Source of the DNA: Nocardioides sp. | Lineage (GTDB): Bacteria > Actinomycetota > Actinomycetes > Propionibacteriales > Nocardioidaceae | DNA length: 41,077 nucleotides | Direction of reading: 5' to 3' | Assembly: GCA_030452025.1 (NCBI GenBank) | Contig: JAKDNC010000001.1 | Location: forward strand, 1-41,077 | In this document: piece after piece, positions 1-41,077 of the stretch | Layout: every line of letters begins with the position of its first letter | Position numbering within the stretch: the stretch's first letter is position 1 | Notes under the pieces: model-generated | Databases searched by the model: none | Told to the model about the DNA's origin: nothing | What the model saw: the letters and a program-made list of their open reading frames with translations, nothing else | Made by a program: the position numbers and the translations under genes

Positions 1-181
1 CATCGCGCACCCGGGCCGCCACACCACACAACTGATCCAACTGCTCCCCGGTCGCAGCCAACAAGGCCGCAGCCTCGCCCTCATCCAGGGAGGCCCCACG
101 CTCGGCACGGACCAGAGCACGACGAATCTGCCCAGAGGTCGGTTGCTCCACCACGGCCTTCATGTCATCTCGTGCCAACAT
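1..181 (-). CDS. fbiC: Bifunctional FO synthase FbiC (CofGH), N-terminal part; runs off the window start
   Basis: Not in the ORF track. Manual translation from ATG at 181 (SD GAAGGGG upstream) gives MLARDDMKAVVEQPTSGQIRRALVRAERGASLDEGEAAALLAATGEQLDQLCGVAARVRD, which resembles the actinobacterial FbiC N-terminus (RRAL.R..RG..LD..EA..LL.A.GE.LD.L...AARVRD). Confidence 0.8.
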   Translation of the reverse strand, partial: MLARDDMKAVVEQPTSGQIRRALVRAERGASLDEGEAAALLAATGEQLDQLCGVAARVRD

Positions 182-272
182 CGCTACCCCTTCACTTAGT
201 GACTCAGGCGACGCTATCGTGGCTATGAAGCCGTGTGAACGGCACGAGCCACCTTCTCCTCCTCCCCAAAAC

Positions 273-289
273 TTGTAAGAGTGTGACAA
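273..289. promoter_or_regulatory. Putative PucR-family operator TTGT-N9-ACAA (TTGTAAGAGTGTGACAA)
   Basis: Dyad in the fbiC/pucR divergent intergenic region. It has the same geometry as PucR-family (PutR-type TTGTGG-N5-CCACAA) boxes, and related sites occur at 5897 and 5973. Confidence 0.55.
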
Positions 290-318
290 TGCCTCGATCA
301 CCAAAGATGGGCCCGGAA

Positions 319-1944
319 ATGACCACCGACGCGTTGAGCCTGGCCGATATCTGCGCATTGCCAATGATGTCCGGTGTCGAGGTCTTGGCGGGAGGATCCG
401 GCCTGGACCGCCCGGTGGTGCGGTTGAACGTGATGACTCACCCCGGCATCACCCGGTGGACCAAGGAACAGGAATTCCTGCTGACCACGGGATATCCGTT
501 GCCCGCCACCGAAGTCGACCTCACCCGCCTCATCACGGAGTTGGACATGTGCGGGGTGAGCGCTCTGGCCGTCAAGCTGGACAGCTATCGGGAGGAGATT
601 CCAGCCGTGACGCTGGCTGCCGCAGACCGTCTCGGCTTCCCGGTCCTGTCCATTCCCCCGGCCATCGCATTCGATGACATTCTCTCCACCGTCCTTGCTC
701 TGATCGCCAACCGTCAGGTGGCGACGCTCACCCGGGCACAGGACCTGAGTGACGCGTTGCTGCAGGTGTCGATGCGAGGCAGCCTCGACGACATCCTGGC
801 CAGACTCAGCACTGGGCTCGGCCAAGCTGGCGTGCTCTGCTCTGATGCCAGCGGTGAGGTGCTCGCGGAGCACCTCACCGACGAGGACCGTGAACATCTC
901 AAGACTCATGGGGCGCTCCGGGCCGACGGCAGACTGTCGAGGCTGGCAGCGGTGACCGCTGCGGCTTCACATCCGTCTCTGGTGGTCCGACCGCTGCCCA
1001 CTGAGGACTCGGCCCAAGGTCACCTCTTGGCGATCCGTCGCTCCGGCGAATTCGACGCACACGAAGTGATGATGGTCGAGCAGGCGGCGATGGTCTCAGC
1101 CCTGAACATCTCCAAGACAGTGGCCGTCCACGACGTCACCCGGCGGTTCGCCGCCAATGCTCTGCAGAGTCTGCTGACCGGGCCCACGGATCAGCTCGAT
1201 GATCTGGTCACGAGCGCCACGGCCTTCGGTTGGGACCTGCGTCGTCGATCACGGGTCCTGACCGGGCTGCTCCCCGAAGAGGTCGACCCCGCGCTCCGCG
1301 AAGGCGTGAGCAACGAATGGGATGCGATGATCCGGTCGACGGACCCTGCGGCGGCGACTGGCGGCATCGGTGCCTCCTTGGCGGCTGTGTGCGATGCGAA
1401 TCTCGACAGCGAACGGCTGGCCTCCGCAGTCGCCCGCCGGATCGCCGCCCACTGCTCGGTCACGATCAGCGTCGGGATCAGCGACCCGGTTGATCAAGCC
1501 GGCGCCCTGCACCAGGCCTGGCCCCAGGCCAAGACAGCGGCGACTCTCGCGGCCCGACTCGACGACGCGCCCCGAGTTCGTCGCTATGAGGCCCTCGGCC
1601 TCCTGCGACTCCTCGACGCGGTCTCAGATCGGGCCGAGGTCGAGAGCTTCCTGCAACACACCCTCGGGCCAGTGCTGGATCTTCCCGAGCACCAGAGCAA
1701 CGAGATGCTCGCGACCCTCAAGGCACTCGTGCAGCATCGATTCAACGCCGCCGAGACCGCCCGGGTGATGCACTTCCACTACAACACGGTGCGCTATCGC
1801 GTTCGGAAGCTCGAGTCCCTGCTCGGAGACTTCACCCATGACAATCACATCGCGTTGTGCATCGGGGTCGCGCTGGAGGCGTTGCCGCTGACCGGACGTG
1901 GAAGGCGGGCCCGCTCATCGGGCGCTCTCCCTCGCGCAGACTGA
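319..1944 (+). CDS. PucR-family transcriptional regulator
   Basis: N-terminal purine-catabolism regulator domain (VLAGGSGLDRPV...EFLLTTGYP) and C-terminal HTH (NAAETARVMHFHYNTVRYRVRKLE). Start taken as ATG 319 rather than 235. Confidence 0.9.
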   Translation: MTTDALSLADICALPMMSGVEVLAGGSGLDRPVVRLNVMTHPGITRWTKEQEFLLTTGYPLPATEVDLTRLITELDMCGVSALAVKLDSYREEIPAVTLAAADRLGFPVLSIPPAIAFDDILSTVLALIANRQVATLTRAQDLSDALLQVSMRGSLDDILARLSTGLGQAGVLCSDASGEVLAEHLTDEDREHLKTHGALRADGRLSRLAAVTAAASHPSLVVRPLPTEDSAQGHLLAIRRSGEFDAHEVMMVEQAAMVSALNISKTVAVHDVTRRFAANALQSLLTGPTDQLDDLVTSATAFGWDLRRRSRVLTGLLPEEVDPALREGVSNEWDAMIRSTDPAAATGGIGASLAAVCDANLDSERLASAVARRIAAHCSVTISVGISDPVDQAGALHQAWPQAKTAATLAARLDDAPRVRRYEALGLLRLLDAVSDRAEVESFLQHTLGPVLDLPEHQSNEMLATLKALVQHRFNAAETARVMHFHYNTVRYRVRKLESLLGDFTHDNHIALCIGVALEALPLTGRGRRARSSGALPRAD

Positions 1945-1954
1945 GAGTCTGCGT

Positions 1955-3163
1955 TTATCGCCAGAGGTCGGCGATTCCGGTCAGCGCGTTCCATCCCAGA
2001 TAGAGGGTGAGCAGCCATACCGCGACGCCGATGCCTAGGAGCCATGTCGGGTATCGATATCCTTGGAGCAGGTCCCTGCGCCGCCAAGCGACATATAGGA
2101 TCACTGTGAAGCCGAGCGGCAGCACCATGCCGTTAAAAGCGCCCGCGAAGATCAACAGCGTCACCGGCGCCTTGCCCAGAACCAGAAAGAGGACGAGGCT
2201 CAGGGCGATGAAGCCGACGGTGATCGCGGTGGTGGTCCGAGCAGAGGTGGTTCGGCGCGTCAGGAAGGTCACCGACGTGAACGACGCACCGATCACCGAT
2301 GTCATGGCCGCAGCCCAGAAGATCACTCCGAACAAGAGACGCCCGATGTCTCCAGCCGCAGCCCCGAAGGCACTCGCGGTCGGGTTCTCCACGCCAAGGT
2401 CGGCGCCGGACTGCACCACCCCCAAGATCGCCAGGAAGAGCAGCACCCTCATCACGCCGGTGATGATCACCCCCTGGACCGACCCGTGGGAGATGCGCCG
2501 CACAGACTCGACCCCGGACACTCCGGAGTCGAGCAGTCGATGCGCCCCGGCATAGGTCATATAACCCCCGACCGTGCCACCGATCAGCGTGGTGATGGCG
2601 AAGAGGTCGACTGTCTCCGGCGCGATGGTGTTGCGAGCTGCGACTCCCAGGTCCGGCCCCGAGGCAACCGCGATATAGGCAGTGAGCACGATCATCAATG
2701 CGCCCAGGAAGACCACTGCTTTGTCCAGCGCTGCCCCAGCCCGCTTCACCACGAAGATTCCGACGGCGAAGAGGGCCGAGACGACCGCGCCGACCCGAAT
2801 GTCGACTCCCAGAGCCGCCTTCACCCCGAGCCCGGTTCCCGCGACATTTCCGATGTTGAAGACGAGACCCCCGCTGACGATCAGCAGGCTGAGCAGGACC
2901 CCGGCGGCCGGGTTCACCGAGCGTGCCAAGTCCTGGGCGCGCTCCCCCGAGACGCCGATCACCCGCCATACGTTGAGCTGGACGGCGATGTCCACCAGCG
3001 TCGACGCCAGGATCGCGAAGGCGAACGCCGCGCCGAGCTGCACCGTAAAGGTGGTCGTCTGGGTGATGAACCCCGGCCCGATGGCGCTGGTCGCCATGAG
3101 GAACATGGCACCGAAGATCGCGCCCCTCCGGGCCACCTTCCTCTGGCCGACCGCTTCGGTCAT
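1955..3163 (-). CDS. YcsG-like NRAMP-family transporter (usual partner of pxpABC)
   Basis: FLMATSAIGPGFITQT and TTLIGGTVGGY motifs; multiple transmembrane segments. Confidence 0.85.
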   Translation of the reverse strand: MTEAVGQRKVARRGAIFGAMFLMATSAIGPGFITQTTTFTVQLGAAFAFAILASTLVDIAVQLNVWRVIGVSGERAQDLARSVNPAAGVLLSLLIVSGGLVFNIGNVAGTGLGVKAALGVDIRVGAVVSALFAVGIFVVKRAGAALDKAVVFLGALMIVLTAYIAVASGPDLGVAARNTIAPETVDLFAITTLIGGTVGGYMTYAGAHRLLDSGVSGVESVRRISHGSVQGVIITGVMRVLLFLAILGVVQSGADLGVENPTASAFGAAAGDIGRLLFGVIFWAAAMTSVIGASFTSVTFLTRRTTSARTTTAITVGFIALSLVLFLVLGKAPVTLLIFAGAFNGMVLPLGFTVILYVAWRRRDLLQGYRYPTWLLGIGVAVWLLTLYLGWNALTGIADLWR

Positions 3164-3168
3164 TGGCT

Positions 3169-3936
3169 TCAGGCGTCCGCTCCGTGACCCGTGAGCACCC
3201 GCAGCTGCTTGAGCTCCTCGATCGTCACTGGGGCGAGGGTCGGGACCTGCTCCGGGACGAGAAGCTCGAAGCCGGTGGCGACCTGCACCTGCTCGATGGA
3301 GACGCCTGACTGGAGAGAGTGCAGTCGCATCCGATGGCTCTTGGGGTCGAAGTCCATCAGCGCCAGGTCCGTGACCACCCAGGACGGGCCACCGAAGATC
3401 AAGCCTGCGTCAGCGCGGGCAGTTCCCCCGGAGAGATATCCAGGACTGGTCACGAAGTCGACCTTCTCCACGAAGCGACGCGGCTCATGGTTGGTCACGA
3501 TCAACGTCTCGTTGCACATCGAGATGATGTCGTTTCCGCCGCCCGGCCCGGGGAGCCGCACGTCGGGCTGTTTCGGGTCGCCGATGATGCTGGTGTTCAC
3601 GTTCCCATAGGCATCGATCTGGGCCACCCCGAGGAAGCCGTAGTCGAAGAGCCCGCGCTGCGCCATCATGAAGATGTCACTTGCGTTGGTAATCATCTCC
3701 GCGCCCACTGCGGCACGCATCTCGTTGGTCGAGGCGGGAAACTGGCCCGGCTCAAGTTGGATCCCAACCATGCCGCCCTCGAGGATCACGGTGAGGTCCG
3801 GAGCTTGCCGACGTCGCGCGAGCGCAGCGGCGAGCAGCGGCTGGCCGATCCCCGCAAACATCACCTTGCCGTTGTCCAAAATTCTGCTGGCCGTGATCGT
3901 CATGATCTCGTCGGGCAGCGCGTCCATGTCAGTCAT
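3169..3936 (-). CDS. Family I CoA-transferase, beta subunit (glutaconate CoA-transferase-like)
   Basis: FAGIGQP, catalytic-Glu region ILEGG, GFLGVAQIDAYGNVN, RLPGPGGGND, VDFVTSPG. Confidence 0.88.
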   Translation of the reverse strand: MTDMDALPDEIMTITASRILDNGKVMFAGIGQPLLAAALARRRQAPDLTVILEGGMVGIQLEPGQFPASTNEMRAAVGAEMITNASDIFMMAQRGLFDYGFLGVAQIDAYGNVNTSIIGDPKQPDVRLPGPGGGNDIISMCNETLIVTNHEPRRFVEKVDFVTSPGYLSGGTARADAGLIFGGPSWVVTDLALMDFDPKSHRMRLHSLQSGVSIEQVQVATGFELLVPEQVPTLAPVTIEELKQLRVLTGHGADA

Positions 3937-4892
3937 TTCGGCATCATTCCTTCGGCCAGTTCACGGAGTTCCTTCAACCGGTGCTCGCCGATCGAGCCCA
4001 GATAGGACTCGAAGTCCGGGTGCGCGTCCAACACGGAGTCCACGTAAGACCTGGCGCCTTGGGACCCACCCGAGCGGACTTCCTCTACGTAGTCGGAGAA
4101 CGCCTCGTGATCCGAGTCGTAGCGCCCATAGCACTCGTGCGGATAGGAGCCGAACGGCTGCTCCACGACCGCGTCCACTGCGAATCCGGGAATCAAGGTG
4201 CGGGATGGGTCCCTCCGGAAGGACTCAGTGGGCACGATCTCCTCCGCCGAGATGATCAACCGCTGGGCTGCGCGGGCCACGTCGGCGTCCATGAGCTCAT
4301 ACCCATCAATCTGGGCGTTGCCGTGAATGTCCGCCCGCTGGACGTGGATGAGCGCCACATCGGGGTTGAGACTGGGCATGGCCTGCAGGGTCTGACCGGT
4401 GTAAGGGCACTCTGTCGTCCGCACACCGAGCGTGGTGGCGAGATCCGATCCCATCATGCTCAGCGTGGGAAGGAAGGGCATGCCCATGGCCCCCGCCTTG
4501 TAGCGCAGACCCAGTCCTAGGTGGCTCCACTCCTCGTAGGTGGCCCGGCCCTGCTCGACGTACTCCCGCAGCACCTTGGCCAGACCCCAGCCGTGACCGA
4601 TACCCACCCAGCTGGTGATCACTCGGTCGGCGGCTCCATGCGCGATGAACAGCTCGGACTCGTAGCAGGTCAGAGGACGTGAGAGCGAGAGTCCCGTTCG
4701 GCCTTGACGAAGGATCTCCCACAGCAGCGCCATCGGGGTCCGCGCGTGGTTGGTGCCTCCGACCGCGACGACGAAGTCGTCCTCGACGAAGCGCCGGACT
4801 GCGTCTGCTGCGGTCATCAGCTTGTGCGACGGCCCCGCCGAGGCAGCCTCGAGGACCTGACGCGCGCGCACCGCGTCGGCCGGTTTGGTCAT
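3933..4892 (-). CDS. Family I CoA-transferase, alpha subunit
   Basis: KLMTAADAVRRFVEDD, YEEWSH, AGAMGMPFLP, PDVALIHVQRADIHGNAQI, PFGSYP. Start at ATG 4892 (or GTG 4901, coupled to the upstream stop). Confidence 0.88.
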   Translation of the reverse strand: MTKPADAVRARQVLEAASAGPSHKLMTAADAVRRFVEDDFVVAVGGTNHARTPMALLWEILRQGRTGLSLSRPLTCYESELFIAHGAADRVITSWVGIGHGWGLAKVLREYVEQGRATYEEWSHLGLGLRYKAGAMGMPFLPTLSMMGSDLATTLGVRTTECPYTGQTLQAMPSLNPDVALIHVQRADIHGNAQIDGYELMDADVARAAQRLIISAEEIVPTESFRRDPSRTLIPGFAVDAVVEQPFGSYPHECYGRYDSDHEAFSDYVEEVRSGGSQGARSYVDSVLDAHPDFESYLGSIGEHRLKELRELAEGMMPK

Positions 4893-4897
4893 CGAGG

Positions 4898-5848
4898 TCA
4901 CTTCGCCATCTCCTTCTGGACCAGGGGGAGAACCTCGGCGGCGAACCGCTCGACCTGATCCTGCTCGTATCCGTAGGGGATCAAGCAGATCTCCTGGACC
5001 CCGACCTCGATGTGCTCCGCGATCTGCTCGGCACACTGCTCAGGGGTGCCACAGATTGCGCTGTCCGGGGTCGCATCGCTCCATTCCGGCGTGTCGAAGT
5101 ACGACGCCAGCCATGGCCCGACACGGGAGGTCGCCTCCTCGTGGGAGTCCCCGATGCACAGCGGTAGCTGGGAAACGTTGCGCAGCTCCGCTGGGTCGCG
5201 GTCCGCCTCTTCGGCGAACCGGCAGATCTTCGCCCACGACTCCGCAAACGCCTCCGCGGTGTAGAAATAGGTCAGCCAGCCGTCGCCCATGGTGGCCACG
5301 CGCCGGAGCACTCGGTCGACGTATCCCCCAATGAGGATGCCGGGGCGCTCGACCTTGGGCAGCATCTTGACCCGGCGGAACGACAGGTCATCCCAGGTGC
5401 CGGTGACCTCGTCTTCCTCCCAGAGCTGGCGACAGATCTCCAGGTTGCGTTCGAAGGTCTTGCCACGGCCCTTGAAGGGTGTCCCGGTGGCCTCGAACTC
5501 GCGCTCATACCAACCGGCCGCCAGGCCCAGGCTGAGGCGCCCGCCGGAGAGCTGCTGGATCGTGGCTGCGGTCTTTGCGAGCAGCGCGGGGTCTCGAATC
5601 GGGAGAACCAGAATCCCGGTGCCGAGAGTGACGCTGGTCGTCTGCGTCGCCAGGACAGCGAGGGTTGTCAGGGCCTCGAGCTGTGGGAACGGCTGTTTGC
5701 TGCCGAGGAACAGATGGTCCCAGGCCCACAACGACTCGAAGCCGAGCTCTTCCGCGCGCGCGGCGTAGTTCGAGAGCTGGCTCATGTCGGGACTGCGCTC
5801 CGACGAGGTGAAGTTCTCAATCGCGAGTCCAAATTTCGCTCCACTCAT
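4898..5848 (-). CDS. LLM-class (luciferase-like) oxidoreductase, probably F420-dependent
   Basis: AEELGFESLWAWDHLF, LGTGILVLPIRDP, SGGRLSLGLAAGWYEREF; fbiC lies in the same locus. Confidence 0.85.
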   Translation of the reverse strand: MSGAKFGLAIENFTSSERSPDMSQLSNYAARAEELGFESLWAWDHLFLGSKQPFPQLEALTTLAVLATQTTSVTLGTGILVLPIRDPALLAKTAATIQQLSGGRLSLGLAAGWYEREFEATGTPFKGRGKTFERNLEICRQLWEEDEVTGTWDDLSFRRVKMLPKVERPGILIGGYVDRVLRRVATMGDGWLTYFYTAEAFAESWAKICRFAEEADRDPAELRNVSQLPLCIGDSHEEATSRVGPWLASYFDTPEWSDATPDSAICGTPEQCAEQIAEHIEVGVQEICLIPYGYEQDQVERFAAEVLPLVQKEMAK

Positions 5849-5896
5849 CTTGTTCCTCTCCTGGTGCAGCCGAGACCGCCACGTCGAGCACGGTCT

Positions 5897-5913
5897 TTGT
5901 CGTCCCCTGACAC
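5897..5913. promoter_or_regulatory. Putative PucR operator (TTGTCGTCCCCTGACAC)
   Basis: TGTC-N7-GACA dyad about 50 bp upstream of the LLM gene. Confidence 0.45.
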
Positions 5914-5972
5914 TAGGTGCCCTGGTGTGACGTCGGCCACGGCGTCAAGTCACACACTTCGTGACCGTGCAC

Positions 5973-5989
5973 CTGTCAGTGAGTGACAA
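5973..5989. promoter_or_regulatory. Putative PucR operator (CTGTCAGTGAGTGACAA)
   Basis: TGTCA-N5-TGACA dyad that shares GTGACAA with the site at 273-289. Confidence 0.5.
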
Positions 5990-6012
5990 ATGATGCGTGG
6001 TCATCGAACGCC

Positions 6013-6888
6013 CTACTCGCGGACTCTCCTGAAGCAGACCGCTTGTCCGGGACGCAACTGCGCTGCCGCGGGAATCGACGACCACCTCAGGACAGCGATC
6101 ACTGGATATCCCCCCGTCACCGGATGATCGGCGAGGAACAACGTCACTCGACCTCCGGGCGGCGCTTGGAGCGAGCCGCACACGACACCCTCACTGGATA
6201 GCTCACGGCGGTCCCGGCGGGGCAGCGGCGGCCCGGACAGCCGGACCCCGACCCGGTTTGCATCGCTGGTCACCTCGAAGGGAGATTCGAAGAGTGCCTT
6301 GAGTGCCCCGTCAACGAACCAGTCCGCACGCGGCCCCACCACGGCATCCAGCATCACCGGGCCCGAACCGTGGCCTGGGCGAGGTACCGAGTCGACGGAA
6401 GGCACCGGGCCCGCGGGACGGTCCACCTCGAGGACGTCTCCGACTTCCAGTGGTGGCGGCCCCAGGCCCGACATGGTGTCGGCGGAGCACGACTCCAGGA
6501 CCTGATCGACCCGGAACCCTCCTCTGATCGCAACGTAGCTGCGCAATCCTGCGCTCGGAGTGCCGAGTCGCAGTGTCTGACCGGCACGGAGTGGGACCGG
6601 CTGGTTCACCCAGAACGCACGGCCTCCAACGGTGACGGGCGTCGGTGCGCCGGTCACTGCGACCCAGGTGGTGTGGTCGACCGTGAGCTCCAACCCCCCG
6701 AGCGTCACCTCCAAGCAGGCCGTGCCGGGCGCGTTGCCGACAAGCCGGTTGGCGAGGCTGTACGACGGCGCGTCGGCAGCACCCGCCGCGGCAACACCGA
6801 GGTGCGCATATCCGGGACGGCCCGAGTCCTGGACCAGGACCTGGGGACCGCGTGCGGTGATGGTGACCGACCTCGTCTGACGGCCCAT
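6013..6888 (-). CDS. pxpC: 5-oxoprolinase subunit C / allophanate hydrolase subunit 2
   Basis: QDSGRPGYAHLGV, ANRLVGN, GLRSYVAIRGG, ANRVGVRL, DHPVTGGYPVIA. Confidence 0.9.
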   Translation of the reverse strand: MGRQTRSVTITARGPQVLVQDSGRPGYAHLGVAAAGAADAPSYSLANRLVGNAPGTACLEVTLGGLELTVDHTTWVAVTGAPTPVTVGGRAFWVNQPVPLRAGQTLRLGTPSAGLRSYVAIRGGFRVDQVLESCSADTMSGLGPPPLEVGDVLEVDRPAGPVPSVDSVPRPGHGSGPVMLDAVVGPRADWFVDGALKALFESPFEVTSDANRVGVRLSGPPLPRRDRRELSSEGVVCGSLQAPPGGRVTLFLADHPVTGGYPVIAVLRWSSIPAAAQLRPGQAVCFRRVRE

Positions 6889-7532
6889 CAGGAGGCCTCG
6901 GTGAATCGGACAGCTGTCCCGGGCCTCAGCAGCGCCGGTGGGTCAGCGGAGACGTCCCACAAAGTCAGGTCGGTCCGGCCGATCAACTGCCAGCCCCCAG
7001 GGGACTCACGAGGGTAGACGGATGCGAACGTGCCAGCCAGTGCCACCGAGCCGGCCGGAACACGCACTCGGGACTCTCCCCTGCGGGGAACTTCCAGCTG
7101 GGTGTTGTCACCCACCAGATAGGCAAAGCCGGGAGCAAAGCCGCAGAAGCCGACGTACCACTGGGTTTGCTGGTGCCGCTCGATCACGCCAGCGACACCG
7201 AGCCCGGTATGCGTGGCGACAAAGTCGAGGTCCTCCCCGTCGTACACGACCGGGATATGCACTTCCCGAGCCTGATCAGTCCGCTTCTCAGCCAGCGTCA
7301 GCCGGCGCAGCGCATCGCGCACGGTCCCGAGATTGGTTCGCCGTGGGTCGATGACCACTAGCACGGTCCGCATGGCAGGCACCACTTCAGTGATGCCCGG
7401 AATCGCGGCTGCAACCAGGGCACCGGCCAACGAGCGGAGGACGTCACCGTCCCCCGACTCGATCAACAACCCGGTGTCCCCACAACGGCGCACCTCCAGA
7501 GTGGCACCGCCGGGGAGCGACACTTCGGTCAC
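6888..7532 (-). CDS. pxpB: 5-oxoprolinase subunit B / allophanate hydrolase subunit 1
   Basis: IPVVYDGEDL, GFCGFAPGFAYL, VPAGSVALAG, YPRESPGGWQLIGRT. The GTG start at 7532 overlaps the pxpA stop (GTGA). Confidence 0.9.
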   Translation of the reverse strand: MTEVSLPGGATLEVRRCGDTGLLIESGDGDVLRSLAGALVAAAIPGITEVVPAMRTVLVVIDPRRTNLGTVRDALRRLTLAEKRTDQAREVHIPVVYDGEDLDFVATHTGLGVAGVIERHQQTQWYVGFCGFAPGFAYLVGDNTQLEVPRRGESRVRVPAGSVALAGTFASVYPRESPGGWQLIGRTDLTLWDVSADPPALLRPGTAVRFTEAS

Positions 7533-8287
7533 CGCAAGGGCACCAGTTCGATGCCCGCTTCCACGAGGGCTGACCGGGTGGAGCGAGCGATCTCCACCGC
7601 TCCTGTCGTGTCGCAGTGGACGAGGAGCGCTTCGGCCTGGATCTGGATGCTGCTGCCGTCGATGGCCTCGATCTTTCCGGTGGTCGCCATCTGAACTGCC
7701 CGACGACCGGCCTCCTCGGGATCTGCATACATCGCGTTCGGTTCCGTGCGCGGCACGAGCAGGCCTTCCGTGGTGTAGGCACGATCCACGAAGGCCTCGG
7801 CCACGGTGCGTAAACCGGCGTCCTGTCCGAGACGCCAAGTCTCCGTGCCCACCTGACACAGCAGAGGAAGCTCGGGGTTGAAGGCCCGAGTTGCATCGAC
7901 AATCGCCTGGGCGTGCTCGGTGACCTTTGCCGAGGCGTTGTAGAGGGCGCCGTGTGCGCGGATGTAGTCCACCTGGCCGCCGGCCAGCCGAGCGAACGCT
8001 TCCAATGCGCCCATTTGGTAGAGCAGGTCGTCGGTGAGCTCCTGCTGGGGCACTGCGATGTAGCGACGTCCGAAGCCGTGCAGGTCCCGGTAGCTGACCT
8101 GAGCGCCGATCGAGACGTTGTTGTCCACCGAGGTCTGGCAGGTACGCCGCATGATCCCCGGGTCTCCACCGTGGAAGCCGCACGCGATGTTGGCGCTGGT
8201 CACGATGTCGAGCAGGGCGTCGTCGTCGGCCAGCTCCCACCGGCCGAGACCCTCACCAATGTCGGTTGTCAGGGCGATCTGCGGCAT
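7529..8287 (-). CDS. pxpA: 5-oxoprolinase subunit A (LamB/YcsF family)
   Basis: DIGEGLGRW, TSANIACGFHGGDP, GFGRR, HGALYN, EAFVDRAY, VHCDT. Start at ATG 8287. Confidence 0.92.
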   Translation of the reverse strand: MPQIALTTDIGEGLGRWELADDDALLDIVTSANIACGFHGGDPGIMRRTCQTSVDNNVSIGAQVSYRDLHGFGRRYIAVPQQELTDDLLYQMGALEAFARLAGGQVDYIRAHGALYNASAKVTEHAQAIVDATRAFNPELPLLCQVGTETWRLGQDAGLRTVAEAFVDRAYTTEGLLVPRTEPNAMYADPEEAGRRAVQMATTGKIEAIDGSSIQIQAEALLVHCDTTGAVEIARSTRSALVEAGIELVPLR

Positions 8288-8325
8288 GTGCCGGGCTCCT
8301 TTGATCTGGATGGGATGAGACGCCG

Positions 8326-9723
8326 TCACGACGGCTGGTTGCTGGTTTCCTGCTCCGACGCACGTGCCGGGACGGGGCGGGCGAGCACGGCGTAGACGGT
8401 GGCAGCGACTGCACCGGACACGAAGTAGCTGAAGTCGATGTCGTTCCATTGCGCGGCGATGGGGCCAGTGAAGAACTCATTCGCCATGAACGGGACCGAG
8501 ACGACGACACCGGCCAGGAATGCTCCCATGCCAGTCCAGTTGGTTCCGGAGAACGCACCACCGGGAGCATAGAACTCACTGCTCGGCGGAAACGCGTTCC
8601 CGTTCTTGTACACCTTGAAGTACGACACAGCCAGCACCGCCAACCACGGCATGATGTAGTAGCTGATCACATGGAGGAACGTGCTGAAGTGATCAGCGAA
8701 GCTGCTACCCCCGATCGCCAGGGCGAGCACACCTCCTAGGATTCCGCCCACGGCTACGATGACGGCTTGCTTGATCCGGAGGTCACAGGTCAGGACTGCC
8801 ATCGCACCGCTGTAGAGGTTGACGGAGTTGTGCGGGATCGCGGCCAGTCCCAGAACCAGGAGCACCACATAGCGCAGGGGTTCGGGGAGTGCGATGCCAA
8901 ACGCATCGATGACATCCCCGTCCGGGTCCAGAGAGATCAGTGCCGCCCCAAGGATCATCATCCAGGTGGTCGCCACGAAAAGTCCGCTTGTCGCATACCC
9001 GAATACGCTCCACGAACTGGTCCTGCGCGGAAGAAAACGGGAGTAGTCCGAGGCGTACGGGCTCCAGCTGACCGTGTAGCCTAACACGACGGTGAACTGC
9101 ACCATCCAGATCGTCCAGAAGCCCGAACCCGCCAGCGTGGACTCGGCTCCTGGGCCGCTGCCGTGCGCGAACATGTAGACAGTCACCACGGCCAGCATCA
9201 CGACGCTGATGTAGGTGATCCACTGACCGAAAACATGCAACATGTGGTAGCCGTAGATGCCGATCACGATGCTGAGCAGCGCGACCAGGACGATCATCGG
9301 CTGATATGGAGTGTTGAACAGGTCCGCCAGAGACTTCCCGCCCAGGACGGTGCCCACCGTGTAGTACCCGATGTAGACCACCACGGAGAGAGCCGCGGGA
9401 AGGACGTTCCCCCGATAGCCGAAGGGAGCTCTGCCCATCGGCAGTTGTGGCATGCCGAGCTTGGGCCCCATCAACGCGCACAGCCCAGTGCCGATGGCGC
9501 CGAACAGGTTGCCTGCGATGATGGCCGTGATGCTCCCCCACAGACCGAGTCCCAAGGCCCCGCCGGTGGCGCCGACGAAGATGCCGGCCAGGTAGATCAC
9601 CGGGGAGAAGCGGATCGTGAACTGGTTGCGCGGACTGCCGTAGCGCTGGTCTTCACTGGCATACGCGATGCCGTGTCGCTCTACGCTGACCGCCTGGGTC
9701 GAGTTGCTCTCTGTCGGGGACAT
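8326..9723 (-). CDS. Purine-cytosine permease family (NCS1) transporter
   Basis: VERHGI, GPKLGMPQLPMGRAPFG, SWSPYASDYSRFLP; about 12 transmembrane segments. Confidence 0.88.
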   Translation of the reverse strand: MSPTESNSTQAVSVERHGIAYASEDQRYGSPRNQFTIRFSPVIYLAGIFVGATGGALGLGLWGSITAIIAGNLFGAIGTGLCALMGPKLGMPQLPMGRAPFGYRGNVLPAALSVVVYIGYYTVGTVLGGKSLADLFNTPYQPMIVLVALLSIVIGIYGYHMLHVFGQWITYISVVMLAVVTVYMFAHGSGPGAESTLAGSGFWTIWMVQFTVVLGYTVSWSPYASDYSRFLPRRTSSWSVFGYATSGLFVATTWMMILGAALISLDPDGDVIDAFGIALPEPLRYVVLLVLGLAAIPHNSVNLYSGAMAVLTCDLRIKQAVIVAVGGILGGVLALAIGGSSFADHFSTFLHVISYYIMPWLAVLAVSYFKVYKNGNAFPPSSEFYAPGGAFSGTNWTGMGAFLAGVVVSVPFMANEFFTGPIAAQWNDIDFSYFVSGAVAATVYAVLARPVPARASEQETSNQPS

Positions 9724-9732
9724 CGTTTCACC

Positions 9733-10386
9733 TCAATTGCGGGGGCGGACTCGGTCACTGAGCCGCGCGAGGAAGTCAGCGAGTCGCTGACGGGTCACGG
9801 ACCACACCAAGGGTGCGATCTTGATCTGCTTGTCGGCGTCGACCCGATTTCCGGGTGCCGCACTGGAGGCGGACGGCGTAGCAGTCGGTCCGGACTCCTC
9901 CCCCACGGTGGGTGCTGCTGTCGTCCGAGTTGTGCCCCGACGTTGAGGACCGACTTGCGTCGCCAGCTCGTCGGCGAACTCCGAGAAGAGCTTGTTGGAG
10001 ACATCGCGGACGCCTCGCCCCAAAGAGGCGATCCGGCCGGTGAGCTGAACGTCAGTCACCACGCTGAGCTTGGTCGCCTCGCCGGCGGGCTCCAAGGTGA
10101 GGTTGATCGCCGCACGCGCGGTGCCCGACCCCCGCCGGTCCTTGCCTGCGGCATCGATCCTCATCTGGTGATTCGTGCCGTCGCGTTCCACCACGGTGAC
10201 GTCGCCGTTGTAGTTCATGGCAAGCGGACCGATGCTGATCCTGACCTGACCCTTGAAGTTGTCGCGGTCCAGTTCCTCAGTCAGTTCGGCTCCGGGCATG
10301 CAAGCGACGACCGCATGGGTGTCTTCCAGGAATCGCCACACATCCTGGACCTTGGCTGGCACGCTCACCGAGTGGTCGAGTCTCAT
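9733..10386 (-). CDS. CoxG/SRPBCC-family accessory protein of the molybdenum hydroxylase
   Basis: VWRFLED..VVACMPGAELTE, FKGQVRISIGP, GKDRRGSGTARA. Confidence 0.85.
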   Translation of the reverse strand: MRLDHSVSVPAKVQDVWRFLEDTHAVVACMPGAELTEELDRDNFKGQVRISIGPLAMNYNGDVTVVERDGTNHQMRIDAAGKDRRGSGTARAAINLTLEPAGEATKLSVVTDVQLTGRIASLGRGVRDVSNKLFSEFADELATQVGPQRRGTTRTTAAPTVGEESGPTATPSASSAAPGNRVDADKQIKIAPLVWSVTRQRLADFLARLSDRVRPRN

Positions 10387-12728
10387 GCTTGTTCCTCTCC
10401 AGTCTGTGCTCCGGCCGAGCCGGCTTCGTCGAGAAGTTTCAGGATCCGTTCAGGCGTGATCGGGAGCTGTGTCGGGCGTACGCCGATGGCATCCTCGATC
10501 GCACTGGCGATGGTTGCGGCTGTCGGACCGACCGGAGGCTCTCCGATTCCCCGGGCTCCCAAGGGGCCGCGCCCTTCGCCGCTCTCCACCACCGCGACTT
10601 GAATGTCAGGCATGTCCATGGAACTGGGGATCAGGTAGTTCGCGAACAGGGTCGACACTGCTTGGCCCTCGTCGAGGGGGCAGTCTTCCATCAACGCGTA
10701 TCCCAGCCCCTGCATGGCCCCGCCCTGGATCTGGCCTTCCACCCGGACCGGGTTGATCTGGCGACCGACGTCGTGGCTGGCGACGTACCGCCGGACCTCC
10801 ACCTGACCGGTCTCGAGGTCGACCTCCACCTCAGCGGCATGGGTGCCGAAGGTGTAGTCGGGGAAGGTGCCACCTTGGCCGGTGCTGGGATCGAATTTCC
10901 CGCCAGGTGCACGCCACGTGTAGAGATTCGACGTGTTCACCCCGCGCTGCTGACACTCCTTCGCTAGGTCCGCGAGGGTGAGGCTCCGACCGCCGGCTTG
11001 GACCTTCCCACCCTGCCAGGCCAGCTCTCCGTCTGCTGCGTCGAGCAGGTCCTCGGCGACACCGGTGAGCTGGTCACGCAGGTCGTGCGAAGCCCGCAGG
11101 ATGGCGTTGCCGGACATGTAGAGCTGTCGAGTGGCGAAGGTTCCACCCGCCGGCGGGTTCAGCGCGGTGTCACCGATGTAGACACTGATCGACTCCAGGG
11201 GGGCCCCGAGGACCTCCGAAGCGATCTGGCAGAGGCTTGCTGCTTGACCAGCGCCCAGGTCGGTGACGCCGCTCCTGATCAGGAGACTGCCGTCTGTCTG
11301 CAGGGTGAGCCACGCCGACGCATGGTCGCGGAACCAGATGGTGCGACCGTAAGGTTGCATGCCGCAGCCGAATCCACGTCCGACACGCTTGTGCGAAGCC
11401 GTCGGCGGAGGTCCTTCGCCGAGTTCTTGGAGTGCGAGCTCGCGAGTCTGGGTGACGGCGACGGCCGTGGTGATCTCGTCCCCGCTGGGAATGGTGTCGC
11501 CCTTGACGTAGTAGTTGCGGTCGCGGACCTCCTCGCGGCTGATCCCCAGCTTGCTGGCGAGTTGGTCCATCTGGGACTCGTACCCGAAGACGACCTGCAT
11601 CGCGCCGAACCCGCGGAATGCGCTAGAAGGAACGTTGTTGGTGAACACCGCACGAGAAGTGCACCGCACGCTCGGAACTCGGTATGGACCACAAGCCAGC
11701 GCAGCCCCCGCGAAGAGCACCCGCGCACTCAGGCACGGGTAGGCGCCTGCATCGCCGATGATCTCGACTTCCTGGGCAACGATGGTCCCGTCCTGACGCG
11801 CTCCGGTCCGGTAGCGCATCAGGAAGGGATGCCGCTTGGTGCTGGCCAGCATCGACTCCTGCCGCGTCCAGACCATTCGTGCCGGCTTGCGCGTGTGCCA
11901 GGTCACCAAGGCGAGGTAGGGCTCGACTGTCATGTCTTCCTTGCCGCCGAATCCCCCGCCCATGTATGAGGCGATCACCCGGACCTTGCTCTCGGGAACC
12001 TCGAGGATCTCCGCGATCTCGGTCGCGTGCTCGATCACCTGCGTCGAAATCCGTAGTGTCACCACATCGTTCTCCAGCCAGGACACCCCGGACTCGGGCT
12101 CCAGGTAGGCGTGCTCCACGTGCTGGCTTTGGTACTCCCCCTCGACCACCACGTCTGCGGCGGCCATCTCGTTCTCGACGTCGCCGCGCACGATGTTCCA
12201 GTTGACCAGTACGTTCCCCTCTTCGTGCACCAAGGGGGCATCGTCTGCCAAGGCACTCTCCGCGTCGAAGACTCCGGGCGTCTCCTCATAGGTGACCTCG
12301 ACGAGGTCCACCGCCTCAGCAGCGATCTCGGGCTCGGTGGCAGCGACGACCGCTATCGGCTCGCCGGCGTACCTCACCCGGTCGGCGGCCAGCACTGGCT
12401 GGGAGACGGTAACCTCGCCCAGGCCGCCACTCGCGTTCTCGACGATCTGGTTGTAAGGCACGTCCTCGGCAGTCAGCACAGCCACAACTCCCGGGAGGGC
12501 CAGCGCAGCACTGGTGTCAATCCTGGTGATCCGGCCCGAGGCGATCTGGGAGCGGACGAGCTTCGCGTGCAGCATTCCTGGCAGCCGCCAGTCGGCGGCG
12601 TACAGGAGAGAGCCCTTGACCTTCTCGATGAAGTCGTGGTGAGCCGGCGAGGTGCCGACGATGTTGTATGTCTCGCCCGTCCGGGGCAGCGAGCCCACAT
12701 CAGGGGCATCCGGGAGGACCTCGGTCAT
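10383..12728 (-). CDS. Xanthine dehydrogenase-family molybdopterin-binding large subunit
   Basis: EHAYLEPE, GGGFGGKE, AFRGFG, DLGAGQ, TFATRQ, GQIQGGAMQGLG, GARGIGEP. Confidence 0.93.
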   Translation of the reverse strand: MTEVLPDAPDVGSLPRTGETYNIVGTSPAHHDFIEKVKGSLLYAADWRLPGMLHAKLVRSQIASGRITRIDTSAALALPGVVAVLTAEDVPYNQIVENASGGLGEVTVSQPVLAADRVRYAGEPIAVVAATEPEIAAEAVDLVEVTYEETPGVFDAESALADDAPLVHEEGNVLVNWNIVRGDVENEMAAADVVVEGEYQSQHVEHAYLEPESGVSWLENDVVTLRISTQVIEHATEIAEILEVPESKVRVIASYMGGGFGGKEDMTVEPYLALVTWHTRKPARMVWTRQESMLASTKRHPFLMRYRTGARQDGTIVAQEVEIIGDAGAYPCLSARVLFAGAALACGPYRVPSVRCTSRAVFTNNVPSSAFRGFGAMQVVFGYESQMDQLASKLGISREEVRDRNYYVKGDTIPSGDEITTAVAVTQTRELALQELGEGPPPTASHKRVGRGFGCGMQPYGRTIWFRDHASAWLTLQTDGSLLIRSGVTDLGAGQAASLCQIASEVLGAPLESISVYIGDTALNPPAGGTFATRQLYMSGNAILRASHDLRDQLTGVAEDLLDAADGELAWQGGKVQAGGRSLTLADLAKECQQRGVNTSNLYTWRAPGGKFDPSTGQGGTFPDYTFGTHAAEVEVDLETGQVEVRRYVASHDVGRQINPVRVEGQIQGGAMQGLGYALMEDCPLDEGQAVSTLFANYLIPSSMDMPDIQVAVVESGEGRGPLGARGIGEPPVGPTAATIASAIEDAIGVRPTQLPITPERILKLLDEAGSAGAQTGEEQA

Positions 12729-13225
12729 CGGTCTCCTCCTCCAGTAGAAGCCTGTTCACGAACCTGCCCGAAGTACTCCTCGACGGCGTCGACGATCTTC
12801 GTGTAACCGGTGCAACGGCACAGATTCCCGACGAGCTCATAGCGGATCTCTTGGCGGGTGGCGCTCGGGTTCCGCTGAGCCAGCACCTTGGACGTCAGCA
12901 CCATCCCGGGAGTGCAGAAGCCGCACTGGGCAGCTCCGTGCTCCAGGAAGCACTTCTGGAGCGGATGCAGTTCCTCGCTGGCATTGGTGAGGCCGCTCAA
13001 CGTCTGGATCGCGACGTCCTGCGCCTGCACTGCGAACGTGAGGCAGGCGTTGATCGGCTCGTTGTCCGCGAGGACGGTGCAGGTCCCACACACCCCCTCG
13101 CCACATCCGTAGCGGACATCCGGAAGGCCGATGTCGTCGTGTAGCGCGTCGAGAAGCGTGCGGTCGTTGCGCACCCACAGCTCGTGCTGCTCACCGTTCA
13201 CGGTCAGGAATATCTGGGTCTTCAT
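12725..13225 (-). CDS. Molybdenum hydroxylase small (2Fe-2S) subunit
   Basis: GCGEGVCGTCTV, QCGFCTPG, GNLCRCTGY. Confidence 0.95.
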   Translation of the reverse strand: MKTQIFLTVNGEQHELWVRNDRTLLDALHDDIGLPDVRYGCGEGVCGTCTVLADNEPINACLTFAVQAQDVAIQTLSGLTNASEELHPLQKCFLEHGAAQCGFCTPGMVLTSKVLAQRNPSATRQEIRYELVGNLCRCTGYTKIVDAVEEYFGQVREQASTGGGDR

Positions 13226-13246
13226 GTTGGAGTCCCTTGATCAGCG

Positions 13247-14125
13247 TCAGCCGAGGCCGACGGCTTGGGCGAGAGAGCGGCGGGTCAGTACTTGGGTCAA
13301 CCGGCGGCGGTAGTCGGCCGACGCATGGACGTCACTCTCCGGGGAGATGCTGTTGGCTGCGTTCTGCGCAACTTCGTCGATGGCTTGGGGGTCCGCGCCC
13401 AATCGACGAAAGGGCTCGAGAATGTCCTCACCGAGCAGGAGCGGCCGGTCGGCCACGCCCCCGAGAACCACGCGGAGCTCTGGGATCTCCTCGGAGGCCC
13501 GGCTCCTCGCGGAGACTGCCACCTCCACGGTTGCGAAGTCGGAGAAACGACGGGTCACTTCGTCGAAGCCCCACCCGTCCTGGTCACCAGCTACTGGAAG
13601 CCGGATCTCCGTGACCACCTCATCGAGGTCCGTCGCTGTGGTGAGGTATGTCAGGAAGAAGTCGTCGGCTGGGACCGAACGCATTCCGGAAGGACCTTGC
13701 ACGACGATCCTCCCTCCGGCGGCCAGCACCACACACGGAATCTCGCCCGTAGGGTCGGCGTGGGAGACGCTTCCGCCGATGGTCCCGCGGTTGCGGACTC
13801 GCACGTTCCCGACCAGGCCCACCGCCTTGGCCAGCATCGGGAAATGCGTGGCGACGAGCGGCGAATCCAGCACGGCTCGATGCCGGGTCATTGCTGGAAT
13901 AACCAACTCTCCTTGGTCCAGCCATGGCCCAGAGCTGACGATGGGGTTCAAGTCGATGAGCGCAGCCGGCATAGCCAGCCTCAGGTTGATCATGGGGACA
14001 AGGCTCTGTCCGCCCGCGATCAACTTGGCGCCCTCGCCCCACAGCGCACGGAGCTTGATCGCCTCCTCCCAACAATCCGCGGTCTGGTACTCGAAAGCGC
14101 TGGAGTTGGGGGCCGCAGCGCTCAT
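13247..14125 (-). CDS. Molybdenum hydroxylase FAD-binding medium subunit
   Basis: IAGGQSLVPMINLRLA, VRNRGTIGGSVSHADP, DVHASADYRRRL. Confidence 0.93.
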   Translation of the reverse strand: MSAAAPNSSAFEYQTADCWEEAIKLRALWGEGAKLIAGGQSLVPMINLRLAMPAALIDLNPIVSSGPWLDQGELVIPAMTRHRAVLDSPLVATHFPMLAKAVGLVGNVRVRNRGTIGGSVSHADPTGEIPCVVLAAGGRIVVQGPSGMRSVPADDFFLTYLTTATDLDEVVTEIRLPVAGDQDGWGFDEVTRRFSDFATVEVAVSARSRASEEIPELRVVLGGVADRPLLLGEDILEPFRRLGADPQAIDEVAQNAANSISPESDVHASADYRRRLTQVLTRRSLAQAVGLG

Positions 14126-14175
14126 GACCCGTGGCCAATCGGTTTCAGGAAAGCGTCATCGGTGTGATCCATGTC

Positions 14176-14197
14176 GCTGATTATTGGGCCAATCAGC
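14176..14197. promoter_or_regulatory. Inverted repeat GCTGATT-N8-AATCAGC upstream of the Mo-hydroxylase operon (operator or hairpin)
   Basis: Perfect 7-bp arms in the 108-bp gap between lysR and the FAD subunit gene. Confidence 0.35.
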
Positions 14198-14233
14198 CCG
14201 CAAGCGCTAGCGGCGTTTAGTGCTCTCGATCAT

Positions 14234-15157
14234 TCACTTGAACTTAACCTTTTCGTGAGGCGGCCCAGCCAGGCTGGCAGCGGAGCTCGCGAGCGCAACC
14301 CGAACGGTCCGGATCGCCGAGTGTGACTGGCGACCTTGGCGGACCACGGTGAAGATCTGCCGGACCTGATCCACCGAATGCGTCGGGAGTGCACTGGGCA
14401 GAGCCTTTCCCAGGATTGCCGGGAGCAGCGCAGCAGCATGTCCGCGTCGTACCAGTTCCCGATGCAACAGCATATCGGCACTCTCGAACTGCACGTCGGG
14501 TTCGAAGCCAGCGGAGCGACACAAGGCAGTGGCCCAGTCGCGAGACCTGCTTCCCAGGGGCTCCATCACCCAGGCGCAGTGAGCGGCGTCCTTGATCGAG
14601 ACCTCCCCCGAGTCGGGTGCGGCGGCATCGTCGGGGAGCGCCAGCTCCACTCCATCCGCATACAGATCCTGGCGATGCACCTCGTCGGACACAGGGAGCG
14701 GAATGCCGGGGTATTCCTCTCCGATCATCATGTCGAAGTCCCGGGCAAGAAGAGCCGGCAGCGCCTCCTCCGGTTCGATCTCAGTCAGTTCGACCCGAAG
14801 ACCGTCACGGCCCTGGACGCGGTCCAGCATCAACGGCACCAGCGCGAGTGCGGCCGTCTGGAAGGTAGCGATCCGCAACGTACCGCGCGCCTGACCGGCG
14901 AGGGAGGAGACCTCCGCTTCCGCACGCTCAAGATCACGAAGCACTCGATCGGTGTGCCGAGTGAGCAGTTGCGCCGCCTCTGTCAGCCGCACCCGGCGGC
15001 CAACCCTCTCCAAGAGCGGGATGCCAACTTCCTTCTCCAACAGAGCCAGTTGTTGCGACACCCCCGACGGACTGAAGTGCAAAGCTTCGGCGACCCCGGC
15101 GATCGTGCCGTGTCGCTCCAGCTCGAGGAGCAAGCGCAAACGTCTGACTTCAAGCAT
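14234..15157 (-). CDS. LysR-family transcriptional regulator
   Basis: N-terminal HTH (GTIAGVAEALHFSPSGVSQQLALLEKEVG); divergent from the PLP-lyase gene. Confidence 0.92.
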   Translation of the reverse strand: MLEVRRLRLLLELERHGTIAGVAEALHFSPSGVSQQLALLEKEVGIPLLERVGRRVRLTEAAQLLTRHTDRVLRDLERAEAEVSSLAGQARGTLRIATFQTAALALVPLMLDRVQGRDGLRVELTEIEPEEALPALLARDFDMMIGEEYPGIPLPVSDEVHRQDLYADGVELALPDDAAAPDSGEVSIKDAAHCAWVMEPLGSRSRDWATALCRSAGFEPDVQFESADMLLHRELVRRGHAAALLPAILGKALPSALPTHSVDQVRQIFTVVRQGRQSHSAIRTVRVALASSAASLAGPPHEKVKFK

Positions 15158-15261
15158 GAAGGCAGACTAATGCAAGAGAGGAGAATCCGGAAGTTTTACT
15201 GCCGAAAATGGAGCAGAATCATTCGCTGTTTATCACGCGAATCCACTTCTAGGCTGCGGTC

Positions 15262-16398
15262 GTGCTCATTACAGATGATGATCCCTGCTTTTGGTATTGC
15301 CGTCCCGAGGCTCGGCAGTGGCGATGCGCGGAACCACCACGCGACCCCGAAGTCTTCCACCGCAGCCTGCCGCACTACCAGCACACTCCGTTGCACGAGG
15401 TCCCTGACCTAGCTCGTGAGCTTGGATTCGACAGAGTCTTCGTCAAGGACGAATCCATGCGCTTGGGGCTCCCGGCGTTCAAGATGTTGGGCGCGTCGTG
15501 GGCTGCCTACCGCGCGATCACTCGACGACTGAACGCGGAAGACACTCCTCCCCGACTGGATGATCTCCGGGACTTGGTGTCGGGAGCCAAGCCGATCACG
15601 TTGGTGACCGCCACCGACGGAAACCACGGGCGAGCTGTAGCCCGAATGGCCCAGATGATCGGGGTCGCGGCCCGGGTGTTCGTTCCTGATGTGGTCTCTC
15701 GACTCGCGATCGACCACATTCGCAACGAGGGGGCCGAGGTGGTGGTGCTGCCCCAAGATTACGACGCGACAGTGCAAATCGCCGCCGCCGAAGTAGCCAC
15801 CGACACTGGGGCCATCCTCGTCCAGGACACGGCCTGGGACGGCTACGAGGAAGTCCCACAGCGGATCGTGGATGGGTACTCGACCCTCTTCCGAGAGATC
15901 GACACCCAACTCGTCCAGCAAGGTTCCGGGCCCGCAGGGGTCGTAGCAATTCCAACGGGAGTGGGCTCGTTGCTCCAGGCAGCAGTGGAGTTCCACCGAT
16001 CGGGTCAGCGTGGGCCGGCAAGTCTCGTGGCCGTGGAGCCAGTCTCCGCGAATTGCGTCACGAAGAGCCTGCAGAATCGAGAGCCGGTTCCTGTCCAGAC
16101 AGGACGGACCAACATGGCTGGCCTGAACTGCGGTACGCCGTCGAGCATCGCTTGGCCGTTTCTACGCGACGGCGTCGACACGTCAGTGTGTGTCGACGAC
16201 GAGCAAGCGGAACGAGCCTCAGACGATCTCGGCTCATTCGGGATCTCATCAGGTCCATGCGGTGGGGCAGCGCTGGCCGGATTGCGCGCTCTGCGAGACA
16301 ACCCACAAGCACACGCCTGGTATGACGGACAGGTCGCGAGCGCGGGTCGTACATCCGCAGTTCTCCTCAACACCGAAGGTGCTGCGTCACCCGGCTGA
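15262..16398 (+). CDS. dpaL: Diaminopropionate ammonia-lyase (PLP-dependent)
   Basis: FVKDESMRLGLPAFKMLGASWA (PLP lysine), ATDGNHGRAVA, QDTAWDGYE, MAGLNCG. Confidence 0.82.
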   Translation: MLITDDDPCFWYCRPEARQWRCAEPPRDPEVFHRSLPHYQHTPLHEVPDLARELGFDRVFVKDESMRLGLPAFKMLGASWAAYRAITRRLNAEDTPPRLDDLRDLVSGAKPITLVTATDGNHGRAVARMAQMIGVAARVFVPDVVSRLAIDHIRNEGAEVVVLPQDYDATVQIAAAEVATDTGAILVQDTAWDGYEEVPQRIVDGYSTLFREIDTQLVQQGSGPAGVVAIPTGVGSLLQAAVEFHRSGQRGPASLVAVEPVSANCVTKSLQNREPVPVQTGRTNMAGLNCGTPSSIAWPFLRDGVDTSVCVDDEQAERASDDLGSFGISSGPCGGAALAGLRALRDNPQAHAWYDGQVASAGRTSAVLLNTEGAASPG

Positions 16399-16590
16399 GG
16401 CGCATGAGCCCTGGCAGACTCCATAGCCAACATCTCCCAGCCGTAAAGGCGCAGGCGCCCGACACCGATGGTCACTTTCGACCTCAGGTGACCACGAAAC
16501 CCGGTGCCGATGCCCGGGTCGCCCCACGGTGGAGTCTTGGCATCGGGCCGGAACTTTCATCGCCACCCGCGACTGAACAGAACCGGAGCC

Positions 16591-16827
16591 TGGAGACGCA
16601 CCCTGGGGCAGCATCGCCAAGCTGCACGGTTGACTCGCGACCAACCAGCCAATGTCACCTTGCGGCAGTGATTCTGGCACCCCGACCTGGACCTGACGCT
16701 CGATCTAGCACCACCACTGCTGATCTACGCCGACGCCGTCGCCAGCGACGACCCGCGCCAGGGCGATGTCGCAGCCGACCTTTGGGAGCAGAGTGAAAGC
16801 CTTGGACATCTCCGCACACGCGGCTGA
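16591..16827 (+). pseudogene. Remnant of a type IV TA AbiEi-like antitoxin (C-terminal part, internal stop)
   Basis: Manual translation: ARLTRDQPANVTLRQ*FWHPDLDLTLDLAPPLLIYADAVASDDPRQGDVAADLWEQ. APPLLIYAD...DPRQ resembles the C-terminal signature of actinobacterial AbiEi-family antitoxins. TGA at 16669-16671; no intact 5' end. Confidence 0.6.
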
Positions 16828-16900
16828 GTTCCCGATGCGGCCGTTGACCGTCCTGACGCACAGCATCAGTGACTGGTTCCTGATCGGAGCCCGCACCTGC
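16793..16900 (+). pseudogene. Truncated N-terminus of the cognate AbiEii-like nucleotidyltransferase toxin
   Basis: GTG at 16793 (GGGAG upstream) overlaps the antitoxin end. It reads VKALDISAHAAEFPMRPLTVLTHSISDWFLIGA, which reaches the hydrophobic-IGA motif and then loses similarity. Confidence 0.4.
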
Positions 16901-16944
16901 ACAGCCAAGCCCAACCTGCCAGGACAAGCATCCGGACGCGCCCC

Positions 16945-17667
16945 TCAGTCGACTGCACCGGCCCCCAGATGCTCGAGCGCCACGTCACGGCTGCTGCGGA
17001 ACTCGTGGGTCGTCCCCTGCCAGACGATCTGGCCACGGGACATGCAGTAGATGTGCTCAGACGCTGCGACGGCGAGCTGGAGATTCTGCTCGACCAGGAC
17101 CACCGACAGCCCCTCGGAGCGGAGAGCCAGGATGATCTCCGAGACCTGCTCCACGACTTTGGGGGCCAGACCATCGGAGGGCTCGTCCAGGAGCAGACAA
17201 GTTGGACTCCCGAGCAGGGCGCGGGCGATCACGAGCATCTCCTGCTCACCGCCGGACAACTGGTCCGAGCGGTTGGACCGCCGGGTCGCCAGCGAGCCGA
17301 AGGTGTCATAGACCCGCTCCGGCGTCCACGTGGGACTGGCCGTCTTGCGCGTCGAGATCTGCAGGGTCTCCTCGACCGTGAGCGAGGAGAACACCCGTCG
17401 CCCTTGTGGGATGAGACGGAGCCCGGCCCGCGCGATCCGGTGGATCGGCAAACCGGTGACGTCCTGGCCATCGACCACGACCCTCCCGCTCTCGGGCCGG
17501 ACGAGACCCATGATGGTTTGCAGCAGGGTCGTCTTCCCCATCCCGTTGCGCCCCAGGACGGCAACACCAGTCCCGGCTGGCACGGCAAGGTCGACTCCGT
17601 GCAGCACTCGCGCGTCGCCGTATCCACTGTGCAGATCGGAAACCTCGAGGGATCGCTGGTCGCTCAC
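16945..17667 (-). CDS. HAAT ABC transporter ATP-binding protein (LivF-like)
   Basis: GRNGMGKTT, LSGGEQEM, LLLDEPSDGLAP, VEQN. Confidence 0.93.
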   Translation of the reverse strand: MSDQRSLEVSDLHSGYGDARVLHGVDLAVPAGTGVAVLGRNGMGKTTLLQTIMGLVRPESGRVVVDGQDVTGLPIHRIARAGLRLIPQGRRVFSSLTVEETLQISTRKTASPTWTPERVYDTFGSLATRRSNRSDQLSGGEQEMLVIARALLGSPTCLLLDEPSDGLAPKVVEQVSEIILALRSEGLSVVLVEQNLQLAVAASEHIYCMSRGQIVWQGTTHEFRSSRDVALEHLGAGAVD

Positions 17668-18431
17668 AGGAACACCTCCCCCAGGTTGGTGCCGAGATAT
17701 GCGTCCTGCACTTCCGCAGAGCCGCGGATGGTGCTCGGTTCACCCTCGGCGATGACGGCTCCCGCAGCGAGGACGATGACCTTGTCGGCCAGCGCGAAGA
17801 CCACGTCGAGGTCGTGCTCGATCAGGATCATCGCCAAGCTTCGGGGAAGGTTCGAGACCAGCTCGGAGAACGTGCGCGTCTCGGCCCCGGACATGCCGGC
17901 GGTCGGCTCGTCGAAGAGCAGCAGGTCCGGCTCCAGGGCCAGCGCCATCGCGACCTCCAGCTGGCGGCGCTGTCCGTGGGACAAGTCGCTGACCCGGCTG
18001 CTGCCACGCGGGTCCAGGCCCACGGCGTCGAGGAACTCGTGTGCCTCCACAGTCAGCCTCGCCTCGCGCTTGCGCGAAGGGATGATCGACCGGGAGATGC
18101 CGTGCCGACGCCGCAACGCCATGAGGACGTTTCCGGTCGCATCGAGTGAGGCGAAGAGCTCGCTGTGCTGAAAGGTCCGGCCGATCCCGGCTCGGCATCG
18201 CACCTCCTCCCTGGATGTCGTGATGTCCCGCCCGTTGAGCTCGATGGAGCCCGAGCTGACGGGAGTCCGACCAGCGATCAGGTTGAACAGCGTCGTCTTG
18301 CCCGCGCCGTTCGGCCCGATGAGCGCCACCCGATCGCCCCGGTCGACCGTGAACGAGACATCGTCGGTGACCGTCACTGCGCCGTACCGCTTGCGGACGT
18401 TCTTCAGTGAGAGAACGGTTTCAGCCGACAC
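17664..18431 (-). CDS. HAAT ABC transporter ATP-binding protein (LivG-like)
   Basis: GPNGAGKTT, LSHGQRRQLE, DEPTAG, IEHD. GTG start at 18431. Confidence 0.93.
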   Translation of the reverse strand: MSAETVLSLKNVRKRYGAVTVTDDVSFTVDRGDRVALIGPNGAGKTTLFNLIAGRTPVSSGSIELNGRDITTSREEVRCRAGIGRTFQHSELFASLDATGNVLMALRRRHGISRSIIPSRKREARLTVEAHEFLDAVGLDPRGSSRVSDLSHGQRRQLEVAMALALEPDLLLFDEPTAGMSGAETRTFSELVSNLPRSLAMILIEHDLDVVFALADKVIVLAAGAVIAEGEPSTIRGSAEVQDAYLGTNLGEVFL

Positions 18432-19398
18432 GGACTGCCTCCTCCGAGGTTGATGGCTCCGGCGCCGCACGTCGTCGACTCAGCAACCCGGCCAGCCCGT
18501 TGGGAAGGAAGTAGACCGTCAGCACGAAGATCGCCCCGAGGGCCCGGACCCAGTAGTCCCCGATCGTCGAGGATGTGTAGGAGCGGATGACCACCAGCCC
18601 GATCCCGGCGATGAGCGGCCCGACCAGCGACCGTGCACCACCCACGAGGACCATCACCAGCAGAAGGATGGATGTGTCCGGAGCCAGTGCCGTGGGCGCG
18701 ATGAACACGTCCTTCTGGGTCAACAGCGCGCCACCGACCGCGACGGCCACACCCGAGATCACCAGCGCCGAAACACGAACAGTCGCGATGTTGTAGCCGA
18801 GCGCACGCATCCGGTCCGCATTGTCAGCGCTGCCGGTGATCGCCCGCCCCAGGGGCGCGGCGACCAGCAGCTGCACCAGGATGAGGACGACGACTGCCAC
18901 GACGAGGACATACCAGTAGACCGACACGACGTGAGGAAGGCCCAGGGCATCGAGCGCCGGGATCTCCGGGGTCGGGATGCCGGAGAGTCCGTTGTCACCG
19001 CCGGTGAAGTCGGTGGTCATGGTGATGGCGTGGATCAGCTCGGCCACGGCCAGGGAGACCATCAGGAAGTAGATCCCCTGGGCCCGCATCGAGATCACTC
19101 CCAACAGGACCGAGAGCACCGCCCCGACCAGCGCGGCGGCCAACAGACCGGCCAGCGGGTTCGCCGTCACATGCACGGCCAGCAGTCCGGCGGCATAGCC
19201 ACCGACACCGAGGAACGCCGCGTGGCCGAGCGACGGCAAGCCTGCCTGGCCAACGAGGACTGCGAGCCCCATCGCCATCAGCCCATAGATCAGTCCACCG
19301 GTGAGCACGTCCAGCGAGTAGGAATCAAGGAAGAGCGGCGCCAGTGCCAGGACGACCAGGACAGCCACGGTGGGGATGATGCGTGTGCGGCTCTTCAT
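18421..19398 (-). CDS. HAAT ABC transporter permease (LivM-like)
   Basis: GLPSLGHAAFLGVGGY, GIYFLMVSLA, TGGDNGL. Confidence 0.92.
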   Translation of the reverse strand: MKSRTRIIPTVAVLVVLALAPLFLDSYSLDVLTGGLIYGLMAMGLAVLVGQAGLPSLGHAAFLGVGGYAAGLLAVHVTANPLAGLLAAALVGAVLSVLLGVISMRAQGIYFLMVSLAVAELIHAITMTTDFTGGDNGLSGIPTPEIPALDALGLPHVVSVYWYVLVVAVVVLILVQLLVAAPLGRAITGSADNADRMRALGYNIATVRVSALVISGVAVAVGGALLTQKDVFIAPTALAPDTSILLLVMVLVGGARSLVGPLIAGIGLVVIRSYTSSTIGDYWVRALGAIFVLTVYFLPNGLAGLLSRRRAAPEPSTSEEAVRVG

Positions 19399-20264
19399 GC
19401 TGCCCTCCCGAAGAGGCCGCGCGGACGCACCAGCAGGACGAGCACCATCAGCCCGAAGAGCAGATAGGGCGCTACGGCCGGGACGTACGCCGCCCCGAGG
19501 TTCTGCAGGAGCCCGATGATGACGGCACCGAGGGCTGCGCCCTTGATGGAGCCCAACCCGCCGACCACGATCACGATCAGCGCCAGGGTCAGCACTTCGT
19601 TGTCCAGGCCCGGTCGCAGGTTCAGCAACGGGGCGCCCAGCACTCCGGCGATCGCGGCCAGCGCCGCACCCGCGACGAGGACCCCGATCTTGATCTTCTC
19701 GACGTCGTATCCGCTGACGGCCAGCATCTGCGGATCATCGATCGCGGCCCGGGTCAGGCTGCCGAGCTTGGTCCGCTCGAAGACGTAGTAGGCAAGGCCA
19801 CCGAGCACGATCGAAGCGCCGATCACGACCAGGCGGTACGTCGGGAACTGGGACCCGGCGATCTCGACCGACCCGTTCAACGCGTCCGGAATCGCCAACG
19901 TGTTGAACCCTCGGCCTTGGGCATGCAGCACCAGCTCACTGATGATCATGGCCAGCCCGAGGGTGAGCAACGCCTGGTCGAGGTGGCCCTTGTTGGCGAT
20001 CGGCTTGAGGGAGAAGTGCAGTCCCACGCCCATGAGCGAGCCCGCCGCGATCGCGACGAGCAGCGCACCGATCAGTGCCAGCATGCTGGGCGTGCCATCG
20101 CCCACCACCCAGACGTACCCAGCGCCCATGTACAGCGCCCCATGCGCCAGGTTCAGCACGTCGACGAGGCCGAAGATCACCGTCAGCCCGACTGCCAGCA
20201 GGAAGAGCAGTCCGGCGACGGCGAGTCCGTCGAGCAGGTTGACGAGGAAGCCCTGGAAGTCCAT
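19395..20264 (-). CDS. HAAT ABC transporter permease (LivH-like)
   Basis: GLTVIFGLVDVLNLAHG, VVGGLGSIKGA, RPRGLFG. Confidence 0.92.
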   Translation of the reverse strand: MDFQGFLVNLLDGLAVAGLLFLLAVGLTVIFGLVDVLNLAHGALYMGAGYVWVVGDGTPSMLALIGALLVAIAAGSLMGVGLHFSLKPIANKGHLDQALLTLGLAMIISELVLHAQGRGFNTLAIPDALNGSVEIAGSQFPTYRLVVIGASIVLGGLAYYVFERTKLGSLTRAAIDDPQMLAVSGYDVEKIKIGVLVAGAALAAIAGVLGAPLLNLRPGLDNEVLTLALIVIVVGGLGSIKGAALGAVIIGLLQNLGAAYVPAVAPYLLFGLMVLVLLVRPRGLFGRAA

Positions 20265-20267
20265 GCG

Positions 20268-21464
20268 TTAGTTGTCCTGGGGCTCGATGGTCTCGATGAC
20301 CTTGTTGCTGTAGCCGGCCCCGGCCTTCACGAGCTTGCGCACGTAGTAGCTCTGGACGGGGTTGTGGGTCTCCGGATCCACGGTGAACTCACCGCGAGGG
20401 CTGTCGATGGCGCCGACTGAGCTGAACGCATCAGTGAGTGACTGGGCGGTGACGTCCCCGTCGGCCTCCTCGGCACCCGCGTCGATGAAGGCGAACGAGT
20501 CGTAGGTCGTGACCGCGATGATCGACGGCGTTGCGTCATAGGCGTCGCTCCACGCCGCGGTGAACTTCTTGTTCGCCTCGTTCTCGAGCGCCGGAGAGTA
20601 GAGACCAACGGTGGTGATCCCGACGGCGCTGTCGCCGACAGCGCCGAGGATGTCCTCATCGGTCAGGTTCTGCGCACCGATGAGCGGCATCTTCTTGTCG
20701 TAGCCGAATTCCTTCCAGTTCTTGTCGAACGTGATCGCCTCGCCACCGGCGAAGAACGCGTAGACGAAGCTCGCGTCGTCGGGAATCTGGCCGAGGAACG
20801 GCTGGTAGTTCTGCGTCTTTCCGAACGGGGTCAGGATCTCCTTGGCGAGATCTCCGCCTCCGTTGTCCTGGTAGCCGTCGATGAAGCCGTCGCGCGTCTC
20901 CGTCCCGGCGGAGTAGTCGGCGCCGATGAAGACCCCGTTCTCGGTGTCGATCTCCGTGGCCGCGTAGACCCCTGCTGCATACCCGTGGTCGTAGTTGGAC
21001 TGGGAGACCCGCCACACGTAGTCCGAGACTCCCTCACCGGTGACCTCATTGGCTCCCGCGTTGGCGATCACGAGCGGGACCTCGTTCGCCTCCGCCTCCT
21101 GAGCCACGGTCACTGCCTCGGGCGAGGACACGATGCCCGTGATCACATCGACGTTGTCGCGCAGGATCATCTCCTTGGCCTTGGACTTGGCGGTCTCCGG
21201 GTTGCCCGCCGAGTCGGCCACGACCAGTTTCACTTCCTGGCCATCGATCTCGTCGTCGTGCTTCTTGATGTAGAGGTCCGCGGCCCGCTGCATCTCCTTG
21301 CCCAGGGGCGCGTAGGTCCCGGTCTTGGGGATCAGGAGGCCGATGGTCAAGACGTCGTCACTCTCGGAGTCACCGCCTCCACCCAAAGCGCCCCCGCAGG
21401 CGGAAAGAGAGACCAGGGCCGCAGAGGTCAGGGCTGCCAAGGTCGCCTTGCGTGAGAGATTCAT
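20268..21464 (-). CDS. HAAT ABC substrate-binding lipoprotein (possibly binds aromatic acids)
   Basis: Lipobox LSAC after a signal peptide starting at ATG 21464; IGLLIPKTGTYAPLG, ITGIVSS, DSPRG. Confidence 0.9.
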   Translation of the reverse strand: MNLSRKATLAALTSAALVSLSACGGALGGGGDSESDDVLTIGLLIPKTGTYAPLGKEMQRAADLYIKKHDDEIDGQEVKLVVADSAGNPETAKSKAKEMILRDNVDVITGIVSSPEAVTVAQEAEANEVPLVIANAGANEVTGEGVSDYVWRVSQSNYDHGYAAGVYAATEIDTENGVFIGADYSAGTETRDGFIDGYQDNGGGDLAKEILTPFGKTQNYQPFLGQIPDDASFVYAFFAGGEAITFDKNWKEFGYDKKMPLIGAQNLTDEDILGAVGDSAVGITTVGLYSPALENEANKKFTAAWSDAYDATPSIIAVTTYDSFAFIDAGAEEADGDVTAQSLTDAFSSVGAIDSPRGEFTVDPETHNPVQSYYVRKLVKAGAGYSNKVIETIEPQDN

Positions 21465-21607
21465 GGTGTGACTCCATTCGTCGACCATCAACACAGGAAC
21501 ACTGGTTGAGGTGGGTCGGATGACCCTGGTTGCATGCAATCGTTGTCGGTAAAGACATGCTCGGCTAATGCTCTTTCGGGTGCAGGCCATGCCTGAACTG
21601 GTATATG

Positions 21608-22591
21608 TCAGTCTTCGGGAGCGCCCAGCCATCGCTGCGCGTTGCCGGTCAGGATCGCGTGCCGCTCCGCATCGGAGAGGAAGCCCGCCTGGTGCACGAC
21701 ATTGCCGGCCGGCCGCTCCCCCAACGGGTAGGGGAAGTCACTGCCGACCATGACCTGCTTGGGGCCCAGGACGTCGACCAGGGTCCGCAACGCGGCCGGG
21801 TCGAAGACCACGGAGTCGACGGAGAATCGGTCGACGTAGTGCGACGGCGGATGCTGCGACGTCCCGATGATGTCGTTGCGCTGGTGCCACGCGTTCTCGA
21901 AGCGACCCAGCCAGAACCCGAACGATCCACCGCCGTGGGCGAAGCAGATCCGCAGCGACTCGGGCAACCGGTCGAACGCACCGCCGAGGATCATCGCGAT
22001 GATCGACAGGTGCGTCTCCGATGGCATCCCGGCAAGCCAGCGTGCCATCCAACGGTTCAGCCGGGGCGACTCCGCCATGTCCCACGGGTGCACGAAGACC
22101 GGCACGTTCATCGACGCAGCATGCTGCAGGAACGTCACCACACCCTTGTCGTCGAGGTCCCGGTCACCGACATGGTTGCCGATCTCCACCCCACGATGAC
22201 CGGCTGCCACCGCGCGCTCCAGCTCCCGGCACGCTGCGTCGGTGTCCTGCAACGGCACCTGGGCGAACGGGACCAGCCGGTCGCCGCCCGGCGCACACAC
22301 TTCCAGGGCCAGGTCGTTGAAGATCCGCGCAACCTTCTCCGCCTCGCCCGCGGGGGCGTCGTAGGAGAAGAAGACCGGAGTCGGCGAAACGACCTGGACG
22401 GTGACGCCGTCGGCGTCCATCTCGCCCAGGCGCACCTCGGCGTCCCAGCAGTTCGACTGGATCCGCCGGAACTCGCTCGAGCCGACCATGATCATCGCCT
22501 CCCGCTCGGAGAGCGTCCGCAGCCACGGTTTGCCCTCACCGAGATCGGGCCACCCGTTGGGCACGTAGTGGGAGTGGATGTCGATGGTCAC
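21608..22591 (-). CDS. nbaD: 2-amino-3-carboxymuconate-6-semialdehyde decarboxylase (ACMSD, amidohydrolase)
   Basis: IDIHSH, VFVHPWDM, ICFAHGGGSF, VMVGSDFPYPLGE; directly downstream of the 3-hydroxyanthranilate dioxygenase. Confidence 0.9.
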   Translation of the reverse strand: MTIDIHSHYVPNGWPDLGEGKPWLRTLSEREAMIMVGSSEFRRIQSNCWDAEVRLGEMDADGVTVQVVSPTPVFFSYDAPAGEAEKVARIFNDLALEVCAPGGDRLVPFAQVPLQDTDAACRELERAVAAGHRGVEIGNHVGDRDLDDKGVVTFLQHAASMNVPVFVHPWDMAESPRLNRWMARWLAGMPSETHLSIIAMILGGAFDRLPESLRICFAHGGGSFGFWLGRFENAWHQRNDIIGTSQHPPSHYVDRFSVDSVVFDPAALRTLVDVLGPKQVMVGSDFPYPLGERPAGNVVHQAGFLSDAERHAILTGNAQRWLGAPED

Positions 22592-22595
22592 CTGT

Positions 22596-23120
22596 TCAGC
22601 CCTTCCCGGGGTGGACGGTGCCGCAGTTGTCGCAGGTGCGAGCTTCCTCGGACTCGTAGAAGAGCTCGAAGACCGGGGGCAGGTCCGCGACGATGTCGCG
22701 CACCTGGAGCTCCACCTCGTGCACCTTCGCGTTGCACTCGAGGCAGAACCAGCAGAATTTCTCCAGCGTGCCCTCCTCGCGGATCCGCTCGATGACGATG
22801 CCGATCGAGCCCTCCTCAGGGCGCTGCGGCGAGTGGTGGATGTTGCCGGGCAGCATCCACATGTCGCCCTCGCGGATGTCCACGCGGTGAGGACCGTCCT
22901 CGGTCATCAGGTTGACGTGCATGTTGCCTTTGTACTGGTAGAACCACTCTTCGTAGGGCTCGAAGTGGAAGTCGGTGCGCTGGTTCGGACCGCCGACGAC
23001 CTGGACGATGAAGTCACCCACCGGCTGCCACATCTGCTTGTTGTTGACCGGCGGCTTGAGCTGGTCCTCGTTGTCCTTGATCCACTGCTCGAAGTTGAAG
23101 ACGGGCGGGATGGCAGTCAT
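22596..23120 (-). CDS. nbaC: 3-hydroxyanthranilate 3,4-dioxygenase
   Basis: [30 protein letters not shown] and rubredoxin-like CxxC pairs. Confidence 0.96.
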
Positions 23121-23560
23121 CGCTGGTTCTCCTTGCTGGTGGGCTGCTGGGCGGGCAGGCAGGCAACTGCCTGGATCTCGATGAGCAGGTGGGGATGAGG
23201 AAGCTGGTGGACGGCGACGGTGGTTCGGGTGGGGCCGTTCTCGTCGAAGAACCGGCCATAGACCTCGTTGTAGCCGCCGAAGTCGTTCATGTTGACCAGA
23301 TAGGTGGTCACCTGGACCAGGTCCTCCAGCCCGGCCCCGACGGCGCCGAGGATGTCGCGGATATTCTCGATCACCGCGGTGGTCTGGGCGCCGATGTCGA
23401 GGTCGGTCACCCCCATCGCGTCGACCTCGACGCCGGCGAAAGTGTTGTCCGGTCGGCGGCTGCTGGTGCCGGAGACGAAGATCAGGTCGCCGACGACCTT
23501 CACGTGCGGGAAGCGCCCCCGCGGGGTCGCCTTGCCCTCGACCACTCTCGCGTCACTCAT
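23117..23560 (-). CDS. nbaF: 2-aminomuconate deaminase (RidA/YjgF family)
   Basis: [40 protein letters not shown]. Confidence 0.88.
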
Positions 23561-24387
23561 GCGGCGCCTCCCCCGGTGCGCAGCGACACCCGACCGAGAC
23601 CGGCCAGGTCGGCGGTCACGGTGACCCCGGCCTCGAGGGGGACGGCGGCCGTGGCGGCGCCCGCGAGGATCACCGAGCCGGCGGGAAGCTCCAGCCCGTG
23701 CTCACGGGCCATTCGCTTGACCGCAGCAAGGGCGAGCAGCGGGTCGCCGAGGATGTCGGCGCTCGACCCACGCGCGGCCTCGGTGCCGTCGACCGAGAGG
23801 GCCACCTCGAGAGCGGCCAGGTCGAGCTCGTCGAGGGTCTGGGCCAGCGGGCGCCAGAGACCGATCACATAGGCGGCCGCAGAAGTGTTGTCGGCGACCA
23901 CGTCCGCCAGGCTGAACTTGAAATTCTCGTACCTGCTGTCGATGATCTCCATCGCCGGCGCAACCTCGACGGCAGCAGCCACGATGTCCGCATCGCTGTC
24001 CGGGTCGGCGTGCGGGTCGACTGCCGCACCGAGACGGAAGGCCACCTCGGGCTCGATCCGTGGGTGGATCATCGTGTCCACGTCGAGGGTGCCTTCGTCG
24101 GCCACCTCCATGCTCTGGTGGAGCACACCGACGATCACGTCGGCAACGCCCATCTGCTCGGCCTTCGCCTTGCTGGTGAAGCCGAGCTTCACGCCGACCA
24201 CCTGGTCGCCGCGGGCCGCGCGCAGGCGCACCCCGGCCGACTGGACGGCGTACGCCTCGTCCTCGTCCAGGGGCGCGCGCAGCGAGAGCTGGGGCACGGC
24301 GGTGGCGGCGCGGACCGCTTCGTCGAGGATGGCGGCGAGCTCATCGCTGTCGGGCACAGGATTCTCGGGCACAGGGATCTCGGGCAT
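23557..24387 (-). CDS. nbaG: 4-oxalocrotonate decarboxylase (FAH superfamily)
   Basis: [42 protein letters not shown]. Start at ATG 24387. Confidence 0.82.
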
Positions 24388-24395
24388 GGTCACTC

Positions 24396-25865
24396 CTAGA
24401 GCTGGACGCAGATGTTGGTGGGCTCGCTGTAGAAATGCAGCGAGTGCAGGCCGCCCTCGCGACCGATGCCGGACAGCCCGACGCCCCCGAACGGCGAGCG
24501 GAGGTCGCGCAGATACCACGTGTTGACCCAGGCCATGCCGACCCGCATGCTCCGCGCGACGCGGTGGCCGCGCTCGAGGTTGGTGGTCCAGACTGCCGCC
24601 GCCAGGCCGTATTCCGTGTCGTTGGCCAGGTCGATCGCCTCCTCCTCGGTGTCGAAGGGGATCAGCGCAGCGACGGGGCCGAAGACCTCCTCGCGGACCA
24701 CCCGGCAGCTGTTGTCCAGCCCGGCCCACAGGGTCGGCTCGATCCACGCACCATGGGCGAGCTCACCCTCCATCTGAGGGACACCGCCACCGACCAGCAC
24801 CTCCGCACCCTCCTCGACGGCGAGGTCGAGGTAGGACTGCACCTTCTCGCGGTGCTTGTCGGAGATCAGCGGTCCGGTGGTGGTGCCCGCGGCGTGGGGA
24901 TCGCCGAGCTTCAACTCCTTGGCCCTCTCGACGAGACCGTTGGCGAGCTCGTCAAAGATCGAGCGCTCGACGTACACCCGCTCGGTGCACAGGCAGACCT
25001 GACCGGTGTTGAGGAAGATCGAGCGGCTCAGGCCGTCGAGGGTTTTCTCCAGGTCGCAGTCGGCGAAGACGACCGCGGCGTTCTTGCCGCCGAGCTCGAA
25101 GGAGACGGGGCGTACGGCGGGAGCGACTGCCCGCATGATCGCCGAGCCGGTGCTCGACTCACCGGTGAAGGTGACGCCGTCGATGTCCTTGTGGGTGGTG
25201 AGGTGTTCACCAGCCGAGCCGGGGCCGAAGCCGTGGACCACGTTGTAGACGCCGTCGGGGACGCCGGCCTCCGCGATCACTTCGGCCAGCAGGGTCGCCG
25301 TCGACGGGGTCTCCTCAGAGGGCTTGACCACGACGGTGTTGCCGCATGCCAGTGCGGGAGCGACCTTCCAGGTCAGCAGGAGGAGAGGCAAGTTCCAGGG
25401 CACGATCACCGCGACCACGCCGAGCGGCTTGTTGACCGCATAGTTCAGCGCCTGTCGCCCGTCTGCGAGCTCGGTCATGAACGAGTCCAGACCCGCTGAG
25501 GCGATGGTGTCGGCGAAGGAGCGAAAGTTCGTCGCGGCTCGGGCCACGTCGAGCTCGCGGACCAGGTGGACCGGCTTGCCGGTGTCACGGATCTCGGCCT
25601 CCACGAACTCCTCCGCGCGCGCCTCGATCCGGTCGGCGACCCGGCGCAACAGGTTGGCTCGTTCACCGACAGGGGAGGATCCCCAGGTCTTGAGGGAGTG
25701 TCGCGCCGCGGCGACCGCGGCGTCGACGATCTCCGCGTCGGCCTCGTGGACCTGGGCAACCACGGCGCCGTCGGCGGGATTCACCTTGGGGAAGGTGGAC
25801 CGGCCTGCGACGTGGCGGCCGGCCACGACGTTGAAGACCTCAGGAAGCAGGTTGGATGTGGTCAT
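24396..25865 (-). CDS. nbaE: 2-aminomuconate/2-hydroxymuconate semialdehyde dehydrogenase
   Basis: PWNLPLLLLTWKVAPALACGN, FTGES, FELGGKN, NTGQVCLCTER, EEVFGP, WYLRDLRSPFGG. Start at ATG 25865. Confidence 0.9.
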   Translation of the reverse strand: MTTSNLLPEVFNVVAGRHVAGRSTFPKVNPADGAVVAQVHEADAEIVDAAVAAARHSLKTWGSSPVGERANLLRRVADRIEARAEEFVEAEIRDTGKPVHLVRELDVARAATNFRSFADTIASAGLDSFMTELADGRQALNYAVNKPLGVVAVIVPWNLPLLLLTWKVAPALACGNTVVVKPSEETPSTATLLAEVIAEAGVPDGVYNVVHGFGPGSAGEHLTTHKDIDGVTFTGESSTGSAIMRAVAPAVRPVSFELGGKNAAVVFADCDLEKTLDGLSRSIFLNTGQVCLCTERVYVERSIFDELANGLVERAKELKLGDPHAAGTTTGPLISDKHREKVQSYLDLAVEEGAEVLVGGGVPQMEGELAHGAWIEPTLWAGLDNSCRVVREEVFGPVAALIPFDTEEEAIDLANDTEYGLAAAVWTTNLERGHRVARSMRVGMAWVNTWYLRDLRSPFGGVGLSGIGREGGLHSLHFYSEPTNICVQL

Positions 25866-25898
25866 GTCTGTGAGCGTAGGAGTCGGAGACATACCCCA

Positions 25899-25988
25899 CC
25901 AATGCCCTTTCCGGCGCACATCATGCTCTACAGACATATCGGCGTGGAAACGTCGAGAGAGCATGGCGGCACCGCGAATGGGCATTGG
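25899..25988. promoter_or_regulatory. Extended imperfect inverted repeat in the divergent nbaE/hydrolase promoter, containing a LysR-type T-N11-A box (25923-25937)
   Basis: CCAATGCCC/GGGCATTGG outer arms and CATGCTCT/AGAGCATG inner arms; ATGCTCTACAGACAT dyad. Confidence 0.45.
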
Positions 25989-26067
25989 CCCGCGCACGGA
26001 GCGACCCGCATGATGTTCGCATGCGTCATGAGCACCCCGCCCCTGTTCGCCGAGAGCGGCAGCTGCG

Positions 26068-26928
26068 ATGAGCCCCTCCCGCGACGAGACGGACACGGCG
26101 TACGGCGCCCGGGCCACCGTCTCTGATGCAGAGTTCGACTCGACGATCGAGCGCTATCGGACCACCTCGGACGAGGCGATCGCAACGATGAAGGGCGCAC
26201 GGGAGATCCGTTTCGACCCCGGGAGCGACGAGCGCCTCGACGTGTGGGGAGCCGGGGATCGGGACTTGCGACCCGTCGTGGTCGCGGTGCACGGAGGATA
26301 TTGGCGGATGCTCTCGCGGCATGACACGGCCTTCATGGCGCGGGCGCTCGATGCCGCCGGGACGGCCACCGTCCCGATCGACTACACCCTGGCCCCCGAG
26401 GCGAGCCTCGAGGAGATCGTGCGGCAGGTCCGCGCAGCCATCGCCTGGGTCCACCGCAACGGTGCGGAGCATGGCCTGGATCCTGACAGGATCCACGTGG
26501 TCGGCAGCTCGGCCGGCGCTCACCTAGCGGCAATGACCGCCCTTGCCGGCTGGCAGGAGGAGCTCGGGTTGCCGCCGGACGTCGTCAAGGGTGCTCTGAC
26601 GATCAGCGGCCTCTTCGACCTGCGACCCTTGGTCGATTCCTTCGCCAACGAGTGGCTCGGGCTCGATCAGGAGCGCGCCGCCGCACTCAGCCCGGCGTTG
26701 GCGCCTGTCGGCCCGGCCCGGATGTCGGTGGCCCTCGCAGCGGATGAGGCCAGCGGGTTCCGCGAGCAGAGTCGTGACTTCCACAGACGGTGGCAAGCCC
26801 ACGGCGCAACCTACGACGTCGTCCCGGGTCGGAATCACTTCGACGTCTTCCTCGATCTGGCGGATCCGGACTCCACTCTCTTCCATCGCCTGCTTCAGTT
26901 TGTCGATGTCTCCCGACCTGGACGCTGA
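26068..26928 (+). CDS. Alpha/beta hydrolase, arylformamidase (kynurenine formamidase)-like
   Basis: HGGYWR, DYTLAP, nucleophile elbow GSSAGAHL, SGLFDLRPL, RNHFD. Confidence 0.8.
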   Translation: MSPSRDETDTAYGARATVSDAEFDSTIERYRTTSDEAIATMKGAREIRFDPGSDERLDVWGAGDRDLRPVVVAVHGGYWRMLSRHDTAFMARALDAAGTATVPIDYTLAPEASLEEIVRQVRAAIAWVHRNGAEHGLDPDRIHVVGSSAGAHLAAMTALAGWQEELGLPPDVVKGALTISGLFDLRPLVDSFANEWLGLDQERAAALSPALAPVGPARMSVALAADEASGFREQSRDFHRRWQAHGATYDVVPGRNHFDVFLDLADPDSTLFHRLLQFVDVSRPGR

Positions 26929-26962
26929 CCTGCGGGGCGAAGGTCCAAGTAGAGTCCCGCGG

Positions 26963-27901
26963 ATGGACACTCCCCGACTGCTGGACGGCCGACTCAAACT
27001 CCGGCACCTGCTGCTCGTGGACGCATTGAGCGAGCAGGGAAGCGTCGTCGGGGCGGCCGCGGCCATGCACATCACCCAACCGGTCGTGACCCGCGGACTG
27101 CACGACCTGGAGGCGATCCTCGGCGTCCAGCTCTATTCACGCGGACCGCGCGGAGTCACACCCACCGAGTTCGGGGTCGCGTTCACCAAGCACGCCCGGG
27201 CCGTGCTGGCCCAGCTGACCCAGGCGGCACGTCACGTCGAGGAGCTCGCCGACGCCACACGGGGGCAGGTGGTGGTGGGAACCCACCTCGCCGGGTCCAA
27301 CCTGTTGCTACCGCGGGCGATCGGCCACCTGAAGGCCAACCATCCGTTGCTCAGCGTGATCGTCCGGGAGGGGGCACCGGAGACGTTGCTGGTCGAGCTG
27401 ACCGCAGGACGGGTCGACCTGATCGTCGGCCGGCTGACCGGCCCCGGGACCGAGGACGTCCGACGTCACACGCTCTATCAGGAGTCCATCCGGCTGGTCA
27501 CCGGCACCGCACATCCCCTGGCCGACCGCGACCGGGTCACCCTCGATGAGCTCGGGGAGTATCCCTGGATCCTGCCCGGCGTCGAGACCAAACTGCGCCG
27601 GGAACTCGAGGAGTTCTTCGCCCGCAACGGGTTCGACCTGCCACCCAACCGCGTCGAGGCGACGTCGTTCCTCACCGTCCGGCAGCTGCTGATCGAGACC
27701 ACGATGGTGGCCGCACTGCCAGGCCTGATCGGTGCCGATGATCCACGGCTTGCGACCTTGCCATTCGACCTGGAGAAGGTCGGCCACGCGGTCGGGATGA
27801 CCCTGGCCGCGGAGCGATCACTCAGCCCGGCTGCCCGGGCGCTGATCGACTCACTGCAGACGATCGGTGCGGGGATCCGGGCGGAGTACGACGAGGGCTG
27901 A
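26963..27901 (+). CDS. LysR-family regulator of the nba cluster (NbaR/GalR-like)
   Basis: LKLRHLLLV..GSVVGAAAAMHITQPVVTRGL HTH; VDLIVGRL. Start 26963 (alternative 26906). Confidence 0.9.
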   Translation: MDTPRLLDGRLKLRHLLLVDALSEQGSVVGAAAAMHITQPVVTRGLHDLEAILGVQLYSRGPRGVTPTEFGVAFTKHARAVLAQLTQAARHVEELADATRGQVVVGTHLAGSNLLLPRAIGHLKANHPLLSVIVREGAPETLLVELTAGRVDLIVGRLTGPGTEDVRRHTLYQESIRLVTGTAHPLADRDRVTLDELGEYPWILPGVETKLRRELEEFFARNGFDLPPNRVEATSFLTVRQLLIETTMVAALPGLIGADDPRLATLPFDLEKVGHAVGMTLAAERSLSPAARALIDSLQTIGAGIRAEYDEG

Positions 27902-28042
27902 TCGGGCTCGCCTGATGCCCTTCTGGGTGACCAGGTGGACGGGGTGACCCACGCGAGGCTTCGCAGCGGCGTGGCTTGTGGCCGTCGTCCCTGGACGGGG
28001 GCAGGTGCGGCTCGTCTTCTCCACATCTTCGTCCTTTGGGTG

Positions 28043-28071
28043 TTGCGCCCATTTTCGAACAGACATACGAT
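28043..28071 (+). promoter_or_regulatory. Sigma-A-type promoter TTGCGC-N17-TACGAT overlapped by a LexA (SOS) box TCGAACAGACATACGA (28055-28070)
   Basis: -35/-10 spacing of 17 bp; two mismatches to the actinobacterial consensus TCGAAC-N4-GTTCGA. Confidence 0.65.
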
Positions 28072-28077
28072 GGACGT

Positions 28078-28212
28078 AGTCCTTCGGGTGAGATACATGA
28101 ATCGTCGTGCGAAGCCCGAGGGGTCAGACGCATCCCGGTTACGTAATAGCCCCCGGAGGGCCTCCGGCGTCGCAGTGTCCAAATTCCTGCGATCACCCCT
28201 GCGGAGGCCCCG
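28078..28212 (+). ncRNA. Putative structured 5' leader RNA of the DUF222/HNH gene (copy 1)
   Basis: Stems 28081-88/28115-22, 28096-100/28105-09, 28158-66/28202-10 (covers GGAGG) and 28170-75/28187-92. Confidence 0.45.
28126..28137 (+). repeat. 12-bp direct repeat AGACGCATCCCG, left unit (partner 29501-29512)
   Basis: Exact match on both sides of the ORF; also at 39620-39631 and 40995-41006. Confidence 0.7.
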
Positions 28213-29433
28213 ATGCACCCCATCACCAACAGTCTCACCGCGGTGCACACCGCGCTGGACGGTGCCGGAGACGCCCAGGCGATCTACCTCGACCTGGCAG
28301 CAAAGAAGGAAGCGCTCCGCGAGGTCGTCCGCGCCGAGTCCCGACTGACAGCAATGAAGATGAGCCTCCTGGCCGCCGCCGGCGACGTGGCCGACCAAAG
28401 CGCCTACAAGACACCGGGGACCTGGCTCGCCGACGACCAGAACCTCGACCCCAGCAAAGCCACCGCACAACAGAACATGGCCCAACGCCTCGAACGCCGG
28501 ATCCGCACCGCGACCGCGCTGGCCACCGGCACACTCAACGCCCAACAGGCAGACGTGATCACCAAAGTCCTCGAAGAGATCGCCGACGAACTCGACACCG
28601 AGCAGCGCATTGCCGCCGAGGAAACCCTGATCACCGAAGCCAAGGAACTCGACCCTCCACAGCTACGAGCCCTGGGCCGCCGACTGGTCGACATCCTCAA
28701 CCCCGAGAAGGCCGACGAACGGGAAGCCAAAAGACTCGACGACGAAGAGAAGCATGCCGAGCAGAAGTCACGGTTCAACCTGAAGAAGCTGGGGGACGGA
28801 ACGACCAGGATCACTGGCCGGGTCCCCGACGCAGTCGGCCAACGGCTACGCACCTACCTCGAGTCCTTCGCCAGCCCCCGCAAGCAAGCCCTCGAGGCGG
28901 ACGGGAAGGCACTGCCCCGGCCGAGGCTGCTGGCCAAAGCGCTCCGCGACCTGCTCGAGCGCATCGACCCCAACCAACTCCCCTTCCACGGCGGCGCCCC
29001 CACCACCGTGATGGTCACCATCACCCTGGACCAACTCCGCAAAGAACTCGCCACAGCCGACATCATCTACGACGACCAAGACCTCGCCATGACCGCAGGC
29101 CAGATACGACGCCTCCTATGCGAAGCCGAAGTCCTCCCCGTCATCCTCAACGGAGCCTCCCAACCACTCGACGTCGGGCGCACGCAACGATTCCACAACG
29201 TCGTCCAGAGGCGACTGATCTGCCTACGGGACAAAACCTGCAAAGCCAAAGGCTGCCACGTCCCCTCGGTCTGGTGCCACATCCACCACGAGATCCCCTG
29301 GGCAGCCGGCGGAAGCACCTCAGTCAAACAAGGCATGCCCCTGTGCCCCCACCACCACACCATCGTCCACGACCCGGCCTACCACCACGAGAAGAACAGC
29401 AACGGCGACATCCTCTTCCACAAACGCACATAG
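28213..29433 (+). CDS. DUF222-domain HNH endonuclease (13E12 repeat family), copy 1
   Basis: Helical DUF222-type N-region (ATALATGTLNAQQADVI, AEETLITEAKELDPPQLRALG), IRRLLCEAEVLPVIL..PLDVGRTQR and a Zn-binding HNH domain (RDKTCKAKGC..CHIHH..W..GG.T....LCPHHH). SD GGAGG. Confidence 0.92.
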   Translation: MHPITNSLTAVHTALDGAGDAQAIYLDLAAKKEALREVVRAESRLTAMKMSLLAAAGDVADQSAYKTPGTWLADDQNLDPSKATAQQNMAQRLERRIRTATALATGTLNAQQADVITKVLEEIADELDTEQRIAAEETLITEAKELDPPQLRALGRRLVDILNPEKADEREAKRLDDEEKHAEQKSRFNLKKLGDGTTRITGRVPDAVGQRLRTYLESFASPRKQALEADGKALPRPRLLAKALRDLLERIDPNQLPFHGGAPTTVMVTITLDQLRKELATADIIYDDQDLAMTAGQIRRLLCEAEVLPVILNGASQPLDVGRTQRFHNVVQRRLICLRDKTCKAKGCHVPSVWCHIHHEIPWAAGGSTSVKQGMPLCPHHHTIVHDPAYHHEKNSNGDILFHKRT

Positions 29434-29500
29434 CCTCCGCAACACGGACGACGGATGCCCCACACCCAACTTCAAGCGCGCCCCAACCAGCACGCCACCA

Positions 29501-29512
29501 AGACGCATCCCG
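29501..29512 (+). repeat. 12-bp direct repeat AGACGCATCCCG, right unit
   Basis: Identical to 28126-28137. Confidence 0.7.
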
Positions 29513-29746
29513 AGCCCGAACCCCGCGGCCGGACCCCGGGACTTGACCCGCGGCCGCGCCGAACCACGACACCGTGCATCTCGATCCGCGAGTGGACCGC
29601 ACCCCGCAGCGCGATAGGCGGCCAAGGGTCATCCGCCGGCGGAGCAGAAGCGAACCCCGCACCGTCAGGGATGAAGCGCGGGGTGTGCGACGCAAGCTCA
29701 CGCCGACTGCCGCGGCTCACCAGGTGACCACGCCTTGGTCTGGAGA

Positions 29747-30328
29747 TCAGTCGTCGATGCTCTCGCTCAGCACCTTGTAGTCGCTGTCCAGATCCACGTC
29801 CCACTCGGTGCCGTCATCCATGCGGACCTCGGCCTCGTAGGCCACCCCACGATCGTCGCTGGCCTCGAGGTCGACCACGGTGCCACCGCCGACGGCGTCC
29901 AGAGCCGCCTTCTCGACCGACTTGCGCTCCTCGGCGCCCAGGGCACGCTCGTCGCCGTCACGACCTTCGTTCACTTCGGAGTCGTTGCCATCGGAACCGT
30001 TGCCATCGGAATCGTTGTCGTCGTCGGCCTCATCGGTGTCCCGGCTGACCACGTTGAGGTCCTGATCGAGGCTGATCTCCACCTCAGTGCCGTCGTCCAT
30101 GCGGACCTCGGCCTCGTAGGCCTCGCCACGGTCGTCGCTGGTCTCGAGGTCGACCACGTTCCCGCCGCCGGCGGCCTCGATGGCCGCAGCGCCGACGCGG
30201 TCGCGCTCACTGCCCTGGAGATCGTTGTCGGCCGACGCGGTCCACACCGTGCCACCGACGCCGAGGATGGCGACGGCCGCGATCGTGGGAATGATGACAC
30301 GCTTCCTGCGGAGATGAGTGACGTTCAT
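29747..30328 (-). CDS. Secreted protein with two PepSY domains
   Basis: Signal peptide, then two repeats of GGG.VVDLE.SDDRG.AYEAEVRMDDGTE separated by an acidic linker. DNA repeat 29808-29896 / 30087-30175. Start at ATG 30328. Confidence 0.85.
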   Translation of the reverse strand: MNVTHLRRKRVIIPTIAAVAILGVGGTVWTASADNDLQGSERDRVGAAAIEAAGGGNVVDLETSDDRGEAYEAEVRMDDGTEVEISLDQDLNVVSRDTDEADDDNDSDGNGSDGNDSEVNEGRDGDERALGAEERKSVEKAALDAVGGGTVVDLEASDDRGVAYEAEVRMDDGTEWDVDLDSDYKVLSESIDD

Positions 30329-30394
30329 GAGTTGACCTCTCTCGACTTCTGAGGGTTTCCGGAGACTTGATGTGACCACCCTGCGTCCGGGCCG

Positions 30395-30421
30395 CTGAAG
30401 GCCACCTGAAAGTGTCTGAAA
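30395..30421 (-). promoter_or_regulatory. OmpR-family tandem binding repeats (TTCAG x3 on the minus strand) upstream of the PepSY gene
   Basis: CTGAA at 30395, 30406 and 30416 (11- and 10-bp periods); the same motif occurs upstream of the response regulator. Confidence 0.55.
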
Positions 30422-30427
30422 GCCCCT

Positions 30428-31804
30428 TCAGGTCGGCCGATCCGACCTCAGTGCGGGGAGACGCACGACGAATCGGGCGCCCCCGAGTCCCGACGACGTG
30501 ACCGCGACGTCTCCGTCGTGGGCAGTCACGATGTCCCGGACGATCGCCAGCCCGAGACCGCTGCCGCCGGCGTCACGTGCGCGCGCCTCGTCGAGCCGCA
30601 CGAACCGGTCGAAGACACGTGCCCGGTCCGCCTCCGGGATCCCGGGCCCGTCGTCCTCCACGATGAGCTCGACCCCTCCGGGGCTCTCGCGGACGGCGAC
30701 GGCCAGCGTCGCGTCCGCGTGGCGAGCGGCGTTCTCGACCAGATTCCGCGCGACCTGGCTGAGCGCGACCTGGTCGCCACGGACTCGTCCCGGCCCGATC
30801 CCGGCAGTGTCGACGGCGAGGCCGGGTCGGCGGATCCGGCGAGTCGCCGCCAGGGCCACGTCATCGAGGTCGACGTCGTGGTGCGTCCGCACGAGCGCGC
30901 CCTCATCCGCTCGGGTGAGGAGCAGCAGCTGCTCGACGAGCCTTTGCATGCGCGCGGACTCCTCCAGCACGGCATCTGCGAGCTCACCCTCGGGCAGTGA
31001 GCCTGGATGCGCCCGGGACACTTCGGCCGTCTGACGGATGCTGGCCAGTGGCGAGCGCAGCTCGTGGGAGGCATCGCCGACGAACTGCTGCTGTCGGTTG
31101 CGGGAGTCCTGCAGGCGCCCCAGCATCTGGTTCATGGTTCGCGCCAGCCGGTGGATCTCATCGCGCGACCGCGGCTCCGGCACCCTCCGGTCCAGCCGGT
31201 CACCGGTGATCTGCTCGACCTCACGCCGAATCCGTTCGACCGGTGCGAGCGCTCGGGTGGCCACCAGCCAGGTCGTGCCGCCCACCAGCAGGAGGACCAG
31301 CGGCAGCCCCACGAGCAGCGGCGTCACCAGCGCAGCCGTCGAGTCCTCCACCTCCTCCAGCGACGCAGCGACCGAGACGTCGTACTCCTGACCACCGGAC
31401 TCGGCCTCGTCGACCACAACCAGGTAGGCATCATCAGCACCCGGCAGCCGCACCTCGTCGGTCTCGTCGATGGGCAGCGGCCGGTCAAGGGGTTGCGAGG
31501 CGCGGACCACGACGCCCTCGGCGTCGCGCACCTGCCAGACCAGCTCGTCGGCCCCGTCGGCCCCGTCGTCGTCATCATCGTCTTCGGGCAGTGCCTCGTC
31601 GGGCAGTCCCGAGGTCTCGATCTGGGCGACCAGCTCCGAGAGGCGCTGCTCGGCATTGCTCTCCACGCCCTCGTGCAACGACTCGCGGACCAGGGCGACG
31701 AGGGTGAGGCCCCCGATGAGCAGGACCATCGCCACCACCATCACAGCCGCGGCCGTCGTGCGCAGCCGGACCGATGCGCGGCTCCAACCCAGCTCAGCCA
31801 CCAT
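30428..31804 (-). CDS. HAMP-domain sensor histidine kinase
   Basis: Two transmembrane segments, HAMP, DASHELRSPL, NLVENAARH, DDGPGI, GGSGLGLAI. Start at ATG 31804. Confidence 0.93.
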   Translation of the reverse strand: MVAELGWSRASVRLRTTAAAVMVVAMVLLIGGLTLVALVRESLHEGVESNAEQRLSELVAQIETSGLPDEALPEDDDDDDGADGADELVWQVRDAEGVVVRASQPLDRPLPIDETDEVRLPGADDAYLVVVDEAESGGQEYDVSVAASLEEVEDSTAALVTPLLVGLPLVLLLVGGTTWLVATRALAPVERIRREVEQITGDRLDRRVPEPRSRDEIHRLARTMNQMLGRLQDSRNRQQQFVGDASHELRSPLASIRQTAEVSRAHPGSLPEGELADAVLEESARMQRLVEQLLLLTRADEGALVRTHHDVDLDDVALAATRRIRRPGLAVDTAGIGPGRVRGDQVALSQVARNLVENAARHADATLAVAVRESPGGVELIVEDDGPGIPEADRARVFDRFVRLDEARARDAGGSGLGLAIVRDIVTAHDGDVAVTSSGLGGARFVVRLPALRSDRPT

Positions 31805-32471
31805 TGCTGGCCATCCGGTAGCCCGCACCACGCAGGGTCTCGATCGCCTTCCGGCCGAACGGGCGGTCCAGCTTGTTGCGGAGATGGCGAATGTAGACCT
31901 CGACAATATTGGGGTCCCCCTCGAAGTCGACGTCCCACACGGCCTCGAGGATCTGCCGCTTGGAGAGTACGTCGCCCTGGTGGCGGGTCAGGAAGGCGAG
32001 CATCGCGAACTCCCGGGCGGTGAGCTCGATCTCGATGTCCCCTCGCCAGACCCGGTGGGCCGCGGGATCCACGCGGATGTCCCCCGCCTCGAGCAGGGTG
32101 GGTCGCTCGCGCGCACCCCGACGGGCCACCGCCCGCAACCGGGCCACGAGGACCGGGAAGGAGAACGGCTTGGTGAGGTAGTCGTCGGCACCCGTGTCGA
32201 GCCCCTCGACCTGGTCCCACTCCCCGTCCTTGGCCGTCAGCATCAGGATCGGGGTCCAGTCCTTCTCACCCCGGAGCGTCTGGCAGACCTTGTAGCCGTT
32301 GATCCCCGGGAGCATCAGGTCGAGCAAGATCGCGTCGTACTCGTTCTCGCGAGCCAGCCACAGCCCATCGGTGCCGTCGTGGGCCACGTCAACGGCGAAG
32401 CCCTCCGCCTCCAACCCCACCCGCAGGGATCGCGCGAGCCGCTTCTCGTCGTCCACGACGAGCACGCGCAT
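31794..32471 (-). CDS. OmpR-family response regulator
   Basis: MRVLVVDDE, LLDLMLPG, LTAKD, GADDYLTKPF, winged helix (NIVEVYIRHLRNKL, TLRGAGY). True start is ATG 32471; the upstream in-frame extension is Fic debris. Confidence 0.93.
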   Translation of the reverse strand: MRVLVVDDEKRLARSLRVGLEAEGFAVDVAHDGTDGLWLARENEYDAILLDLMLPGINGYKVCQTLRGEKDWTPILMLTAKDGEWDQVEGLDTGADDYLTKPFSFPVLVARLRAVARRGARERPTLLEAGDIRVDPAAHRVWRGDIEIELTAREFAMLAFLTRHQGDVLSKRQILEAVWDVDFEGDPNIVEVYIRHLRNKLDRPFGRKAIETLRGAGYRMASNGG

Positions 32472-32513
32472 GAGGGCCTCCAGAGGGTTGGGGCCCAGTC
32501 TCGCGCATCCATC

Positions 32514-32529
32514 CTGAATGCACGCTGAA
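32514..32529 (-). promoter_or_regulatory. TTCAG-N6-TTCAG tandem repeat (putative autoregulatory site)
   Basis: CTGAA at 32514 and 32525 (11-bp period), about 43 bp upstream of the regulator start. Confidence 0.5.
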
Positions 32530-32589
32530 CTCTGCGACGTCATGATGGTCGTCCCGCGCGGACGCCCAGACAGAAGTCCCTGCTGTTGC

Positions 32590-33681
32590 CGGGTGACCTC
32601 GCCGCCGTGCTCCAGGAGCTCGAGAATGTCATCGGCCTGGAACAGCGCGGACTTCCGATACTTGCCGGTGGCCGGTCGGACGATCTCAACGGCGACCAGC
32701 TGCTTGACCAGCTTCTGCGCCGAGACGGTGGAGACTCCGAGGTTCTCCGCGAGAAACCGTGCCGAGATGACTGGGTAGTCGACCACCAGATCAACTGCCC
32801 AGTCGGAACCGCTCAGCTGCTGAGACCGCAGCGCCCACGTAGCCGAGGAACTGCTCCACATAGGCGTGCAACGCGGGACTCCGGTCATCCCCGTCGTAGC
32901 GGTACGTGGTCAGCGCGTTGACGTAACCATCCACATCACCGCGCAGCACCGTGGACAGGGGGATCACGCCACCGTCCACAAGGCCCGGCACGTTTCAGGA
33001 TGCCGTGGAACAGAGCCCTGCCCACACGGCCGTTGCCATCCTCGAATGGGTGGATGGTCTCGAACTGCGCATAAATGATCGCGGCCTGAACCACCGGCGA
33101 GTCACCTGAGGTATTGGCGTAGTTGAGCAGATCTTCCCTACCCGGATGCACCAACTCGTGCGGTGGGCCGGCGTAGTCGGCGTTGAACTTGTTGCTACCG
33201 CCGATCCACACCTGCGCGGCTCGATACCCAAGACGATGCCAAGGGAGGAAGTCGTGGTGGATGCCCAGCACATCCTCGTGGGTCCAGACCCCCACGCCGA
33301 GGAGCTCGATCGCTTCCTTCATCGCATCCACGTTTCGGATGACTGACGAGACGTTGTGGGACGCCCCGTCGTCAGCGATCTGCGCGATGGCGATGCTCCG
33401 AGGACTCTCCCGGATGCCCTCGATCCATGAGGAGGAGATGGATTCCGAGCGGATCATCGTGGAGTGCAAGACCGGAAGTGGGTTGGAGCGCAACCGCTCC
33501 CCGAGGCGCCCCGAGGCGCCCCAAGGCGCCCCAAGGCAATGGACATGTCGGCCGCATGCTCCAACACCTCTCCACCCAGAGCATTGGACACGGAGGCAAG
33601 CATGTCTGGGTGGTACCGGAGGTACCTGCTGCCTTGTCGATCGGCACGTGTGACCCCGGCGAACTCCGGCGGGACCTGCAC
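32590..33681 (-). pseudogene. Fic-family protein pseudogene (three frame disruptions; 3' end approximate)
   Basis: GTG 33681 with SD GAGGAGG. Fragments in successive frames: MQVPPEF..IALGRLG / RSNPLP..IRSESISSSWIEG..HPFEDGNGRVGR..ILKRAG / LVDGGVIPLS..AAERF / VDLVVDYPVIS..C-terminal HTH. Breaks at about 33500-33537, 32985 and 32800. Confidence 0.85.
33499..33537. repeat. 10-bp tandem repeat CCCC(G/A)AGGCG, about 4 units, inside the fic pseudogene
   Basis: ccccgaggcg ccccgaggcg ccccaaggcg ccccaaggc. Confidence 0.9.
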
Positions 33682-33819
33682 CCGTTCCCCTCCTCGGGCC
33701 TTCGTCAGACTGAAACCCGCCTTCTCGCAGCGGCGCTGTCCGTCCGGCGATGCGCTCAGGTCATCGCCGTGGATTTCGGCGTGCCCGTCGTCGGGGGCCG
33801 GCTTGGGACGGCGCGTCGG

Positions 33820-35715
33820 TCATGACCGACGCACGAGCCTCGCCGCGGTCGGCACCACGGTCAGCAGCGGCAGTGCGAGCACCCCGGCGCTGAGAGCGAG
33901 GTAGGCGGTGACGTCGACGGGCGGGAGCACCGGGCCGAGCAACCCGAGACCAACACCGAGCACCGCGGGGAGGACTGCGAGGGTGCCGATCAGCCAGGCC
34001 AGTCCCCCGGTGAGGGCGGCTTCGACGGTCAACATCCGCATCAGCTGCGCGCGGGTGGCGCCGGTGCGGCCGTAGAGCCGGAGCTCGGCACGGCGGCGGG
34101 CGGTGACCATCACCTGCGCATTGGCGGCGGCGAGGAACACGAAGGCGAGCAGCGCCAGCAACAGGGCCGTGGAGACGCGACGCTCAGCGGATCCGGTCGC
34201 GGTGACGCTCTCGGCGTACGCCGTCGGGCTCTGCGCCACCAGACCGAGGACCACGAGCCCGGTGCGGATGTCACCGAGGGACCGGGGCGCAGCTTCGATG
34301 AGCAGGGAGTCGGCCACTGCGCTCGGGTGGGCCGCGAGACCGTCCGGACCGACGAGGTAGTCACCGAACCCGAGCCCGCGCTCGTAGACGGCCACGACCG
34401 TGGGCGTGGTCGTGGTCCCGTCCGCCCAGCGCAACGGCACCGTGTCACCGACCCGCAAGTCGGTCTCGAAGGTGGCGTCCCTGCTGACTGCGACCGTGTC
34501 ACGGTTTTCCGTGAGGTCGGCCAACGAGCCGGCGCTGACGTCGGGGTCGGCGAGCAACCCACTCTGGCCAGCAGCAAGGGCCTGCACGGTCGTCGGCTCC
34601 CAGGCCAGCGCGTCGACCACGCCGTCCAAATCCTCGTCCGTCCGCACTCGAGCGGGAGCGCTGGCCAGAGTGGTGGTGCCGGTGATGCCGGGGAGGGCCG
34701 CGACCGAGTCGAGGTCCGACGAGGACAGCCCCTCGGGCGAGCTCGCGACGAGGTCCGCGCGCACGCCGTCTCGAAGCTGAGTCGCGCTGGCCTCGGCGAC
34801 GGTGCGGTCGACCGAGGTCTGGGCTGCTCCGGCCGTGAGCGCGAGTGCCAGCGGGACCACGACGATCGTCAACCGTTGCGAGAAGCCGCGGACGTTGCCC
34901 GCAGCGAGTCGTCCTGCGGGGCCCAGGCGCGACCCCCACCGATCCGTGAGTCGGAAGGCCCACGTGAGAAGCACCGGCCCCGCGAGCGCCGCCGCGCCCA
35001 CGAGCAGAAAGGCCGACGTCGCGGCACTGGCGCTGCCGATCGTGCCCGGGACGACGAGCGGGCTGAAGGCCGCTGTGACGCCGGACAGGCCGACGACGAC
35101 CGCAGCCACCCGTCGTACCGGACCGACCGTGCTGGCCTCGACCAAGCTGGCGCGGACCGCCTGGCTCGGCGCGAGGCGCAGCGTCTCCCGCGAGGCCAGC
35201 CGTGCCGACAGCCAGGCCACGGGCAACACCAGCACGGTGGCACCGAGGACCGGCAACGGGGTGAGCGAGAGCGCGCCGCCCGGGGTGATCAGTCCGGCGT
35301 CACGCAGGAGCGGAGTGAGCAGGCGCGCCAGCAGGACGCCGGCGATGGCGCCGACCGGTGCCGCGAGGGCCCCGACGAGCAGGACTTCGGCGCCGATCTG
35401 GGTGCGGAGCTGGGACCGGGTCGCGCCGACGGCGCGCAGCAGCGCGAGCTCGCGCCGCCGGCCGCGCAGGGCCAGCGAGACGGTCGCGACGATGACCAGC
35501 ACCACCACGATCACGACCGTGCCGGAGAACGAGCCCGCCAGCACCAGCAGCAGGCCGCTGCCGGTGACGTCCGCGGCGGCGCGGAGACCGGACTCGGCGA
35601 GCACCCCGGCGACCGCGAGCAGCAGTCCCGCCAGGGCGAGCACGAGGGCGGTGCCGGTCAGACCCGCACGGTGCGCCCAGGCGCTGCGGCGGGCCAGGCC
35701 CCACGCCGCCCTCAT
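33820..35715 (-). CDS. FtsX-like ABC exporter permease
   Basis: Two RRxELxL(L/Y)xxxGATRxQL motifs; multiple transmembrane segments. Confidence 0.88.
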   Translation of the reverse strand: MRAAWGLARRSAWAHRAGLTGTALVLALAGLLLAVAGVLAESGLRAAADVTGSGLLLVLAGSFSGTVVIVVVLVIVATVSLALRGRRRELALLRAVGATRSQLRTQIGAEVLLVGALAAPVGAIAGVLLARLLTPLLRDAGLITPGGALSLTPLPVLGATVLVLPVAWLSARLASRETLRLAPSQAVRASLVEASTVGPVRRVAAVVVGLSGVTAAFSPLVVPGTIGSASAATSAFLLVGAAALAGPVLLTWAFRLTDRWGSRLGPAGRLAAGNVRGFSQRLTIVVVPLALALTAGAAQTSVDRTVAEASATQLRDGVRADLVASSPEGLSSSDLDSVAALPGITGTTTLASAPARVRTDEDLDGVVDALAWEPTTVQALAAGQSGLLADPDVSAGSLADLTENRDTVAVSRDATFETDLRVGDTVPLRWADGTTTTPTVVAVYERGLGFGDYLVGPDGLAAHPSAVADSLLIEAAPRSLGDIRTGLVVLGLVAQSPTAYAESVTATGSAERRVSTALLLALLAFVFLAAANAQVMVTARRRAELRLYGRTGATRAQLMRMLTVEAALTGGLAWLIGTLAVLPAVLGVGLGLLGPVLPPVDVTAYLALSAGVLALPLLTVVPTAARLVRRS

Positions 35716-36464
35716 CGTCCCAGCCCGAGCATGCGCGTGTTGATCTGTTCGGCGGTCGGGTCGTCGAGCTGGTCGACCAGCACTCCGTCGCCGAGGAAGA
35801 GCACCCGGTCGGCCGCCGCCGCGACCTTCGGGTCGTGGGTGACCAGTACGACGGTCTGCCCGAGCTCGCGAGCCGTCGAGCGGAGCAGCTCGAGGACGTG
35901 GTCCGCAGTGCGGGAGTCCAGGGCACCGGTCGGCTCGTCGGCGAAGACGACGTCCGGGCGGGTGAACAGGGCACGGGCGATCGCCGCCCGCTGGGCCTGG
36001 CCCCCGGACAGCTCGCCGGGCAGCCGGCGCCCCATGCCGCCCAGTCCAACGACCTCGACCAGCTCGTCCAGTCGCGCGACGTCGGGTTCGCGGCCGGCGA
36101 GGACCACGGGCAGGGTGATGTTGTCGATGACCGGGAGGTGGTCGACAAGGTTGTAGGCCTGGAACACGAAGCCGATGTGGTCACGACGGAAGCGGGTCAG
36201 GGCGTCGGGCGACAGGGTGCTGATGTCACGGTCGCCGATGACGACCTGACCACGTGTCGGGGTGTCGAGCCCCGCAGCACAGCTGAGCAACGTGGACTTC
36301 CCGGAGCCAGAGGGCCCCATCACGGCGGTGAATGAGCCGCGCGCCAGGGCGAACGAGACGCCGCGAACGGCGTACACCGGCAGCGCGTCGTGCGCGTAGG
36401 ACTTGTGGAGGTCGATGAGGCGTACGGCGGTGCGGGTGGCCACGTCGGGCTGTTGGATCGTCAT
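35712..36464 (-). CDS. ABC exporter ATP-binding protein (LolD/MacB-like)
   Basis: GPSGSGKST, IGFVFQAYNL, LSGGQAQR, ADEPTGALD, VTHD. Confidence 0.93.
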   Translation of the reverse strand: MTIQQPDVATRTAVRLIDLHKSYAHDALPVYAVRGVSFALARGSFTAVMGPSGSGKSTLLSCAAGLDTPTRGQVVIGDRDISTLSPDALTRFRRDHIGFVFQAYNLVDHLPVIDNITLPVVLAGREPDVARLDELVEVVGLGGMGRRLPGELSGGQAQRAAIARALFTRPDVVFADEPTGALDSRTADHVLELLRSTARELGQTVVLVTHDPKVAAAADRVLFLGDGVLVDQLDDPTAEQINTRMLGLGR

Positions 36465-36570
36465 GTCCACCACGCTAGGAACTCGGGTCAGTGCCCATCG
36501 AGCCGCGCAAGGATGAGATCGGTAGTTCCATCCTTCGATGCAAGGGCCCGGGCGCCCCTGGGGTCGATCC

Positions 36571-37236
36571 TCAGGTGGGGACGTCGACGATGCGATTCTG
36601 GTAGGCCCAGACCGCCGCCTGGAGTCGCGATCGCACGCCGATCTTCGGCATCATCCGAGCGAGGTGTGACTTCACCGTGGAGACCTCCAGAGTGAGCTCG
36701 TCGGCGATCTCGTCGTTCGACATCCCCTGCGCCAGCAGCAGGAGGATGTCGAGCTCGCGGGCGGTGAGCACCTCGGTGGCACACGCGACGACCACGGGCC
36801 TGGTGCCGCGACGGATGACCACCTCGCGCAACACCCGCTTGGTGAGCGAGGTGTCGATGGTGCCATTCCCGGCGGCCACGGAGCGTACGGCGGCGACCAA
36901 CTCCTCCGGCTCGGCGTCCTTGAGCAGGAACCCGGAGGCGCCGGCCTCGAGCGCCCCGAAGAGGTAGTCGTCGATGTCGAAGGTGGTCAGGACCAGGACG
37001 GCGACCGGGTCCTCGACACCGGGCCCGCACAGCTCCCGGGTCGCTGCGATGCCGTCCATTCCCGGCATCCGGATGTCGGTGCACACGACGTCGGCGTGGT
37101 GCGTCCGTGCGGCCTCGACGGCCGCGCGGCCGTCCTCGACGGCGGCGACGACCTCGATGTCTGGCGCCGCGTTCAGCAGCGTGGTCAGCCCGGCCCGCAC
37201 CATCGGCTGGTCGTCGGCGACGACGACCCGGATCAC
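36571..37236 (-). CDS. NarL/LuxR-family response regulator
   Basis: VIRVVVADDQ, DIRMPGMDG, LTTFD, GFLLKD, LTARELDIL..GMSNDEIA. The GTG start at 37236 overlaps the kinase stop. Confidence 0.93.
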   Translation of the reverse strand: MIRVVVADDQPMVRAGLTTLLNAAPDIEVVAAVEDGRAAVEAARTHHADVVCTDIRMPGMDGIAATRELCGPGVEDPVAVLVLTTFDIDDYLFGALEAGASGFLLKDAEPEELVAAVRSVAAGNGTIDTSLTKRVLREVVIRRGTRPVVVACATEVLTARELDILLLLAQGMSNDEIADELTLEVSTVKSHLARMMPKIGVRSRLQAAVWAYQNRIVDVPT

Positions 37237-38552
37237 GTCGGCTCCCCCGTTGACTCCCGGGCTGGCTCCCCCGTCGGCTCCCCCGTCGGCTCCTGCGGGG
37301 CGGCGCGTGGCGTGCGTAGTCGCACCTGCCAACCGTCGTCAGTGGTGGGACCGACCTCGAGCTGGCTGCCGGTCAGCTCGGCTCGCTCACGCATTCCCAC
37401 GAGGCCGAGTCCACCACGGGCCTCGGGGTCGGACATCCGTGGGGCGCGTTCGTTGCGCACCGTGACCACCAGGGCCGCAGGGTCGCGGTCGTCGACCTCG
37501 ATCTCGCAGCGTGCGTCGGGGGCGTGCCGACCGGCGTTCGCCAGCGACTCCTGGACCGTCCGGTACGCCGCCAGCTGGGCCAGCGGCCCGATCCCGACCC
37601 CCGTCGTCCGCCGGTCCGGGTGCTCCAGCACGGTGAGGGTCACGTCCTGGCCGGCCGCGACGACTTCCCTCACCAGAGTGGGGATACCGGCGAGCGTCTC
37701 GGAGCGGACGACGTCCCGGGGTGCGGTCCCGGTCGTGTGCTCGGTCCCGTCGTGGTCGCGGAGGAGCCCGACCAGGTTGCGCAGGTCGCGCAGAACGGCG
37801 GTGCTCTGTCGTCGTACGTCGCCGACTGCGGCTTTGGCGCCGGTCGGGTCGGTGTCGATCTGGGTGGCGATCGCGGCGCTCATCACCGCGATCCCGGTCA
37901 AGTGATGCGCGGCGATGTCGTGGAGCTCGCGCGCCATCGCGGTGCGTTCGCGGGCCACGGCCGCCAGCACGAGCGCGTCATGCTCCCGCTCCAGAGCCCG
38001 CATCCGGTCCTCGCGGGCCGATCGCGACTCCCGGCGGGTCAGCACCAGCGTTGCGACCACCACTGGTGCACCGACCAGCACGACGGCCTGCGCGAGCGCC
38101 GCGAGCACTGCTTCCCCCACCGGTGCGTCGTCGCGCAACCCGGCCACAGTGTGCCCCGCCGCCGCCAGGAGCCCGGCCGCAGTCAACAGGGGCCAGACCC
38201 GCGATGCAGGGCACAGCGTGACCAGGGTGTAGATCGCGATGAGGAGCGCAATCGAGGTCAACCCGATCGCCGCGCCCATCCCGACCGCGGCCCCACACAC
38301 CACCGCTGCAGCGCTCACCCCCGCGACGACCTCAGGGTGCTGACGTCGCCAGGCCAACACGCCTGACTGGACCGCGAGATTGGCCAGCATTGCCCACCAT
38401 GCGGTGTCGCCGACCTCCGGCACTCCGTCCGCAACCGATGGATCGGCGCGGGAAAGCACCGGCAGAAGCAGCACCGTCGCCAGCGTGATGGTCGCGCAGG
38501 CTTCGGCCACCAGCACGTCGCTGCGCGATGGCGTTGCCCGTGGTTGTGTCAT
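37233..38552 (-). CDS. HisKA_3 sensor histidine kinase
   Basis: Transmembrane N-terminus, ERTAMARELHDIAAHHL, YRTVQESLANAGRHA, GLGLVGMRERA. Confidence 0.92.
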   Translation of the reverse strand: MTQPRATPSRSDVLVAEACATITLATVLLLPVLSRADPSVADGVPEVGDTAWWAMLANLAVQSGVLAWRRQHPEVVAGVSAAAVVCGAAVGMGAAIGLTSIALLIAIYTLVTLCPASRVWPLLTAAGLLAAAGHTVAGLRDDAPVGEAVLAALAQAVVLVGAPVVVATLVLTRRESRSAREDRMRALEREHDALVLAAVARERTAMARELHDIAAHHLTGIAVMSAAIATQIDTDPTGAKAAVGDVRRQSTAVLRDLRNLVGLLRDHDGTEHTTGTAPRDVVRSETLAGIPTLVREVVAAGQDVTLTVLEHPDRRTTGVGIGPLAQLAAYRTVQESLANAGRHAPDARCEIEVDDRDPAALVVTVRNERAPRMSDPEARGGLGLVGMRERAELTGSQLEVGPTTDDGWQVRLRTPRAAPQEPTGEPTGEPARESTGEPT

Positions 38553-38627
38553 GGGCGAACGCTATCGGAGGGGGTGGTCGCACCTTGGTCGTTCGGACAC
38601 CGGCTGCCTGGCGGGGCTCTCGTTGTC

Positions 38628-39053
38628 TCAGGCGCCGTGTGCCCGGCCGCGGGCGCACGCGATGAGCGCTTCGAGGTCGAGGCCGTACGACGGACCGGCC
38701 GTCTGCTGGTAGGCCTCCAGGCGGCCTGCTGCTCGTTCGACGAGTCTGGCGGAACCCACGGCGTTGCCGCGTGCCTGGTGGGTCAGGCCCACGCACAGCT
38801 GGGCCAGGCCTTGCCACAGCTCGCGTTCCTCCTCCGGGCACGACTTCCACCGGACCTCGAGGGCTTCGTGTGCCGCGAAGGGACGCCCGTCGTCCAGCAG
38901 CCGGCGTGCGTACGCCAAGGTCGCCTCCGGCGACAGCGGCTCTTCGGAGATCGGCTCGACGCCCGTGGCGCCATAGGGCAAGGGGCGTCCGAGCGCGTCG
39001 CGCGGTCGAGCTTGCTGGGCTCGTCCTTGCTCGTTTCGATCGCGATCAGCCAC
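38628..39053 (-). CDS. DUF309-domain protein
   Basis: RPRDALGRPLPYG, GRPFAAHEALEVRWK, LWQGLAQLCVGLTHQARGN. GTG start at 39053. Confidence 0.85.
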   Translation of the reverse strand: MADRDRNEQGRAQQARPRDALGRPLPYGATGVEPISEEPLSPEATLAYARRLLDDGRPFAAHEALEVRWKSCPEEERELWQGLAQLCVGLTHQARGNAVGSARLVERAAGRLEAYQQTAGPSYGLDLEALIACARGRAHGA

Positions 39054-39536
39054 GGCGGGACTGCTTCGCGAACGGCAGGAGCACGCCGGCAAGGTCACGT
39101 CGCGCACGCATGACCGGTAGAGCCGTCTCCGGGTGGTGGCACGCAAGGACCACTGGTGTTCCCTCCTGCATCCTTCTCCTTCATCGGAGTCTTTGGGCGG
39201 CCCAACCAGGCGCCCCATCATCCTGCCGCCCACCATACGGGCGAGCGGAGGCAACTGAGCCCGGCTGGGACGGTCTTGTTTGGTCTGACTGCCACCAGGA
39301 CGCAAGATCCTCAGCTGTCGTTGGCCAGCCGTTTCCCCTGGAGATCCGGCTCGGGCCAGGCCGAGGAGAACCAGATCTGCCCACCGGCGCCCATCCGCTT
39401 CGATGGGGATCAGATTCCCTAGTGGGGGCCGTCGCTCTCCGCTCGGTTCGACTCTTGGTCTCCTCCGGCCGCCGACGCGACCGCCGGAGCAACTGCTGTG
39501 TGGATCGCTCTTCTCCACATCTTCGTCCTTTGGGTG

Positions 39537-39565
39537 TTGTGCCTATTTTCGAACAGGCGTACGAT
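39537..39565 (+). promoter_or_regulatory. Sigma-A-type promoter TTGTGC-N17-TACGAT overlapped by a LexA box TCGAACAGGCGTACGA (39549-39564)
   Basis: One mismatch to TCGAAC-N4-GTTCGA; 17-bp spacer. Confidence 0.72.
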
Positions 39566-39571
39566 GGACGT

Positions 39572-39706
39572 AGTCCTTCGGGTGAGATACACGAATCGTC
39601 GTGCGAAGCCCGAGGGGTCAGACGCATCCCGGTTACGTAATAGCCCCCGGAGGGCCTCCGGCGTCGCAGTGTCCAAATTCCTGCGATCACCCCTGCGGAG
39701 GCCCCG
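39572..39706 (+). ncRNA. Putative structured 5' leader RNA (copy 2)
   Basis: Same stems as copy 1. Its single difference turns a U-G pair into C-G. Confidence 0.45.
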
Positions 39707-40927
39707 ATGCACCCCATCACCAACAGTCTCACCGCGGTGCACACCGCGCTGGACGGTGCCGGAGACGCCCAGGCGATCTACCTCGACCTGGCAGCAAAGA
39801 AGGAAGCGCTCCGCGAGGTCGTCCGCGCCGAGTCCCGACTGACAGCAATGAAGATGAGCCTCCTGGCCGCCGCCGGCGACGTGGCCGACCAAAGCGCCTA
39901 CAAGACACCGGGGACCTGGCTCGCCGACGACCAGAACCTCGACCCCAGCAAAGCCACCGCACAACAGAACATGGCCCAACGCCTCGAACGCCGGATCCGC
40001 ACCGCGACCGCGCTGGCCACCGGCACACTCAACGCCCAACAGGCAGACGTGATCACCAAAGTCCTCGAAGAGATCGCCGACGAACTCGACACCGAGCAGC
40101 GCATTGCCGCCGAGGAAACCCTGATCACCGAAGCCAAGGAACTCGACCCTCCACAGCTACGAGCCCTGGGCCGCCGACTGGTCGACATCCTCAACCCCGA
40201 GAAGGCCGACGAACGGGAAGCCAAAAGACTCGACGACGAAGAGAAGCATGCCGAGCAGAAGTCACGGTTCAACCTGAAGAAGCTGGGGGACGGAACGACC
40301 AGGATCACTGGCCGGGTCCCCGACGCAGTCGGCCAACGGCTACGCACCTACCTCGAGTCCTTCGCCAGCCCCCGCAAGCAAGCCCTCGAGGCGGACGGGA
40401 AGGCACTGCCCCGGCCGAGGCTGCTGGCCAAAGCGCTCCGCGACCTGCTCGAGCGCATCGACCCCAACCAACTCCCCTTCCACGGCGGCGCCCCCACCAC
40501 CGTGATGGTCACCATCACCCTGGACCAACTCCGCAAAGAACTCGCCACAGCCGACATCATCTACGACGACCAAGACCTCGCCATGACCGCAGGCCAGATA
40601 CGACGCCTCCTATGCGAAGCCGAAGTCCTCCCCGTCATCCTCAACGGAGCCTCCCAACCACTCGACGTCGGGCGCACGCAACGATTCCACAACGTCGTCC
40701 AGAGGCGACTGATCTGCCTACGGGACAAAACCTGCAAAGCCAAAGGCTGCCACGTCCCCTCGGTCTGGTGCCACATCCACCACGAGATCCCCTGGGCAGC
40801 CGGCGGAAGCACCTCAGTCAAACAAGGCATGCCCCTGTGCCCCCACCACCACACCATCGTCCACGACCCGGCCTACCACCACGAGAAGAACAGCAACGGC
40901 GACATCCTCTTCCACAAACGCACATAG
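39707..40927 (+). CDS. DUF222-domain HNH endonuclease, copy 2 (identical protein)
   Basis: 406-aa translation identical to 28213-29433. Confidence 0.92.
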   Translation: MHPITNSLTAVHTALDGAGDAQAIYLDLAAKKEALREVVRAESRLTAMKMSLLAAAGDVADQSAYKTPGTWLADDQNLDPSKATAQQNMAQRLERRIRTATALATGTLNAQQADVITKVLEEIADELDTEQRIAAEETLITEAKELDPPQLRALGRRLVDILNPEKADEREAKRLDDEEKHAEQKSRFNLKKLGDGTTRITGRVPDAVGQRLRTYLESFASPRKQALEADGKALPRPRLLAKALRDLLERIDPNQLPFHGGAPTTVMVTITLDQLRKELATADIIYDDQDLAMTAGQIRRLLCEAEVLPVILNGASQPLDVGRTQRFHNVVQRRLICLRDKTCKAKGCHVPSVWCHIHHEIPWAAGGSTSVKQGMPLCPHHHTIVHDPAYHHEKNSNGDILFHKRT

Positions 40928-41077
40928 CCTCCGCAACACGGACGACGGATGCCCCACACCCAACTTCAAGCGCGCCCCAACCAGCACGCCACCAAGACGC
41001 ATCCCGAGCCCGAACCCCGCGGCCGGACCCCGGGACTTGACCCGCGGCCGCGCCGAACCACGACACCGTGCATCTCG

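What the first reader, a model, noticed from the sequence alone, without database searches (positions are those of the whole stretch)
28015..41077. Transposase-free DUF222-HNH element present as two near-identical direct copies bracketing about 10 kb
Seen: 28015-29583 equals 39509-41077 (offset 11,494). The left boundary is sharp (TCTTCTCCACAT...), about 200 bp upstream of the ORF, and identity continues at least 150 bp past the stop. The only gene is a DUF222+HNH protein; I see no DDE, HUH, serine or tyrosine recombinase motif and no terminal inverted repeats. Known: DUF222/HNH (mycobacterial 13E12) genes are multicopy in actinobacteria, and I know of no established mechanism for their spread. 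Inference: this is a recently copied selfish unit (promoter + leader + nuclease + 3' non-coding tail) that may move by nuclease-initiated homing or repair. The pair could also mobilise, delete or amplify the intervening genes like a composite transposon.
Basis: partly seen in the sequence, partly recalled or inferred. Interest (0 to 1): 0.8.

Follow-up and report, generated by a model that had tools for sequence, protein, structure and literature searches.

The report
Amplified loop with switch-led nuclease
The two copies are one turn of a closed 11.5-kb DNA loop, likely amplified about threefold by recombination between copies of a transposase-free nuclease gene, and that gene sits behind a conserved, uncatalogued RNA leader predicted to switch its translation on and off.

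Summary
The repeat is real (5 differences in 1,569 bp), but 'two recent copies' overstates it. The right copy ends at an assembly branch. In the possible source run, one element plus nine accessory genes form one closed 11,494-bp contig at depth 20, against 5.8-7.5 for chromosomal contigs. All five differences lie in the first 84 bp, so the body's identity is probably graph sharing or gene conversion. A 91%-identical relative in another study already has the DUF309-element-PepSY junction at single-copy depth, so that site is old. Best reading: tandem amplification by recombination between direct copies, like an IS26 translocatable unit without a transposase; the exit junction is unseen. The conserved unit runs from a TTCTCCACA tip through a LexA-like box, a leader and the ORF to about the stop codon; two empty sites were found in relatives. 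This scan has found such DUF222-HNH cassettes before on other DNA. Two features were not in my look-ups: a covarying leader RNA (22 of 100 genus genomes, no Rfam match) whose core competes with an anti-Shine-Dalgarno helix, and an A/C-rich silent-site gradient suggesting single-stranded repair intermediates.

The parts
26744..27901 (+). LysR regulator ORF (true start downstream); last gene of the single-copy flank that enters the loop
   Evidence: Pfam; X1 flank contig depth 5.8 ending at 28044
28015..28025 (+). Left-tip motif TCTTCTCCACA of the left copy
   Evidence: Same motif at the same place in L151 and L144, weak or absent in L150 and L146; retained at the empty site in G533
28055..28071 (+). 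LexA-like box (TCGAAC-N4-ATACGA) overlapping a -10-like TACGAT; the consensus is recalled, binding untested
   Evidence: such boxes lie upstream of 22 of 81 homologous loci and in 0 of 75 control windows
28072..28215 (+). Structured leader: P1 hairpin; core stem 28127-28131/28167-28171; anti-SD arm 28158-28166 pairing with the SD arm 28202-28210
28213..29433 (+). DUF222-HNH ORF, 406 aa: ParB/KorB-like helical region (about 41-160) and HNH zinc-finger nuclease region (about 324-399); extreme A/C bias at silent sites
29434..29683 (+). Non-coding tail; 29465-29683 is 94.5% identical to C102 (29529-29663 exact); 29649-29683 is also in C688. Not a conserved element end
29747..32530 (-). Cargo module 1: PepSY protein, sensor kinase, OmpR-type regulator
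   Evidence: Pfam; found as a block at other loci in relatives
32600..33690 (-). Cargo: split Fic-family gene
33820..38552 (-). Cargo module 2: FtsX-like permease, ABC ATPase, NarL-type regulator, HisKA_3 kinase
38628..39050 (-). Cargo: DUF309 gene (a second, 66%-identical DUF309 lies on C178)
39499..41077 (+). Right copy: TGTGGA-N9-TCCACA tip, better LexA-like box (39549-39564), leader (39566-39709), ORF (39707-40927); cut by the contig end. Its DUF309-side junction is also present in X3
28015..39508 (.). The 11,494-bp loop unit (one element plus cargo)
   Evidence: X1 contig of 11,524 bp at depth 20; X2 joint 39592 to 28099

Best explanation
The window shows one turn of a closed 11,494-bp loop (one DUF222-HNH unit plus nine accessory genes) at about three times chromosomal contig depth, most likely a tandem amplification made by homologous recombination between directly repeated copies of the unit. 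SHOWN: the loop, its depth, an old DUF309-side site, and a conserved unit of TTCTCCACA tip, LexA-like box, structured leader and ORF ending near the stop. INFERRED, in order: (1) DNA damage lifts LexA repression. (2) The leader normally pairs its anti-SD arm with the ribosome-binding site; a ligand or protein that stabilises the rival core fold would free it. (3) The ParB-like/HNH protein nicks or cuts at or in a copy. (4) Repair by strand invasion into another copy homogenises copies, leaves the lower strand single-stranded towards the 3' end, and sometimes resolves as a crossover. (5) A crossover between the LysR-side copy and the DUF309-side copy, or Campbell-type integration of a circle carrying the latter, gave the direct pair, and unequal recombination amplified it. 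The element supplies portable homology and probably the initiating break; it is not a transposase.
For: LOOP: X1 contig 28015-39538 of 11,524 bp, depth 20, against 5.8 (LysR flank), 6.52 and 7.49 (C102). X2 loop pieces are at 4.0-8.3 (7 pieces) against 3.1-4.8 (4 C102 pieces). X3 shows no excess (8.31 vs 7.97 and 8.7). No Rep, integrase or transposase family among the loop ORFs scanned. The left copy has its own 5' alleles, so a second copy exists at LysR. CONVERSION-LIKE PATTERN: a G008 pair is 99.4% identical from -79 to stop+5, each copy with its own diverged SOS-like box just outside. REP13E12 loci are conversion and inversion hotspots in M. tuberculosis (PMC13061034, PMC13157036, passages) and are LexA-bound (PMC3381160, passages). 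IS26 units amplify and circularise RecA-dependently (PMC11102541, abstract). STRAND SIGNATURE: 4-fold sites A14/C64/G21/T1% against A6/C50/G37/T7% in 1,922 host ORFs; +0.225 after amino-acid correction, reached by 5 of 1,108 host genes, the element's own ORFs not excluded. The excess rises from quarter 2 to quarter 4 in 15 of 18 genomes, and from quarter 1 to 4 in 13 of 13 scorable genomes; host genes show no gradient. LEADER: 25 of 27 parsed hits have a DUF222 ORF downstream, and in 27 of 27 the CUC arm pairs with a GGAG(G)-like stretch 40-65 nt downstream in the MFE fold.
Against: No exit junction from the loop was found: only C102 shares more than 24 bp with it, and that may be a separate relic. 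Depth is per contig, can sum strains, and X1 and X2 are one study. X3 has the 'circle' junction at 1x depth, and its DUF309 contig runs on for 937 bp unlike the window beyond 38612, so the loop's new junction may lie in the cargo, not at the element. Cargo genes and IS3 show no strand bias. Private mutations in 11 G007 copies do not flip polarity along the element (104 vs 51 in one direction, same sign in all 6 bins). Flank mutagenesis is seen only in G007 (left flank T/(T+C) 0.38 vs 0.07-0.11, 5 genes), not in 22 left and 20 right flanks elsewhere, nor in this window. In the window variant the anti-SD fold is 13.9 kcal/mol better than the core fold in ViennaRNA, and this variant lacks the kink-turn. 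No nuclease activity was tested.
Confidence: 0.5

Rival explanations
1. No real bracket. The loop is a closed unit (free circle or array with breakpoints in the cargo) carrying only the old DUF309-side copy. The LysR-side copy is a separate element that the assembler merged with it.
For: The X1 loop contig is unbroken except at the 30-bp entry. Differences between copies are confined to the junction-proximal 84 bp (6.0%), close to the 5.5% of the C102 tail. X3 has the element inside a DUF309-element-PepSY block at 1x depth. X4 holds a 95%-identical 205-bp piece of the ORF.
Against: No replication gene in the loop and no plasmid match beyond single genes. A full-length 94% copy should leave long separate pieces in X1, and none is among the pieces listed (table cut).
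Confidence: 0.27
2. One reading: a recent nuclease-driven copying event made two copies that move the cargo as a composite transposon.
For: Empty sites exist: the G016 site is empty in G533 (73 bp vs about 1.65 kb), and the L150 site is empty in G016 (26 bp vs a 3.1-kb insert with extra genes on both sides). G007 copies L042 and L049 share about 165 bp of right flank. The cargo is a mosaic of separately occurring modules.
Against: The right-hand site is old (X3). No genome among 400 carries the cargo as a block (best 4.2 of 9.9 kb). No target duplication and no defined right end.
Confidence: 0.13
3. The excess depth comes from several strains or species in the sample sharing the cargo, with no amplification in any one cell.
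For: The runs are metagenomes. Two sites in the ORF (28938, 28944) differ between X1 and both the window and X2.
Against: Sharing alone would not close the unit into a loop. The X1 contig matches the cargo with no other listed difference (7 differences in 11,524 bp, all in the element).
Confidence: 0.1

Closest known systems
REP13E12 / 13E12 repeat family (DUF222 + HNH) of mycobacteria
   Same: PF02720 domain, HNH-like C-terminus, dispersed multicopy, SOS-type box, conversion and rearrangement between copies (PMC3381160, PMC13061034, PMC13157036; passages read).
   Different: Here a copy sits in an amplified cargo loop and carries a structured leader with an anti-SD arm. The passages read describe neither this nor a mechanism of spread.
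IS26 pseudo-compound transposon / translocatable unit
   Same: Direct copies; the repeat unit is one element plus cargo; tandem and circular forms arise through RecA (PMC11102541, abstract and outline).
   Different: No DDE transposase, no terminal inverted repeats, no target duplication; the cargo is regulators and an ABC exporter.
IS200/IS605-type OMEGA (IscB-omegaRNA, HEARO) elements
   Same: Structured RNA upstream of an HNH ORF (recalled); the HNH region aligns to IscB at Z 7.1 and 6.8.
   Different: Only the generic HNH fold matches. No RuvC or TnpA was detected and Rfam gave no match. The leader starts at an internal promoter and ends in the ribosome-binding site, so it looks cis-regulatory, not like a guide.
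Translational riboswitches with a kink-turn (SAM-I, c-di-GMP-II, cobalamin; recalled)
   Same: Conserved core with a CUC-CAG-GA / GA-GGG kink-turn pattern (in the majority variant) and a mutually exclusive anti-SD helix.
   Different: No Rfam family matches. It was found only in this genus and only before DUF222-HNH genes. No ligand is known, and it may bind a protein instead.
Free-standing HNH homing and nicking endonucleases
   Same: Zinc-binding HNH motif intact (C343, C348, H358, H359, C378, H381, H382, H386 invariant in 58 homologues). Phage HNH proteins are site-specific nickases (PMC3592412, passages).
   Different: No fixed cognate site; copies occupy unrelated intergenic loci.

Membership tests
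DUF222-HNH (13E12) repeat | PF02720 above the gathering cut-off | tested here: met
   99.6 bits vs 24.4
DUF222-HNH (13E12) repeat | C-terminal HNH nuclease | tested here: met
   No Pfam HNH hit at E<=0.001, but a fold match to McrA HNH (Z 8.0), an invariant Cys/His set, and PF01844 on several homologues
DUF222-HNH (13E12) repeat | Dispersed multicopy with a DNA-damage promoter | tested here: met
   LexA binding itself not tested
IS26-type pseudo-compound transposon / TU | DDE transposase with terminal inverted repeats | tested here: not met
IS26-type pseudo-compound transposon / TU | Closed unit of one element plus cargo at raised copy | tested here: met
   (contig depth only, one study)
IS26-type pseudo-compound transposon / TU | Both flanking copies on one molecule, with unique outer flanks | not testable with these tools
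   Only short-read contigs; exit junction not found
Plasmid | Replication gene or plasmid backbone | tested here: not met
   None among the loop ORFs scanned; 0 of 72,556 plasmid records cover 80% of 31600-39500
OMEGA / IscB / HEARO | Known omegaRNA or HEARO RNA | tested here: not met
   Rfam: no relevant hit
OMEGA / IscB / HEARO | RuvC domain with the HNH | tested here: inconclusive
   Only residues 318-399 align to IscB; no Pfam hit
Riboswitch | Covarying structure in a 5' leader | tested here: met
   P1: 5 of 10 pairs change on both sides (6 sequences). Core P2: 3 of 5 pairs, 96.6% of cells paired vs 45-54% when slid (16 sequences). The sequences are related
Riboswitch | Expression platform (anti-SD alternative) | tested here: met
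   Predicted only: 27 of 27 parsed hits; window fold
Riboswitch | Binds a small-molecule ligand | not testable with these tools
   Needs in-line probing
Homing endonuclease | Cuts a conserved empty allele | tested here: inconclusive
   The TTCTCCAC motif is in 1 of 2 collinear empty sites examined and absent from 5 of 5 non-collinear orthologous left flanks; scar and target cannot be told apart

The most novel reading that the evidence does not exclude
DUF222-HNH units are a transposase-free class of mobile DNA that spreads and amplifies neighbouring genes by nuclease-triggered gap repair. In Nocardioides they are gated twice, by LexA and by a new riboswitch-like leader, and this 11.5-kb loop is one caught amplifying its cargo.
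Probability: 0.22. Interest if true: 0.82.

Novelty: new variant of a known kind. Interest (0 to 1): 0.56.

Why it matters
DUF222-HNH genes are very common in actinobacteria, and none of the papers I found explains their spread. This locus offers three concrete handles in a harmless genus. First, a loop whose copy number can be measured with and without RecA, DNA damage or the nuclease. Second, a strand-biased mutation gradient that points to single-stranded repair intermediates. Third, a leader RNA, apparently uncatalogued, that can be probed directly. Amplification through direct repeats is itself ordinary; the interest lies in the element and its control.

Tried and rejected
(1) CLOSE RELATIVES. 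None by protein in genome or metagenome contigs, and none by DNA at E<=1e-60 in 400 genus genomes. No match in plasmid or phage records, nor for the leader motif in viral contigs. No RNA holder was listed. (2) EXIT FLANK. C102's IS3 is complete and has no target duplication, so C102 is not simply the rest of the left copy. Neighbours of LysR in G290 and G360 differ from each other and gave no empty site. X3 does not cover 27958-28014; this gap is not used as evidence. (3) RIGHT END AT 29683. Rejected, because the 35-bp motif also occurs in C688 without the gene. (4) LONG INVERTED ENDS. Seen in the G007 family but absent here. (5) LOCAL CLUSTERING of the 16 G007 copies is not significant (P 0.10). 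(6) FOLD SEARCH. Foldseek gave no hit at E<=0.001; the ParB/KorB match (Z 7.3-7.5) is below the tool's caution level for helical folds; no recombinase was among the 50 rows, which does not exclude one. (7) REDONE OR FLAWED ANALYSES. One search picked wrong frames for several loci and was replaced. Helix 5 was mis-registered by one column, which lowers that call's totals; only helices 1-4 are used. The host control used the last 330 codons, so the quarter 2 to 4 comparison is the fair one, and G000 codon usage was applied to all genomes. (8) LEADER COUNTS. Model R1 weak hits: 15 of 23 had the ORF start within my distance window; of the other 8, one had a displaced match, three lay at contig ends and four were chance. 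Model R2 found 0 of 120 genomes across the phylum and does not detect the window's own variant. 3 of 30 R2 loci were not parsed, and 14 of the 30 overlap the training set. (9) LITERATURE. Searches listed no paper on a mechanism of spread or on this RNA. Subscription papers and all supplements were not seen, and RNA motif catalogues outside Rfam could hold it.
Full report
OBSERVATION. The repeat is real: 1,569 bp at offset 11,494 with 5 transitions, all in the first 84 bp. It is the only long repeat in the window. The window is contig C445 of a fragmented assembly (890 contigs, N50 6.5 kb). Named protein hits place the family in Nocardioides. Contig-end overlaps fall from 79 at k=55 to 2 at k=59, and C445 ends on the first 55-mer of a 135-bp exact repeat shared with C102. 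The right copy is therefore cut by an assembly branch. Both copies run through the same graph edges after 28098, so their body identity cannot date them (inference from how such graphs work).

WHAT THE RUNS SHOW. Four runs of two studies hold the stretch. In X1, a possible source, 28015-39538 is one 11,524-bp contig (11,494+30) with the right copy's alleles and depth 20, and the LysR flank contig (depth 5.8) joins it over 30 bp. Chromosomal C102 contigs are at 6.52 and 7.49. X2, from the same study, has the same joint, with loop pieces at 4.0-8.3 against 3.1-4.8. X3, from another study and 3-9% diverged, has one contig running DUF309 flank - element (143 differences in about 1,550 bp) - 141 other letters - PepSY, at depth 8.31 against 7.97 and 8.7 for chromosomal contigs. 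So the unit is closed and over-represented in G000's samples, while the junction that closes it at the element is old and single-copy in a relative. No exit from the loop was found. The cargo is nine accessory genes in modules that occur apart in relatives (400 genomes), with no Rep, integrase or transposase hit.

THE UNIT. Homologues occur in 19 of 21 genomes searched, up to 21 matches per genome. The closest ones (48-52% amino-acid identity; L144, L146, L150, L151) lie at different loci and share about 190 bp upstream: a TTCTCCACA tip (clear in L144 and L151), a LexA-like box, a -10-like hexamer and a leader. Homology between them stops at the stop codon, and in X3 at stop+8. Two collinear empty sites were found in four four-genome searches. 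The G016 site is empty in G533 and still reads AACTTCTCCACG. The L150 site is empty in G016, where L150 has a 3.1-kb insert with extra genes. The motif is missing from five non-collinear orthologous flanks, so it may be a scar rather than a target. The model (pLDDT 85) has a ParB/KorB-like helical region and an HNH region with all zinc ligands invariant; the Z values of 7-8 are modest.

THE LEADER. Six leaders (five independent) give a consensus fold with both-side changes in 5 of 10 P1 pairs. A model built from them found a further relative at 57 bits and weaker hits upstream of other DUF222 genes. These define a majority variant, GUYGC-GA-GGG-U(2-3 nt)GURAUA-hairpin-CUC-CAG-GA-GCGAC, which fits a kink-turn (pattern recalled). 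A second model found it in 22 of 100 genus genomes (1-6 copies each) and in 0 of 120 genomes across the phylum. Of 27 parsed loci, 25 have the ORF downstream and the other 2 end within 251 bp; in all 27 the CUC arm is predicted to pair with a GGAG(G)-like stretch 40-65 nt downstream. Core and anti-SD folds exclude each other. In the window the anti-SD helix is 28158-28166/28202-28210 and wins by 13.9 kcal/mol in the energy model. Rfam has no match. I read this as a likely translational switch, sensing a ligand or the protein itself; this is prediction only.

STRAND SIGNATURE. Silent sites of the ORF are extremely A/C-rich on the coding strand, and the bias continues into the non-coding tail. 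It rises towards the 3' end in 15 of 18 genomes (quarter 2 to 4), with no gradient in 1,108 host genes. This fits deamination of a single-stranded lower strand, the opposite of transcription exposure (established knowledge), as expected if copies are repeatedly re-made by gap repair. Against this, private mutations in G007 do not flip polarity, and host-flank mutagenesis appears only in G007. Kin share ancestry, so genome counts overstate independence.

MECHANISM AND RIVALS. I put 0.5 on tandem amplification by recombination between direct copies, with the nuclease as probable initiator. I put 0.27 on a closed unit with one copy plus a separate LysR copy merged by the assembler, 0.13 on a recent composite transposon, and 0.1 on strain sharing. 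Steps from LexA release to crossover are inferred. A conversion-like pair in G008 and the conversion and inversion hotspots at REP13E12 loci support recombination between copies as the common outcome.

PAPERS AND PRIOR NOTES. Passages read: PMC13157036, PMC10589994, PMC3592412, PMC13061034, PMC3381160. Abstract and outline: PMC11102541. All others were seen as search listings only; no supplements were read. Nine of my ten searches addressed the family or the RNA and listed no mechanism and no such leader. Earlier scan notes hold 19 findings on DUF222-HNH cassettes (8 shown), so the element class is not new to the scan. Look-ups for cargo loops, strand skew and a leader switch with DUF222 returned no finding holding all the words.

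VERDICT. A member of the DUF222-HNH family that works like an IS26 translocatable unit but is not one. New variant of a known kind; interest 0.56.

Noticed in passing
G007:C1, loci L041-L056: A complete genome holds 16 DUF222-HNH copies, about 1.9 kb and 65-93% identical (most 84-88%), with long branched inverted ends. Outer flanks are G/T-rich on the left (+0.71 falling to about 0 over 250 bp) and A/C-rich on the right (-0.60); host genes ending at the left flank are C-to-T shifted in their last 150 nt.
   Followed up: partly
L042 and L049 (G007), right flanks: Two copies share about 165 bp of apparent host DNA beyond the right end motif, suggesting flank carry-over.
   Followed up: no
G000 C102:4100-4260 and C688:6180-6320; window 29649-29683: A small repeated intergenic sequence of about 135 bp with a perfect GC-rich hairpin; its first 35 bp also end the element's tail.
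   Followed up: partly
G000 C102:4224-5878: A complete IS3-like element without target duplication sits between an orphan element tail and what looks like an IS21 istA fragment (recalled identification).
   Followed up: partly
upstream of 81 DUF222 loci; window 39499-39519: TCCACA/TGTGGA (DnaA-box-like, recalled) lies upstream of 38 of 81 loci against 4 of 75 control windows; full DnaA-box matches 12 of 81 vs 0 of 75.
   Followed up: partly
window 235-27901: Lower-GC (65.7%) catabolic island with transporter, molybdopterin-dehydrogenase-like and aromatic-degradation-like genes (read from translations, mostly not scanned); the aldehyde dehydrogenase part is found in 14 of 400 genus genomes.
   Followed up: no
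G000 C39:1861-3198: A third, intact, 33%-identical DUF222-HNH gene with a GTTCTCCACA motif upstream and the same A/C bias.
   Followed up: partly
L089-L093 (G009): Tandem arrays of about 22-bp units upstream of several DUF222 copies.
   Followed up: no
G016:C1:2542992 and 2556269: Two 91%-identical direct copies 13 kb apart in a near-complete genome: a natural test case for the same amplification.
   Followed up: no
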